A DNA stretch of 64,000 nucleotides from Endomicrobiia bacterium (GCA_039630545.1 JBCNUU010000001.1:128001-192000), one strand, 5' to 3'. Positions 1 to 64,000 are shown, numbered from the stretch's first letter. Numbers and translations are program-made. Notes: generated from the letters alone by a model not told the origin.

Positions 1-377
1 AAAGAACTTCATTTATAGGAGGTAGAGTAATAGGGATATTTAAAACTTCAAAAAACATAGATAAAGCTTTTGAATTTATAAAGTTCTTATCAAAGCCACA
101 GATACAGAAAGAAATATATATTGAAGTAGCCAAAACAAAAAATATATATTTACCACCTAATGTAAACATATGGAAAGATTTGCCCATAAAAGAAGAATTT
201 AAAAAAGTTCTTTTTGAACAGATAAAAGAAGCAAAAGGTCCTCCTTCTGTTTTAGGCTGGGATGATAGCACAAAATATGTAGTTGAAGCTATTCAGAATG
301 TGATAGTGGCGGATAAATCTGTAGAAGAAGAACTTAAAAAATGTGAAGAAAAATTAACTCAGCATATTATTAAATGA
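1..377 (+). CDS. Carbohydrate ABC transporter substrate-binding protein, C-terminal part (5'-truncated by the window)
   Basis: Frame 3 is open from nt 3 (RTSFIGGRVIGIFKTSKNIDKAFEFIKFLS...) to 377, typical of the C-terminus of family 1 solute-binding proteins; stop overlaps the next permease start. Confidence 0.85.
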   Translation, partial: RTSFIGGRVIGIFKTSKNIDKAFEFIKFLSKPQIQKEIYIEVAKTKNIYLPPNVNIWKDLPIKEEFKKVLFEQIKEAKGPPSVLGWDDSTKYVVEAIQNVIVADKSVEEELKKCEEKLTQHIIK

Positions 378-1276
378 AAAAAAGAAAAAAATTTAAAAAA
401 CATTTAATATCTTATTTATTTATTTTACCTGCTTTTCTTATTCTTAGTATTTTCGTGTTTATTCCGGTGGTGGCTTCTTTCTTTTTAAGTTTTACAGAAT
501 ATGATGGTATTTCTCCTCCAAAAGTTGTTGGACTTAAAAATTATGTTGATATACTTTTTCATGATAGATTATTCTGGAAAGCCGTGATTAACACTGTCTA
601 CTATGTTATATTTACTGTACCAATAGGAATAGCCTGTTCTTTAGCTGTTGCTATGGCTTTATACCAAAAAATCAGATTCAGTGCTTTATTTAGAACTGGA
701 TTTTTTCTGCCGACAGTTACTTCAGTTGCTGCTATTTCAGTTGTATGGAGATGGATATATTCTGGAGACAGATATGGTTTGTTAAACTATATATTGACTA
801 AATTAGGAGTGCTTGCAGTGTTGCAAGACTGGCTTATGCAACCATCTACAACACTGCCTGCTATAATAGTAATGAGCATCTGGGGTGGTGTTGGATACAA
901 TACAATTATACTTTTAGCTGGACTCCAGTCTATTCCTGATAGTGTTCTGGAAGCAGCTAAAATAGATGGAGCTACTCCCTGGGAAAGATTCTGGTATGTT
1001 ATACTACCAATGCTTAAACCTGTTATGCTTTTTTTAGTAATAATGTCTACTATTAACTCTTTTCAAGTATTTGAGCAGGTCTACATCATGGCTTCAACCA
1101 CAGAATATTTTGGTGGTGTTTTGTATTCTGCTTTAACGATTGTGCCCTATTTGTATGAAAGAGCATTCAAAAGGTTTTTGCTTGGTTATGCTTCTGCATT
1201 AGCATATCTTTTGTTTGCTATAATTTTTATGATAACACTAATATATATGAAAGTTTCAAAGTTTTATGAACAGTAA
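374..1276 (+). CDS. Carbohydrate ABC transporter permease (MalF/UgpA type)
   Basis: Multiple TM segments; EAA loop EAAKIDGATPWERFWYVILP. Confidence 0.95.
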   Translation: MKKRKKFKKHLISYLFILPAFLILSIFVFIPVVASFFLSFTEYDGISPPKVVGLKNYVDILFHDRLFWKAVINTVYYVIFTVPIGIACSLAVAMALYQKIRFSALFRTGFFLPTVTSVAAISVVWRWIYSGDRYGLLNYILTKLGVLAVLQDWLMQPSTTLPAIIVMSIWGGVGYNTIILLAGLQSIPDSVLEAAKIDGATPWERFWYVILPMLKPVMLFLVIMSTINSFQVFEQVYIMASTTEYFGGVLYSALTIVPYLYERAFKRFLLGYASALAYLLFAIIFMITLIYMKVSKFYEQ

Positions 1277-2117
1277 AATTAAAAGAAAAATAAACTACAA
1301 AAAAATTTTTAACAAAACAACTTTATATCTTTTTTTATGTTTTGGGTTTATAGTTATGGTTTTTCCGTTTTTTTGGATGTTAATAAGTTCAATAAAACCC
1401 AGAGAAGAACTTTTAGCATATCCTCCTAAATTTTACACTTTAAAACCGACCCTTGAATACTACAAGCAACTTTTTACACTTGTGCCTATGTTCAGGTACT
1501 TGCTTAACAGTATAATAGTGGCAGTAGCAGTGACTGTTACCAACTTGTTTTTGTCATCTTTAGCAGGATATGCTTTTGCAAAACATAAGTTTTATGGAAA
1601 TAAGTTACTTTTTACGATTATATTAGGTTCAATGATGGTTCCCTGGCAGGTAAATATAATACCGAGTTTTATTATAGTAAAAAAATTAGGATGGCTAAAC
1701 TCATTCTACGGACTTATAATTCCTGCTATGGTAAATGCCTTTGGAATATTTTTTATGCGTCAAATAATTTCTACAATACCTGACGAGTTGATAGACGCAG
1801 CTCATATTGATGGTTGTAGTGAATTTTATATATTCTGGAAAATAATTTTGCCGCTATCTAAAAGTGGACTTGCAACTTTAGCGATATTCACCTTTATGAG
1901 CCAGTGGAACAATTTTGTTTGGCCATTAATAATAATTCATAAAAGTGAAATGCGCACAGTTCCTTTAAGCTTAGCAGTATTAAATTCTCAATTTGGTAAC
2001 AACTTTGGGCTTTTAATGGCTGGCTCTACTGTTGCTATAGTTCCTATGCTTTTAGCTTTTATATTTTTGCAAAGGTATTTTGTAAAAGGAATAGTTTTTA
2101 CAGGTTTAAAAGAATAA
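1266..2117 (+). CDS. Carbohydrate ABC transporter permease (MalG/UgpE type)
   Basis: EAA loop IPDELIDAAHIDG; WNNFVWPLI; C-terminal LQRYFVKGI..G.K. Confidence 0.95.
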   Translation: MNSKIKRKINYKKIFNKTTLYLFLCFGFIVMVFPFFWMLISSIKPREELLAYPPKFYTLKPTLEYYKQLFTLVPMFRYLLNSIIVAVAVTVTNLFLSSLAGYAFAKHKFYGNKLLFTIILGSMMVPWQVNIIPSFIIVKKLGWLNSFYGLIIPAMVNAFGIFFMRQIISTIPDELIDAAHIDGCSEFYIFWKIILPLSKSGLATLAIFTFMSQWNNFVWPLIIIHKSEMRTVPLSLAVLNSQFGNNFGLLMAGSTVAIVPMLLAFIFLQRYFVKGIVFTGLKE

Positions 2118-2145
2118 ATTTTAAAAAAGAAAGGAGAATAAAAAT

Positions 2146-3072
2146 ATGGCAAACGAAGTTGTATTTAAAAGATATCCTAACAATCCAATAGTCACTGCAA
2201 AAAATGTGCCAAGAGCCAATAGTATACATAACAGTGCAATTGTAAAATATAAAAATGAGTTTAGAGGTATTTTTAGAGTGGATGAGATCGATATGAGATA
2301 CACACTACATTTAGGAAAAAGTAAAGATGGTATCTCGTGGGATATTGAACCCGAACCGATAAAAATGAAAAGTTCAGATCCTGAAGTTTATGTAACAAAT
2401 CAAAGTTATGATCCAAGAATTACTCAGATTGAAGATACTTATTATATTGTTTGGTGTAACTCTTCTAAACAAGGGCCTGCTTTGGGTTTAGCATACACTA
2501 AAAATTTTGAAGAGTTTATTCAATTAGAAAATCCCATGCCTCCGTGTAATAGAAACGGTGTTTTATTTCCTAAAAAAATAAAAGGTAAATATGCTCTCCT
2601 ATATAGACCTTCTGACAGAGGACACACTCCATTTGGAGATATTTTTTATGCAGAAAGTCCTGATCTTATTCACTGGGGTCACCACAGGTTTGTAATGGGG
2701 CCAATAGATGTGGTATGGCAGAGTCTAAAGGTAGGAGCAGGTCCTGCTCCTATAGAAACAAAAGATGGATGGCTTTTGATTTATCATGGATGCTGGCAGA
2801 GTTGTAACGGTTATCTTTATTACATGGGAGCGGCACTATTAGATTTAGATAAGCCTTGGAAAGTTATTTATAGAACAAAAGATTATCTTTTAGCACCAAC
2901 TGAGTGGTATGAAAGAGTTGGAGATGTGCCTAATGTAGTTTTTCCGTCAGCTGCTGTTCTTTTTGAAGATGGGACTTTAAGAGTTTATTATGGTTGTGCT
3001 GATACATGTGTTTCAATGGCTGAAGCTAAGTTGAGCGATGTTATTGATTTTGTAAAAACACACAGTATTTAA
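2146..3072 (+). CDS. GH130 beta-mannoside phosphorylase (RaMP2/UhgbMP-like)
   Basis: YDPRIT, NRNGVLFP, RPSDRGHTPFGDI, KVGAGPAPIET, YERVGDVPNVVFP, YYGCADT; SD GGAG. Confidence 0.93.
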   Translation: MANEVVFKRYPNNPIVTAKNVPRANSIHNSAIVKYKNEFRGIFRVDEIDMRYTLHLGKSKDGISWDIEPEPIKMKSSDPEVYVTNQSYDPRITQIEDTYYIVWCNSSKQGPALGLAYTKNFEEFIQLENPMPPCNRNGVLFPKKIKGKYALLYRPSDRGHTPFGDIFYAESPDLIHWGHHRFVMGPIDVVWQSLKVGAGPAPIETKDGWLLIYHGCWQSCNGYLYYMGAALLDLDKPWKVIYRTKDYLLAPTEWYERVGDVPNVVFPSAAVLFEDGTLRVYYGCADTCVSMAEAKLSDVIDFVKTHSI

Positions 3073-3088
3073 TAAGAAGGAGAAAAAA

Positions 3089-3415
3089 ATGAGAGTAGTA
3101 GAAAAACCATGGGGTAAAGAGATATGGTTTGCCTTAACAAAAAAATATGTTGGTAAAATCATAATAGTAAAAAAAGGCCACAGAATGAGTAAACAATACC
3201 ACAGACTAAAAGATGAAACGCACTACTGTGATAAAGGAAAATATATAATGGAGCTAGGTAGGAAAACTATAACTGTAAAGGAAGGAGACGCTATAAGAAT
3301 AAAACCTAAAACAGTACACAGAATTTATGCAAAATATTGTGATGTAAAAATAATAGAAGTTTCTACTCCTCATCTTAAAGATAGAGTAAGAATTGAAGAT
3401 GACTATGGCCGTTAA
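3089..3415 (+). CDS. Cupin protein, type II mannose-6-phosphate isomerase-like
   Basis: VEKPWG..W, SKQYH..KDE, HRI, IIEVSTP..D.VR.EDDYGR. Confidence 0.8.
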   Translation: MRVVEKPWGKEIWFALTKKYVGKIIIVKKGHRMSKQYHRLKDETHYCDKGKYIMELGRKTITVKEGDAIRIKPKTVHRIYAKYCDVKIIEVSTPHLKDRVRIEDDYGR

Positions 3416-3444
3416 CCAAAAATTGAATTTTTTAAAAGAGGTAA

Positions 3445-4551
3445 ATGGAAATGGCAAAGGTAGAAATAAAAAATCTTAAAAAAAACTTTGGTAACAATTC
3501 TGTATTAAAAGATATTAATCTCACAATAGAAGATAAAGAATTCTGTGTTTTGCTGGGTCCTTCTGGTTGTGGAAAGACTACTTTGTTGAGAATAATAGCA
3601 GGATTAGAAGAACCTACTGAGGGAGAAGTATGGATAGGAGAAAAAAATGTAACTGATTTTGAGCCAAAAGATAGAGATATTGCTATGGTTTTTCAAAACT
3701 ACGCTTTGTATCCTCATATGAGTGTTTATGACAATATGTCCTTTGGTTTAAAAATTAAAGGATACTTAAAAGAAGAAATAGACCAGAGAGTCAATTCTGC
3801 AGCAGAAATTCTTGGAATAAAGAATTTTCTTACTCGTCTACCAAAGGCCTTATCAGGTGGACAAAGACAACGTGTTGCTGTAGGAAGAGCTATAGTAAGA
3901 AAGCCAAAGGTATTTTTGTTCGACGAACCACTTTCAAACTTAGATGCAAAACTTAGAGTTGAGATGCGTGCAGAACTTAAGAAGCTTCATGAGCGACTTC
4001 AGGCTACTATCATTTATGTGACTCACGATCAAGTTGAAGCAATGACATTAGGTGACAAAATTGTGGTCATGAAAGATGGAATTATTCAACAAATAGGTAG
4101 TCCTCTTGAGATTTACAATAAACCTGCCAATAAGTTTGTAGCAGGTTTTATAGGTTCTCCTCCAATGAATTTTATAAGCGGCAAAATAATAAAAAAAGAC
4201 AACAGTTTATATTTTGACGAAGGAAGTTTTAGTATAAAAATTCCAGAAGATATGGAGAATAGTTTATATAACTATATAGAAAAAGAAGTAATTTTAGGGA
4301 TAAGACCTGAAGATATATATGATAGAATTTATTCACCAACAGGCGAAATAGAAAATGTGATAGTTGCTACAGTAAATATAGTTGAGTTGTTAGGAAATGT
4401 TAAACATCTTCATCTTATTTCAGGAAACAGTAGTTTTGTGTGCATAGTTAAATCATCCAATCAAGCTGAAGAAGGACAGACAATAGAAGTAGTTTTTGAT
4501 GTATCTAAAATACACATTTTTGATAAAACTACAGAAGAAGCTATAGTATGA
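3445..4551 (+). CDS. Carbohydrate ABC transporter ATP-binding protein (MalK/MsmX/UgpC family)
   Basis: GPSGCGKT, LSGGQRQR, FLFDEPLSNLD, C-terminal TOBE region. Confidence 0.96.
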   Translation: MEMAKVEIKNLKKNFGNNSVLKDINLTIEDKEFCVLLGPSGCGKTTLLRIIAGLEEPTEGEVWIGEKNVTDFEPKDRDIAMVFQNYALYPHMSVYDNMSFGLKIKGYLKEEIDQRVNSAAEILGIKNFLTRLPKALSGGQRQRVAVGRAIVRKPKVFLFDEPLSNLDAKLRVEMRAELKKLHERLQATIIYVTHDQVEAMTLGDKIVVMKDGIIQQIGSPLEIYNKPANKFVAGFIGSPPMNFISGKIIKKDNSLYFDEGSFSIKIPEDMENSLYNYIEKEVILGIRPEDIYDRIYSPTGEIENVIVATVNIVELLGNVKHLHLISGNSSFVCIVKSSNQAEEGQTIEVVFDVSKIHIFDKTTEEAIV

Positions 4552-6152
4552 CAAACATTCTAGAAAAATTTAAAAAATTAAAACTTTTAGCCATTTTTAT
4601 ATTCAATGTCTTAATTGCTGGTTATATTAAACTCAAAAGTTTATATTCTTTCCCTCAACCTGTATGGGCGACTAAATCGTTTATTTTATTTGTGGAGATT
4701 TTTATTGTAGTGGTCTTTATAAGTGTGCTGCTTTTGATAATATTTCATTATTTAAGAAAGATTATTATATTTTTGCTTCATAAATATCAAGAAGGAGAAG
4801 AAAATGTTAATGAGATAAAGCACTTAATGGAAAAGATTTCAAAACAAACGAAATTTCTTAACGAAAAGCTTCAAGAAAATAATCTTCTTAATAAAGTAAT
4901 ATTTGAAATGAATCAAACTATGGAATTAGATAAAGTTTTGAAGATAATTTTAGAAAGTATCTGCAGCTATCTTAATTTTGATAGAGCGGTAATACTTATT
5001 TTAAATGAAAAAAACATGTGCTTAGAACCAGCATATGGAGAAAATATAGATAAAGAAAAACTACAGGAACTCTTTATATCTCTTAGAGATGATGATTTCT
5101 TTTTGGTAAAAATTTTATATAAAAACACTCCTTTAATAATAAAAAAAGTTCCAACAACTCAATACAGTTATTTTAAAGATATTACCAAGCAAAATACTTT
5201 GATTTGTGTCCCTTTGCAAGCAAAAAAGAAAACCGTAGGAATGCTTTTAGCTGACACATCTAAATCTCAAAGGCAACTTACAGAGAAAGATCTTCGTCTC
5301 CTTATAAATTTTTCGAATCAAGCTTCATTGGCAATAGAGAATGCGAAATTATTTGAAACAGAAAAAAAATTTAAAGAGAAGCTTCAAGAAGAAGTTGAGA
5401 TTGCCTTAAAAAAACTTCAAGAAGCTCAGAAACAACTTATTCAATCAGAAAAACTTGCTGCTTTAGGTGAAATGGCGGCAGTTGTGAGTCATGAAGTAAG
5501 AAATCCGTTATCCACCATCCTTATGTCTGCGCAGGTATTAGATGAAGAAGTAAAAGATGAAAAATACAGAAAATATATAAATTATATTATCTCTGAAGTA
5601 AAACGCTTAAATAAAGTGGTTTCAGAAATTTTGACTTTTTCACGACTTCCAAAACTGGAACTTAAGCTTTCAGATATGCATAAATTAATAGATGAAGTGA
5701 TAAGTTTTCTTGAAATAAGTGATTTTATAAAATATGACATTAAATGTTATAAAGAATATAAAGCAGAAATTTCAGAGATCATGGTGGATGTAGATCAGAT
5801 AAAACAGGTCCTGTTTAACATAATTCAAAATGCCTGCCATTTTATGTTAAACAAAAACATAAGAAATTTGCACATCACAACTGAAAATAAAAATGGATTA
5901 TTTGTTTTAAAAATAAAAGATACAGGTACAGGTATTCCACCTGAAAATTTAAACAAAATATTTGAACCATTTTTTACTACAAAAACAAAAGGAACAGGGT
6001 TAGGACTTACCATTTCTAAAAATATAATAGAGTCTCACAGAGGAAAAATAGAAGTGGAAAGTGTGCTTGGAGAAGGAACTACTTTTAATATTTTTTTACC
6101 TATAAAACTATCAGAAATAAAAAATGAAAAAAATTTTAATAGTGGAAGATGA
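4548..6152 (+). CDS. Membrane GAF-domain sensor histidine kinase
   Basis: Two N-terminal TM helices, GAF ending ASLAIENAKLF, H-box SHEVRNPL, N box NIIQNA, DTGTGI, FFTTK, GTGLGL. Confidence 0.93.
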   Translation: MTNILEKFKKLKLLAIFIFNVLIAGYIKLKSLYSFPQPVWATKSFILFVEIFIVVVFISVLLLIIFHYLRKIIIFLLHKYQEGEENVNEIKHLMEKISKQTKFLNEKLQENNLLNKVIFEMNQTMELDKVLKIILESICSYLNFDRAVILILNEKNMCLEPAYGENIDKEKLQELFISLRDDDFFLVKILYKNTPLIIKKVPTTQYSYFKDITKQNTLICVPLQAKKKTVGMLLADTSKSQRQLTEKDLRLLINFSNQASLAIENAKLFETEKKFKEKLQEEVEIALKKLQEAQKQLIQSEKLAALGEMAAVVSHEVRNPLSTILMSAQVLDEEVKDEKYRKYINYIISEVKRLNKVVSEILTFSRLPKLELKLSDMHKLIDEVISFLEISDFIKYDIKCYKEYKAEISEIMVDVDQIKQVLFNIIQNACHFMLNKNIRNLHITTENKNGLFVLKIKDTGTGIPPENLNKIFEPFFTTKTKGTGLGLTISKNIIESHRGKIEVESVLGEGTTFNIFLPIKLSEIKNEKNFNSGR

Positions 6153-6483
6153 AGAATTACTTTTGGATGCTTTCAGCAGTGCGTTAAAAAAAAGGAATTA
6201 CGATGTTGTTGGTATCTCTAATGGTAAAGACGCCATAGATTATGTTAAAGACAACAGTGTTGATCTTATAATTTTAGATATAAAACTTCCCGATATGAGT
6301 GGTTTAGAGGTGTTAGAAAACATAAGAAAACTACTGCCAAATGTGCCTATAATAATGTGTACAGCATATGATAGTTTTAAAACCGATTATCAGATATGGG
6401 CAAACAAGGTTTCTGACTATGTTGTAAAACCTATTGTTTTAGAAGATATAGAAGAAAAAATCAGAAAAATTTTTAGTAAGTAA
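6124..6483 (+). CDS. Single-domain response regulator (CheY-like)
   Basis: ILIVEDE, LDIKLPD (phospho-Asp), CTAY, VKP; no output domain. Confidence 0.93.
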   Translation: MKKILIVEDEELLLDAFSSALKKRNYDVVGISNGKDAIDYVKDNSVDLIILDIKLPDMSGLEVLENIRKLLPNVPIIMCTAYDSFKTDYQIWANKVSDYVVKPIVLEDIEEKIRKIFSK

Positions 6484-6493
6484 TCAATTATGT

Positions 6494-7582
6494 ATGTTGA
6501 ATTTGTTTTTATTTATTGTAATAATCATTCAGATCGTAATATTTGCGTATTTTCTCTATCTAAATAAAAAAAATAAACAAGAAATAATTTCTTCCTTTAA
6601 AGAAAGTCTGGAAAATATATTAAAAATAACCGAGACACTTCGTAGTTCTCTTGACTTAGAAAAAATCTTTATAGAGATACTTAATATTTTTTCAAAAAAC
6701 TTTGGATATAAGAAGGTATTTATCTATTTGGTAGAAAAAACTCCAGATCATCTGGAATTCAAATGTATTGCGTGTCCTGGTCTTGTCTCAGTGGAAGGAA
6801 TTGGTATTTATAGTTTTATAATTGATGATGTAAAAAATCCGATTTTTCAGATAGTTGAGAATTATAATGAAATTGAGCTTACTTCTTACCTTTTGCCTCA
6901 ACTAAAAGAGAAACTTAAATTTACCGAAATGTTTTTGTTGCCTATAATATTAAAGGATACTTTAGAAGGTTTTATAATAACTGAAAAACCTATAAATTCT
7001 CAATTTATTTTTCCTTTAAGAATTTTTGCCAACGAATGTGGAGTAGCTTTAGAAAATGCAAGACTTTTTAAAAAAATTCAGGAGATGTCTATCACTGATG
7101 CCCTTACTGGAGTCTACAATAGAAGATATTTAGAAAAAAAACTTCCAGAAGAAATTGAGCTGGCAAAAAGATACAAAAGTTTTCTATCAATAGGTATTTT
7201 AGACATAGATGATTTTAAACATTACAATGATACCAATGGGCATCTTTTAGGGGATGAGTGTCTTAAAAAAGTTGCAGAGGTTGTTACTTCCACTTTAAGA
7301 AGTGGTGATATAGTGTTTAGATATGGGGGAGAAGAATTTATTGTAGTTTTACCTGCCACAGACAAATCTGGTGCTTTTATTGCCTGTGAGAAAATAAGAA
7401 AAAACATAGAAAGTTATCCATTTGAAAATAGAGATAAACAACCTTTAGGAAAAATTACAGTAAGTATTGGTATTTCTGTGTATCCTGTAGATGCTCAGGA
7501 GGAAACCTCACTTATAAAAATAGCAGACGAAAATCTTTATAGAGCAAAAAAATCGGGTAAAAACAGAGTTTGTTGTTTATAA
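6494..7582 (+). CDS. Membrane-anchored GAF-GGDEF diguanylate cyclase
   Basis: N-terminal TM, GAF-like region, TDALTG, DIDDFK..ND..GH..GD, RSGD I-site, RYGGEEF. Confidence 0.93.
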   Translation: MLNLFLFIVIIIQIVIFAYFLYLNKKNKQEIISSFKESLENILKITETLRSSLDLEKIFIEILNIFSKNFGYKKVFIYLVEKTPDHLEFKCIACPGLVSVEGIGIYSFIIDDVKNPIFQIVENYNEIELTSYLLPQLKEKLKFTEMFLLPIILKDTLEGFIITEKPINSQFIFPLRIFANECGVALENARLFKKIQEMSITDALTGVYNRRYLEKKLPEEIELAKRYKSFLSIGILDIDDFKHYNDTNGHLLGDECLKKVAEVVTSTLRSGDIVFRYGGEEFIVVLPATDKSGAFIACEKIRKNIESYPFENRDKQPLGKITVSIGISVYPVDAQEETSLIKIADENLYRAKKSGKNRVCCL

Positions 7583-7585
7583 TTT

Positions 7586-8659
7586 ATGAAAAAAGAAATA
7601 AAATTAAACATTAACCAGCAATTAAAGCCTTCAGTTTTGCCTTTTCTCAAAATTAAACTTACCGGTAAACTTTCTTTAAAAGAAGAAGAAGTTGTGTCTT
7701 TAATTAAACAAATAGAAGAAACAGATGATTTTCAGAAATTGTTAGAATTAAAGATAATAAAGCGCACTCCATTTCCATCATTTCATGTCTCTATAAAACC
7801 TTTATATGAATATAAAGAAGATTTGTTTGAGATATTATCTTTTTCACTGCCAGATATTAATAGTATTATTCAGCAAAATCCTGATGTTGTGGAAACTATA
7901 AGAAAAATTGGTGAGGAAAATTATAAAAAATTTTTTTTAGGTTACGAAAGTTACTCCTTTGAAGAGATTTCAAAATTTTTAGGAATTTCTTGTTTAGAGG
8001 TAAAAAAAATTTTTGAATTTACAAACAATATATTTATTCATACTGAAATAAAATTACCAGATGGTAGTTTAAAAAAAGAATTAGTCGCAAAAAAATATAC
8101 TAGAATAGCGAAGGTAGAACTTTCAGGAAATAATATTTTAATAACATATTTTAGCCCATTTATGTTTCGGGGTGTTTATGTTGTAGATTATGAGAAATTT
8201 AACAATTTTATAAAAGATCTTCCATCCTCAAAGAAAAAATACCTAAAACAGATAGTAAAAGAAATAGAGCTATTAGAGATAAAAAAAAGAACTTTTCACA
8301 GATTATTGGAAGAAATTCTTTTTATCCAGAAAGAATTTATTAAAACAGAAAAAGAAAACGACCTTAAAATCTGTACTCAAAAGGATTTAGCAACAAAAAT
8401 TGGTGTTTCTCCTTCTACAATTTGCAGGTTAATAAAAGAACGATCTATAATTTTGCCTTCAGATAGAGAATATCCTCTGAATTATTTTTTTGTTAACAAA
8501 AAAAGAATAGCCCTTATTTATATTTCTGAAATTTTAAAAAATAATAAGAATATAAAAGATAAAAAAATCAAAGAAATTCTTTTTGAAAAATTGAAAATTA
8601 AGTATTCTATTAGAAGCATAAATTATTATAGAAATCTTTTAAAAAATAGAAATGTATAA
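7586..8659 (+). CDS. Divergent, compact sigma-54 (RpoN)-like protein
   Basis: HTH CTQKDLATKIGVSPSTICR followed by LP...YPLNYFF, then DKKIKEIL...SIRSINYYR at the RpoN-box position; Gln/Leu-containing N-terminus resembles region I. Confidence 0.7.
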   Translation: MKKEIKLNINQQLKPSVLPFLKIKLTGKLSLKEEEVVSLIKQIEETDDFQKLLELKIIKRTPFPSFHVSIKPLYEYKEDLFEILSFSLPDINSIIQQNPDVVETIRKIGEENYKKFFLGYESYSFEEISKFLGISCLEVKKIFEFTNNIFIHTEIKLPDGSLKKELVAKKYTRIAKVELSGNNILITYFSPFMFRGVYVVDYEKFNNFIKDLPSSKKKYLKQIVKEIELLEIKKRTFHRLLEEILFIQKEFIKTEKENDLKICTQKDLATKIGVSPSTICRLIKERSIILPSDREYPLNYFFVNKKRIALIYISEILKNNKNIKDKKIKEILFEKLKIKYSIRSINYYRNLLKNRNV

Positions 8660-8730
8660 ATATCTGAATTTGAAAGAGTTGTTGAAATGTGGTTGAATTT
8701 ATTATTTTTATTTTATAATTATGTTTTTGT

Positions 8731-9294
8731 ATGGATATAAGCGATGAAAAATTATTGGTGGCGTTAGCACAAAAAGGTGACATAAAAGCTTTTGAAAAAC
8801 TTATAGAAAAATATCAAAAAGAAATTTATAATCTCGCCCTGTTTAAAACTCAAAATCCAACATTAGCAGAAGAAATAACTCAAGAGACAATTATCAGGAT
8901 ATATAGAAACATTCATAAATTTAAATTCAAAAGTTCTTTTTCCACCTGGATGTATAGAATTACTTATAATATTTTAAAAGACATCGTTAAAAAATTTAAA
9001 CCTCTTGCAGAAATATCAATAGAAGATGAAACTTCAGGATGTTTCTTTAAAGCAGATGATGAAGATGTTGAAGAAAAAATTAACAAGTTAGAAAAATCAA
9101 AAAAAATAAGACAGCTTATTTCAAAAATACCACATAAATTTCAGTTTGTTCTTATTCTTTATGATATAGAAGGAAAAACATATCAAGAAATAGCTGAGAT
9201 TCTTAAAATAAGAATTGGGACAGTAAAATCAAGACTTTTTAGAGCAAGAAAAATTTTAAAGGATCTAATAATAAAAGAAAAATTGGAACTATGA
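8731..9294 (+). CDS. ECF (sigma-70 group 4) sigma factor
   Basis: GDIKAFEKL, AEEITQETII, SSFSTWMYRI, YQEIAEILKIRIGTVKSRLFRAR. Confidence 0.95.
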   Translation: MDISDEKLLVALAQKGDIKAFEKLIEKYQKEIYNLALFKTQNPTLAEEITQETIIRIYRNIHKFKFKSSFSTWMYRITYNILKDIVKKFKPLAEISIEDETSGCFFKADDEDVEEKINKLEKSKKIRQLISKIPHKFQFVLILYDIEGKTYQEIAEILKIRIGTVKSRLFRARKILKDLIIKEKLEL

Positions 9295-10862
9295 GGTTTT
9301 TAATTTTAATTTTTTTATTAGTTGACTTAGTTTTTTGTCAAGAAGAATTTAACCAACAAAATATCGAAGAAATAAAAAAACTTATAAAAACTGGCAACTA
9401 TCAAGAAAGTTTGCAGAAACTTTTAGAATATGAAGTATTCATTTCAAGTTTTCCAGAGATTGGATATTATTTGGGGATATGTTATTTCCGATTAAAAGAT
9501 TATTTAAACGCTGAGAAGTTTTTTGAATTAAGTTTTAATTTTAACTACAATACACACCAGCTTTACTATAATCTTGGGATGACAAAATATAAACTTAAAA
9601 AATATAAAGAAACTATTGAATGGTTAAAAAAAATAGAAAATGTTATAGAGTTTGAACCCAAAAGTTTATATGTGATTTTAGCCTGTTTTTTAAAATTAAA
9701 TGATAAAGAAAAGGCTTTAGAAACCTTCAAAAAATTATTCTCTAAATATCCATATTCTGTTTATGTATTAAAATCTCAAACTTTGTTAGATAAATTAAAT
9801 ATTGACTATTCCAAAGTTTTAACGGATTCTGATTCTAAAAGAGTGTTTCATAGATTTTCAATAAATTTTAACTATGGTCAAGATAATAATATTTCATATG
9901 TGTCATCACAGGACTACTCTAGTATTAGTAGTTCTCATGTTGCTGATAATTTTTTTTCATATTATCTTTATGGTTCATTAGCTTTTAAAAAATTTTTTGG
10001 TTATTACAAATATTATAAAAAATCTCATTCAAATTATGTTAACTCTGATTATAATTTTTCCTTGCATTCTCTTTTCGGTAATATTAGAGTATATAGAAGT
10101 AAAAATTTTATTTTATCTTTAGGATGTAACGGCAACTACTATGAATATGAAAAACCCTATAGTTATTTTCTATCAGGAGATGTTAATTTGGAAATTTTAG
10201 ATGATAAGGATACATCATTGGAGATAGGTTATTCATATACATCTAATAACTACTTTGAAGGGAAAGAATATCTTGAGGGTGGCACTCATTTAATAGAAGT
10301 TGCTCTTAAAAATTTAGCTAAAACTAAATTTATTTTTACAAGCTCCTTTAAAAGAAAAGACACACTTTCAGAATATGTGGCTTCAGAATATAACTATTCT
10401 TATTACATAGTTGATGGAACATCAGTTTATATTAATCATGTATATACTCCGCTGCTAAGAAGTTATGCATATAACTCTTTTGATTTTGAAATTTTAATAA
10501 GTCGCTTTATTTCAGAGAATTTAAATCTGAATTTAAATCTCAGTTATGAGATTTTCGAATACTTCCCTTTATATGAACATTATGGAAAAATTAAAGATAT
10601 ATACGCCTACGATGTAGAAGATAATTTATGGTTTGTTTATACGGCTACTGGTTGGGAAGAAACCACTCAACCACCTCAGCTCGAAAAAATATATACTAAA
10701 AGAAAAGATAATTTATTTTCTTTATCTGCAGTTTTAAGTTTAGAGTTATTTGATAATGTAGAGCTAATTTTTACATATAATTATCTTCTTAATGAATCCT
10801 CTTTAGATGCTTATCAATGGACAAAGCAAATATATCAAGCCTCTTTAAAGATATCTTTTTAA
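9291..10862 (+). CDS. Exported TPR protein with probable C-terminal outer-membrane beta-barrel
   Basis: Signal peptide, TPR repeats (YYLGICYF, YYNLGMTKY), Tyr/Ser-rich alternating strands from about aa 185, terminal Phe (LKISF). Confidence 0.7.
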   Translation: MRFLILIFLLVDLVFCQEEFNQQNIEEIKKLIKTGNYQESLQKLLEYEVFISSFPEIGYYLGICYFRLKDYLNAEKFFELSFNFNYNTHQLYYNLGMTKYKLKKYKETIEWLKKIENVIEFEPKSLYVILACFLKLNDKEKALETFKKLFSKYPYSVYVLKSQTLLDKLNIDYSKVLTDSDSKRVFHRFSINFNYGQDNNISYVSSQDYSSISSSHVADNFFSYYLYGSLAFKKFFGYYKYYKKSHSNYVNSDYNFSLHSLFGNIRVYRSKNFILSLGCNGNYYEYEKPYSYFLSGDVNLEILDDKDTSLEIGYSYTSNNYFEGKEYLEGGTHLIEVALKNLAKTKFIFTSSFKRKDTLSEYVASEYNYSYYIVDGTSVYINHVYTPLLRSYAYNSFDFEILISRFISENLNLNLNLSYEIFEYFPLYEHYGKIKDIYAYDVEDNLWFVYTATGWEETTQPPQLEKIYTKRKDNLFSLSAVLSLELFDNVELIFTYNYLLNESSLDAYQWTKQIYQASLKISF

Positions 10863-10873
10863 AAAATTCTCTG

Positions 10874-10902
10874 GGAACATTTTTAGTTATTTTTATGTCT
10901 AA
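10874..10902 (+). promoter_or_regulatory. Putative ECF-type promoter GGAACAT-N16-GTCTAA
   Basis: Matches the sigmaE-like GGAAC (-35) / GTC (-10) pattern; ends 23 nt before the anti-sigma start codon. Confidence 0.6.
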
Positions 10903-10925
10903 TAAAGTGAAAAAAGGAGAAAAAA

Positions 10926-11612
10926 ATGAAAAACTGTAAAAAAACAGAATATCTTATATGGAAAAAATTAGATGGAAGTATTCTAACCAATGAAGAAGCA
11001 CTTTTAGATAAACATCTTGAAATATGTGATAAATGTAGAAGTGAATATATTTTAAATTCAAAAATTAAGGAAAATTTAAAAGAAATAAAATATCAGGAAA
11101 TTCCTCCCTGGTTTAAAGATAAGCTTCATCAAAAATTAGTTGAAGTTTCAAATGTTTTAAATCATCAAGAGTTTATTAGAAAAGTGATTTATGAGAGTTT
11201 CTATAGATATGCGGTAGCATTAGGTTTAGTTTTAGTTGCAGTGGTTGGATTATTTTTTTATGTTTTTAAAAAACCATCTAATGTGATAATTTATTCTTCT
11301 TTACCTCAGTTAACTTCCAATTATGAAATAAGAAAGGAAATTCCTGTTGGAAAAGAGAGTTACTTGCGACTTAAAGTAACAAGTAAAAGGAACTTAAAAA
11401 ATGTAAAAATTCAAATATTGCTTCCTCCGGAAATTTCAGGAGAAAAAAAACCTAAAGTAGTAAACTGGGAAGGAGACTTAAATACTGGCGACAACTATAT
11501 TATTTTAAAAGTAAAAAGTATAAAAGAAGGACAATATCCCTTGGAGATCAAACTAAGAAAAAACTCTAGAGAAAAAAAGTTTATAAGAAATGTTAAAATT
11601 TCTCATATATAA
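10926..11612 (+). CDS. Zinc-binding (ZAS/zf-HC2) membrane anti-sigma factor
   Basis: MKNC...HLEICDKC (HxxxCxxC), one TM helix, beta-rich extracytoplasmic C-terminal domain. Confidence 0.88.
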   Translation: MKNCKKTEYLIWKKLDGSILTNEEALLDKHLEICDKCRSEYILNSKIKENLKEIKYQEIPPWFKDKLHQKLVEVSNVLNHQEFIRKVIYESFYRYAVALGLVLVAVVGLFFYVFKKPSNVIIYSSLPQLTSNYEIRKEIPVGKESYLRLKVTSKRNLKNVKIQILLPPEISGEKKPKVVNWEGDLNTGDNYIILKVKSIKEGQYPLEIKLRKNSREKKFIRNVKISHI

Positions 11613-11615
11613 CAC

Positions 11616-11688
11616 TTATCTTCTGCTTAAATCTAAATGGAGGAAAGGAGGTGGTTTGAAAGTTTACTCCATTTTAAGCAGAAGATAA
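11616..11688 (+). promoter_or_regulatory. Long intergenic hairpin with a Shine-Dalgarno sequence in its loop
   Basis: Perfect 16-bp inverted repeat 11616-11631 / 11673-11688 plus inner ATGGAG/CTCCAT stem; loop carries AAAGGAGGTG. Confidence 0.65.
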
Positions 11689-11710
11689 ACAAAAAGGAGG
11701 TAGTAAATAA

Positions 11711-12832
11711 ATGAAAAAACTGCTTATATTTTTAATCTTGTTGTCATTTCTGTTTAGCTTTATAACTGCTCAGGAGGAAGCAAATGTTGAAAACGATTGG
11801 GATGTAGATGTGGAGATAGATGTTATAGTAGAAAAAGAGGATGTTCCTTTTGAACCGTTGACTTCTGAAGAGATTGTGGAAGTTATCTCTGAGAAATTAG
11901 AGGATAACAAAAAAATTTCTGAAGAAACAAAACAAAAAATAATAGAAATAATAAGACAGAAAATAGAAGAAAAAGAAGTGCCTCCTGTTCAGCTTTGTAT
12001 AGAAGTGTGTAAAGAAATAGAAACCAGCTGGAAGAAAGGTTGTGATGTTGAAAGATGCAGAAAGGATATCGAAAAAATTGAGAAGAATATAGAGCAACAA
12101 ATCAAAGAAGTAGAAAAAAAATTAGAAAAAAAATATGAGAAAATATCAAGAAGAAAAGGAAGAAAACCTGAAGAGCCACCAGTTGTGCCAAAAGATCCTG
12201 AAAAGAAAGAATCTCCTGTAGAAGAACCGCCTCTGAGAACTCTTCCATATCCTCCTGTAGAAGAACCGCCTCTGAGAACTCTTCCATATCCTCCTGTAGA
12301 AGAACCGCCTCATCCTCCTGTAGAAGAACCGCCTCTGAGAATTCTTCCATATCCTCCTGTAGAAGAAGATTTCTCTAAAGTAAAAGAAGTTATGAAGGCA
12401 TTGATTGAGGTTGGAATTCCCCCAGATAAAAGTTTAGATATTGTAATCTCTGCAGAGTTATATGGTATTAAGAGAGGAGAGATAAATATGTATAACAGGG
12501 CTCTTTTGGAAGAAAATGTAAAAGAAATCATTGAAAAAAGAATTCAAAATGGAGAAGAGATAATTCCTGAAATTCTTCCTGAAGAAATACAGAACAAACT
12601 ACAACTAAAAATAAAAGAACATTTAGAAACAAATCTTTCTACACAACTACATTTAAATGCTAGTAGTGGCACTTCAGATTCTACTATTTCTCCAATGGCT
12701 TCTAATGTGTCAAATTCTGTTATTTCAATACTTACTAATAAACCAGATGATCTATCCTCTATTACACCACTTTTGGAGAAATCCAATAATGAAAATTTAA
12801 CATCTCATCAATGTAGTGGATGTGACAAATAA
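11711..12832 (+). CDS. Secreted hypothetical protein with Pro/Glu-rich tandem repeat
   Basis: Signal peptide MKKLLIFLILLSFLFSFITA-Q; SD AAGGAGG; PPVEEPPLRTLPY repeats; C-terminal CSGC. Confidence 0.85.
   Translation: MKKLLIFLILLSFLFSFITAQEEANVENDWDVDVEIDVIVEKEDVPFEPLTSEEIVEVISEKLEDNKKISEETKQKIIEIIRQKIEEKEVPPVQLCIEVCKEIETSWKKGCDVERCRKDIEKIEKNIEQQIKEVEKKLEKKYEKISRRKGRKPEEPPVVPKDPEKKESPVEEPPLRTLPYPPVEEPPLRTLPYPPVEEPPHPPVEEPPLRILPYPPVEEDFSKVKEVMKALIEVGIPPDKSLDIVISAELYGIKRGEINMYNRALLEENVKEIIEKRIQNGEEIIPEILPEEIQNKLQLKIKEHLETNLSTQLHLNASSGTSDSTISPMASNVSNSVISILTNKPDDLSSITPLLEKSNNENLTSHQCSGCDK
12212..12367 (+). repeat. In-frame 39-bp tandem repeat (3 full units, one 24-bp unit, one partial unit)
   Basis: Unit CCTCCTGTAGAAGAACCGCCTCTGAGAACTCTTCCATAT at 12212, 12251, 12314; shortened unit at 12290; partial at 12353. 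Confidence 0.95.
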
Positions 12833-12853
12833 TTTTTAACCAATACTTGACTT

Positions 12854-12903
12854 TAGGGAGCGAATTTATATAAATTAACAAAAAATTCGCTCCCTATTTT
12901 TTT
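12854..12903 (+). terminator. Probable intrinsic terminator
   Basis: TAGGGAGCGAATTT (12854-12867) / AAATTCGCTCCCTA (12883-12896) followed by a T-run. Confidence 0.7.
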
Positions 12904-12919
12904 ATATTTGGTTCTTTAA

Positions 12920-13204
12920 ATGAAATTAGAAGAAAGAATAGCAAAAGATCTTTCTTATGTTCTTTTTAAAAATTTAAAAGACAAAAAGAAAAAAGTTAAA
13001 AAGATAATTTTTCATATAGAAGGCTCTCCGCAATTAAATATCTCACTTGTTAAAAATGCTCTTAAAAAATGTGTCTCTTATACTTCATGTGAATCAGCAG
13101 AAATAGTGTTTATGTATAAATATGATGTTGATTTAAAAAGTTTAAGTACTAATGATCCAGGTGCGAATAATATCTATCTACATGAGGTAGAGTATGAGGA
13201 CTAG
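12920..13204 (+). CDS. Small protein resembling HypA/HybF but lacking the metal ligands
   Basis: KVKKIIFHIEG, TSCESAEIVF and GANNIYLHEVEYE follow the HypA pattern; no MHE motif and no CxxC pairs. Confidence 0.5.
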   Translation: MKLEERIAKDLSYVLFKNLKDKKKKVKKIIFHIEGSPQLNISLVKNALKKCVSYTSCESAEIVFMYKYDVDLKSLSTNDPGANNIYLHEVEYED

Positions 13205-13231
13205 ATTGAGTTTGGTTTTATATGGAAATTT

Positions 13232-13304
13232 TGTCCCCGGCGAGAGTCGAACTCGCAACCAACGGATTAAGAGTCCGCTGCTCTTCCAGTTGAGCTACGG
13301 GGAC
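13232..13304 (-). tRNA. tRNA-Lys (anticodon CTT)
   Basis: GTCCCCG acceptor stem, TAGCTCAACTGG D-arm, GCGGA-CTCTTAA-TCCGT anticodon arm, GTTCGA T-loop; CCA not encoded. Confidence 0.96.
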
Positions 13305-13437
13305 AAAAACTAATTATTCTGTACTAAACTGATAATTAAAAGTCAATAATTAATTTGGAAATTTACAATTATATTTATTTTGTAGGTTTTTATAAATTTT
13401 TTATTCTAACCTATTGACATACTGCTGACTATTATTA

Positions 13438-13485
13438 TAACTATATATTGTAGCATAAATCAAAAATAACTACAATATATAGATT
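13438..13485 (+). promoter_or_regulatory. Tandem NrdR boxes overlapping a sigma-70 promoter
   Basis: TAACTATATATTGTAG (13438) and CTACAATATATAGATT (13470) fit acaCwAtATaTwGtg, 32 bp apart; TTGACA at 13414 and TATAAC at 13436. Confidence 0.85.
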
Positions 13486-13502
13486 AAGGGGGCTTAAAAA
13501 TC

Positions 13503-15857
13503 ATGTCAGTAAATATACCTTATCCTCAAGAAAACAAAGAAATAGCAGAAAACACCCTAACTGAAGAGGTTTTAGTTTCTGAGCAAAAGGAGAACATAAA
13601 TGTTATGGGGTATAACACTGGAAAAAAATTTATAAAACCTTCTCTTTCAAGTAACGCCTTAGTCGTTTTAGAGAAAAGATATTTAAGGAAAGATGAAAAC
13701 GGGAATATCATTGAGTCTCCTGAAGATATGTTTAAAAGAGTAGCTAAGGCTATTTCTGAAGCGGATATAAACTATGGAGATGATCCTAATGAATCTTATG
13801 AGAGGTTTTATGAAATAATAGCTTCTCTAGAATTTCTTCCTAACTCGCCTACTTTGATGAATGCTGGTACACCATTTCAACAGCTTTCTGCATGTTTTGT
13901 TTTGCCCATAGAAGATTCTATGGAGTCAATTTTTGAAACATTAAAATACGCAGCTTTAATTCATAAAACAGGTGGAGGGACTGGTTTTTCTTTTTCTAAC
14001 CTTAGACCATCAAATGATGTTGTAAAAACAACTTCTGGAATTTCTTCAGGTCCTATATCTTTTATGAAAGTATACAATGCTGCTACAGAAGCTATTAAAC
14101 AAGGTGGCAGAAGGAGAGGAGCTAATATGGGAATTTTAAGAGTAGACCACCCTGATATTATAAGTTTTATTAAATGTAAAGAAGAAGAGGGAGAGTTAGT
14201 TAATTTTAATATATCTGTTGCCATCACTGATGATTTTATGAAAAAACTCCAGAATGATGAAGAATACGAACTTATAAATCCAAGAACAAAACAAGTAGTA
14301 AAAAGAATAAAAGCAAGAGAAATTTTTGACTTAATTGTGGAGCATGCATGGTTAAATGGAGAGCCGGGAGTAATATTTATAGATACAATTAATAAACATA
14401 ACCCTACACCAGAAGTAGGAGTTATAGAATCCACCAATCCATGTGGAGAACAGCCTCTTTTGCCTTTTGAATCCTGCAATCTGGGATCTATTAATCTTGG
14501 AAAAATGGTGATTCGCAGAGGAGATAGTTGTGAAATAGATTGGCAACGTCTCAGATATGTGACAGAAACAGCAGTTCATTTTTTGGATAATGTAATAGAT
14601 GTTAACCAATATCCTGTAGAAAAAATAAAACAGATGACTTTAGCAAATAGGAAAATAGGTTTAGGAGTAATGGGTTGGGCTGATATGTTGTTTCAGCTTA
14701 AAGTTCCTTATGATTCGAAAGAAGCCCTTTCTCTTGCAGAAAAAGTGATGAGCTTTATAAAAAAAGTAGCAGTAGAAACTTCTCAAAAACTTGCTCAAAA
14801 AAGAGGACCTTTTCCTAATTTTGAAAAAAGTATTTTTAAAAACGAAACTCCAAGACGTAACGCTACACTCACCACTATTGCTCCTACAGGTTCAATAGGA
14901 ATAATTGCTAACGCTTCAACAGGTATAGAACCAGTTTTTGCTTTGGCGTTTGTAAGAAAAAATATTTTAGGAGGAGAAGAACTTTTTGAAATAAATCCTT
15001 ATTTTAAACAAACTTTAATTGCTGAAGGTTTATATTCTAAAGAATTAATTCAAGAAGTAATAGAAAAGGGTTCATTGAAAAATATAAAAGGCATACCTGA
15101 AACTATTAAAAAAATTTTTGTTACAGCATTAGATGTACCGCCAGAGATGCATGTAAGAATGCAGGCAGCTTTTCAAAAATATGTGGATAACGCTGTTTCA
15201 AAAACAATTAATCTGCCTAACTCTGCTACAAAAGAAGATGTAGCGAAGGTTTATATTTTAGCATATAAACTTGGATGTAAAGGAGTTACTGTATATAGAG
15301 ATGGTTCAAGATCAGCTCAGGTATTAAATGTAGGTTCATCCAAAAAGAAATCTCAAAAAGAACAGCTGAAAGAAGAACCAAGAGTAAGACCTAAAGTTGT
15401 TTCTGGTAAAACAGTAAAGATGGTTACAGGATGCGGTAATATGTATGTAACTGTTAACGAAGACGAATTTGGGCCATGTGAACTTTTTACTTCTTTAGGT
15501 AAAAGTGGCGGTTGTACTTCATCTCAATCAGAAGCTATTGGAAGATTGATTTCACTTGCTTTAAGAAGTGGAGTAAACCCCCAAAAAATTATAGAACAAC
15601 TTCGTGGAATTCGTTGCCCTTCTCCTGTGATTTTTCAAGGAGAGTCTATTTTATCTTGTGCTGACGCGATATCAAAAGCACTTGAAATCTATATTAAAGA
15701 GAAAGAGTCACCATCCCTTTTTGACAGCGTAAAAACTCACACTTCTTCATATAATAATATGGGCTTAAATCCAGAATGTCCTGAATGCGGGGGAAGATTA
15801 GAGATATTAGAAGGATGTGCGACTTGCCAAAGTTGCGGTTTTTCTAAATGTTTATAA
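13503..15857 (+). CDS. nrdJ: Class II (adenosylcobalamin-dependent) ribonucleotide reductase with C-terminal TSCPD-like and Zn-ribbon domains
   Basis: PNSPTLMNAG, QLSACFVL, TNPCGEQ, TIAPTG, VSKTIN, GVTVYRDGSR, SCADA, CPECG..C..CG. Confidence 0.95.
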   Translation: MSVNIPYPQENKEIAENTLTEEVLVSEQKENINVMGYNTGKKFIKPSLSSNALVVLEKRYLRKDENGNIIESPEDMFKRVAKAISEADINYGDDPNESYERFYEIIASLEFLPNSPTLMNAGTPFQQLSACFVLPIEDSMESIFETLKYAALIHKTGGGTGFSFSNLRPSNDVVKTTSGISSGPISFMKVYNAATEAIKQGGRRRGANMGILRVDHPDIISFIKCKEEEGELVNFNISVAITDDFMKKLQNDEEYELINPRTKQVVKRIKAREIFDLIVEHAWLNGEPGVIFIDTINKHNPTPEVGVIESTNPCGEQPLLPFESCNLGSINLGKMVIRRGDSCEIDWQRLRYVTETAVHFLDNVIDVNQYPVEKIKQMTLANRKIGLGVMGWADMLFQLKVPYDSKEALSLAEKVMSFIKKVAVETSQKLAQKRGPFPNFEKSIFKNETPRRNATLTTIAPTGSIGIIANASTGIEPVFALAFVRKNILGGEELFEINPYFKQTLIAEGLYSKELIQEVIEKGSLKNIKGIPETIKKIFVTALDVPPEMHVRMQAAFQKYVDNAVSKTINLPNSATKEDVAKVYILAYKLGCKGVTVYRDGSRSAQVLNVGSSKKKSQKEQLKEEPRVRPKVVSGKTVKMVTGCGNMYVTVNEDEFGPCELFTSLGKSGGCTSSQSEAIGRLISLALRSGVNPQKIIEQLRGIRCPSPVIFQGESILSCADAISKALEIYIKEKESPSLFDSVKTHTSSYNNMGLNPECPECGGRLEILEGCATCQSCGFSKCL

Positions 15858-15936
15858 TCATATTGAAAAACTTATCCAAATCTAATATATAATTAAGAAA
15901 ATTTTCAAACCCTCCTTAAATTTGAATAGTTCAAAA

Positions 15937-16491
15937 ATGATATTATCAGATTTAGAATTAAAAAAATATGTTAAAAAATATAAAATGATAGAGCCTTTTG
16001 AAGATACAAGACTTTTTAAGTTAGATAAAAAAATTTCCTGGGGTGTGTCTTCTTATGGATATGATTTTAGATTATCTGATGAATTTATTGTTCCTCAAGA
16101 TACTACTCAGATTACAATTGATCCTAAAAATTTTGATGTTTCAAAGTTTAAGAAAATAAAATCTCAAGAATATATAGTTCCAGCTAATAGCTTTGTGTTA
16201 GGAAAGTCAGTAGAATACTTTAGAATTCCAAGAAATATTCTTGTGATAGTATGTGGGAAATCCACATATGCGAGGTCAGGACTTGTGGTGAATGTAACTC
16301 CTCTTGAACCAGAGTGGGAAGGATATATTACAATTTCCATAATTAACCCTTTAAATCATAAAATAAAAATATACGCAAATGAAGGTATAGCACAGGCTGT
16401 ATTTTTAAAAGCAGCAAAAATTTGTAAAATTTCCTACAAAGATAAACAAGGTAAATATCAAGCTCAGAAAGATATTACACTTCCTAAGTAA
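15937..16491 (+). CDS. dcd: dCTP deaminase
   Basis: MILSD, SSYGYD.RL, GKSTYARSG, PLEPEWEG, YANEGIAQ, KYQ.Q; ATG at 15937 preferred over TTG at 15922. Confidence 0.93.
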   Translation: MILSDLELKKYVKKYKMIEPFEDTRLFKLDKKISWGVSSYGYDFRLSDEFIVPQDTTQITIDPKNFDVSKFKKIKSQEYIVPANSFVLGKSVEYFRIPRNILVIVCGKSTYARSGLVVNVTPLEPEWEGYITISIINPLNHKIKIYANEGIAQAVFLKAAKICKISYKDKQGKYQAQKDITLPK

Positions 16492-16528
16492 TATTTATAT
16501 TGAACAAATTTAGCAGGAGGACAAATTT

Positions 16529-17689
16529 ATGGCTTTTTTTATAGGTAGAGACAAAGAGGCAAGAAGAGCATATGGTTTTGACGAGGTTGCTATTGTACCA
16601 GGTAACATTACAATAGATCCTGAAGACACAGACATATCTGTGGAGTTGTGTGGTTTTAAGCTTAAAGTTCCTCTAATAGCATCTGCTATGGATGGTGTGG
16701 TGGATCCAAAAATGGCTGTTGAATTAGGCAAACTTGGTGCTTTAGGTGTTTTAAATTTAGACGGACTATATACCAGGTATAAAGATCCTTATCAGCAGCT
16801 TGAAAAAATAATAAACGCTTCTGATGAAAAAGCTACTGAGATTATTCAACAGATATATAGAGAACCAGTTAAAGAAGATTTAATATATGAAAGAATAAAA
16901 GAAATAAAAAAAGAAAATGTTTTATGTGCCGTGTCTACTATACCTCAAAATGCTCCGAAATATATAAAAATAGCAAAAGAAGCTGGTGCTGATATATTTG
17001 TTATACAGGCAACTGTAGTTACTGTCAAACATTATTCTTCACGATATGGTTGTGTTGATTTAGAAAAAATCTGCAAAGAAAGTGGGTTGCCGGTAATTAT
17101 CGGTAACTGTGTTACTTATAAAGTAGCATTAGAACTTATGGAGATAGGAGCCCAAGCAATTTTGGTAGGAGTAGGACCTGGTGCTGCTTGCACTACAAGA
17201 CAGGTTTTAGGTTTAGGAGTTCCTCAAATTACTGCTACAGTTGACTGTGCTAAAGCACGAGATTTTTATTTCAAAAAAACAGGAAGATATGTGCCAGTAA
17301 TTACAGATGGGGGTATGATAACAAGTGGTGATATTTGTAAATCATTTGTAGCAGGTGCTGATTTGGTAATGTTTGGTAGTGGTTTTGCCAAAGCAAAAGA
17401 AGCGCCAGGCAAGGGTTATCACTGGGGTATGGCTATGCCTCATTTTTATTTACCTCGTGGTGCAAGAATTTATGTTGGAACAACAGGCACGCTTAAAGAG
17501 ATACTTTTTGGCCCTTCTAAAGTTGACGATGGAACACAGAATCTTGTTGGTGCTTTAAGGACATGTATGGGTAATGTTGGTGCAAGAACAATAAAAGAAT
17601 TTCAACTTGCACAACTTATAATAGCTCCGGAAATTAAAACAGAAGGAAAAAGATATCAGAAAGAACAAAAAGTAGGTATGGGTAAATGA
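16529..17689 (+). CDS. GuaB3-family IMP dehydrogenase-related protein (no CBS domains)
   Basis: [34 protein letters not shown]; overlaps guaA. Confidence 0.9.
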
Positions 17690-19239
17690 TATTGATTTTT
17701 GATTTTGGTTCTCAATATACACAGCTCATAGCAAGAAGAATAAGAGAGTTAAATGTTTACTGTGAGATTCATCCTTATAATGTAAATATTAAAAATTTTG
17801 AAACAGAAAAGATAAAGGGAGTTATTTTTTCAGGCGGTCCTGACAGTGTCTATGAGAAAACCTCACCTAAAATTAGCCTCTCCAGTTTGGAATATCTCAT
17901 AAATAAGAAAATACCTATATTAGGTATCTGCTATGGAATGCAGCTTATAAGTTATCTTCTTGGAGGTAAAGTTATAAGAGGTAAAATTCATGAATATGGA
18001 CTTTCAAGAATAAAAAAAGTAAAAGAAAGTGCTTTGTTTTTAAATATTCCTGAATATTCAAATGTATGGATGAGCCATGGTGACACAATTTTAGAATTAC
18101 CGGAAAATTTTGAAGTCGTTGCTAAAACAGAAAACAATTTGTTGGCAGCTGTTGAAAATATAAAATCCTCTTTGTATCTCTTACAGTTTCATCCAGAGGT
18201 AAGGCATACAGACTACGGCACAGAGATTATTAAAAATTTTGTATTCAGAATTTGTAATGCCTCACCAGACTGGCAGATGAAAAATTTTATTGAAAGTTCT
18301 TTAGAAGAAATAAGAACTACATTAAAAGACAAACCAGCAATTTGTGCTATATCTGGTGGAGTGGATTCTTCAGTAGCAGCAACTTTAGTATACAAAGCAG
18401 CTGGCAAAAATCTTTATTGCGTGTTTGTAGACAATGGAGTGTTAAGACATGGAGAAAAAGAAAGAGTAAAAAGGATCTTTAAACCAATGTTTGCTGAAAA
18501 CCTTCATATAGTAGATGCCAGCAAAATTTTTCTTTCAAGACTCAAAGGTGTCATAGATCCAGAAAAAAAAAGAAAGATAATAGGAAAAACCTTTATAGAG
18601 GTTTTTGAAAAAGAAGCAAGAAAAATAGAAAAGAAACTTAAAAAGAAAATAGAATTTTTAGTTCAAGGAACACTTTATCCTGATGTTATAGAAAGTGTTT
18701 CTGTGAAAGGACCATCCAGGACAATAAAAACCCATCACAATGTTGGTGGTTTACCAAGAAAATTAAAATTTAAACTCATTGAACCATTAAAATTTTTATT
18801 CAAAGACGAAGTAAGAAGGTTAGGAAAAGAACTGGGACTTCCTGATGAGATACTTTTAAGACATCCTTTTCCTGGTCCTGGACTTGCGGTGAGGATTATT
18901 GGAGAGGTGAATCCTTCAAGGGTAGAGCTTCTTAAAAAAGCAGACAAAATTATTGAGGAGGAAATAAGAAAAGCAGGACTTTATGAAAAAGTTTGGCAAT
19001 GTTTTGGGGTACTTCTTCCTGTAAAAAGTGTAGGTATTATGGGAGACAGAAGAACATATGAAAATGTTTTAGCAATAAGATGTGTTGAATCACAAGATGC
19101 TATGACAGCTGACTGGGTGAGGTTGCCTTATGATGTTTTAGGAAAGATATCTAACAGGATAATAAATGAAGTTCGCGGAATAAATCGTGTAGTATATGAT
19201 ATATCTTCTAAACCCCCAGCCACAATCGAGTGGGAATAA
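17686..19239 (+). CDS. guaA: GMP synthase (glutamine-hydrolysing)
   Basis: [35 protein letters not shown]. Confidence 0.98.
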
Positions 19240-19279
19240 ATCTGTCAATATAAATATATAAATTCACTGGAGGTTTATT

Positions 19280-20698
19280 ATGAAAGAAACAATTTTTAGA
19301 GAGTATGATATTCGTGGAGTGTATCCTGAAGATATAAACAAAGATGTTGCATATAAGATTTCTTTAGCATTTTCAAAATATCTTACAGAAACTATAAAAA
19401 AAACAGAAGACATATGGGTGTGTGTAGGTATGGATGTTCGTAAGAGTTCTCCTGAAATTAAAGAAGGAGTTATTTCTGGATTTGTTGACTCAGGAATAAA
19501 TGTAATAGATATAGATATGGTTCCTACGCCGGTTTTATATTTTTCTTTATTTACAAAACTTATTCCTGTAGATAAGAAAATAAGCCAGCCAGATGGTGGA
19601 GTTATGATAACAGCATCACATAATCCGCCAGAATTTAACGGGATGAAACTTTGTGTAGGCCCCTATGCTTTGTATGGAGAAAAGATAAAAGAAATTTTCA
19701 AGATTGCGATTTCTCAAAATTTTATAACGTCAAAGAAAAAAGGTCAAGTGGTAAAGTATGATATTGTATCTGACTATGTTTGCTTTTTAACAGGGCATTT
19801 TTACAAACTTAAAAAGTTATTTTCTGAATTTAAAAAACCTGTTTTTGCTGTGGACTGTGGAAATGGAACAGCAGGTCCTGTAATAAAAAAGATACTAGAT
19901 AATTTAGAAATAAATTATATCCCTCTATTTTTTGAACCAGATGGAAACTTTCCAAATCACCATCCTGATCCAACTGTTCCTGAATATGTAAAAGAACTTT
20001 CAAACACAGTAAAGAAGAAAAAACTTTTATGTGGCATAGGTTATGATGGTGACTCAGATCGTCTTGGTGCAGTGGACAGCAAAGGAGAAGTTGTATATGG
20101 TGATAAATTACTTCTTTTGTTTTCAAAATATGTGATAAAAGAATTTGGTGCTAAACATAAGTTTATCGGTGAAGTTAAATGTTCTCAAGTTTTATATGAT
20201 GGGATTAAAAAACTTGGAGGGCAACCGATAATCTATAGAACAGGTCATTCTTTAATAAAAGAAAAAATGAAAAAAGAAGGTGCACTTCTTGCAGGTGAAA
20301 TGTCAGGACATATGTTTTTTAACGATAGATACTTTGGTTATGATGATGCAATTTATGCTTCTTTAAGGTTGTTAGAAATTATTGGGTTAGAGAAGAAACC
20401 ACTTGATAAAATCATAAGTTTTATACCAAAAACTTACAACACTCCTGAGATAAGAGTAGAATCTTCTGATGAGAAAAAATTTGAAATAGTAGAAAAACTA
20501 AAACAAGAGCTTAAAAAACTAAAAATGAAATTTATTGATATTGATGGAGTAAGAGTTCAGTTTCCAGACGGTGGTTTTGGGCTTGTAAGAGCATCCAACA
20601 CACAGCCGGTGTTGGTTTTACGGTTTGAAGCAAAAACACCAAAACTGCTTGAACATCATAAGAAGTTTGTAATGGAATTGTTGAAAAAAATAAAATAA
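19280..20698 (+). CDS. Phosphomannomutase/phosphoglucomutase
   Basis: FREYDIRG, TASHNP, DGDSDR, GEMSGH, RASNTQP. Confidence 0.96.
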   Translation: MKETIFREYDIRGVYPEDINKDVAYKISLAFSKYLTETIKKTEDIWVCVGMDVRKSSPEIKEGVISGFVDSGINVIDIDMVPTPVLYFSLFTKLIPVDKKISQPDGGVMITASHNPPEFNGMKLCVGPYALYGEKIKEIFKIAISQNFITSKKKGQVVKYDIVSDYVCFLTGHFYKLKKLFSEFKKPVFAVDCGNGTAGPVIKKILDNLEINYIPLFFEPDGNFPNHHPDPTVPEYVKELSNTVKKKKLLCGIGYDGDSDRLGAVDSKGEVVYGDKLLLLFSKYVIKEFGAKHKFIGEVKCSQVLYDGIKKLGGQPIIYRTGHSLIKEKMKKEGALLAGEMSGHMFFNDRYFGYDDAIYASLRLLEIIGLEKKPLDKIISFIPKTYNTPEIRVESSDEKKFEIVEKLKQELKKLKMKFIDIDGVRVQFPDGGFGLVRASNTQPVLVLRFEAKTPKLLEHHKKFVMELLKKIK

Positions 20699-20726
20699 AA
20701 AAATGCCCGGTCATTCAAGACCGGGC
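20697..20726 (-). terminator. Intrinsic terminator between convergent pmm and hsp20
   Basis: GCCCGGTC-ATTCAA-GACCGGGC; A-run at 20697-20703 gives a U-tract on the minus strand. Confidence 0.8.
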
Positions 20727-20751
20727 TATCTATATTTTTTGTAAGATTTTT

Positions 20752-21198
20752 TTATTCTATTTCAATTTTTGTAGATTTTTCTTTTGCTTCTTTTGTTTTT
20801 GGCAGTGTAAGTTCTAACACACCATTGTTGTATTTTGCCTTTATAGCTTTTTTATCAATTTCAGCAGGTAGTCTTAAACTGCGGACAAACTCGCCATATG
20901 ACCTTTCTGCATAGTAGTAATTTTTGTCTTTCTTTTCCTGTTCCTGTTTTCTTGTAGCTTTTATGGTTAACACATCGTCAGTTATATTTATATCTATATC
21001 TTTCTTTTCAAACCCGGGAAGTTCAGCTTCAACAACATATTTGTTTTCATCTTCCCATACATCTATTTTAGGAAGATTTACACTTTCAGATGGTAGTTCT
21101 ATATCCCAATCCTCAAAGAATCTTTTTAGCCTTTGAAGTGGCTTAAAAGCTTGTTCAATTGTTTTTTCAAAATCATCTAATGGTTTTATGAGTTTCAT
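20752..21198 (-). CDS. Hsp20/alpha-crystallin small heat shock protein
   Basis: PKIDVWE, AELPG, ERSYGEFVRSLRLP, AKYNNGVLELTLPK, IEIE; SD AAGGAGGTG before ATG at 21198. Confidence 0.95.
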   Translation of the reverse strand: MKLIKPLDDFEKTIEQAFKPLQRLKRFFEDWDIELPSESVNLPKIDVWEDENKYVVEAELPGFEKKDIDINITDDVLTIKATRKQEQEKKDKNYYYAERSYGEFVRSLRLPAEIDKKAIKAKYNNGVLELTLPKTKEAKEKSTKIEIE

Positions 21199-21377
21199 GG
21201 TTATCACCTCCTTTTCATAAAGTTTTTAAAATTTGTATTTTTGCTTTAACTTTTTTTCCATAAATTATAGATGCATAAGACAATTTTTAGGTTTCACTTT
21301 ATCACTGTTAATAAGTTGATTTTTTGTAATAAATTTTGTATTTAGAAAAAAACTTTTTGAAACAACGGGGAGGATAT

Positions 21378-21968
21378 ATGATTACACATTTGACTTACTC
21401 AAGGTATCTTAGCCAGAATATTCTCAAAATCTCAACTCCACTACAGAAATTTATATACATAATTTTTATATCTCTATTTGGAAGTTTTTTGTTAGCAGTA
21501 TCCTCAAAGATAAATTTTGTTTTGCCTTTTACTTTTGTGCCTTTCACTATGCAGACTTTTGTGGTTCTTCTTTTATCAATGATGTTTGGAAGAGAGGTTA
21601 TATACATTCTTATATCCTATGTTTTTGAGGGTATAGTTGGTCTTCCTGTTTTTGCAAAGGGTGGTGGTGTATTGTATATTTTAGGACCTACAGGAGGATA
21701 TATTGTGGGTTTTTTAATTTCTGGTTATATTTGTGGTTTACTTGCTGAAGCTGGTTTCACAAAAAGTTTTCTTAAGACGATTTCTGTTATGATTTTAGGG
21801 ATTTTAATTATATATTTTTGTGGTGCCTTGTGGTTGTTAAGATTTGTTAATTTTAGTATTAAGCAAGCGTTAAAAATTGGGGTTTTGCCTTTTATAATAG
21901 GTGATTTAATAAAAATTATTTTTGTTTCTTTTGTTTTACCTTTAAGTTATAAAAGAATCAATAATTAA
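21378..21968 (+). CDS. bioY: Biotin transporter S-component
   Basis: VPFTMQT, GLPVFA.G, GPTGGYIVGF, PFIIGDLIK; SD GGGAGG before 21378. Confidence 0.93.
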   Translation: MITHLTYSRYLSQNILKISTPLQKFIYIIFISLFGSFLLAVSSKINFVLPFTFVPFTMQTFVVLLLSMMFGREVIYILISYVFEGIVGLPVFAKGGGVLYILGPTGGYIVGFLISGYICGLLAEAGFTKSFLKTISVMILGILIIYFCGALWLLRFVNFSIKQALKIGVLPFIIGDLIKIIFVSFVLPLSYKRINN

Positions 21969-22050
21969 TTAATTAATCCTGTAAATTAAGTCTTTACTCC
22001 TCAACAAGCACTTTTCAGATAAAATTTGTTTATTTTAAACTTTTAATTTT

Positions 22051-24897
22051 ATGGATAAAATAGTAATCATTGGAGCCAAAGAACATAACCTCAAAAATAT
22101 AAATCTGGAATTACCTAAAAACAAACTTATTGTAATTACCGGCCTTTCTGGTTCAGGAAAATCATCCTTAGCTTTTGATACGATTTACGCTGAAGGACAA
22201 AGAAGATATGTTGAATCTCTTTCTGCATACGCAAGACAGTTTTTGCCTTTAATGGATAAACCTGAAGTTGACAAAATCGAGGGTTTGTCCCCAGCTATTT
22301 CAATCCAGCAACGTGCTCTATCCCACAATCCACGCTCTACAGTAGGCACAACCACGGAAATTTATGATTACATGCGTCTTCTGTATGCAAGAATAGGAAA
22401 GGTATTTTGTCCTAACTGTGAAGATCACCCCCAGATAAGATCTACTTCTGTTTCTCAAATAGTAGAAGAAGTTTTTAAAAAATACGAAGGTCAAAAAGCT
22501 TTTATATGTTCACCTGTGGTCCGAGGAAGGATTGGAACTTATCAGGAGCTTATTAATAAAATATTAAAAGATGGTTTTATTCGTATAAGAATAGACGGAA
22601 AAATTTATGATCTGGATGATACACCACCACAAAAAATCAAACTTGATAGATACAAAAAACATAATATAGAAATTGTAGTAGATAGTCTAACTATAAACCA
22701 ACAAAATAAATCTCGTATTGTTGACTCTATAGAAATTGCTCTAAAAAAATCTCAAGGGTTGCTACTTTTGCTTTTCCCTAAGGGAAACTCAAACAATTAT
22801 ATAGAACAAATTTACTCAGAGCATTTTAGTTGTGTAAATTGTGGTTATAGTTTACCTATGTTAGAACCAAGGATGTTTTCGTTTAACTCACCTTATGGGG
22901 CCTGTCCGTCCTGTGATGGTCTTGGGCACAAATTAGAAATAGATCCTGATCTTGTGGTTCCAGATAAAAACATTTCTGTTAAAGAAGGCGCTATAAAACC
23001 ATTTGATGAACCTATTACTACAAGAACTCATAGATGGAGATCTTCCTGGAGAAGTTACTATGAAGAGATACTGGAAGAGGTAGCAGAAAGACATAAAATT
23101 GACCTTTCAAAACCTTTTAATAAGCTATCTAAGGAACATCAAAAAATAATTCTATACGGTGACGGAATATTTGAAGGTGTAATACCACATCTTCAAAGAA
23201 GATATCAGGAAACTGATTCTGAATATGTTAAAGAAGAAATTTATAATAAATATATAAGCAAAGTTGTTTGTAATACCTGCCAAGGCAAAAGATTAAAAAA
23301 AGAAAGTTTATATGTAAAAATTAATACAAAAAATAAGGGATTTCTTAACATAGCAGAGATGAGTGCTTTTTCAGTAAAAGAATTTAAAGAAGTTATAAAT
23401 AATTTAGCAATTTCAGATCAAGAACAAGAAATTGCCAGACCAATATTAAAAGAAATAAATCACAGGATAAATTTTTTAATTTCTGTCGGTATTGACTACA
23501 TAACTTTGGATAGAGAGACTTCAACTTTAGCCGGTGGAGAAGCACAAAGAATCCATCTTGCTACCCAGATTGGTTCTGGACTTACGGGTGTTCTGTATGT
23601 TTTAGATGAACCAACAGTAGGACTTCATCCTAGAGATACGCAAAGGTTAATAGATGCGATGAAGTCATTAAGAGATATAGGTAATACATTGATTGTAGTA
23701 GAACACGATGAAAATGTGATAAGACAGTCTGACTTCATAGTAGATTTAGGACCAAAAGCCGGGATTCATGGTGGAGAGGTTGTTGCTTGTGGTAATCTTA
23801 AGGAGCTTCTTGAAGAAGATTCGAAAGTTAAAAATTCTCTTACCTTGCGATATTTAAAAAAAGAACTGAAAATAGAAATAAATTCTAAAAAAAGAAAACC
23901 TAAAGGTAAATCAATAAAAATTATTGGAGCTAAACAGTTTAATTTGAAAAATATAGATGTAGAAATTCCTTTGGGTTTATTTGTATGCGTTTGTGGAGTT
24001 TCAGGTTCAGGTAAGTCTACTTTAGTAAATGAGATTTTATATAAAGCCTTAGCTAAGAAACTATATGGAAGCAAAGAAGAACCAGGAATACATGATAAAA
24101 TAGAAGGTGTAGAATATATCGACAAAGTGATAGTTGTGGATCAATCTCCAATTGGTAGAACTCCAAGATCAAATCCTGCAACTTATACAGGTGTGTTTAC
24201 TTACATTAGAGAACTCTTTTCTCAGACACCAGAAGCAAAAAGAAGAGGTTACCTTCCTGGAAGATTTTCTTTTAATGTTAAAGGTGGAAGATGTGAGAAC
24301 TGTCAGGGTGATGGGGTATTAAAAATTGAGATGCAATTTTTACCTGATGTCTATGTGAAGTGCGATGTATGTGGTGGTAAAAGATTTAACGAGGAGACCC
24401 TTCAGGTAAAATATAAGGACAAAAATATTTATGAAGTGTTAGAAATGACTGTTGAGGAAGCGTTAGATTTTTTTGGTAATGTAAATAGAATAAGAGAAAT
24501 TCTTTCAGTTATAAATGAAGTAGGTCTGGGGTACATAAAACTTGGGCAGCCTGCTACTACCCTTTCAGGTGGAGAAGCTCAAAGGATTAAATTAGCAGCA
24601 GAGTTATGTCGTAGATCTACAGGAAAAACCTTGTATATCCTAGATGAACCAACCACAGGACTTCATTATGCTGATGTAGAAAAACTGCTTAATGTTCTTC
24701 ATAAACTTGTGGATTTAGGTAATACAGTAGTCGTAATAGAACATAATTTAGAGGTTATAAAGACAGCAGACTGGATTATAGATTTAGGTCCAGAAGGGGG
24801 GGATGCAGGAGGATATGTGGTTTATTGTGGTCCATTTGAGGGGTTGTTGAAATTAAGAAATTCTTATACTGCTGAATATTTAAGAAAAGTGTTATAG
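22051..24897 (+). CDS. uvrA: Excinuclease ABC subunit A
   Basis: GAKEHNLKN, two GxSGSGKS motifs, EGQRRY, zinc fingers, LSGGEAQR. Confidence 0.98.
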
Positions 24898-24903
24898 ATT
24901 TGA

Positions 24904-26094
24904 ATGAAAAATTATTCATATATCTACAGAAATACCAAGAAAGAACTGCATGGTTGGTATGTGGTAGATAATCGTAAAGAATGTACTGCTGAGAGATTGC
25001 TTGTAAATCCTTATAATGGTTGTTCTGTTGGATGTTTTTTTTGTTATGCAAGAGCCCTTCCGGGTAATTTTGAAGAGTACCATAAAGAAAATAAAATTTT
25101 TATCTTTGAAAATTTTCCAGAAGTAGTTGATAAACAACTTTCTGAACTTTGTGTGGCTAGTTGTGGATATTTAAGTCCTGTTACGGATCCATTTCAAGAA
25201 ATAGAAAAAAAGGAAAACATTTCAAAAAAAATTATAGAGATTTTTTTAAAGTATAATATACCAGTAGAGTTTATTACAAAATGTGAAATTCCTCAACAGA
25301 TAATAGAACTCATAAGACCATCATTTAACGAAGATAAAACTTCTTGTAAAAAACATTGTTTTGGCCAGGTGAGTATAATAACTATTGATGAAAATTTAAG
25401 AAAAATTTTATCTCCTGGTGGAGCATCTGTTGAAGTTCTCTTTGAAAATCTTGCAAAGCTGGCAAAAAACAAAATTTTTGCGGTATGCAGGATAGATCCA
25501 ATTTTTCCTTTCATTACAGATAAAAAAGAACATCTTAAAGAAATAGTTATCAGAGCAAAAGATAATGGAGCAAATCATATTATAGCAAGTGTTCTTGATA
25601 TTCCACTAAAAATCTATGATTTTATACTGGGAAATATCAAAAAATATTTTGGAACATCTGTTTATTATGATTACAAAAATTTATATATTGAAAAGATAGG
25701 ATATCTTAATGCAAAGCTTGACTATAGATTAAAAGTGTTTGATTATTTAAGAAATCTATGTGATAAGTATAACTTAAGTTTTGCTTTGTGTATGGAATAT
25801 AAAGTAGAAAAAATTACGAAAGAAATTCTGGAAGAAAAAGTTTATTACGAAGGACTAAATAAAATGTTTATGTCATCTGTTAATTGTGAGGGAATAAATA
25901 TTCCTATATATATAAGAAAACCCGGAGAAAGAAAGTTTTATCCAGCCGCAGATTGTAATGGAGCATGTTTAAACTGCAAAGATGCCATCTGTGGTATAAA
26001 AGAACTTGCGCAAGCAAAAACTTCTCCTAAAGGTTTAAAGCTAAAAGATTATAAAAACTTCACAAAAATTTTCAAACAGGAAGTATTATTTTAA
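24904..26094 (+). CDS. Radical SAM protein (spore photoproduct lyase-like)
   Basis: NPYNGCSVGCFFCYA (CxxxCxxC), TDPFQ, ITK, RIDPI; Cys-rich C-terminus. Confidence 0.85.
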   Translation: MKNYSYIYRNTKKELHGWYVVDNRKECTAERLLVNPYNGCSVGCFFCYARALPGNFEEYHKENKIFIFENFPEVVDKQLSELCVASCGYLSPVTDPFQEIEKKENISKKIIEIFLKYNIPVEFITKCEIPQQIIELIRPSFNEDKTSCKKHCFGQVSIITIDENLRKILSPGGASVEVLFENLAKLAKNKIFAVCRIDPIFPFITDKKEHLKEIVIRAKDNGANHIIASVLDIPLKIYDFILGNIKKYFGTSVYYDYKNLYIEKIGYLNAKLDYRLKVFDYLRNLCDKYNLSFALCMEYKVEKITKEILEEKVYYEGLNKMFMSSVNCEGINIPIYIRKPGERKFYPAADCNGACLNCKDAICGIKELAQAKTSPKGLKLKDYKNFTKIFKQEVLF

Positions 26095-27287
26095 TGAATT
26101 TAGTCACTATTTTATCCATATTGATAGTAGCATTATTAGTATATTTAATTTATTTATTCAAAAAACTAAATGAACAAAAACTTACAGATTTTATAACCAA
26201 GTTAGAACTCTCATCCCAGCTAGTAAATGAGTTAAAAAATTCTGTGTTTAATTCACTTGCTTTACTTCAAAATCATATTAACCAGACAATAAATCAAGTT
26301 TCTGCAACCGACAACACATTAAGAACTCAACTTGAACTTTTAAGAAACTCAATTAATGAACAGATTTCTTTTACTGTGAAGAACTTAAATATGCAGATTA
26401 AAACCACTACAGATGCGACTTCCAAGAGCCTTGAACTTGTAACACAACAGATAGATGAACGTCTTAAAGGCACAATTGAAATTTTTTCTCAGATGAGTCA
26501 GATGTTAAGTAGACTAAATTTTTTTGCTGAAGAGCTGAAGGTAAATACAGATGAATTAAATAAAATTTTAGGAGCAACAAAATTAAGAGGAAGTTTTGGA
26601 GAGGTTTTGCTTGAAAAAGTTTTACTGGATGTTTTTCCACAAGAAAAAGTAAAATTTAACTACTATGTTAATCCGCATAGCAGTGAACATGTTGAGGCGG
26701 CTGTTCTGTTTAAAGATAAAGTTTTCCCAATAGATTCTAAGTTTAATTTAGACAAAATCCGTCAGTTGGAAGAGGCTAAAGATGAAGCTTCTGTTCGACG
26801 TGCCGAAAAAGATTTAATAGAGACACTAAAAAAACAGATTGATGAAATAGCAGAGAAATATGTATTACCACAATATGGTGCAGATTATGCTTTTATGTAT
26901 ATTCCTTCAGAGTCGGGGTTTTTAAGAATTATAAATTTAAAACTAAAAGATGGAGAAAGTATTGTAAAATACGCATCAAAAAAACATGTTGTAATTGCCT
27001 CCCCACAAACCTTACTTCCTTATCTTCAATATGTTATTATTGGTATCCAGACTGAACAAATTGCAAAAAACGCCGTATATTTAAGACAGCAGATAAATTC
27101 GTTAATTATGAGTATAACTAAATTTCAAGAAAAATTTTCTACTTTAGGTAAACATATAAAAAACGCATATGAGAGATATACTGAAGTAGAAAGCGATCTT
27201 AAAATGTTAGAAATGCAAGTAAAAAACATAACAGCTATAGATACTGTCCAGCAAGAGACTTTAAAGCTTTCTGGAGATTCAAAATAA
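26094..27287 (+). CDS. rmuC: DNA recombination protein RmuC family
   Basis: N-terminal TM, coiled coil, RGSFGE, PIDSKF, AFMYIPSE, ASPQTL. Confidence 0.9.
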   Translation: MNLVTILSILIVALLVYLIYLFKKLNEQKLTDFITKLELSSQLVNELKNSVFNSLALLQNHINQTINQVSATDNTLRTQLELLRNSINEQISFTVKNLNMQIKTTTDATSKSLELVTQQIDERLKGTIEIFSQMSQMLSRLNFFAEELKVNTDELNKILGATKLRGSFGEVLLEKVLLDVFPQEKVKFNYYVNPHSSEHVEAAVLFKDKVFPIDSKFNLDKIRQLEEAKDEASVRRAEKDLIETLKKQIDEIAEKYVLPQYGADYAFMYIPSESGFLRIINLKLKDGESIVKYASKKHVVIASPQTLLPYLQYVIIGIQTEQIAKNAVYLRQQINSLIMSITKFQEKFSTLGKHIKNAYERYTEVESDLKMLEMQVKNITAIDTVQQETLKLSGDSK

Positions 27288-27291
27288 AATC

Positions 27292-28053
27292 ATGAAACTA
27301 TTAAATTTATTTAAAACTAAAAAACAACTTATTCCATTTTTAACCTGTGGATTTCCTACAAAAAAAGATACAGTTGATATTATAAAATTACTTCTGGATG
27401 AAGGTATAAGGATTATAGAAATAGGCATACCTTTTTCCGATCCTGTAGCAGATGGTCCTACGATACAGTTTTCTTCTTATGTTGCTTTAAAGAACAAAAT
27501 TACAATTAATGATGTTTTTGAAGTTGTAGACAAAACATTAAACTATGCTGAGTATTTTCCTGTACTTATGGGATATCTAAATCCTGCAGTAATATATGGT
27601 ATGGAAAGATTCATAAAAGATGCAAAAAACAGTGGAGTAAAAGGTATGATCTTTGCAGATTCGATTGTTGAAGAAAAAGATATATTTTATCAATTGACAA
27701 AAAAATATGGAATTTGTAGTATATTCTTGTTGTCTACAACAACTAAATTAGAAAGAAGAAGGTTGATATATAAATTTACTGAAGGTTTTATATACCTTAT
27801 TACTCTTAAAGGTACAACAGGAGCTAAAGAAAAACTGCCTGAAGAGTTTTATAAATTTGTCAAGATAGTAAGAAAAGAGACAGAACATCCTTTATGTGCT
27901 GGATTTGGTATTTCAAAACCCCAGCAAATTCTGCCTGTGCTTGAATATATTGATGGATTTATTGTTGGTTCTGTGATTATAGAACACCTAAAACAAGATT
28001 CCACATACAGATCTTTAAGAAATTTTATTAGAGAATTTATGAAAATACTATAA
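27292..28053 (+). CDS. trpA: Tryptophan synthase alpha subunit
   Basis: IEIGIPFSDPVADGPTIQ, LMGYLNP, GTTG, GFGIS, DGFIVGS. Confidence 0.95.
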   Translation: MKLLNLFKTKKQLIPFLTCGFPTKKDTVDIIKLLLDEGIRIIEIGIPFSDPVADGPTIQFSSYVALKNKITINDVFEVVDKTLNYAEYFPVLMGYLNPAVIYGMERFIKDAKNSGVKGMIFADSIVEEKDIFYQLTKKYGICSIFLLSTTTKLERRRLIYKFTEGFIYLITLKGTTGAKEKLPEEFYKFVKIVRKETEHPLCAGFGISKPQQILPVLEYIDGFIVGSVIIEHLKQDSTYRSLRNFIREFMKIL

Positions 28054-28062
28054 AATATCTTT

Positions 28063-29415
28063 ATGCAAAAAGAACTTTTAGATAGATTTTTAAGTTCATT
28101 TAATTTAGACAGAAAACTGATAAAATATGATATAGAAGCATGTATCGCGTGGATAACAACACTTTTTGAAAATAAAATCATAGACAAAAAACAATCATCC
28201 AGACTTATTAAAGTTTTAAAAAATTTAAAAAAACAAAAAGACCTAAAAAATATTCAAGCAGAAGATGTACACTATGCTGTAGAAAAAAAACTAGAAAGAG
28301 TTTTAAAAAAAGATAAATATCTAGCCGGAGTTATTCGTACAGCAAGAAGTAGAAATGATTTAGTTGTTTCTGATGAGAGGATGTATATAAAAGATGAGAT
28401 TAATCAAATTATAGTACTTCTTAAAAATTTAATATCTTCAATAGTAGAAGTAGCACAGAAAAATCTTGATGTTCCGATGGTAGGATACACTCATCTTCAA
28501 CCTGCACAACCTGTACTTTTTAGCCATTATATTTTGAGCTTTGCTTGGTGGTTTGTAAGAGATATTGAGAGATTTAAAGATTGTTATAAGAGAGTAGATG
28601 TTTCAACTTTAGGTGCAGCAGCTTTTGCAGGAAGTAGTTTTGAAGTTAACAGACAAAAGGTTGCAGAAAAACTAGGTTTTTTGAAGGTTTCAGAAAATTC
28701 TGTTGATAGTGTTTCAGATAGAGACTACATTATAGAATTTATTTCATGTTGTGCCATCGTAATGATACATCTTTCAAGAATAGCTGAAGAGCTAATCATC
28801 TGGTGTACTCCTAATTTTGGATATATCAGTTTACCTAAAAAGTTAACCTCGGGTTCATCAATTATGCCACAAAAGCAAAATCCTGATTATTTAGAACTAA
28901 TAAGAGGAAAAACAGCAAAAGTAATTTCGGATTTAATTGGAATTCTGGTAGTCATGAAAGCGTTACCTCTTACCTATAACAGGGATATGCAGGAAGATAA
29001 AGTTTATCTTTTTTCATCTGTCGAGACAATAAAAGATTGTCTTAGAGTTATGAGAGTAATTTTTGAAAATCTTATGGTTAATGCTCAAAGATTAAAAGAA
29101 GATATTCAAAAACACGATTTTATTTTTGCAACTGAAGTTGCTAATTTTTTAGTTGAAGAAATGAAATATCCATTTAAACTTGCTCATAAAAAAACTCAAC
29201 TTTTAATAGACTACTGTGTAAAAACAAACAAAAAACTTAAGCAATTAGGCTTAAAAGATTACAAAAAAATTGTAAGCAGAGAATTTACAATTGAAATGTT
29301 TGAAAAACTAAATCGAAAATTCAACAATTCATATTCAAATTACAAAACATTTGGTGGAAGTTCTCTACCACAGGTGAAGCGTCAAATAAAAAATATTAAA
29401 AAATTAATAGTATGA
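28063..29415 (+). CDS. argH: Argininosuccinate lyase
   Basis: EDVH, TARSRND, GYTHLQ.AQP, GSSIMPQKQNPD, YNRDMQEDK. Confidence 0.97.
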   Translation: MQKELLDRFLSSFNLDRKLIKYDIEACIAWITTLFENKIIDKKQSSRLIKVLKNLKKQKDLKNIQAEDVHYAVEKKLERVLKKDKYLAGVIRTARSRNDLVVSDERMYIKDEINQIIVLLKNLISSIVEVAQKNLDVPMVGYTHLQPAQPVLFSHYILSFAWWFVRDIERFKDCYKRVDVSTLGAAAFAGSSFEVNRQKVAEKLGFLKVSENSVDSVSDRDYIIEFISCCAIVMIHLSRIAEELIIWCTPNFGYISLPKKLTSGSSIMPQKQNPDYLELIRGKTAKVISDLIGILVVMKALPLTYNRDMQEDKVYLFSSVETIKDCLRVMRVIFENLMVNAQRLKEDIQKHDFIFATEVANFLVEEMKYPFKLAHKKTQLLIDYCVKTNKKLKQLGLKDYKKIVSREFTIEMFEKLNRKFNNSYSNYKTFGGSSLPQVKRQIKNIKKLIV

Positions 29416-30674
29416 ACATGCAACCAGTAACTCCAAAACTGATATATAAAAACAATACTCTTTATTTTGAAAATGTAGAAATTAAAAAAATCATTGAGAG
29501 ATTCTCTACACCTGTTTATGTCTATTCAAAAAATCAAATAATAGAAAACTTTCTTAATTATAAAAAGGCACTTAAACAAAGAAATCATATAATATGTTTT
29601 GCAATGAAAGCCAATTCAAACTTGCAGATTTTAAAAATAATAAAAGATCTTGGGGGAGGATGTGATGTTACAAGCGGGGGAGAAATTTTTCGCGCTTTAA
29701 ATGCAGGGATTGAGCCTAGAAAAATTGTGTATGCTGGAGTTGGTAAAACACAACAGGAGATAGAATATGCCTTAAAAAACAAAATTCTTATGTTAAATAT
29801 AGAATCAAAAGATGAAGTTTTACTTTTAGAAAAAATTGCTAAAAGAAAAAAAATAAAGATAGATATTTCTGTAAGAATTAATCCAGAAGTAACTACCACA
29901 ACTATCTCTTATATCTCTACTGGAGAAGAAGGCACAAAGTTTGGAATACCTATAAAAGAAGCTGAAAGTTTTATTAAGTATGTTAAAAACTTAAAGAATT
30001 TAAATTTAGTTGGATTACATTTTCATATTGGTTCTCAAATTTGCAATGTGAAACCTTTCGTAGAGGCAACGAAGAAAGTGACAGAATTGATAAAAAAAAT
30101 GAAACTTAAGTTAAGATATTTAGATATAGGAGGGGGATTAGGTATAAGATATAAAAATGAAACTCCTCCTACACCAGAAGAGCTGATGGATGAGTTGTTA
30201 AAACATATTCCTGAAGATTTGACAATTATATGTGAACCAGGCAGATACATTGTAGGAAACGCAGGAATACTTGTAAGTAAGGTATTATATCATAAAAATG
30301 TAAAAAATAAAAAATTTTTAATAATAGATGCAAGTATGACAGATCTTATAAGACCTGCATTCTATGATGCATACCATAATATAATTCCTTTGAACTTAAA
30401 TTTAATTAACAACTCTAAAATTAAAAAGTATGAAGTAGCTGGTCCTGTATGTGAAACATCTGATTTTTTAGGCAAAAATATACGACTTCCTGAGATATCA
30501 AATGGTGACTATGTAGTTATAGAAACAACTGGTGCTTATGGTTTTGTAATGAGTTCAAATTATAATTCAAGATTAAAAGTAGCTGAAGTGATGGTAGATG
30601 ATAATAAGTTTTATTTGATTCGTAAAAGAGATACTTATCAAGATTTAATAAACAAAGAATTAAAAGTATCATGA
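29412..30674 (+). CDS. lysA: Diaminopimelate decarboxylase
   Basis: FAMKAN, HFHIGSQ, DIGGG, EPGR, GPVCETSD, GAYG. Confidence 0.97.
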   Translation: MNMQPVTPKLIYKNNTLYFENVEIKKIIERFSTPVYVYSKNQIIENFLNYKKALKQRNHIICFAMKANSNLQILKIIKDLGGGCDVTSGGEIFRALNAGIEPRKIVYAGVGKTQQEIEYALKNKILMLNIESKDEVLLLEKIAKRKKIKIDISVRINPEVTTTTISYISTGEEGTKFGIPIKEAESFIKYVKNLKNLNLVGLHFHIGSQICNVKPFVEATKKVTELIKKMKLKLRYLDIGGGLGIRYKNETPPTPEELMDELLKHIPEDLTIICEPGRYIVGNAGILVSKVLYHKNVKNKKFLIIDASMTDLIRPAFYDAYHNIIPLNLNLINNSKIKKYEVAGPVCETSDFLGKNIRLPEISNGDYVVIETTGAYGFVMSSNYNSRLKVAEVMVDDNKFYLIRKRDTYQDLINKELKVS

Positions 30675-31513
30675 AAAAAATAAAATTTGCAAAATTTGTT
30701 GCCGCTGGAAATGATTTTGTTATCATTAACAATTATGATAAAAAAATATCATCTAAAAAATACCATGAACTTGCAAAAATTCTGTGTCAGCCCAAATTTG
30801 CTGTAGGTGCTGATGGTTTTTTAGTGATAGAGCCTTCTTTCAAAAAAAACTGTGATTTTAAAATGGTTTATTATAACTCAGATGGTTCTTTTGCTTCAAT
30901 GTGTGGAAATGGTGCAAGATGTATTGCTTATTATGCTTATGAGTTAGAGTTATGTGAAGAAATTGCGAATTTGGAGACGGCAAATGGAGTGGTAAAATGT
31001 ATAATAAACAAGAAAAAAAACTCAGTTAAAATTTCGCTTCCCGATCCTAAAAATCTTAAATTGAATATTTTATTAAAACTTGAAAATAATAAAGAGATAA
31101 ATGTGGACTTTATCAACACAGGTGTGCCCCATGTAGTAATTTTCGTTGATGACATAGAAAGAATAGATGTTCACAATTTAGGTAAAGAAATAAGGTATCA
31201 CAAAACTTTTGCCCCTGAGGGTGCAAATGTTAACTTTGTAAAAATAAAAGATGAGCATACTTTATATATAAGGACATATGAAAGAGGGGTTGAAAACGAG
31301 ACACTTTCCTGTGGGACGGGATCTACTGCTTCAGCATGTGTGGCTGCTGTGAAAGGTTTTGTGAAATCACCTGTTAGTTGTGTTACAAAAAGCAAGGAAA
31401 TACTTAAGATAAGTTTCAATTTAAACTCACCTGAAGATATGATATCTCCAGTTTCAAGTTTGTATCTTGAAGGAAAAGTTAAACATGTTTTTGACGGAGA
31501 ATTTTATATATGA
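30671..31513 (+). CDS. dapF: Diaminopimelate epimerase
   Basis: GNDF, GADG, NSDGS..MCGNGARC, TGVPH, ERGV..ETLSCGTG. Confidence 0.97.
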   Translation: MKKIKFAKFVAAGNDFVIINNYDKKISSKKYHELAKILCQPKFAVGADGFLVIEPSFKKNCDFKMVYYNSDGSFASMCGNGARCIAYYAYELELCEEIANLETANGVVKCIINKKKNSVKISLPDPKNLKLNILLKLENNKEINVDFINTGVPHVVIFVDDIERIDVHNLGKEIRYHKTFAPEGANVNFVKIKDEHTLYIRTYERGVENETLSCGTGSTASACVAAVKGFVKSPVSCVTKSKEILKISFNLNSPEDMISPVSSLYLEGKVKHVFDGEFYI

Positions 31514-31558
31514 AGTTGTAAGTGTTAAAATTAAATTTAAAAATTGGAGGGTAGTTGT

Positions 31559-32449
31559 ATGTTTAAAGGTTCTATAGTAGCATTGGTTACTCCGTTCAAG
31601 AATGGAGAAGTTGATGAAAAAAAACTTTGTGAACTGGTAGAGTGGCACATTTCAGAAGGGACTGATGCGCTATTACCTTGTGGTACAACAGGAGAGTCAC
31701 CTACTTTATCATATGAAGAACACAACAGAGTAATAGAAATTGTAGTAAAGCAAGCAAGAAAAAGAATTCCTGTAATAGGTGGAACAGGAACTAATTCTAC
31801 CTCAGAGAGTTTACTTTTATCTGAACATGCAAAAAATGTGGGGTGTGATGCTTTATTGCTTGTTGTTCCTTATTATAACAGACCGACTCAAGAAGGCATG
31901 GTTCAACATTTTAAGTTGATCGCAGAAAAAACAGGTATGCCGATAATTATTTATAACATTCCTGGAAGGACTTCTTCTAATTTAGAACCACAATCTTTCG
32001 TGAGATTAGTCAAAGAATGTAAAAATATTGTTGGGATAAAAGAAGCATCTGGTTCTATAGAACAAGTATCTCAAATTTATTCTCTTCTTCTTCAGGATGG
32101 GTTGGAGAACAAAATTTCAATACTAAGTGGAGATGATAGTATGACTTATCCTATAATGTGTCTGGGTGGAAAAGGAGTGGTTTCTGTAGTAGCAAACATC
32201 ATTCCTAAAAAAGTTTCTCAGTTTACTTCACTTTTACTTGAGAAAAAATTTGAAGAAGCACAGAAACTTCACTATGAACTTTATCCATTAATGAAAGCAA
32301 TGTTTATTGAGACAAATCCCATTCCAGTAAAGGCTGCTATGGAGATGATGGGATTATGTAGTGGTGAGGTAAGATTGCCACTTACTTTTATTTCTTCACA
32401 GAATAAAGAAAAACTAGAAAATATTCTTAAGAAATACAAATTGATTTAA
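31559..32449 (+). CDS. dapA: 4-hydroxy-tetrahydrodipicolinate synthase
   Basis: ALVTPF, GTTGES, PYYN, YNIPGRT, GIKEASG, SGDD, TNPIPVK; SD GGAGGG before ATG at 31559. Confidence 0.97.
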   Translation: MFKGSIVALVTPFKNGEVDEKKLCELVEWHISEGTDALLPCGTTGESPTLSYEEHNRVIEIVVKQARKRIPVIGGTGTNSTSESLLLSEHAKNVGCDALLLVVPYYNRPTQEGMVQHFKLIAEKTGMPIIIYNIPGRTSSNLEPQSFVRLVKECKNIVGIKEASGSIEQVSQIYSLLLQDGLENKISILSGDDSMTYPIMCLGGKGVVSVVANIIPKKVSQFTSLLLEKKFEEAQKLHYELYPLMKAMFIETNPIPVKAAMEMMGLCSGEVRLPLTFISSQNKEKLENILKKYKLI

Positions 32450-32499
32450 ATGAGATTATTATACATTTATCATATCATATATATTTAAAATTCAACAAT

Positions 32500-33800
32500 T
32501 ACAAACTTTTAAGCAAACTATAAAAGAAGATGATTTTTAAAAACACCAAAAAGAAAGGAAATCTAAAAGTATTCCTTGCCAGTCTTTTTTAGAGCAAAAG
32601 GACTTACCGGTATAATCAACTAAGCAAAAGAAATAGTTGCAGCAATAAAACATAATTATAATAATACTATGTTGCTTTATAGCTGTTATTCTACTGTTGA
32701 GAGTTATGCATATGCCCATAAGTGGAAATTTAGCTAAAAAAATAGTTTTTTTTGACTCTTTTTAAGAGTGATTTTTTTTTAATAATATTAAAATGACAAA
32801 AAAATATATCAAACCTCAAATTACTTCCAGGAAAGTTTTATTTCCAAATGATACATCTGTTGTTTAGTTAAATGAAGTTTACTATAAAAATGTAATCTGA
32901 AAACTTTATCATCTTTTAAGCTGCTCGATCGTTGGATTTTATTTTATTATCATGTCATTATAAGGTTTATTTTTAAAATAGATAGATTTTTAAAACGTTC
33001 GCTGATGAAGTAAATAAAAAACTGATAACTTTCATAAAAATTTTTTTCTTTCGGTTTTATGTTTTAAAATAAATAAACAGGTTGTTTTTAACATTAGTCT
33101 TCATTTTTTAAAAATGTTTAGGTTTTTCTGCAACAAGAATAAAAACGGTAGAGTATACAATTTGGTGTAGGTTTTTCCACAGGTATAATATAAGGAGCAG
33201 ACCATACTGTGTATGTGCTCTATGTACTAAAAGACACTACAACTTCAGCCCTACCTTAACCTAAATTTTTCACAAAAAGATGTGTTAGTTTTTTGAAATG
33301 AAGTTAGTTTTGAGTTGTATGCTTTTTTTGATACACGGAGTTGTGTAAAAAAATAACATGAATTACAAATCTTAACTTCTGTAACATTTAAACATCTTCA
33401 TTATTCAACATCAACAGATGTGATAAACTATACTACCACATTATTATCCTAAAGAAGATACTGCTGGTGTGTAAAAACAAAGAATTATGCAGAAAAGTTT
33501 TCTTTGTAGTTTTCTGCGAGAAAATTCTTGATTGATACGCAACCAGCAATGTTATGTTATTTGTTTGGATTCAGATACAGGTTTATTTAGAATGGTAGTT
33601 TTTCAAGATTTAGACTGAGAACTTACAACCGAGATAAAACTAACAAGTTTGGTTTATAAATTTTTACCTATCAACTTAAGCTTAATAAATCATCGTTAAA
33701 ATTAGATGAAGAAATAAAAAATTTTAAAAATAAGAAAGACTTAGAATGTTTTGGCATTAAAAAACTGCCTCGTTGTGCAGTATTTAGATACCATATTTTC
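32500..33800 (-). pseudogene. Probable heavily decayed coding DNA, family unidentified
   Basis: No ORF longer than about 60 aa; minus-strand protein-like fragments broken by stops (FIAATISFA*LIIPVSPFALKKTG; GRAEVVVSFST*STYTVWSAPYIIP). Confidence 0.35.
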
Positions 33801-33915
33801 ACAAAGTAGATATATGTATAAAACTTTTTATTTTTAATTTAAATAATATAAAAAACTTCAATCAAGTTTGTGTTGATTTTTTATTAAATTTATTGTATTT
33901 TTATAAATTCTGCCT

Positions 33916-33989
33916 CGGGGCGTAGCTCAGGTGGCTAGAGCACTCGTTTGGGGTGCGAGAGGTCAGCGGTTCAAGTCCGCTCGCCCCGA
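33916..33989 (+). tRNA. tRNA-Pro (anticodon GGG)
   Basis: CGGGGCG acceptor stem, CTCGT-TTGGGGT-GCGAG anticodon arm, GGTTCAAGTCC T-arm; CCA not encoded. Confidence 0.96.
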
Positions 33990-34004
33990 GATTATCTCAA
34001 CAGT

Positions 34005-34463
34005 ATGATAATAGCAATTGCATCGGATCATGCTGGGTATAGGATTAAGAAAGAACTGGTTGAATTATTATCAAAAGAGTACAAGATAATAGATTTTGGA
34101 ACTTTTTCAGAAGAATCGTGTGATTATCCTGACTATGTAAAAAAAGTAGTTTTGGCTATAAGAAATAAAGAAGCAGATAGAGGTATACTTTTATGTAGCA
34201 GTGGAGAAGGAGTATGTATTGTGGCCAATAAATTTAAAGGCATAATGGCTGGTTTGTGTTATTCAGAAGAAGTAGCAGGTCTTTTATCTTCTCATAACTT
34301 TACAAATGTGATATGTTTTCCTACAAGAATAAAAAAAGAAATAACATCTGAGATGCTTTATAAGTGGGTAAAAATATGGTTGAATACTCCAAATTCAGAT
34401 GAAGAAAGGCATTTAAGAAGAATAAGAAAAATTAAAGAAATTGAGGAGGAAAATTTTAAATGA
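34005..34463 (+). CDS. rpiB: Ribose-5-phosphate isomerase B (RpiB/LacA/LacB family)
   Basis: IAIASDHAG, DYPDY, GILLCSSGEG...ANK, HN..NV, RH.RR; start moved to 34005 because 33948 lies inside the tRNA. Confidence 0.92.
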   Translation: MIIAIASDHAGYRIKKELVELLSKEYKIIDFGTFSEESCDYPDYVKKVVLAIRNKEADRGILLCSSGEGVCIVANKFKGIMAGLCYSEEVAGLLSSHNFTNVICFPTRIKKEITSEMLYKWVKIWLNTPNSDEERHLRRIRKIKEIEEENFK

Positions 34464-34864
34464 AATATTTTTCTGTGATTTTTTTGCTGTCTTTTACGAC
34501 TTGTCAAGTATTGTATTCTCAAGTTCATAAGACTATAGACGAAGCAATAGATTTAATAAATAAAAATAAATATGATGAAGCAATAGAAATTTTAGAAACA
34601 AATGGCAAAGAAAACGATATTCTTATAGCTATAGCTTACTTAGGAAAAAAAGATTTCAAAACAGCTAAAGCTTTTGCTTTGCAGTACTGGTTTAACAATG
34701 AAAATGATGTGTTAGCTAACTATGTTCTTGCTTTAATTTCAGAAGAACTTAAAGAGTATAATCTTGCTTTAATGTACTGGTCTGCAGTTTTAAAAAACGC
34801 AAAAGTACCTGTTCTAAAACAGCTTGCAAAAAAGCACATAGAAGTACTCAATAAATTAAAATGA
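34460..34864 (+). CDS. Exported TPR-like protein
   Basis: Signal peptide; helical repeats (YDEAIEIL, ANYVLALISE, ALMYW). Confidence 0.7.
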   Translation: MKYFSVIFLLSFTTCQVLYSQVHKTIDEAIDLINKNKYDEAIEILETNGKENDILIAIAYLGKKDFKTAKAFALQYWFNNENDVLANYVLALISEELKEYNLALMYWSAVLKNAKVPVLKQLAKKHIEVLNKLK

Positions 34865-35427
34865 AAAAATCGAAATTCTATTTTATGTTTTCTATCCTTG
34901 CTATCCAGTGTTGTGTAACTCCAAAGGGGGTTTTCCATAAAGATTTTGACATAGACAAACTTACAACGATATTTGTAGAAGAATTCAAGCCCTACAATGG
35001 TTATCCTTCCAGCGGAGAAATGATAAGAGATTTAATAATTCAACATCTTTTAAGAAGAAAATTTGTAGTAAAAGATTTAAATACAGAAGATGTAAAGTAT
35101 ATATTGTCAGGTTCTGTAACCAAGTTTTATCCTGAAAAAAGATATTTAGTTTACATTGGAGAGGAAGGTAAAGATAACATAATAGTAGGAAGCACATTAA
35201 CAGAAATAAGTGGAAGTTATGTTTATAAAATTTCATCTGCGTTTGGCCTTAAAAATGCAGAGATAGTAGCAACTAACTCAGTAGTAGGAGTGTCAGCAAA
35301 ACTTATAGAAAAAGATACAGGTAAAATTTTATGGAGCAGTTCTTTTACATACGAAGCTTTAACTGTAGAAACCGCAGCAGATGTTGTAGTTAACTATTTA
35401 GTTACATCTTTAACTGGCAAAAAATAA
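34861..35427 (+). CDS. Putative lipoprotein (CsgG/DUF799-like alpha/beta fold)
   Basis: Lipobox-like AIQC; ILSGSVT and VGVSAKLIEKDTGKILWS patterns. Confidence 0.65.
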   Translation: MKKSKFYFMFSILAIQCCVTPKGVFHKDFDIDKLTTIFVEEFKPYNGYPSSGEMIRDLIIQHLLRRKFVVKDLNTEDVKYILSGSVTKFYPEKRYLVYIGEEGKDNIIVGSTLTEISGSYVYKISSAFGLKNAEIVATNSVVGVSAKLIEKDTGKILWSSSFTYEALTVETAADVVVNYLVTSLTGKK

Positions 35428-35439
35428 CATAGATATTAA

Positions 35440-36072
35440 ATGGAGATTGCTAAATTTATAGAATACACTAATTTAAAGCCATACGCTACAGAAAAAGACA
35501 TAATAAAACTTTGTAAAGAAGCTATAAGATATGGATTTTTTGGAGTATGTGTTAATCCTGTATATGTGAAATTGTGTAAAGAAATCCTTAAAAACACCAA
35601 TGTTAGAATATGTAGTGTGGTGGGGTTTCCTTTGGGTTGTAATACTACAAAAGTGAAGGTGTTGGAATCCCAGCAGGTAATTTGTGATGGTGCTGATGAG
35701 ATAGATATGGTAATAAACCTTAGTGCTTTAAAATCAGGTAATTATGAAGAAGTTTACAAAGACATAAGCTTTGTAAGGAAAGCTACTGAAGGAAAAATAC
35801 TGAAAGTGATATTAGAAGTTTGTTACCTTACTAAAAAAGAAAAGGTTATAGCAGTTGAAATAGCAAAAAAGGCAAAAGCAGATTTTATAAAAACTTCAAC
35901 AGGATTTGGAACAAGCGGAGCAAATGTAGAAGATATTAAATTAATTAAATCCATAGTAAAAGAAAACATAGGAATAAAAGCAGCAGGGGGAATAAAAGAT
36001 AAAAATACAGCTTTAAAAATGATAAAAGCAGGAGCAGATCGTATAGGAACTTCATCTTTAATTAAGGACTGA
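35440..36072 (+). CDS. deoC: Deoxyribose-phosphate aldolase
   Basis: VCVNP, VGFPLG, GADEIDMV, KVILE, FIKTSTG, IKAAGGI, RIGTS. Confidence 0.97.
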   Translation: MEIAKFIEYTNLKPYATEKDIIKLCKEAIRYGFFGVCVNPVYVKLCKEILKNTNVRICSVVGFPLGCNTTKVKVLESQQVICDGADEIDMVINLSALKSGNYEEVYKDISFVRKATEGKILKVILEVCYLTKKEKVIAVEIAKKAKADFIKTSTGFGTSGANVEDIKLIKSIVKENIGIKAAGGIKDKNTALKMIKAGADRIGTSSLIKD

Positions 36073-36079
36073 ATTATTT

Positions 36080-37513
36080 ATGATCCATAAATGGGAGATA
36101 AAATCATTTAAAGAAGCTAATAAGGTAGAATATAGAATAAGATTAAAAGCACAGGAAGAAGATTTAGTAGAACTTAAAAATTTTCTTAGAGAAAACAAAA
36201 TATAAATCTCAAAAGAATTTTCTTCTTTGAGCACAGAGTTTAATTATGTGTTATATGTAAGCAAAGTAGCTCAAGAAAAAATAAGTAAATTATCACTATT
36301 GCTTAAAAATCTATGTAATGATGGTAGTTTTATAGATATAGAGGAAGCTTCTGTTAAAGATGATGATGGTTTAAAATATCTCTATGAGATTTTAAGAGGT
36401 ATGTATGAATTGCCGATAGTAGGACAGCAGAAAGAGTTAAAAGAGGAATATTATGATATTCTAAAAGAGGCAAGTAAAATGATTTCTTCGGTTACAGATT
36501 TTAGTCAGCTCATAAAGATACTTTTTAAAATTTCGCATCAATTAAACTATGACAAAACAGTTATACTTCTTAGAGACGAAGATATGTTTAGTTTTGTTGA
36601 TGGATATGGAATAGACAAAAGCATTGCTGGTTTATATAAGTTAGATTTGAGCGTTGGGGAGATGATAAAAGATTTAGGAAGGATTGTCCCCAAAGAAAAA
36701 ATTCCTATAGAGATTTTAAATTCACAAGAATTATTTAAGATATTTCCAGTAGGTATAATAATTTCTTTAGTTTCTGAAAAAGAAACAGAAGGATTTATAT
36801 TGTTAAATGAAAAATCTCATATTATGAAAAATTTTAAAACCGATTATGATTTATTAGAAATTATTTCTTCTCAGATTTCTTCAGTTATTAAGAATTTTCG
36901 TCTTTCTAAAGAAGCAATTACTGATCCATTAACTGGTACATATAGGTATAACTATTTTGTAAAAAGATTAAATGAAGAAATTTACAGAAGTATACTATAC
37001 AAACATCCTTTAAGTTTATTGATGATAGATGTAGACAATTTTAAAACAATAAATGATACATATGGACACCAAATAGGAAATGTTGTGTTAAGAGAAATAG
37101 GTAAAGTTTTAAAAGAAAATGTTAGAATAAGTGATATAGTGTGTAGATATGGCGGTGATGAATTTGCTATAATTTTTCCAGAAACTAATATAGATGAAGC
37201 ATTGAGATCTGCAAAAATATTAAAAGACCATATAAATAACGTAGTTAAAATTACAAATGAATTAAAGCAAAAAATAGAAAGAATTGGAATAGAAATTATT
37301 CCTAAAATTATTATTTCTGATATTGAACCGAAGGTTACAGCTTCTATGGGTTTAGCTTTTATTACTGGGAAAGAAGAAAGAAAAATTACTTCAGAAGAGT
37401 TTATTAATTATGCTGATAAAGCTTTATATTTATCTAAAATAGAAGGTAAAAATAAAATAACCATATGGAATGAAGAAGAAATTATAAAATTTTTAAATGG
37501 AGAGATCTACTAA
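36080..37513 (+). CDS. Diguanylate cyclase (unknown N-terminal domain + GAF-like + GGDEF), interrupted by an in-frame TAA at 36203-36205
   Basis: ATG 36080 (7 nt after the deoC stop) is in frame with ORF 36227; TDPLTG, DVDNFK.IND.YGH, RISD I-site, RYGGDEF. Confidence 0.8.
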
Positions 37514-38603
37514 AGCTATGAAACCTGCAGATATAGACCAACTGTTACGGTTGATGGTTAAGAAAGGAATTTCTGATATTCATTTTAAAGCGAATTCTTC
37601 GCCACTAATTAGAATAAATGGTAAAATAGTATCTTCCAGATATGAAAAACTTTCTAAAGAAACAATAGAAAATATAGCATATGAACTGATGAATGAAGAA
37701 CAAAGAAAAACTTTTGAAAGAGAATACGAACTGGATTTTGCTTATTCAATAGAAGGATTCGCCAGATTTAGAATAAATGTTTATAAACAAAAAAATACAA
37801 TAGCTTTGACATTAAGAGTTATACCGTTAGAAATCAAGTCATTTAAAGAGTTAAATTTACCAGAAGAAGTGTTAATAAAACTTGCTCACGAACCACGTGG
37901 TTTGATACTTATAGCTGGTATAACAGGGTCTGGTAAGACAACCACTTTAAACTCAATGTTAAATTACATCAATGAAAATTTTGAATATAATATTATCACC
38001 ATAGAAGATCCTATAGAATATTATCACGTAGATAAAAAATCATCCATTTCACAAAGGGAAATAGGTTCCGATACTAAATCATTTAAAAATGCTCTTAAAT
38101 ATGTATTAAGACAAGATCCTGATGTTGTAGTAATAGGAGAGATGCGTGATTTTGAAGCAATATCTGCAGGAATAACAGCAGCAGAGACTGGGCATCTTGT
38201 ACTTTCTACAATTCATACTATTGATGCTGTTCAGACAATTGACAGGATAATAGATAGTTATCCTCCTCATCAACAAAAGCAAGCACGTATACAACTTTCA
38301 AATGTTTTGAAAGGAATTGTAGCACAAAGACTATGTAATTTAAAAGATGGTTCCGGAAGAATTCCAGCTGTTGAGGTGCTTATAGGAACTTCCTTCGTTA
38401 AAAAACTTATTTTAGAAAATAAAACGCAGGAAATATATAAAGCAATGGAAGCAGGAGAGTATTATATGATGAATACTTTTGACCAATCATTACTTAAACT
38501 ATACAACTCAGGTCTTATTACATTTGACGAAGCTCTGGATAAAGCTACAAATCCAGAAGATTTACAGTTAAAACTCCGTGGAATTTCTCAAACAAGAGGT
38601 TGA
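37497..38603 (+). CDS. pilT: PilT/PilU-family type IV pilus retraction ATPase
   Basis: SDIH, RFRINVY, GITGSGKTT, EDPIE, QREIG.DT, LRQDPD..GEMRD, AETGHLV.STIHT; start may be 37518. Confidence 0.93.
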   Translation: MERSTKAMKPADIDQLLRLMVKKGISDIHFKANSSPLIRINGKIVSSRYEKLSKETIENIAYELMNEEQRKTFEREYELDFAYSIEGFARFRINVYKQKNTIALTLRVIPLEIKSFKELNLPEEVLIKLAHEPRGLILIAGITGSGKTTTLNSMLNYINENFEYNIITIEDPIEYYHVDKKSSISQREIGSDTKSFKNALKYVLRQDPDVVVIGEMRDFEAISAGITAAETGHLVLSTIHTIDAVQTIDRIIDSYPPHQQKQARIQLSNVLKGIVAQRLCNLKDGSGRIPAVEVLIGTSFVKKLILENKTQEIYKAMEAGEYYMMNTFDQSLLKLYNSGLITFDEALDKATNPEDLQLKLRGISQTRG

Positions 38604-39337
38604 TTATGCTGCAGGATAAAGACAAAAAAGTAGACGAAATACTGGAAGAATTAAAAAATGTATTAGATTCTATTACTAAAAAAACTCAGACGAATACTCA
38701 ACCATTGCAAGAAGACAGTTTCAAAAAGATAGAAGAAATGAAAAATATATTGAAATCTAAAGAAAAAGAAGAAATTAAACTTGAAGAGAAAAAAGAAGCA
38801 ACACCTACCGAGAAGGTAGACAATGTTAATAAATTAAAAACTTCGTTAACTATCTTCTCTGAAACGACTAAAGAAGAGAAAACAGAACAAAAAATATCTT
38901 CCACAGCTCCAGAGAAACCATCTACTGAAGTGATGCCTCCTGAGGAAGCTGATAAAAAAGAGGGTATTGTAATAAAAACTATGGTGCTGGTTCCATTAGC
39001 TTTACAGGATGCCAAAGATGAGTTTTTTAATAATGTTAATTCTACTTTAAAACGGGTAAGTAAAAAGAATATAGAATTTAAAGAAAGTATCTGTGTAAGT
39101 TATAGTTCTTTAACCAAGGATATTTTTTTACAATATAGTTTAGTAGTTGAAAAAATCAGAAACAATAACATAAATGCCTTAATTTTTATAGTTAATGAAA
39201 ATACCTTAGAAGTAGAAGAGTTTATTAAAAAAATATCATCCTTTGTTATCTTAGCAAAAAGTATAACAATGAAAGAATTAAAAATGAGATCTACATATTT
39301 AGATCTTTCTATAGATTTACTTTTAACTATAAAATAA
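38600..39337 (+). CDS. Hypothetical protein: N-terminal helices, low-complexity linker, C-terminal alpha/beta domain shared with the DnaA paralog
   Basis: Overlaps the pilT stop; aa ~122-245 align by eye with aa ~472-598 of the next ORF. Confidence 0.8.
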
Positions 39338-39338
39338 C

Positions 39339-41135
39339 ATGATTTCTACATGGGATTTAAAATTTTTACCAACAGATAAATATCCTAATAGGTATAGATT
39401 AAGGGTTAAGTGTTCTGCAGAAGATTTGGAAGAGTTATGTAATTTTCTTAAAGAAGACCTAAACTTAGACATATCACCTCCTTTTAATGTTTTATCTTCA
39501 AATTATAATATAGGAATTTTTATATATGAATTACCACTAGAAACTAAAAATAAACTTGTAGATAAACTATTTTCTATTTGTAAAAGTGGTACAGTAGATG
39601 AAGGAATTTCTTCCAAAGAAGAAAATCAAGAAGAGAAATCTTCTAAAAAAGAATCTTTTCCTGACGAACTAAGCAGTGTCCTTGCCGATTTGGTTGAACA
39701 ACTAAGTTCAAAAGCAGTTGAAGAAGATAGCTCATCCAAGCAAAATATCTTCAATGGGATGCCTTTGAATCCTAAATATACTTTTGAAAATTTTGTAGTA
39801 GGTGCAAGCAATAGATTTACTCATGCTGCTGCTTTAGCAGTTGCTGAAAATCCAGGAAAAGCATACAATCCCTTATTTATATATGGTGGTGTTGGTTTAG
39901 GTAAAACACATCTTATGCAGGCAATAGGACATTATATAAAAAAGAAACGTCCATTACTAAAAGTAGTTTATATCCCATCTGATAAGTTCGTTACTCAGGT
40001 AATAGAAGCTATCCGTTCCGGTAATATTCAAATGTTAAGGGATGCTTATATGAGGGTAGATGTATTATTAGTGGATGATGTTCAGTTTATGGCTAGTTCA
40101 GAATCTACACAAGAAGAGTTTTTTCATATTTTCAACACTTTGCATCAGTATGGAAAACAAATTGTTCTTACAAGTGACAGACCTCCCAAACTTTTATCCA
40201 CACTTGAGGATAGATTACGTTCTAGGTTTGAATGGGGACTTATTGCAGATATAAAATCACCTTCTTTAGAAACAAGGGTAGCTATTCTTAAAAAGAAAGG
40301 AGAAGAAGAAAAGGTTAATGTTGATGATAATATTCTTTTATATATTGCATCAAAATTGAAATCAAATATAAGAGAACTTGAAGGTTTCTTAAAAAGAATA
40401 ACAGCATATGCTCATTTAAACAATGTGCCTATAAATATGGAGCTGGTTAAACAGTTAATGAGCGAACTTTTACCAGAAGAAGAACTCACAGAAGAAGAAA
40501 AAGCATTATCTGAAACAAGAAAAGAAAAAATAGAAGAAAAATCTAAAGAAGAACCCAAAGTTTCAGTAGCGCAAGAAGCTGCTTCTAAGAATAAACAAAA
40601 AGAACCTCAAACTATTTCTCTTGAAGAAATATACAGTTCAACACAACCTCCACTTCAACCTCAAACTCCACAGGTTTCTTCCGAAACAGTTGCTTCAAGA
40701 TCATCTGCACCAGATGAACAGAAATTGTATCAAGAGTATGAAGCAGAAACAAATGTAATTGAGGCTGCATTTTTCTATCCTGAAGGTAAAACTGAAGAAC
40801 TTAATATAGTAAAACAAAAATTTACTGAAGTTATTAAAAAACATAATTTAAAATATAAATTGGCTACAGCTTTTGATAGACCATACATGTTAGAAAATAT
40901 AAACTATAGATTATTTATAGAACTATGTAAGACAAACAAAGTAAATATATGTATAGTTATATCACCTCCGCCCAATAGTAATCTCTCTGCAGAAGAATTC
41001 TATAATAATCTTTTACCATTAGCAGAATCAGAAGGTATTAGATTGGAATACATTAACTGGAAGGAAATAACAAAAGAATACAGATACCTAAATCTCGCCT
41101 TGGATATAGCCCTATCAAAATTTAAGATGTTTTAG
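39339..41135 (+). CDS. DnaA-family AAA+ ATPase paralog lacking DnaA domains I and IV
   Basis: [68 protein letters not shown]; no RQIAMYL or GRDHTTV domain IV motifs. Confidence 0.9.
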
Positions 41136-41198
41136 GCCTTTTTTTTCATTTCATAAACTATTGATTTATAATCATAAATTTCTTAAAAATTATGAATT

Positions 41199-42959
41199 AT
41201 GAAATTAACAAATTTTTATTTACCAACATTAAGGGAACCGCCAAGTGAGTGTGATATAATTTCTTCTAAGCTAATGTTTAGAGCAGGTATGATAAGAAAA
41301 CTTGCCAGTGGTATATATGAGTATTTGCCACTTGGTTTAAGGGTTCTTAAGAAGATAGAGCAAATAATACGTGAAGAGATGGATAGAATAGGTGGTCTTG
41401 AAGTGTGGCTTCCTCATCTTTTGCCTCGGGATATATGGGAGCAGACAGGTAGATGGCAACTATACGGTAAAGAACTTTTTAGATTAAAAGACAGAAAAAA
41501 CGCCGATTTTTGTTTATCTCCTACAGCTGAAGAAGTTATAACACATCTTATAAGAAATGAAATGCGTTCTTATAAACAATTACCAAAAATGTTTTATCAA
41601 TTTGGTACAAAATTTAGAGATGAAATAAGACCAAGATTTGGAGTAATAAGAGCCAGAGAATTCTATATGAAAGATGCTTATTCTTTTCATAAAGATGAAA
41701 AAGATGCGGAAGAGTTTTACCAGAAGGTTTTTGATGCCTATTGTAGAATTTTTAAAAGATGTGGATTAAATTTTGTTGCGGTAGAGGCATCTACAGGGGC
41801 TATTGGAGGCAAATTTTCTCATGAGTTCATGGTTGTCAAGGAAAAAGATCCTGATTTTGTGGGTGAAGAGACAATAGTGTTTTGTTCTAATTGTGGTTAT
41901 TCTGCAAATATAGAAAAAGCAAAGTGCATATATGAAGATACTACTGAAAAGTTTTTGAAAATGGAAGAATTATGCGAAGTGTTTACTCCGGGTATGAAGA
42001 CAGTGGAAGAAGTAGCCGGTTTTTTGAAGGAATCTAAAGATAAATTTATTAAAACTTTAGTGTATAAAGAAGAAACACAAAATTATGTGTATTTAGTTCT
42101 TATTAGAGGTGATTATGAAGTAAACGAAGCAAAACTTAAAGAAGTTTTGTCATTGTCAGATATTAAGTTGGTAGAACCACAGGAGGTGGAAGAAATCTTT
42201 GGTGTTCCTGTGGGTTTTTTAGGACCTGTTAATTTAAATATTGTCAATAAAAAGTATGTAGTTAAGACTGTAGCAGATGAGTCTGTGAAATATATAATGA
42301 ATGGTATTTCTGGAGCAAATAAAAAAGATTATCATTTAAAGAATATAAATTATCAAAAAGATTTTACTGTAGATATAGTTGCTGATATTAGAAATATTAC
42401 TAAAGAAGATTTATGTCCTGTATGTAGAAATAAGAGTACTTTAAATTTTTCAAAAGGGATAGAAGTTGGTCATACTTTCAAATTAGGTACAAAATACTCA
42501 AAGTCGATGGAAGCCACTTTTCTTGATGAAAATAATAATCAGAAGTACTTTGTCATGGGATGTTATGGGATTGGTGTTTCAAGAATTATAGCAGCAGCTA
42601 TAGAACAAAATCATGATGATAAAGGGATTATCTGGTATCCTGAGATTGCTCCATTTTTAGTATATATATTGCCTATTGATTATAGTGATCCCCAGATCAA
42701 AAATATTACTGATAAACTCTATAACTTATTGTTAGACAACAATATAGAAACAATCTTAGATGACAGAGATGAACGGCCAGGAGTAAAATTTAAAGATGCG
42801 GATCTTATAGGAATACCTCTAAGAATAACTATAAGTAAAAAACTACTTCCATCAAAAGTTGAATTATATTTTAGAAAAAACTCTGAGAAAGAAGTTGTGG
42901 AGTTGGATGGTATAATAGATAAAATTAAAAAAACACTTGCTTCATTAAAAAATTTTTAA
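41199..42959 (+). CDS. proS: Proline--tRNA ligase (bacterial type with editing insertion)
   Basis: PTLRE, KFRDEIRPRFG..RAREF.MKDAYSF, GIEVGH.F.LG, MGCYGIG. Confidence 0.98.
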   Translation: MKLTNFYLPTLREPPSECDIISSKLMFRAGMIRKLASGIYEYLPLGLRVLKKIEQIIREEMDRIGGLEVWLPHLLPRDIWEQTGRWQLYGKELFRLKDRKNADFCLSPTAEEVITHLIRNEMRSYKQLPKMFYQFGTKFRDEIRPRFGVIRAREFYMKDAYSFHKDEKDAEEFYQKVFDAYCRIFKRCGLNFVAVEASTGAIGGKFSHEFMVVKEKDPDFVGEETIVFCSNCGYSANIEKAKCIYEDTTEKFLKMEELCEVFTPGMKTVEEVAGFLKESKDKFIKTLVYKEETQNYVYLVLIRGDYEVNEAKLKEVLSLSDIKLVEPQEVEEIFGVPVGFLGPVNLNIVNKKYVVKTVADESVKYIMNGISGANKKDYHLKNINYQKDFTVDIVADIRNITKEDLCPVCRNKSTLNFSKGIEVGHTFKLGTKYSKSMEATFLDENNNQKYFVMGCYGIGVSRIIAAAIEQNHDDKGIIWYPEIAPFLVYILPIDYSDPQIKNITDKLYNLLLDNNIETILDDRDERPGVKFKDADLIGIPLRITISKKLLPSKVELYFRKNSEKEVVELDGIIDKIKKTLASLKNF

Positions 42960-42980
42960 TATAAACACAATTTACTTACT

Positions 42981-43478
42981 ATGAGTAAAAATGAAATAAT
43001 AGAAAAAGTAAAAGAGGTAATTTCTCCAGTTTTAGAATCAGGTGGATATGAATTAGTAGATATAGAATATGATTTATCACAAGAAGGAAGAGTTTTAAGG
43101 ATATATATAGATAAAGATGGTGGTGTCAAAATCAAAGATTGTGAAACAGTAACTGCAATGGTTTTGACTGTATTAGATACTCATAAGATAATTGAAGAGG
43201 ATTATTTCATAGAAGTTTCATCCCCTGGAATATATCGTGAGTTAAAAAAAGAAAAAGATTTTTTAAGATATATAGGACATAGAATAAAAGTAAAATTATA
43301 CAATTCAATGGAATTGCCTCAGTTTGGTAAGCAGAAAGTTTTTTTTGGTAAATTAAAAGATTTTAAAAATAATACTTTGTGGATCGTCTTGGATAACAAC
43401 TTAGAAATATGTTTTGATATGAGTATAGTTGCGAAGGTAAATTTAGAACCAGACATTTCTATTTTATTTGATAAATAA
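42981..43478 (+). CDS. rimP: Ribosome maturation factor RimP
   Basis: LRIYIDKDGGV...DC, Y.IEVSSPG..R.L; precedes nusA. Confidence 0.95.
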   Translation: MSKNEIIEKVKEVISPVLESGGYELVDIEYDLSQEGRVLRIYIDKDGGVKIKDCETVTAMVLTVLDTHKIIEEDYFIEVSSPGIYRELKKEKDFLRYIGHRIKVKLYNSMELPQFGKQKVFFGKLKDFKNNTLWIVLDNNLEICFDMSIVAKVNLEPDISILFDK

Positions 43479-43488
43479 CTTTAAATCT

Positions 43489-44562
43489 ATGACAGAAATA
43501 AAACTTGAAGATATATTACCAGCATTAGAACAAATAGAAAAGTTGCATAAAATACCTCGTGAGGAGGTTATAAAGTCTATAGAATCAGCTATAACTTCAG
43601 CTGCTAACAAATTTTTTGGTTCCGAATATAAAATCGTAACTAACATAGATTTTAACAGCGGTACTGGAGTGCAAACTTTTATCATTAAAAAAGTTGTTGA
43701 AAAAATTACTGATGAAAAACAAGAAATTTCTTTAGAAGAGGCAAAAAAATATAATTCTCAAGCTAAAATAGGAGATGAAGTAAAAATTTTAGTAAATAAT
43801 GCTTCTTTTAGCAGGTTAGCTGCTCAGTCTGCTAAGAAGATTATTTTACAAAAACTCCGTGAAAGTTACAAAAAGAATATCTTTGAGGAATATAAATCAA
43901 AAGTAGGTGAAATAGTATCAGCAAATGTGTATGCTATAAAAGGCAAAACCATTATATTAGAAGTGATGGGAAATATTGAAGGAATAATTCCACAGAGGGA
44001 ACAGGTGTTTAAAGAGAAATTTAGAATAGGACAAACAATAAAAGTATTAATAAAAGATGTTGAAAAAACAAAAAAAGGTATAAGAATAATAGCATCCAGA
44101 TTTGACAAAGATTTTATTAAAAAACTTTTTATGTCTGAAATCCCAGAGATAAAAGAAAATGTAATAGAAATAGTAGAAATTGTCCGTGCAGCTGGACATA
44201 GGACAAAAATAGTATTAAAATCAAATAATCCTAAAGTGGATCCTGTAGGATCTTGTGTTGGAGTAAAAGGTTCAAGAATAAAACCAATAATTGATGAATT
44301 ACAAGGAGAAAAAATAGATTTGATACCATATACCGATAATATTACAAAATTCATACTTTATTCCTTAGCTCCATGGAAAGTAGAAAAAGTAGAAGTAGAA
44401 GATGCTGACAAAAAAATAGCGAATGTTTATTTGTCTAAGGATTTTTACGAAACTGTTAGTGACAAAGCTAACATTAATCTTAATCTTGCTAAGGAATTAA
44501 CAGGTTGGGAGATAAAGATATATCCTTTAGAAACTAATGTAGATACTAAAAAAAATGAATAA
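43489..44562 (+). CDS. nusA: Transcription termination/antitermination factor NusA
   Basis: FSRLAAQSAK, S1 domain, EIPEI, R.AG.RTK, DPVGSCVG..GSRI, LTGWEI. Confidence 0.93.
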   Translation: MTEIKLEDILPALEQIEKLHKIPREEVIKSIESAITSAANKFFGSEYKIVTNIDFNSGTGVQTFIIKKVVEKITDEKQEISLEEAKKYNSQAKIGDEVKILVNNASFSRLAAQSAKKIILQKLRESYKKNIFEEYKSKVGEIVSANVYAIKGKTIILEVMGNIEGIIPQREQVFKEKFRIGQTIKVLIKDVEKTKKGIRIIASRFDKDFIKKLFMSEIPEIKENVIEIVEIVRAAGHRTKIVLKSNNPKVDPVGSCVGVKGSRIKPIIDELQGEKIDLIPYTDNITKFILYSLAPWKVEKVEVEDADKKIANVYLSKDFYETVSDKANINLNLAKELTGWEIKIYPLETNVDTKKNE

Positions 44563-46525
44563 AAAAAGTACCAAAAAAGACATAGATAAAATTAAAAAGA
44601 CAATTGTTGATAAGAAGAAAAAAGAAAAAAAAACTTTGCCTAAAAAAAACAATCTCAAGTCTTCTACAACGCTTTCTCGTAAACGAGAAGTATCACAGAA
44701 GTTGTTAACTATAAAGTTAACTAAGGAAGGCATTTCTCCCCAGGAAATTTCAGAGATTATAAAAGAACCTGTCAATAAAATCATTACAGAGTTGATAAGC
44801 TTAGGAGTAATAGTTTCTGCCACACAGAAAATTACTGATAAAGATACTCTTGAATTATTATTTATTCAGTTAGGAAAAAAAATAAAATTTGAAGAGGTTG
44901 TGGAAGCAAAAGAAGAGATTACTATTGAAGAAAAAGAAATTAAAGAAATTAAGGTAGAAGAACCAAAAATAGAAAAAAAACCAAAAGTAGAACAAGTTAA
45001 AAAAGAAATACCTCCTAATTTTGTTAAAAAAATTCCTGTAGTCACAGTAATGGGACATGTAGACCATGGCAAAACTACTTTATTGGATACAATTAGAAAA
45101 ACTAATGTTGTTTCACAGGAATACGGAGCTATTACTCAACATATTGGAGCTTATAAAGTTAAGTATAAAGAGAATTTTATAACTTTCATAGATACTCCGG
45201 GCCACGAAGCTTTTTATGCTATAAGAGCAAGAGGTGCTAAAGTTACTGATATTGTAGTTTTAATAGTAGCAGGTGATGAGGGGATTAAACCCCAAACTAT
45301 TGAATGTATAAATCATATAAAATCTGCTAATGTTCCCTTTATAGTTGCTGTTAACAAAATAGATTTACCACAGTGTAATGTAAACAATGTTAAAAAACAG
45401 TTTTCTGATTTAGGGATTATACCAGCAGATTGGGGGGGAGATGTTGAGTTTGTAGAGATTTCTGCAAGAAACAACATTAACATAGACAGGTTATTAGAAA
45501 TAATAATTGCTCAAACTGAACTAATGGAGTTATATTCACCAATTGATGTTCCTTGTGAAGCTGTGGTAATTGAAACTAAGTTTGATCAAAAAAAAGGATT
45601 TTTAGCCACTGTAATAGTCAACAAAGGCAAATTGAAAATAGGAGAAAGTTTTATATGTGGTTATTCATATGGGAAGGTAAGATCTATTTTTGATGAAAAT
45701 GGTCAAAAGTTAAATGAGTTAAATCCCGGAGAACCTGGAGAAATTTTTGGTTTTGAAGTTTTGGCTAATGCCGGAGATATTTTAAAAGTCGTAAAAGATG
45801 AAAAAGAAGCAAAAAGGATATATGAAGAACTTGAGGCTCAAAGGAAGATACAATTAAGTAAAACAAAAAGACATCTTACTATAGAAGATGTGATATCTGG
45901 TAAAAGAAATGTTTTAAGTTTAGTTATAAAAGCAGATACTCAGGGTTCTTTAGAAGCTATACTAAAGATGTTAAATAATTTATCAGAGGAACTTAAAAAT
46001 TCTGCGGAACTTCCGGAGCTAAAGATATGTCATTCTTCTGTAGGAGAAATAAAAGAATCCGATGTATTACTTGCTACAACAAGTGACGCTATAATAATAG
46101 GTTTTAATGTGAGACCCAATATTCAAGCTTTAAAAGACGCTAAACATGAAGGTATTGAGATAAGAACTTATAGGTTAATTTATGAACTTATAGATGACAT
46201 AAGAAAAACACTGCAGCGTTTAGAAATAAAAAAAGAAACAGAAGAGTTTTTAGGAAGAGCAAGAATTAAAAAAATTTTCGAGATTTCCAAAGTAGGAAAA
46301 ATAGCTGGATGCATAGTGGAGGAAGGCAAAATTGTAAGAAATTCAAAGGTAAGAATTTTGAGAGATAATGTTATTATAGGTGAGACAAAAATTATTTCTT
46401 TAAAACATTTCAAAGAAGATGTGAAAGAAATTCAGCAAGGATATGAATGTGGTATTGGACTTGAAAACTTTCAAAACATAAAAGAAAACGATGTGATAGA
46501 ATGTTATCAAATTGTAATTAAATAA
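44555..46525 (+). CDS. infB: Translation initiation factor IF-2
   Basis: VTVMGHVDHGKTTLLD, ITQHIGA, DTPGHEAF, NKID, KADTQGS, GYECG. Confidence 0.97.
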   Translation: MNKKSTKKDIDKIKKTIVDKKKKEKKTLPKKNNLKSSTTLSRKREVSQKLLTIKLTKEGISPQEISEIIKEPVNKIITELISLGVIVSATQKITDKDTLELLFIQLGKKIKFEEVVEAKEEITIEEKEIKEIKVEEPKIEKKPKVEQVKKEIPPNFVKKIPVVTVMGHVDHGKTTLLDTIRKTNVVSQEYGAITQHIGAYKVKYKENFITFIDTPGHEAFYAIRARGAKVTDIVVLIVAGDEGIKPQTIECINHIKSANVPFIVAVNKIDLPQCNVNNVKKQFSDLGIIPADWGGDVEFVEISARNNINIDRLLEIIIAQTELMELYSPIDVPCEAVVIETKFDQKKGFLATVIVNKGKLKIGESFICGYSYGKVRSIFDENGQKLNELNPGEPGEIFGFEVLANAGDILKVVKDEKEAKRIYEELEAQRKIQLSKTKRHLTIEDVISGKRNVLSLVIKADTQGSLEAILKMLNNLSEELKNSAELPELKICHSSVGEIKESDVLLATTSDAIIIGFNVRPNIQALKDAKHEGIEIRTYRLIYELIDDIRKTLQRLEIKKETEEFLGRARIKKIFEISKVGKIAGCIVEEGKIVRNSKVRILRDNVIIGETKIISLKHFKEDVKEIQQGYECGIGLENFQNIKENDVIECYQIVIK

Positions 46526-46878
46526 TGAAGAATTTTCTTTACAGAACATATAGAGTAAGAAAGCAACTTCATAGAGAAATAGCTAATATAATTTCTAACT
46601 TAAAAGATCCAAGAGCTAACAACATTACTATTACTGAAGTTGAACTTTCATCAGATCTTAGAACTGCGAAAATATATTATACTGTGATTGGTAATAATAT
46701 TCAGGATATAAAAGAGATGTTTAATTCGGCTAAAGGTTTTATTAGAAGTTCTTTAGCGCAAAAGTTAAATCTTAAACATGCGGTTGACATAGAATTTATT
46801 TATGATAAATTTTTAGAAAAAGCTTTTAGAGTTATCACAATTTTAGATAAAATTAAAGATGAAGAAAGTAACAAGTAA
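46525..46878 (+). CDS. rbfA: Ribosome-binding factor A
   Basis: KDPR, ITITEVELSSDLRTAKIY, AKGFIR; follows infB. Confidence 0.93.
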   Translation: MKNFLYRTYRVRKQLHREIANIISNLKDPRANNITITEVELSSDLRTAKIYYTVIGNNIQDIKEMFNSAKGFIRSSLAQKLNLKHAVDIEFIYDKFLEKAFRVITILDKIKDEESNK

Positions 46879-47854
46879 AGAAGCAAAAAAGTTCTTTGAA
46901 TTAGTAAAAAATTCAAAAAGTATCCTTATTATAGGTCATGAATTTCCAGATGCTGATGTAGTTGGAAGTGCTTTAGCTATTTTCTTATTTATAAATAAAC
47001 TTTATCCAGAGAAGAAAATAGATATATATTCAAAAGATAAAATACCCGAATATTTAAAGTTTCTACCTGAAATAGATAAAATAAAAATAATAAGAAAAGT
47101 TCCACATTATAAAAAATATGATCTTGGTATCATGCTTGAATGTATAGATAAATCTAGGATAGGAGATATAATAGAATTTTCTCAACTTCGTTATATAGTG
47201 AATATAGATCATCATTTAAATAATCAGAATTTTTCAGATAGAAATTTCTTAAATATTGTATACACTGAATATGCTTCATGTGCTGAGATTGTTTTTGACA
47301 TATTTAAATTAAATAAAGTTAAACTTAACAAAGAGATGGCTTTATGTATATATGTAGGGATTCTTACCGATACTGGAATGTTCCAGTGGACAAATACTAA
47401 TAGACATACTTTTACTACTGCAGCTGAACTTCTTTTATATGGGATAGAACCATATTTTGTTTATAAAAGTTTGTTTAGAAATAAAAGCTACGAAAGTATG
47501 TTGCTTTTGAGTAAAGCACTGTCTACTATGAAGTTTGAAAAAATAAAAAATTATAAGGTAGGCACAATGCAAGTAACACAGAAGATGCTAAAACAAACAA
47601 AAACTACTTTGCGGGATACAGAAAATTTTATAAATTTTATAATGGATGTATCTAACACAAATATAGGAATTTTATTTAAAGAAGAAGAAAAAAATTCAAT
47701 AAAGGTAAGTTTCAGGTCAGATGTAGTTGATGTTGAAAAAATATGTAAAAATTGGGGAGGTGGAGGGCATAAATCTGCTGCTGGAGCGATGATAAAAGGT
47801 AACATCGAAAAAGTTAGAGTTGAAGTTTTAAACTACTTAAGAAAAATATTGTAA
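46859..47854 (+). CDS. nrnA: DHH/DHHA1 phosphoesterase (NrnA-like)
   Basis: H..PDAD..GS, IDHH, TDTG.F, SFRS, GGGGH..AAG. Confidence 0.92.
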   Translation: MKKVTSKEAKKFFELVKNSKSILIIGHEFPDADVVGSALAIFLFINKLYPEKKIDIYSKDKIPEYLKFLPEIDKIKIIRKVPHYKKYDLGIMLECIDKSRIGDIIEFSQLRYIVNIDHHLNNQNFSDRNFLNIVYTEYASCAEIVFDIFKLNKVKLNKEMALCIYVGILTDTGMFQWTNTNRHTFTTAAELLLYGIEPYFVYKSLFRNKSYESMLLLSKALSTMKFEKIKNYKVGTMQVTQKMLKQTKTTLRDTENFINFIMDVSNTNIGILFKEEEKNSIKVSFRSDVVDVEKICKNWGGGGHKSAAGAMIKGNIEKVRVEVLNYLRKIL

Positions 47855-48741
47855 TGCAAAAAGCTGGTGTTGCTACGATTGGTTTTTTTGACGGAGTTCA
47901 TCTGGGACATCAGAAATTGATATCTATAGTTAAAAAAGTAGCTGCGGCTTCTAACTACAAAAGTATTCTTTTTACTTTTAATAAAACTTTAAAATCTGAA
48001 AATTTGATTTATAGTTTTAGAAAAAAGATTGAGATTTTAAAATCATGTAATTTGGACAAAATTATTGTACTTGATTTTTGGAAAATAAAAAATTTAACAC
48101 CTCAGATGTTCTTTGAAAAATTTATAATAAAAAATAAAATTAAACTAGTTATTGTAGGCAGAAATTTTAGATTTGGGAAAGACGCATCTGGCGGAACAAA
48201 AGAGTTGATAGAATTATCACATAAATACAAAGTTTCTTTAGGAATAATCAAAAATGTTAAAATTAAGTTGAACACAAAATCCTATTCCGTATCTTCATCA
48301 ATGATAAGGAATAAAATATTAAAAAGTAAATTTGAATATGTCAACAAACTCCTTAATAGGGATTATTATATTGAGGGCTTTGTTACAAAAGGATATGGGA
48401 TTGGCAGTAAGCTTCTGGGTGTTCCTACTTTGAATATTTCACCTAAAAATCTTGTGTTACCCAGAGGTGTAATTTTAGGTATAACAGAGATAGACCAAAA
48501 AAAATTTTACTCAATTGCAAATTTTGGATTCGCTCCTACTTTTAAAAAAAAGTATTTTTCTGTGGAGATACATATTTTGAACAAAAGTATTAATATCAAA
48601 AATAATAGGACAATAAAATTTTATCCTATAAAAAAAATAAGAAATGAAAAATTTTTTTCTTCAGTTTCGTCTCTTAAAAAGTGTATTCTAAATGATATTA
48701 AAAAAGCTTCGCTTTTTTTTCGGTCATATAAAATTGATTAA
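47854..48741 (+). CDS. ribF: Bifunctional riboflavin kinase/FAD synthetase
   Basis: IG.FDGVHLGHQ, VG.NFRFG, SSS.IR, G.PTLN, EIHIL, IR.E..F. Confidence 0.93.
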   Translation: MQKAGVATIGFFDGVHLGHQKLISIVKKVAAASNYKSILFTFNKTLKSENLIYSFRKKIEILKSCNLDKIIVLDFWKIKNLTPQMFFEKFIIKNKIKLVIVGRNFRFGKDASGGTKELIELSHKYKVSLGIIKNVKIKLNTKSYSVSSSMIRNKILKSKFEYVNKLLNRDYYIEGFVTKGYGIGSKLLGVPTLNISPKNLVLPRGVILGITEIDQKKFYSIANFGFAPTFKKKYFSVEIHILNKSINIKNNRTIKFYPIKKIRNEKFFSSVSSLKKCILNDIKKASLFFRSYKID

Positions 48742-48750
48742 GGAGGAAAT

Positions 48751-50742
48751 ATGAATAATATAATAAACATCTCTGTGATAGGTTCATCTACTTCAGGTAA
48801 AACTTCTTTAGTTGAAGCAATTTCATTTTTGGCCGGTATAACTTCAAGATTAGGAAGTGTTCAAGACGGAAACACTATATCAGATTATTTGCCTGAAGAA
48901 ATAGAAAAACAAATGTCAATAAGTAATTCTGTAATTACATTCACTTATAAAGATAAAAAAATAAATTTAATAGATACACCAGGATTTCCTGATTTTATAG
49001 GAGAAGTTTTGTGTGCTTTAAACGTAGTAGAAAATTGTATTTTAGTGGTAAGTGGAGACTCACAGCTGGATGCCCAAACCATGGACTTTGTAGATATGCT
49101 TCGCGAAAAGCAAATACCTTTTGTTACAGTAATAAGTAAAATGGACAAGGAAAATATTAATTTTGAAGAGAAATTAAAAGAGATTGAAGAAAAATTGGAG
49201 TTAAATTTTACTCCTGTTACAATTCCTAAATCTGTTAGTAGTAATCTTGAAATTATTAATTTGTTATCTCTTCAAGAGAGACCCTCGCAAGCTGAAATTG
49301 CTAAACTTTATGATAAATTTTTTGAAAATGTTGTCAGTTTAAATGAACAGCTTATGGAGAAATATTTAAATAATGAAAAAATCTCTTTAAATGAAATTTC
49401 CTCACAAGTTAGAATAGGATACCAATCCTTACAGATAAGACCTTTGTTTTGTGCTTCTTTTAACAAATTAGTTGGTGTTAAAGAAATTTTAGAATTTGTT
49501 TTAGAAAACTTTACAGATGCCCAAAGTGTTTTAAAAAAGAATGGATTTTCTTTAGATCAGCAAGTATCAGCTTTAGTGTTTAAAACTGTAAGTGAACCTG
49601 GCATGGGACAGATGAATTATATTAAGGTTTATAGTGGAAAGTTTGTAAGTGGTATGGATGTTAAAAATATTACAAGGAATATTACAGAACGAATAGGTCA
49701 ATTAGTGTTTTTACAAGGTAAAAAACGTCAGGAACTAAATGAGATTGTATTTGGAGATATTGGCGGATTGATTAAGCTTAAAGATACAAGAACAAATGAT
49801 ATTTTATCTAACGATGAAACATTAGCAAAAAAAATAAAAAGAATAGAATTTCCAGAACCTTTAACAGATATGGCTGTAGTAAGTAAGTCTAAGGGAGAAG
49901 AGGAAAAAGTAGGTAACGCTTTCAGTAATATTCTGTTAGAAGATCCGACTTTAAGATTTAAATACAATCCAGAAATAAAACAAATGATAGTTTCAGGGAT
50001 AGGCTTTACTCAGTTGGATATTATAGTTAAAAGAATAAAATCAAGATATAATGTTGAAGTTGATCTCATTAAACCGAAAATACCTTATAAAGAAACAATT
50101 AAGAAAAAAACAGAAGCTGAAGGTAAATACAAAAGACAGTCAGGAGGAAGAGGGCAGTATGGTCATTGTTTCCTAAGAGTTGAACCTCTTCCGCGAGGAA
50201 AAGGTTTTGAGTTTGTAGATGAAATTTTTGGAGGGGTTATTCCTAAAAACTATATACCTTCTGTTGAAAAAGGTGTTTTGGAAAAAATGGCAGAGGGTGT
50301 GATTGCTGGCTATCCGGTGGTTGATATAAAAGTTACATTATATGACGGTTCTTATCATGAAGTAGATTCTTCTGATATGGCATTTAAAATTGCTGCAAGA
50401 ATGGCTCTTCAAAAAGCAATAATGGAAGGTTCTCCATGTATTTTAGAACCAATAATGGATGTTGAAATAAAAGTTCCTGAAGAGTACCTTGGGAATGTCA
50501 TAGGAGATATAAATAGTAGAAGAGGTAGAATAATATCTTTTGAAAAAGAACATAAATATCAAAAAATTAAAGCACAGATTCCTTTAGCTGAACTTCACGG
50601 ATATACTATGGATTTAAGGAGTTTAACTAAAGGTGCAGGTAAATTTTCAATGAAACTTTCTCACTATGAAGAGTTACCACCACATCTATCTCAGCCTTTA
50701 ATTGAAGAATATCAAAAAAGTAAAACTCAACAAGAAGAATAA
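48751..50742 (+). CDS. Elongation factor G paralog (EF-G2-like) with divergent GTPase motifs
   Basis: EF-G domain order; RQSGGRGQYGH and SYHEVDSS retained; G1 GSSTSGKT, DTPGF, SKMD; not in the rpsL-rpsG operon. Confidence 0.9.
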   Translation: MNNIINISVIGSSTSGKTSLVEAISFLAGITSRLGSVQDGNTISDYLPEEIEKQMSISNSVITFTYKDKKINLIDTPGFPDFIGEVLCALNVVENCILVVSGDSQLDAQTMDFVDMLREKQIPFVTVISKMDKENINFEEKLKEIEEKLELNFTPVTIPKSVSSNLEIINLLSLQERPSQAEIAKLYDKFFENVVSLNEQLMEKYLNNEKISLNEISSQVRIGYQSLQIRPLFCASFNKLVGVKEILEFVLENFTDAQSVLKKNGFSLDQQVSALVFKTVSEPGMGQMNYIKVYSGKFVSGMDVKNITRNITERIGQLVFLQGKKRQELNEIVFGDIGGLIKLKDTRTNDILSNDETLAKKIKRIEFPEPLTDMAVVSKSKGEEEKVGNAFSNILLEDPTLRFKYNPEIKQMIVSGIGFTQLDIIVKRIKSRYNVEVDLIKPKIPYKETIKKKTEAEGKYKRQSGGRGQYGHCFLRVEPLPRGKGFEFVDEIFGGVIPKNYIPSVEKGVLEKMAEGVIAGYPVVDIKVTLYDGSYHEVDSSDMAFKIAARMALQKAIMEGSPCILEPIMDVEIKVPEEYLGNVIGDINSRRGRIISFEKEHKYQKIKAQIPLAELHGYTMDLRSLTKGAGKFSMKLSHYEELPPHLSQPLIEEYQKSKTQQEE

Positions 50743-50768
50743 TTTATGTTTAAAGGAGGATTTTAAAA

Positions 50769-51377
50769 ATGAAAAACATATTACAAATGATTTTTTTAAT
50801 TGTAATTTGTTGTTTTATTTTTAACAGTTGTGCTACAACTCCTACTGTTACCAGGATAGATGTTTCTGAACAGATAGATTTAAGTGGAGAATGGAATGAT
50901 ACTGATTCTCAACTTGTAGCTGCTGAGATGATAAAAGATGCGTTAAGCCGTCCATGGATAGATGAATTTGTTTCAAAGAAAAAACAAAAGCCCAGAATAA
51001 TAGTAGGTACAGTAAAAAATCGTTCTCATGAACATATAAATACTCAGACTTTTGTTAAAGATCTGGAAAGAGAATTAATAAATTCAGGAAGAGTAGTATT
51101 TGTAGCTTCTAAAGAAGAAAGACAGGAAATAAGGGAAGAAAAACTTGACCAGATGATGCATGCTTCAGCTGCTACGAGAAAACAGTTAGGGGAAGAATGG
51201 GGTGCAGATTTTATTCTTCAAGGACAGATAAACACTATTCTTGATCAAGCTGGCAACAAAACTGTAAAATATTATCAAGTTGAATTAGAAATGGTAAATA
51301 TCTTGACTCATGAAAAAGTCTGGATAGGGCAGAAAAAAATTAAAAAGCTTGTTGAACGTCCAAGAACTAGGTTCTGA
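50769..51377 (+). CDS. LpoB-like lipoprotein (putative PBP activator)
   Basis: Lipobox FNSC; DLSG.WND.D, V.N.S.EHI, GADFIL.G.I, YQV.L...N..T...VW. Confidence 0.75.
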   Translation: MKNILQMIFLIVICCFIFNSCATTPTVTRIDVSEQIDLSGEWNDTDSQLVAAEMIKDALSRPWIDEFVSKKKQKPRIIVGTVKNRSHEHINTQTFVKDLERELINSGRVVFVASKEERQEIREEKLDQMMHASAATRKQLGEEWGADFILQGQINTILDQAGNKTVKYYQVELEMVNILTHEKVWIGQKKIKKLVERPRTRF

Positions 51378-51398
51378 TTAAATTTGTTATTTAAAAAT

Positions 51399-52358
51399 AT
51401 GAAAGTTTTAATTACAGGTGGTGCTGGTTTTATAGGTTCTCATTTAACAGATGAATGTTTAAGAAAAGGTTGGGATGTGGTGGTTGTAGATAATCTTTCT
51501 ACAGGAAAACAAAAAAATGTAAATAAAAATGCTAAGTTTTATATGGTTGATATTACAGATCTAGGAACACTAAGAGATATATTCAAAAAGGAAAAACCAC
51601 AAATAGTAAGTCATCATGCTGCTCAGATAGATGTAAGAAAGTCTGTAAGTAATCCTCAGTATGATGCAACTGTAAACATAATTGGTTCTTTAAATTTACT
51701 GCAACTTTCTGTAGAATATAAAGTTAAAAAATTTATATTTGCTTCTTCAGGTGGAACTATTTATGGGGAATGCAAGAATAAAACCGCGCCTAAAGAAACA
51801 TCAAGAATGTCTCCTGAATCTCCCTATGGTTGTGCAAAATCTTCAGTGGAGCTTTATTTGTGGTATTACTATAAAGTTTATGGATTAAATGCGATCTCTT
51901 TAAGATATGCTAATGTATATGGCCCAAGACAGGATCCAAAAGGAGAGGCAGGAGTGGTAGCTATATTTATAGATAAAATGTTAAACAATCAAGATGTGTA
52001 TATCTATGGGGATGGTAATCAAATGAGAGACTTTGTATATGTAAAAGATGTAGTGGATGCTAATATAAAAAGCATGCTTAGCAAAAAAGAATTTGGTATC
52101 TTTAATGTAGCCACTGGTAAATCAATTTCTATCAATAAAATATTCAATCTTCTTAGTAAGTTTTTAGAATACCACAAACCACCAATATATAAACCATCCA
52201 GACCAGGTGAGATATTTAGAAGTTGTCTTAATATTGAGTTAATAAAAAAAGAACTTAAATGGAAACCGAGATTTTCAATTGTAGATGGACTTAAAGAAAC
52301 TGTTTTATATTTTAAAAATCAATTTAGTATAAATGGAAAAATCCAAAATTATAAATGA
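51399..52358 (+). CDS. NAD-dependent epimerase (UDP-glucose 4-epimerase-like)
   Basis: GGAGFIGSH, HHAAQIDVRKS, SSGG.IYG, YGCAK, RYANVYGPRQ. Confidence 0.93.
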   Translation: MKVLITGGAGFIGSHLTDECLRKGWDVVVVDNLSTGKQKNVNKNAKFYMVDITDLGTLRDIFKKEKPQIVSHHAAQIDVRKSVSNPQYDATVNIIGSLNLLQLSVEYKVKKFIFASSGGTIYGECKNKTAPKETSRMSPESPYGCAKSSVELYLWYYYKVYGLNAISLRYANVYGPRQDPKGEAGVVAIFIDKMLNNQDVYIYGDGNQMRDFVYVKDVVDANIKSMLSKKEFGIFNVATGKSISINKIFNLLSKFLEYHKPPIYKPSRPGEIFRSCLNIELIKKELKWKPRFSIVDGLKETVLYFKNQFSINGKIQNYK

Positions 52359-52941
52359 TTTAATTAATATTTTTAAAAATTTTCCTTCAGTAGGTCCAAA
52401 AACCGCAGAAAGATTTTCTTATTTTCTTTTAGATAATGAAAATTTGTTGGATTCCTTTATAGAAGTTTTAACAAAGATAAAAAATAATGTAATTAAGTGT
52501 AAATATTGCCATAACTTTTCATCTGTAAATCCTTGCGAAATTTGTACAGATCCAAAAAGAGATTTTAAACTTTTATGTGTGGTGGAAAAGTATCAGGATA
52601 TTTATTCTATAGAAAATACAGAATATAATGGTTTATATTATGTGCTAGGAACAATTATAAATCCTCTTGAAGGTAAAATGCCTAGTAGTTTAGATGTAGA
52701 ATCTTTATATAAAAGAATAGTAAATGTAGAAGAAAATTATAAACCCGACGAAGTAATTATAGCTTTAGGTTTTACAACAGAAGCAGACATTACTTCAAAT
52801 TTTATAACTGAATATCTAAAGTCTAAGAATTTAAAAATAAAAATGTCTAGAATTGCTAAAGGTTTACCTGTAGGGGCTGAGGTAGAATATTCAGATCCAC
52901 AGACTTTAAGTTTTGCTTTTAAAAATAGAGTAATTATATGA
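52333..52941 (+). CDS. recR: Recombination mediator RecR
   Basis: P.VGPKTAER, C4 zinc finger, LCVVE, Toprim region, RIAKGLPVG. Confidence 0.95.
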   Translation: MEKSKIINDLINIFKNFPSVGPKTAERFSYFLLDNENLLDSFIEVLTKIKNNVIKCKYCHNFSSVNPCEICTDPKRDFKLLCVVEKYQDIYSIENTEYNGLYYVLGTIINPLEGKMPSSLDVESLYKRIVNVEENYKPDEVIIALGFTTEADITSNFITEYLKSKNLKIKMSRIAKGLPVGAEVEYSDPQTLSFAFKNRVII

Positions 52942-55529
52942 AAATCTCTCAACCAGAATTTCCAACTCGTCTATATTTAATACTTGATAATCTGTTAAAG
53001 TATAGTTTGCCTGTGTTTTATTTTCTTATAGCTGTAATGTTTTATTTAAGAACATATGACTCCTGTCAAATAAAAATAACGATTTTTCAGATAGGTGGTA
53101 CTGTGATGGTATTATTGTGGTTTTTGAAATCACTAGAAAATCTGAAAGAAACAAAAGAATTTTATTTTAAAAACTGGCAGATAACTTTGGTATTTGTTTT
53201 ATTTTTGCTTTCAGGTATTCAGTCGCACATTTTTATGTCACCTCTTAAAAAAGCCTCGGGAATGGAGTTGATAAGAAGAGTTATATATATGTTGTCTGTT
53301 TTGGTGATAATGAAAGAAATAGATAGCATAGAAAAATTTCAAAGGATGATAAGATGGCTTCTAGCTGCGTTGTTTATATCTACTTTTTATGGTATTATTC
53401 AATATCTGGATATAAAATATTTCCCTCCTAATCCTGCAGTTGGCTTAGATCCTTTTATTTGGAGGCAGGCTTTTGGTAGCAGAATATTTTCTACATTTGG
53501 TAATCCGAATTTTTATGGAGATTTTCTTGTAACAATGGCACCTGTAAGTTTATCATTGTTTTTATATAAGAAAAAAATTTTCTTTTTAATACTCTGGATA
53601 ATGACTTTATTTAACACATATGTTACTTACTCAAAAGGAGCTTGGATTGGATTTGTTGCTGGATTTATTTATTTTTGTTTTTTATACATAATATTTTTTA
53701 TTCATACTAAACAGCAAAAAATTAGGATTTATGTTTTAATAGCAAGCATATTTGCGATTTTGATTACTACATATGGAGTTTATTTTCAGTTAACACAGCG
53801 TACGGATTCTGCAAAGTTTAGAATTTATACATGGCTTTCTTGCTGGGAAATGATAAATACCTCGCCTGTTCTTGGCACAGGTATAGGAACTTTTTATGTT
53901 ACTTATCCAGCATGGAGAAGACCTCAAATTTTTTATATCGAAGGTAAACATAACACAGAATCAGATCATCCTGAAAATGAATATTTAGAAGTGTTGTATG
54001 ATGAAGGTATAGTTGGTTTTGGAATATTTTTGTTTATTATAACTTTATTGGTTGTTTCATCTATTAAAGCACTTAAAAAATTTTCTTACGGAGTAATTAC
54101 AATAGATAAAAAGGGAACCAAAAAAGAAATTACACAGGATATAAGAGCGTTTTACTTATTAGGATTTCTTTCTGGATGGTTGGGATCACTTACTCATAAC
54201 TGGGTATGTGTTTCAATGAGGTTTGTATCTTCTGGAAGTATTGTATGGATGATGGCTGGTTTGATATGTTCTTTGTTGATTAATAATCCTTTGTCTGAAA
54301 AATCAAAACAAGCAGATGTTTTATCTCCACTGACAATTTTATTTTTTATATGTATGTTCTGGTTTTTAAATTTTTTATGGTGGAAAATGACTACAGATGT
54401 TTCTTTAGCAGTAAGTGTTTTTTTATTTGTGTTAGGAATTATATTAGAGACGAGAACTTTAAAACCCTTAAATTTAGCTACTAATTTTTCTGCTTCTAAG
54501 AAATCTATTGTTTTGAGAATTACACAATTGGCTTCTTTTATTGTTTCTTTTTATTTGATGAATATTTTTAGAGGATATTTTATAGGTGATATACATCATA
54601 ATATAGCAATTTTTTATTCAAAACAAGGCAATTGGTCTGAGGCCTTAAATAACTACAATATAGTAGCTAAAAATAATCCTGGGTTCATAATGTGCCACTA
54701 TTTTATGGGAAATGTATTTAATGACCGGTGGAGTTTACAAAGGGAATACCATCCTGAATGGGGAGACAAAGAAAGTGACACTCCATTTGTGGAAATAGAT
54801 TTAGGTAAACCTGGAAGAGTAGATCCTGAAAGATCTATTTCAAAATATCAAGATGTTTGGAGGTTAGCTCCTAATTATGTTCAAAGTCATCATCAAGCAG
54901 GTGTAGTGTATATGAAATTAGGTTTGCATTTTAGAAACATAGACATTCAAAAGTCCATCCTTTATTTTAATAAAGCTCTTGAATATTTTTGGAAATACCA
55001 CAAAATCGATCCTATCTTTCCGGTAAACTATCAACGAATGGCATCCATTTACCTAACTTTAGGTAATTTAGAAATGGCAGAGAAGGTGCTAAAAGGTCAT
55101 CTTTTTACACAGTGGTTGTGTCAAAATCCTGAAGATATTATCAACCCTAAAAAAATAAAGACTGAACAAGATAAAATTAAATATGAAGAAATAAAACAAA
55201 GATTTGAAGAAGAAAAAAACTGGCACTGCTGTGATTATCATAAAAGAGAACATTACCTTTTATCTACTGAAAACTGGGCCAGAAGAAGATCACATGAGTA
55301 TTCTGAAACGTATTTACAACTAGCTAAACTTTTTGTTGGAAGAAATAATTCTGAGGCAGAAAAATTCTTTATTCGTGCTGTTAAAGTGTATCCTCAAAAT
55401 TTTCAGGCCTGGAAAAGTTTGATAACTTTTTATCAACAATTTAACCTCAATGACAAGATAAAGGAAACAATTAAATGGTATACTCAAGAGTTTCCACAAG
55501 ACAAAGAGTTGTCTAACCTAAAAAATTAA
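52938..55529 (+). CDS. O-antigen ligase (Wzy_C)-family membrane protein with C-terminal TPRs
   Basis: Many TM helices, FSTFGNPNF, TYSKGAW, R..W..I...P.LG.G.G.F, HPENEYL; TPR tail. Confidence 0.85.
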   Translation: MKISQPEFPTRLYLILDNLLKYSLPVFYFLIAVMFYLRTYDSCQIKITIFQIGGTVMVLLWFLKSLENLKETKEFYFKNWQITLVFVLFLLSGIQSHIFMSPLKKASGMELIRRVIYMLSVLVIMKEIDSIEKFQRMIRWLLAALFISTFYGIIQYLDIKYFPPNPAVGLDPFIWRQAFGSRIFSTFGNPNFYGDFLVTMAPVSLSLFLYKKKIFFLILWIMTLFNTYVTYSKGAWIGFVAGFIYFCFLYIIFFIHTKQQKIRIYVLIASIFAILITTYGVYFQLTQRTDSAKFRIYTWLSCWEMINTSPVLGTGIGTFYVTYPAWRRPQIFYIEGKHNTESDHPENEYLEVLYDEGIVGFGIFLFIITLLVVSSIKALKKFSYGVITIDKKGTKKEITQDIRAFYLLGFLSGWLGSLTHNWVCVSMRFVSSGSIVWMMAGLICSLLINNPLSEKSKQADVLSPLTILFFICMFWFLNFLWWKMTTDVSLAVSVFLFVLGIILETRTLKPLNLATNFSASKKSIVLRITQLASFIVSFYLMNIFRGYFIGDIHHNIAIFYSKQGNWSEALNNYNIVAKNNPGFIMCHYFMGNVFNDRWSLQREYHPEWGDKESDTPFVEIDLGKPGRVDPERSISKYQDVWRLAPNYVQSHHQAGVVYMKLGLHFRNIDIQKSILYFNKALEYFWKYHKIDPIFPVNYQRMASIYLTLGNLEMAEKVLKGHLFTQWLCQNPEDIINPKKIKTEQDKIKYEEIKQRFEEEKNWHCCDYHKREHYLLSTENWARRRSHEYSETYLQLAKLFVGRNNSEAEKFFIRAVKVYPQNFQAWKSLITFYQQFNLNDKIKETIKWYTQEFPQDKELSNLKN

Positions 55530-55544
55530 GCGATATTAATCTCA

Positions 55545-57914
55545 ATGAAATCTAAAACTATAAACTTTCTTTTTTATTCATTAATAACAATATCACCCCT
55601 TGTCTTCTTTACTGATCTTACAAGAAATCCATATTACTTTCAGATTGTTTTTGCTCAATCAATGATGGTGGTGTTATGGATAATAATTTTGTTAAGAAAT
55701 AAAGATGGAATTTATCATTTTACAAATCCTTTTGAAATTCCAATGTTTAGTTTTTATGGTTTTGCAGTAATCAGTTGGGGTATATCAATGTTTTTGAATC
55801 ACAATTATAAAGTCCCAGAAGTTATTTTTGATTCTCTTAAAGTTTACAAAAAAAATTTTCTTTTAATGAGTATGTTTAATGAGGGTTTAAAAAAATTTAT
55901 TTTTACTATCACAAATATAATTTTGGTTTATGTTTTTGCTACAAATTATGTAAATAGAGAAAATTTTAAAAAAATTTATTTTACTTTCTTTATCGTTGGA
56001 TTTTTGGCAAGTATATATGGAATTTTGCAATACTTTGGTATAGAATTAATATGGCCTAAAGTTCTTAATCCATTTGGAGGTAGATGTGTTTCTACTTTTG
56101 GAAATCCAAATTTTTTGTCGTCATTTTTGATTTTACTTTTTCCAATAATGATGGTAGAATATTTTTATGGGAATAGTGTGGTTATGTTTATATTTTTAAT
56201 TGTTTATTTTTTTGCGCTTCTTGCTACATTGACAAGATCCTCCTGGTTAGGATTGACAGCAAGTTTAGTTTATATTTTTATTATTTTGTTTATAGAAGAA
56301 AAAAAAGTGTTAAAGGAAAATAAAAATAAAATTTTAATTTTGTTAGGAGTTTTAGTTTTAACATTTTTAATATGGCCTAAAAGTCCTGTTGGTAAAAATC
56401 CTTCTGCAATTGAGAGATTATTAGAAGTTAGACAAGCAAAAGAGATATATAGTCCTTTACATCAAAGATTTCTTATATGGTTGTGTGGTTTTGATATGAT
56501 AAAAGAGAAACCTATAACAGGTAAGGGATGGGGTTTATTTGAACTTTTTTATCCATTCTATCAAGGAAAATATCTTTTTATTAAAAAACTATCACATAGA
56601 ACACATGCAAATAACGCGCATAATGAAATTATAGAAGTATGGTCTCAGACAGGTACTGTAGGGTTAGGAATTTATATTTTATTTTTAATCACATTTTTTA
56701 TCTATAGTTATAAGTTATTTAAGAGAGAAAAACAAATTTATTACAAACTTGTAATTTTAGCAATATCAAGTTCAGTGTTAGGAATGCTGATAGATAACTT
56801 ACTAAATGTTTCGATTCATTTTTGTATTCCAGCATTTTTATATTTTTTTAATATAGGTGCTTTAGCTACTTTTGATGTTGCAAGAGTAAAAATAAAGGTT
56901 AAGTTTAAAAGTATTTTCAGATATTTGTTAGTGGTTGTCGGATTGTCTATTGTGATTCGTCTTTGGTTAAATTTCTTAGGTGAAATTAATTACTTTAAAG
57001 GTTTTAAATATTCCAAAAGGAATGATTTAGAACCTGCGTTGTATTATTTGTCTAAAGCAAATAAATTTCAAAAATATGAAGTAAATAATAATTATGAACT
57101 AGCGAACACATATGCTCGTCTTAAAAGATTAAAGGAAGCTGTATATTACTACTACGAAGCTTTAGCAAGCAATTGTGGGTATGATGAAATTCACTTTAAC
57201 TTAGCAACAGTTTATTCTCAGCTGAATAATTTTGATATTGCTAAGTTTCATTATACTCAAGCACTGTTTATAAATCCTTTGTCGAAAGAAGCTTATATGG
57301 CATTAGGAAGTATTTTTTTATCAGATATCGACAAAAATTTACAGTCAGCGGTTAAACTTTTTGAACAAGCAATTTTAGTTTTCCCAGAAGAAAAAGATTT
57401 TTATAATAATTTAGGTTATCTTTACATAAAATCTAATCAAGAACAGAAAGCTTTAGAATATTATGAGAAAGCTCTAAAAATAGACCCTAATTATGAATTT
57501 GCTAAAAAAAATTATATGATTTTAGCAAACAAACTGAATGTAAAAAACAATCTGGTTGTTATTTATAATGATATTTTTAACGAAATGTTAAAAGATATAA
57601 ATCAAAAAAAATTTGAAGAAGCAGAAATAAAGTGTTATAAACTTCTTGAAATCTTTCCTAACGATTACAATGCTAAATTTTATTTAGCCAATATTCTGTT
57701 TTCAAAAAATGAGTTTAGGAAAGCTTCTGATCTATACAAAGAAATAATTTTGGCTCAACCAGACAATTTGAATGTTAGGTACAACTATGCTGTTACTTTG
57801 GTTAAATTACAAAATTATAATGAAGCAGAAGAACATCTTAGATATATACTTTCAAAACAACCGAACAACATTCAGGCTAAACATTTATTAATAAGTATTA
57901 AAAAAAATTTTTGA
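55545..57914 (+). CDS. O-antigen ligase (Wzy_C)-family membrane protein with long C-terminal TPR array
   Basis: VSTFGNPNF, TLTRSSW, R..IW..I.EKP.TG.G.G.F, NAHNE; many TPRs. Confidence 0.87.
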   Translation: MKSKTINFLFYSLITISPLVFFTDLTRNPYYFQIVFAQSMMVVLWIIILLRNKDGIYHFTNPFEIPMFSFYGFAVISWGISMFLNHNYKVPEVIFDSLKVYKKNFLLMSMFNEGLKKFIFTITNIILVYVFATNYVNRENFKKIYFTFFIVGFLASIYGILQYFGIELIWPKVLNPFGGRCVSTFGNPNFLSSFLILLFPIMMVEYFYGNSVVMFIFLIVYFFALLATLTRSSWLGLTASLVYIFIILFIEEKKVLKENKNKILILLGVLVLTFLIWPKSPVGKNPSAIERLLEVRQAKEIYSPLHQRFLIWLCGFDMIKEKPITGKGWGLFELFYPFYQGKYLFIKKLSHRTHANNAHNEIIEVWSQTGTVGLGIYILFLITFFIYSYKLFKREKQIYYKLVILAISSSVLGMLIDNLLNVSIHFCIPAFLYFFNIGALATFDVARVKIKVKFKSIFRYLLVVVGLSIVIRLWLNFLGEINYFKGFKYSKRNDLEPALYYLSKANKFQKYEVNNNYELANTYARLKRLKEAVYYYYEALASNCGYDEIHFNLATVYSQLNNFDIAKFHYTQALFINPLSKEAYMALGSIFLSDIDKNLQSAVKLFEQAILVFPEEKDFYNNLGYLYIKSNQEQKALEYYEKALKIDPNYEFAKKNYMILANKLNVKNNLVVIYNDIFNEMLKDINQKKFEEAEIKCYKLLEIFPNDYNAKFYLANILFSKNEFRKASDLYKEIILAQPDNLNVRYNYAVTLVKLQNYNEAEEHLRYILSKQPNNIQAKHLLISIKKNF

Positions 57915-57962
57915 TATACTATTGAAAATTTTTAGAATTATTTATAAAAAATAAACATCTTA

Positions 57963-58003
57963 AGCAGTATAGGTTAGGTCGTTGAGCTTGATCTGATACT
58001 GCT
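57963..58003 (+). promoter_or_regulatory. Structured leader hairpin upstream of csp
   Basis: AGCAGTAT/ATACTGCT stem extended by AGGTTAGG/CTTGATCT with three G-U pairs. Confidence 0.55.
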
Positions 58004-58036
58004 ACATTTTTATTTTTAAGGGAGGTGTTAAAAGAA

Positions 58037-58249
58037 GTGGTAAAAGGTAAAGTAAAGTGGTTTAATGAGAAGAAAGGCTTTGGGTTCATTAGTTGTGAAG
58101 ATGGCTCAGGTGATGTATTTGTGCATTATTCGGGTATCCAAAAGAAAGGTTTTAAAACTCTGAAAGAGGGCGAAGAAGTAGAATTTGAAATTACTACGAC
58201 AAGCAAAGGTCCGAAAGCAATTAATGTTAAAAAATTAAACAAATTTTAA
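58037..58249 (+). CDS. Cold-shock domain protein
   Basis: GKVKWFN, KGFGFI (RNP1), VFVHYS (RNP2); SD GGAGGTG favours GTG 58037 over 58025. Confidence 0.96.
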
Positions 58250-58485
58250 TATTATTGACACTTTGTGCAGAAAAATTTTGCTTTGGTTATATTTGTTATA
58301 ACCAAATTTAAGTAGCACAAAGTTATATATAATAAGATTTTACTGATAGTTAGTTGGTAAAGTCTTATTTATTAAAAAATAAAACTTTTTTAGAAAATTG
58401 GTTTGTCTTTCCTTAATAATAATTACTTCTTGTATTTCTCTTGCTTATTTTATATTAAGATATAAATTTTAGGAGAAAAACCACC

Positions 58486-61131
58486 ATGTTAAGATATATT
58501 TTATCCAAAATTTTTGGTTCACAAAATGAAAGATATTTAAGATCACTAAAGCCAATAATAGAAAAAATTAATTCTTATGAAAATGAATTAGAAAAACTAT
58601 CAGATAGTGCTTTAAGAGAAAAAACTTATGAGTTTAAACAAAGGCTTAAAAACGGAGAGACGCTTGATGAAATTTTACCAGAAGCTTTTGCCGTAGTTAG
58701 AGAAGCCTCTAAACGTACAATAAAATTACGCCATTTTGATGTTCAACTTATAGGAGGAATTGTTTTACATCAAGGGAAAATTGCTGAAATGAAAACTGGA
58801 GAAGGAAAAACTTTAGTTGCAACTTTAGCTGCTTATCTTAATGCTTTAGAAGGCAATGGCGTTCATATTGTAACAGTAAATGACTATCTTGCAAAAAGAG
58901 ATAGATTCTGGATGGGGCCAATTTATGAATTTTTAGGTTGTAGTGTTGGTTATATTGAGCATGATATGGATCCACAAATAAGAAAGCAGATGTATGCATG
59001 TGATATTACCTATGTTACAAATAATGAACTTGGTTTTGATTATTTAAGAGATAATATGGTGTTAAAAAAAGAAGATAAAGTCTTAAGAGGTCTTAATTAT
59101 GCTATTGTGGATGAAGTAGATTCTATTTTAATAGATGAAGCAAGAACACCCCTTATAATTTCAGGTCCAGCAGAAGAATCCACAGAAAAGTATTATATAG
59201 CCAACAAGCTGGTTCCAAGATTAAATATAAAAATTATCACTGAAGATGAAGAAATAGAAGCAAAATATAAAGGAATAAATATCTATAAAGGTTATGATGC
59301 TATAGTAGATGAAAAAAATCATACAGTAGTTTTAACCGATGAAGGTATCAAAAAATGTGAGAAATTACTAAATATTTCAAACCTATATGATGATTTATCT
59401 TCTGACTGGGTTCACATAATTACCCAGGCGATAAGAGCTCATAAACTGTTTCATAGAGATGTTCACTATGTAGTTAAAGATGGAGAAATAATTATTGTTG
59501 ATGAGTTTACTGGTCGTCTTATGCCTGGTAGAAGATGGTCCGATGGATTGCATCAAGCAATAGAGGCAAAAGAAAACTTACCTATCAGAGAAGAGAACCA
59601 AACACTTGCAACCATAACATTTCAAAATCTTTTTAGAATGTATAAAAAACTTGCTGGTATGACCGGAACGGCGTTAACTTCAGCTGATGAATTTTGGGGT
59701 GTTTATAAACTTGATGTAGTAGTGATACCTACTCACAAGCCAATGATAAGAAAGGACCATCCAGATGTTGTATACAGAACAGAAAAAGAAAAATGGCAAG
59801 CGATAGTAAATGATATTGAGTATCACTACAGAAAAGGTCAACCTGTACTTGTAGGGACTCGTTCTATAGAAAAAAATGAATTTCTTTCATCTCTTCTAAG
59901 AAGAAGAGGGATTCCTCATCAGGTATTAAATGCAAAACACCATGAAAGAGAAGCTCAAATTATTGCTCAAGCAGGAAAACTTAAAACAGTAACAGTTGCT
60001 ACCAATATGGCGGGTAGGGGGGTAGATATAATTTTGGGAGGTAAACCTTCTCCTGAAGATGCTTCTCATCTTATATGCAATGATCCGAACTGTAAAGTTG
60101 AGTTTCTTCATAATAAAGAATATCATGAAGTGGTAAATTTAGGAGGGCTTTATGTTATAGGGACTGAACGTCATGAAGCCAGAAGAATAGATGATCAACT
60201 AAGGGGAAGAAGCGGTAGGCAAGGAGATCCTGGTGAATCAAGGTTTTATGTTTCACTTGAAGATGAACTCATGAGATTATTTGGTGGTATAAAGATGTCT
60301 GAAATTATGCTTAAGTTGGGAATGAAAGAAGGAGAAAGTATTCAGCATCCGTGGATTACAAAATCAATAGAAAGAGCACAAAAGCGTGTTGAAGCTACAA
60401 ATTATGATATAAGAAAACAACTTTTAGAATATGACGATGTAATGAATAAACAAAGAGAAGCTGTTTATTCTTTAAGGGATGCAATATTAGAAGGAAAAGA
60501 TCTTGAGGAGAGAATACTCACAATGTTAGAGGAATCAGTGGAAGATAAAATAGAAAATTTTTGTACTGCCAAATATCCTGAGGAATGGAACTGGACTGCT
60601 TTAAATTTATGGTTAAACAGAGTATTTGATGTTTCGTTTCAGCTTCAAGATAGAGATGTAAACAAAATAACTAAACAAAAGCTGAAAGAGGAGATTGTTA
60701 AGTTAGTAAAAGAAAGATATTATAAAAGAAAAGAGGAACTTACACCAGAAGTATTTTTTGAATTACAAAAAATAGTGTTTTTAAATATGTTAGATATAGC
60801 TTGGAGAGAACATCTCTATGAGTTAGATCATCTTAAAAGAAGCGTAGGACTTAGAGCATATGGCCAAAAAGATCCTCTTGTGGAATATAAAAAAGAAAGT
60901 TATATCTTATTTAATAATCTAAAAACAAGAGTGAGAGAACAAACAATTGAATATGTGTTTAAATTACAACCAATCGTAAGACAATATCAACCATCCAGAA
61001 CAATGGGTGGAGTTGTTTCTACCATTAAAGAACCTTCACAAAAAGTAAAAATTGGAAAAATAGGCAGAAACGATCCCTGTCCTTGTGGTAGTGGTAAAAA
61101 GTACAAAAAGTGTTGTGGAAAAAGTGTATAG
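58486..61131 (+). CDS. secA: Preprotein translocase subunit SecA
   Basis: [48 protein letters not shown] motif. Confidence 0.98.
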
Positions 61132-61162
61132 TTTTTATAAAAATAAATTATAATGTCTAAGA

Positions 61163-62752
61163 ATGTCTAAGCAATACTTAATTAGTTTTTTTTTGAATTT
61201 ATTGTCAGGTATTCTTTTCTTTTTATCTTTTCCTAAATTTGGTCATGGTATTTTTGCTTGGTTTTGTTTTGTTCCGTCTTTACTTGTACTATTTTATTTA
61301 AAAAATACCCAGGTAAGTTTGAAAAAAATATTTCTTTTAGGTGTAGCATTTGGTATAGCTGGATATTGCGGATTACTTTATTGGATTGTTCCTACCTTTG
61401 TTGTAGCTGGAGAAAATGTTATTTTTGGTGTTATTGCAGTGATTTTGCTTAGCTTATATTGTAGCTTATATTATAGTTTATTTTATATTTTTTCGTTTTA
61501 TGTTCAAAAAATAAATTTATTTTTTTATTCTCTATTGTTATCTTGTTTGTGGATTTTGCTTGAATATTTAAAAAGTTTTCTTTTCAGTGGATTTCCATGG
61601 ATGTTGCTGGGATATTCACAATATGAGAATCTAAAAATGATACAGATTGCAGAATATTTTGGTGTATACGGAGTTAGTTTTATTTTGATATTTTTTAATG
61701 TTTTTTTAACGAGAGCTCTATATGAATTATTTTTGAAAAAGAAGTTTTTAGAATTCATTTTTAGAATATCTTTGTTGTCTTTTTTCATTTTATTAGTCAA
61801 TATATATGGCCACAATAGAATAAAAACAATCAATGAAAAAATAAAAAAAATTAACAATAAACTTACAGTAGCTATTCTGCAGGGAAACATTGATCAGTAT
61901 AAAAAGTGGGACAGACAATATATAGATTATATTATGAATACATATTCGGAACTCGTTTTTTTATCTCATAAAGAAATAGAAGAAAAAAAACATAATTTAG
62001 TACTTTATATCTGGCCTGAGAGTTCAGCACCAGGATGTGTACTGCAAGAAGATTACTTATATAACTGGATAGTGTCTCTTGTAAAGTTAACAAATACTAA
62101 AAAAATTATTTCATACCATCTAGTTGGAAGTATAAGAAAAGGAAATAAGAAAGATGAGTACTATAACTCAGCCATGTTATTTGAATTTAAAAATTCTAAA
62201 GTAATAGTTAGACAGATATATGATAAAATTCATTTGGTTCCATTTGGAGAATATGTGCCTTTAAGAAGTGTTTTAGGCAAATTTATAAGTACTGTAAATG
62301 AACTTGGTGAATTTACAGAAGGGAAGAGAAATGTTGTTTTTAGGTTAAATGCTAAAGAAATGAGATTTTCTACTCTTATTTGTTATGAAAGTGTTTTTCC
62401 AGAGTTAACTAAAAAATTTGTTATTAATGGAGCTAAATTTTTAGTTAATATTACTAATGATGCATGGTTTCTTAAAACATCAGCTCCTTATCAACATTTT
62501 ATTTTTAATATATTTAGAGCAATAGAAAATAGGTGCTACTTGATTAGAGCAGCTAACACAGGAATTTCTTCTATAATTTATCCAACTGGTTATGTTTATA
62601 AAAAAACTAATTTATTTGAAACAACAAAAATTGTAGATGTTATTAATATCTACCATGAAGATACTTTTTATACTAAATATGGTGAATATTTGTGGCTAAT
62701 GTATTTAGCTGGGTTTTTATTATTAACCATTTTTCTTTATAAAAAAACATGA
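61163..62752 (+). CDS. lnt: Apolipoprotein N-acyltransferase
   Basis: GFPW..LGYSQ, QGNI, WPES, K..LVPFGEY, ICYE, TNDAWF, RA.E, RAANTG. Confidence 0.96.
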   Translation: MSKQYLISFFLNLLSGILFFLSFPKFGHGIFAWFCFVPSLLVLFYLKNTQVSLKKIFLLGVAFGIAGYCGLLYWIVPTFVVAGENVIFGVIAVILLSLYCSLYYSLFYIFSFYVQKINLFFYSLLLSCLWILLEYLKSFLFSGFPWMLLGYSQYENLKMIQIAEYFGVYGVSFILIFFNVFLTRALYELFLKKKFLEFIFRISLLSFFILLVNIYGHNRIKTINEKIKKINNKLTVAILQGNIDQYKKWDRQYIDYIMNTYSELVFLSHKEIEEKKHNLVLYIWPESSAPGCVLQEDYLYNWIVSLVKLTNTKKIISYHLVGSIRKGNKKDEYYNSAMLFEFKNSKVIVRQIYDKIHLVPFGEYVPLRSVLGKFISTVNELGEFTEGKRNVVFRLNAKEMRFSTLICYESVFPELTKKFVINGAKFLVNITNDAWFLKTSAPYQHFIFNIFRAIENRCYLIRAANTGISSIIYPTGYVYKKTNLFETTKIVDVINIYHEDTFYTKYGEYLWLMYLAGFLLLTIFLYKKT

Positions 62753-63215
62753 AGGTTCAACTCACATTAATCTCAATATCTGCCCTAGCTTGGATATATT
62801 TCAATAAGATTATTAAATCTGACATGTTTGTTTTTAGATGATGTCCAGTATAAAAAATGGATGGCAAAATAGAAACAAAATAAAATCTTCAAAATAGAAA
62901 AACTCCTTAATGTATATTTAGGAATTAAAAGGAAAGTAATAAGTTTTCATCTCTTAAAGTAGAAAACTAAAAAAACTTTAAAATTAGTAAATACATGTAA
63001 AAGTCTTTCTTCTTGCATATATATTTCAGTAAGCGCTGTTAAAGGAATGTTTAGTTTTGGATAAATTCAAAAGATACAATATAGATGTATTTTTTCAAAA
63101 TTATACTACTTCAGTATATTCTTAGCTTTATAGAGAGTTTATACCAAATCTTTCTATAATAGAGATGATTTTTAATGTAAGAAAAGAAGAAACTCTTAAA
63201 TATTATAAGCATATG
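62749..63215 (+). pseudogene. WbqC-family pseudogene
   Basis: Reconstructed across stops and frameshifts: H*SQYLP*LGY/FNKIIKSDMFVF/DDVQYKK/GWQNRNKIKS ... [17 protein letters not shown]. Confidence 0.8.
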
Positions 63216-64000
63216 ATACAGCATTTAAAACTTTAAATTGTAGAATGAATTTTTTTCTTTATAAAAGCATAAAATAAATCTTAAAATCAGCTCAACTTTC
63301 CGAAGAAGAATTTGTAAATGGATTTGGGGAACTGTTATGTAAATTTTTTCAAAACAAAATATAGCATATGTGTTTCTTAAGAAAGCGTAGATTTATATTT
63401 AGCACTTTAAAGTTTAAGTATAGGAAAAAGTTGTGATGTGATAATCTCTTCTTATAGTTGCTTTTGGCAGTTATTAATAGTGTTCTTTAAACTAGCGAAA
63501 TCCTATAATTGCTAATTGTGAATATGGACACCTTACTTATTTGGATATCCAACTGAAGATATTAGATTTAGGAATTCCAGTAATAGAAGATACTGCTCAA
63601 ATTAAATTGTCAGTACAAAAATTAATGGAAAGTTTGTAGTTAATTTTGGAGTAATAAATACGATTTTTTTTATGCAACTAAAATGTTTACGACTTTTGGA
63701 GAAGGTGATGCTTTTTTAACCAATTATTAAAAAATATGAATTTATAAAAGACATAAAGAGTTATGACAAAAAATATAGTTTTTTTGTGTACAGGATGATT
63801 TTAAAATATCAAAAATTCAAGCACTTAAGAGATTAATTCAACTTAAAAATATCTATATAATAAAAAAAGAAAAAATTTTTTTAATGCTACAAAAATAGAT
63901 TTAAAAATTGTAATAATATAAAAATATTCACTTTGTTGAGTAATATAGAAACAGTATTTTACAGATTTAAATTATAGAAAACAAAAAACATATAAAGTAG
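63213..64000 (+). pseudogene. DegT/DnrJ/EryC1/StrS aminotransferase pseudogene (3' end uncertain, possibly past the window)
   Basis: Fragments MIQHLKL*I, LYLAL*SLSIGKSCDVIISSYSC, PYLFGYP, LGIPVIEDTAQ, FFYATKMFTTFGEG (PLP-lysine motif). Confidence 0.8.

Follow-up and report, generated by a model that had tools for sequence, protein, structure and literature searches.

A conserved Elusimicrobiota cassette with a DnaA-derived ATPase: a possible, so far undescribed control of pili instead of replication

Why is an ATPase that resembles the replication initiator DnaA encoded next to a PilT-family ATPase and a diguanylate cyclase? The genes lie in the window, a stretch of 64,000 nucleotides from an Endomicrobiia bacterium (GCA_039630545.1 JBCNUU010000001.1:128001-192000). 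A sequence-only reading had proposed that a DnaA paralogue became a nucleotide-dependent scaffold that binds the cyclase through one shared domain, A, and an adaptor through another, B, and that it could link pilus retraction or DNA uptake to c-di-GMP or to the replication state. The features of the locus are as follows.

33948..36072, + strand: rpiB, TPR protein, lipoprotein and deoC, conserved upstream genes in the same gene run as genes 1-4
36080..37513, + strand: gene 1, A-(GAF)-GGDEF diguanylate cyclase, interrupted; a family-restricted accessory gene
36080..36337, + strand: the cyclase's copy of domain A, interrupted at codon 42
37497..38603, + strand: gene 2, cassette-specific PilT/PilU-family ATPase (TIGR01420, 465 bits, cut-off 319)
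38600..39337, + strand: gene 3, putative adaptor; conserved amphipathic helix h (ILEELKNVL), low-complexity linker and B
38954..39334, + strand: domain B, adaptor type
39339..41135, + strand: gene 4, A, DnaA-type AAA+, linker and B, lacking DnaA domains I and IV
39339..39602, + strand: domain A of gene 4, modelled as an eIF1/SUI1/YciH- or ACT-like alpha/beta fold (AF2 pLDDT 93)
39765..40478, + strand: DnaA AAA+ core; Walker A K189, Walker B D246/D247 and sensor I D280 kept
40740..41126, + strand: domain B of gene 4, ATPase type, modelled as an Argonaute/PIWI MID-like fold (AF2 pLDDT 94)

As had been claimed, the four genes are same-strand reading frames in tight succession, genes 1 and 2 overlapping by 17 nt and genes 2 and 3 by 4 nt, with a gap of 1 nt between genes 3 and 4. 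The claimed GGDEF, PilT-family and DnaA-AAA+ domains were all found, whereas gene 1 is not the intact A-GAF-GGDEF protein that had been described, a TAA codon lying inside A. Both A and B do occur twice in the cluster: the two A copies aligned with a score of 123 (z 15.8) and the two B copies with 85 (z 7.9), neither score being reached in 1000 shuffles, while the alignment of A with B was at chance level (96 of 1000 shuffles). That the two domains are unfamiliar also held, as neither had a convincing sequence match in Pfam or the PDB, where Argonaute MID and designed proteins of Rossmann type came closest (E ~0.5-1), and a viral fold search gave no match at E ≤0.001. A promoter and terminator scan equalled its shuffles (49 vs 48.3). 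All parts of the cassette are predicted to be soluble and, coming from a hot spring, are probably stable.

Gene 4 exceeds the cut-off of the DnaA model TIGR00362 (369 bits, cut-off 344) and is therefore labelled DnaA in databases; the deposited annotation of these paralogues reads 'chromosomal replication initiator DnaA'. Its match to the 446-aa DnaA of PDB 8btg reached E 2e-95, it retains the arginine finger R296 and sensor II R345 besides the residues listed above, and its dN/dS is 0.09. Unlike the initiator (PF11638, PF00308 and PF08299), it carries A and B in place of domains I and IV: Pfam gave no match in gene 4 to domain I (PF11638; control match 1.5e-8) or to domain IV, which binds DnaA boxes (PF08299; 2e-26 in the real DnaA of the genome), and its C-terminus models as a different fold from domain IV. 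The canonical dnaA, with domains I, III and IV, lies on another contig (C82), confirming gene 4 as a paralogue distinct from the initiator. No dnaA-dnaN pair was seen there: among the scanned neighbours, a trpD-like gene flanks the canonical dnaA, and across from it lie rsmA, mnmE, jag, yidC and rnpA. A tree of 41 of the 153 AAA rows set the paralogues apart from their hosts' own DnaA (SH-aLRT 99), with the DnaA of the window's family on a long branch; a first tree had omitted every second or third row.

Residue conservation among the paralogues revealed which functions could have been kept. In 46 core paralogues, a count that omits two loci with truncated or split AAA (L118 and L164), no change was seen at Walker B, sensor I, R264 or sensor II, and the Walker A lysine is present in 45; R202 is largely kept. 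At the positions of the single-stranded DNA-binding sites (B. subtilis numbering) I190 is retained in 42 and T225 in 41, whereas K222 is found in none; serine replaces it in 40, including gene 4 (S254). By comparison, 93 of 96 canonical DnaAs keep K222 (23/23 from Elusimicrobiota, 70/73 from elsewhere). According to a report on B. subtilis DnaA (bioRxiv 2022.03.18.484894), the K222S variant binds ATP and oligomerises but is poor at unwinding (25% as against 65%). The retained ATP and oligomer residues thus uphold the proposal that the AAA+ core of gene 4 looks competent for ATP-dependent oligomers. Oligomerisation would not be universal, since 11 paralogues from more distant families have mostly lost the arginine finger, sensor I and sensor II. 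Genuine cases of the ATPase lacking A were seen at the loci L128, L133, L140-L144, L158 and L159. Hda, DnaC/DnaI, IstB and the other known initiator-clade ATPases act in replication or transposition; Hda, DnaC/DnaI and IstB share with gene 4 a DnaA-like AAA+ domain devoid of the origin-binding helix-turn-helix, but gene 4 is far nearer to DnaA itself and has two added domains.

The structural models of the added domains resemble known folds. In a VIA search of 48,161 chains, the top 18 matches of domain B all belonged to the Argonaute family (MID, Z 14.5 and 14.4, rmsd 2.2-2.3 Å over ~120 of 129 residues, 119 aligned in the best), the first other fold following at Z 10.5; leads from the ESM Atlas, at lead level only, were Piwi/ArgoMid (0.76-0.79). 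B is predicted to share the four-stranded Rossmann-like fold of MID and differs from it in standing alone at the C-terminus, with 10-14% identity and without the guide-binding motif YKQTNK. This motif, which binds the 5'-phosphate in Argonaute MID (PMC6299218), was mapped onto B by a weak profile alignment with one short-pAgo clade, in which the register may shift by 1-2 residues; among 105 B domains the Tyr was present in 14 and the Gln in 27, and no Lys was among the common second-position residues. The last helix is acidic (D/E in 98/105), and a basic loop is kept (K33 in 71/105, K36 in 74/105). B terminates both proteins, and the genome (G000) has no match to the PIWI domain (PF02171). The likeness of B to MID may reflect homology or convergence. 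Lumazine synthase, first in Foldseek (TM 0.62, rmsd 4.3), was set aside because its VIA Z was 10.1 as against 14.5 for MID. Domain A is modelled as an eIF1/SUI1/YciH- or ACT-like fold, with VIA matches to eIF1 (Z 9.0), YciH (7.6) and aspartokinase (7.5); the Foldseek matches of A were at E 0.03 or worse, no SUI1 Pfam match was found in 27 A members, and the ESM Atlas returned nothing usable for A. A microcompartment shell domain, suggested for A by a single weak Foldseek row (E 0.07), was absent among the best 50 VIA rows and was rejected.

Gene 2 is predicted to be a pilus retraction motor. The genome has two further PilT-like genes, a long secretin and PilB genes in tandem. Its orthologues are 56-93% identical, other PilTs reaching at most 51%; the Walker A and B motifs and the His box are conserved across 26 of them, and its dN/dS is 0.03. 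By these comparisons gene 2 belongs to a dedicated orthologue group under strong constraint. In the family f4 the orthologous PilT is found in 0/20 genomes and A or B in 0/89, which probably reflects one event of loss among kin; one genome (G031) has the ATPase paralogue and lacks the orthologous PilT.

Gene 3, which has zero matches in Pfam and NCBIfam, is a relative of gene 4 without the AAA+ domain and in other lineages has A too. It behaves like an adaptor, since it stays with pilT alone at a locus lacking the ATPase paralogue (L148) and with the ATPase alone where pilT is absent (L140, L141 and L159). In one protein (P0106) it is fused to two receiver domains (REC-REC-h-B). A four-chain complex prediction placed gene 3 on PilT with a score of 0.48, the best control, including one in which PilT was replaced, scoring 0.00. 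In the calibration, 116 of 157 solved pairs and 2 of 215 mismatched ones passed the mark that this score passes; only 18 of these solved pairs, but both of the mismatched ones, did so at 0.60 or below. The four-chain job (run agreement at least 35%, partner pLDDT at least 62) is unlike the calibration pairs, and the tool itself expects so weak a pass to be wrong in most cases where binding was not already likely. The prediction therefore hints weakly that the adaptor binds PilT; the 0.00 of the PilT-replaced control, which paired gene 3 with A and B of gene 4, lends no support to contacts between genes 3 and 4 but by the calibration does not speak against them.

How widely these genes travel together was examined in 401 Elusimicrobiota genomes, 188 of which have A and 135 B. 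Synteny was read from 59 loci picked for diversity rather than at random, with loci of short flanks dropped from each denominator. The expected order of pilT, hypothetical gene and DnaA-like gene is conserved across the phylum: pilT lies within four genes upstream of the ATPase in 38/53 loci, and gene 3 or pilT is immediately upstream in 47/58. The core of the cassette is pilT, the helix-linker-B adaptor and the A-DnaA AAA+-B ATPase. A kinase or GAF protein, usually a GAF histidine kinase, follows within two genes downstream in 33/57 loci, and several of the 15/53 loci in which the ATPase has no pilT nearby have a kinase. Upstream, deoC or rpiB is present in 46 of 52 loci, a TPR gene in 21, a lipoprotein gene in 21, BMC shell genes in 14, Aldh in 9 and PduL in 16; downstream, recJ, nucleoside phosphorylase and phosphopentomutase-like genes occur in 3, 10 and 7 of 55 loci. 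Loci of sugar-phosphate-utilising (SPU) microcompartments, predicted to act in DNA catabolism (PMC8156839), combine shell genes with deoC, rpiB, PduL and aldehyde dehydrogenase. Many cassette loci have such genes upstream; the accessible part of the SPU description has no pilT-ATPase cassette. Of the SPU genes the window locus has only deoC and rpiB, the latter named from a reading of the sequence rather than by a family scan. Genomes of f4, which lack the cassette, still have deoC in 11/20, and the metabolic neighbours may be hitch-hikers. Elusimicrobiota are a little-studied phylum, and the cassette is kept across much of it. Among literature listings and abstract openings, few of them from subscription journals, no description of the cassette was found; its genes may be listed in the supplementary tables that accompany genome papers on the phylum.

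The cyclase does not share this conservation. In gene 1, codon 42 (36203-36205) is an in-frame TAA in the middle of A, where four orthologues have a sense codon. Contigs from three runs gave the same letters, so that an assembly error is unlikely, though a single study supplied the two samples behind these runs and may also be this assembly's source. Downstream the frame continues for 428 aa from a TTG at 36227, a possible restart, and retains YGGDEF and RxxD (RISD). The GGDEF domain is the sole Pfam match (PF00990, 3.7e-37), GAF being assigned from an NCBIfam DgcA match over residues 75-413 and from clustering with GAF-GGDEF proteins. The stop is recent, because dN/dS against G003 is low both in A (0.07) and in the remainder (0.11). 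A joined to GGDEF was found in 4/52 loci and on a separate contig of one further genome, all five from the window's family, and in two other members of that family (L103 and L107) both deoC and pilT are present but no cyclase separates them. None of 76 A-bearing database matches is fused to GGDEF (45 A-AAA-B, 28 A-B, 2 A-AAA and 1 A alone). The cyclase A shares a short insertion with the ATPase A of its own family and groups with A domains of the ATPase type in the tree, and for these reasons looks like a captured targeting module. The A-cyclase fusion is an add-on limited to the window's family and outside the core, and the proposal of a cyclase as a central member is not supported; c-di-GMP input as such recurs in other forms (PilZ in 8/52 loci, GAF-GGDEF without A in 3/52).

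We give an even chance to the explanation that an ATP-dependent scaffold and its adaptor pass on signals, which differ between lineages, to a PilT dedicated to this task, probably for the uptake of DNA as food. In this ancient Elusimicrobiota cassette a copy of DnaA would have been rebuilt as a scaffold for a dedicated retraction ATPase of type IV pili. Gene 4 would form DnaA-like, ATP-dependent oligomers from which numerous A and B domains extend on flexible linkers, and gene 3 would dock on both the PilT paralogue and the scaffold. The input would be a sensor that varies between lineages, most often a GAF histidine kinase in the membrane, alone or with a receiver, and in some cases PilZ or GAF-GGDEF; the cyclase with its captured A, broken in this strain, would take this part in the window's family. 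Pilus retraction would be switched or localised as the output. DNA as food is the likeliest purpose because the cassette lies among deoxyribose, pentose-phosphate and nucleoside salvage genes, with surface motility as the alternative. A more far-reaching version, which we advance tentatively and hold to be less likely than not, has the DnaA ATP filament co-opted before the Elusimicrobiota radiation as a cytoplasmic machine at the pilus base that holds stand-alone MID-like domains and the adaptor on the motor and couples sensing, retraction and DNA scavenging. Type IV pilus motors are regulated by FimX-PilZ-PilB, MglA-SgmX and Pil-Chp, which likewise place a small adaptor, a nucleotide switch and a signalling input on a pilus ATPase, and the cassette, too, can include TPR and PilZ genes; we know of no such regulator with a DnaA-derived AAA+ domain or with A or B.

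Gene 4 might instead regulate replication, co-polymerising with DnaA as an unwinding-dead subunit or acting like Hda, and so tie initiation to signals from the kinase or c-di-GMP and to the state of the pilus. Its AAA+ domain is unusually near to true DnaA and keeps the oligomer residues, and a K222S subunit oligomerises without unwinding; but domains I and IV are absent, the paralogues branch apart from their hosts' DnaA, and the neighbours are pilus, signalling and sugar-phosphate genes rather than replication genes. Hda has an N-terminal sliding-clamp binding motif, and none was seen by eye in the gene 4 translation, which scored 106.7 with the Hda model TIGR03420, below the cut-off of 194.8. 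We consider this reading unlikely, and the proposed link to the replication state is weakened because gene 4 has lost every DNA-binding element, for double as for single strands. Also unlikely is a kinase-linked signalling scaffold unrelated to pili, with pilT and the salvage genes as merely inherited neighbours. The frequent kinase after the ATPase, its presence without pilT (L025, L116, L131, L132, L140, L141, L145, L146, L159 and L161 among others) and the REC-REC-h-B fusion speak for it; yet the window's whole family keeps pilT, gene 3 and gene 4 without a kinase, the PilT falls into a strongly constrained orthologue group of its own, and, weakly, the predicted complex score depends on PilT.

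Handling of nucleic acids would have B and A bind pilus-imported single-stranded DNA, RNA or nucleotides, which the arrayed ATPase passes to salvage enzymes. The Argonaute-family matches of B with its basic loop, the eIF1 and YciH matches of A and the downstream recJ, phosphorylase and phosphopentomutase-like genes fit this improbable scheme, against which stand the degenerate YKQTNK, the acidic last helix, a short-pAgo MID profile match at only 14% probability (E 0.002), a genome without PIWI and an ATPase without the single-stranded DNA lysine. Very improbable is the exact model first proposed, in which a core cyclase is tethered by A-A contacts and c-di-GMP made on the scaffold controls PilT. 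The cyclase A evolved under purifying selection before the stop arose, carries the insertion and tree position of ATPase-type A, and is joined to intact GGDEF and RxxD motifs in a cassette where PilZ and other GAF-GGDEF genes recur; but it is confined to five genomes of one family, absent from other members, broken here and unmatched by any A-GGDEF fusion among the 76 database matches.

The more far-reaching version, if true, would give a DnaA-clade ATPase a task beyond replication and transposition, and would add a MID-fold family that exists apart from Argonautes. Domain B, as a bacterial MID-fold family without PIWI, would bear on the origin of the Argonaute MID domain, and a phylum-wide paralogue that kept the oligomer surface and shed its DNA contacts would be a natural counterpart of the laboratory K222S variant. 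Because these paralogues are labelled DnaA, predictions of replication origins and studies with marker genes can go astray in Elusimicrobiota. A DnaA filament reused as a signalling scaffold would, if true, be a new way of regulating type IV pilus motors.

The four tightly coupled genes claimed in the sequence-only reading were present in the window:

36080-37513, + strand: gene 1, A-(GAF)-GGDEF cyclase
37497-38603, + strand: gene 2, PilT/PilU-family ATPase
38600-39337, + strand: gene 3, helix h-linker-B, putative adaptor
39339-41135, + strand: gene 4, A-DnaA AAA+-linker-B

Family scans found a GGDEF domain in gene 1, a PilT/PilU-family ATPase in gene 2 and, in gene 4, a DnaA AAA+ domain spanning residues 143-380, as that reading had called them, and gave no match for gene 3; gene 1 is not intact as it had assumed, since codon 42, inside domain A, is an in-frame TAA that was overlooked. 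The internal repeats of the unnamed domains were significant, with z of 15.8 for A-A and 7.9 for B-B (0/1000 shuffles as high in each case). Comparison with the related genome G003 yielded dN/dS of 0.03-0.25 across all four genes, indicating purifying selection, and public DNA matching the window came from hot-spring metagenomes. No description of the cassette (pilT-gene 3-gene 4) was found in the literature searched; the system is real and apparently undescribed. Elsewhere in the window, the 1,465 bp separating dapA from tRNA-Pro (32450-33914) contained no ORF >60 aa, gave no Rfam match, occurred only once in the genome and resembled none of the ORFs in the fetched loci. Relatives show either unrelated genes or a short gap at this place, and the stretch may represent an insertion at the tRNA that has since decayed.

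The predicted pilT-hypothetical-DnaA-like synteny was largely borne out among 59 loci that we picked for diversity, gene 3 or pilT lying directly upstream in 47/58. The typical order was tpiA-(pduL)-(PilZ)-rpiB-(TPR-lipoprotein)-deoC-pilT-[A]-h-B (one or two copies)-[A]-AAA-B-GAF histidine kinase-(receiver), often followed by transketolase or nucleoside-salvage genes. pilT lay ≤4 genes upstream of the ATPase paralogue in 38/53 loci; deoC or rpiB accompanied 46/52, tpiA 33/52, shell genes 14/52 and PilZ 8/52. In five loci (L103, L107, L109, L120, L136), all carrying microcompartment genes, deoC is ~490-500 aa long with a fused N-terminal region of ~270 aa that gave a weak flavoprotein match. 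Gene 3, related to gene 4 but lacking its AAA domain, has a low-complexity linker and a conserved amphipathic helix (pattern in 29/46 vs 0.9% in shuffles); one of its homologues carries two fused receiver domains. One locus has pilT and h-B and no ATPase paralogue (L148:5796-7654), and an unrelated one encodes a B domain preceded by a hydrophobic N-terminus (L163:5637-6398).

The paralogue, full-length or contig-truncated, occurred in 19/41 close genomes and in 0/20 of family f4, another Elusimicrobiota family. Across the phylum, domain B was detected in 135/401 genomes (early 37-row profile) and domain A in 188/401 (67-row profile), each in 0/89 of f4. Only 223 proteins among 1.84 billion representatives matched B at E ≤ 0.001, and all A matches with an organism named at source were labelled Elusimicrobiota or Endomicrobia. 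Among 163 B proteins, the architectures were B alone or with helix (86), A-AAA-B (36), A-B (21), AAA-B (18), A-A-AAA-B (1) and receiver-B (1).

Cassette PilT forms a separate orthologue group (56-93% identity vs ≤51% to other PilTs) that is missing from f4. The secretin frame was ~570-690 aa in most cassette genomes, whereas in f4 it reached at most 443 aa, probably reflecting one loss among kin; the secretin match of G023, a small f4 genome, contains stops. The window's genome also carries a third PilT-like gene directly after ftsZ in a cell-division cluster (L122:914-2050) and a pilT preceded by a tandem pair of MshEN-bearing PilB genes (L123:4933-9499). Given that MshEN binds c-di-GMP, the main pilus motor possibly has its own c-di-GMP input. 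A single four-chain prediction (PilT, A and B of gene 4, and gene 3 as partner; 26-row alignment each) scored 0.48, with run agreement ≥35% and partner pLDDT ≥62; none of three controls, PilT replacement included, exceeded 0.00. The calibrated mark was reached by 116/157 solved and 2/215 mismatched pairs, a set unlike a four-chain job; passes at ≤0.60 comprised just 18 of the solved pairs along with the two mismatched ones. The prediction weakly suggests, raising the chance a little, that gene 3 may contact PilT.

A separate canonical dnaA was found elsewhere in the genome, on contig C82, encoding a DnaA of 454 aa that comprises domains I, III and IV, and adjoining rsmA-mnmE-jag-yidC-rnpA; gene 4 is therefore a paralogue. 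The canonical dnaA-dnaN locus that had been anticipated was recovered as to dnaA, and no flanking dnaN was seen among the genes scanned (L121:6311-7675); the canonical DnaA of the window's family sits on a long branch (0.82). In G023, dnaA is in two separated pieces (C1:301-615 and 6929-7288). AAA+ trees placed the paralogues on one side of a branch, apart from both the Elusimicrobiota canonical DnaAs and the other canonical DnaAs (SH-aLRT 99), and as they are unrooted with a narrow outgroup sample, we claim no donor.

Residues were mapped onto the 446-aa DnaA of PDB 8btg, whose numbering agrees with that of B. subtilis in the excerpt of bioRxiv 2022.03.18.484894. The Walker A lysine was kept in 45/46 core paralogues and Walker B, sensor I, the R264 finger and sensor II each in 46/46. 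K222, present in 23/23 Elusimicrobiota and 70/73 other canonical DnaAs, was found in 0/46 core paralogues, with Ser in 40, and the loop that bore it is now acidic. According to the same excerpt, B. subtilis DnaA K222S retains ATP binding and oligomerisation and separates strands poorly. Given that K222 and domain IV are lost while ATP and oligomer residues are kept, gene 4 looks, by its residues, like an oligomer-competent, DNA-blind DnaA; that it co-assembles with DnaA as a replication regulator is unlikely. Eleven paralogues from more distantly related families retain Walker A/B and show decay of the Arg finger and sensors, indicating that oligomerisation or hydrolysis is not needed everywhere. 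The paralogue of family f20 (L149:5837-9337; L150:5625-8840) is 1,070-1,170 aa with a ~600-700-aa linker and a degenerate AAA+ domain, in loci with neither pilT nor gene 3. Predicted models of B and A were confident (pLDDT 94 and 93). The best 18 of 48,161 chains matching B were all Argonaute or PIWI proteins (top Z 14.5, rmsd 2.3 Å, 119 residues; first other fold Z 10.5), and by sequence B weakly matched one short-pAgo clade (hhalign E 0.002, probability 14%). In B a basic loop is conserved, as is Y-x-N/D-x-x-x-D/E within the last helix, and YKQTNK, given as the Argonaute MID 5'-phosphate motif in the excerpt of PMC6299218, is not kept; a machine based on MID-like domains that binds nucleic acids is improbable. 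The model of A resembles eIF1 (Z 9.0) and YciH (7.6) only slightly more than aspartokinase (7.5), the latter presumably via its ACT domains. The system contains parts of DnaA, Hda and Argonaute, but membership tests placed it in none of them. Among 251 phylum genomes, the sole PIWI match over cut-off belonged to a short prokaryotic Argonaute that has a partner gene upstream (L185:1033-3415).

The cyclase had been put at the core of the earlier model, which we consider very improbable. Only the window's family has the A-GGDEF fusion (five genomes, one with it on another contig); there the locus has no kinase, and A of the fusion and A of the ATPase have a short insertion in common. The fusion occurs in 4/52 loci, and other GGDEF genes in 3/52; the cyclase is plausible as a family-specific add-on. 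Four orthologues have GAA, AAA, CTG or CAG at codon 42, and no alternative letter was seen in contigs of three public runs, possibly the assembly's own source; since the broken A still shows purifying selection (dN/dS 0.07 vs G003), the stop is recent. Three further genes lie in a row at 4548-8659, encoding a GAF histidine kinase, a GGDEF protein and a protein of 357 aa that matched only a sigma-54 DNA-binding domain. A kinase or GAF protein stood ≤2 genes downstream in 33/57 loci, and that gene 4 is a kinase scaffold with pilT a passenger is doubtful. Speaking against a pilus-motor reading, 15/53 loci are without pilT, the related genome G031 has no cassette PilT orthologue, some lineages do without domain A, and 11/20 f4 genomes retain deoC in the absence of the cassette.

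The observation behind the sequence-only reading thus held for the most part, and its mechanism in part. We propose, at about even confidence, that gene 4 would act as an ATP-dependent scaffold and, with gene 3 as adaptor, would link a set of exchangeable sensors to the cassette PilT as a dedicated motor for pilus retraction. The deoC/rpiB/microcompartment context has a predicted role in DNA catabolism in the excerpt of PMC8156839, and because of this context the purpose of the cassette would most likely be DNA scavenging.
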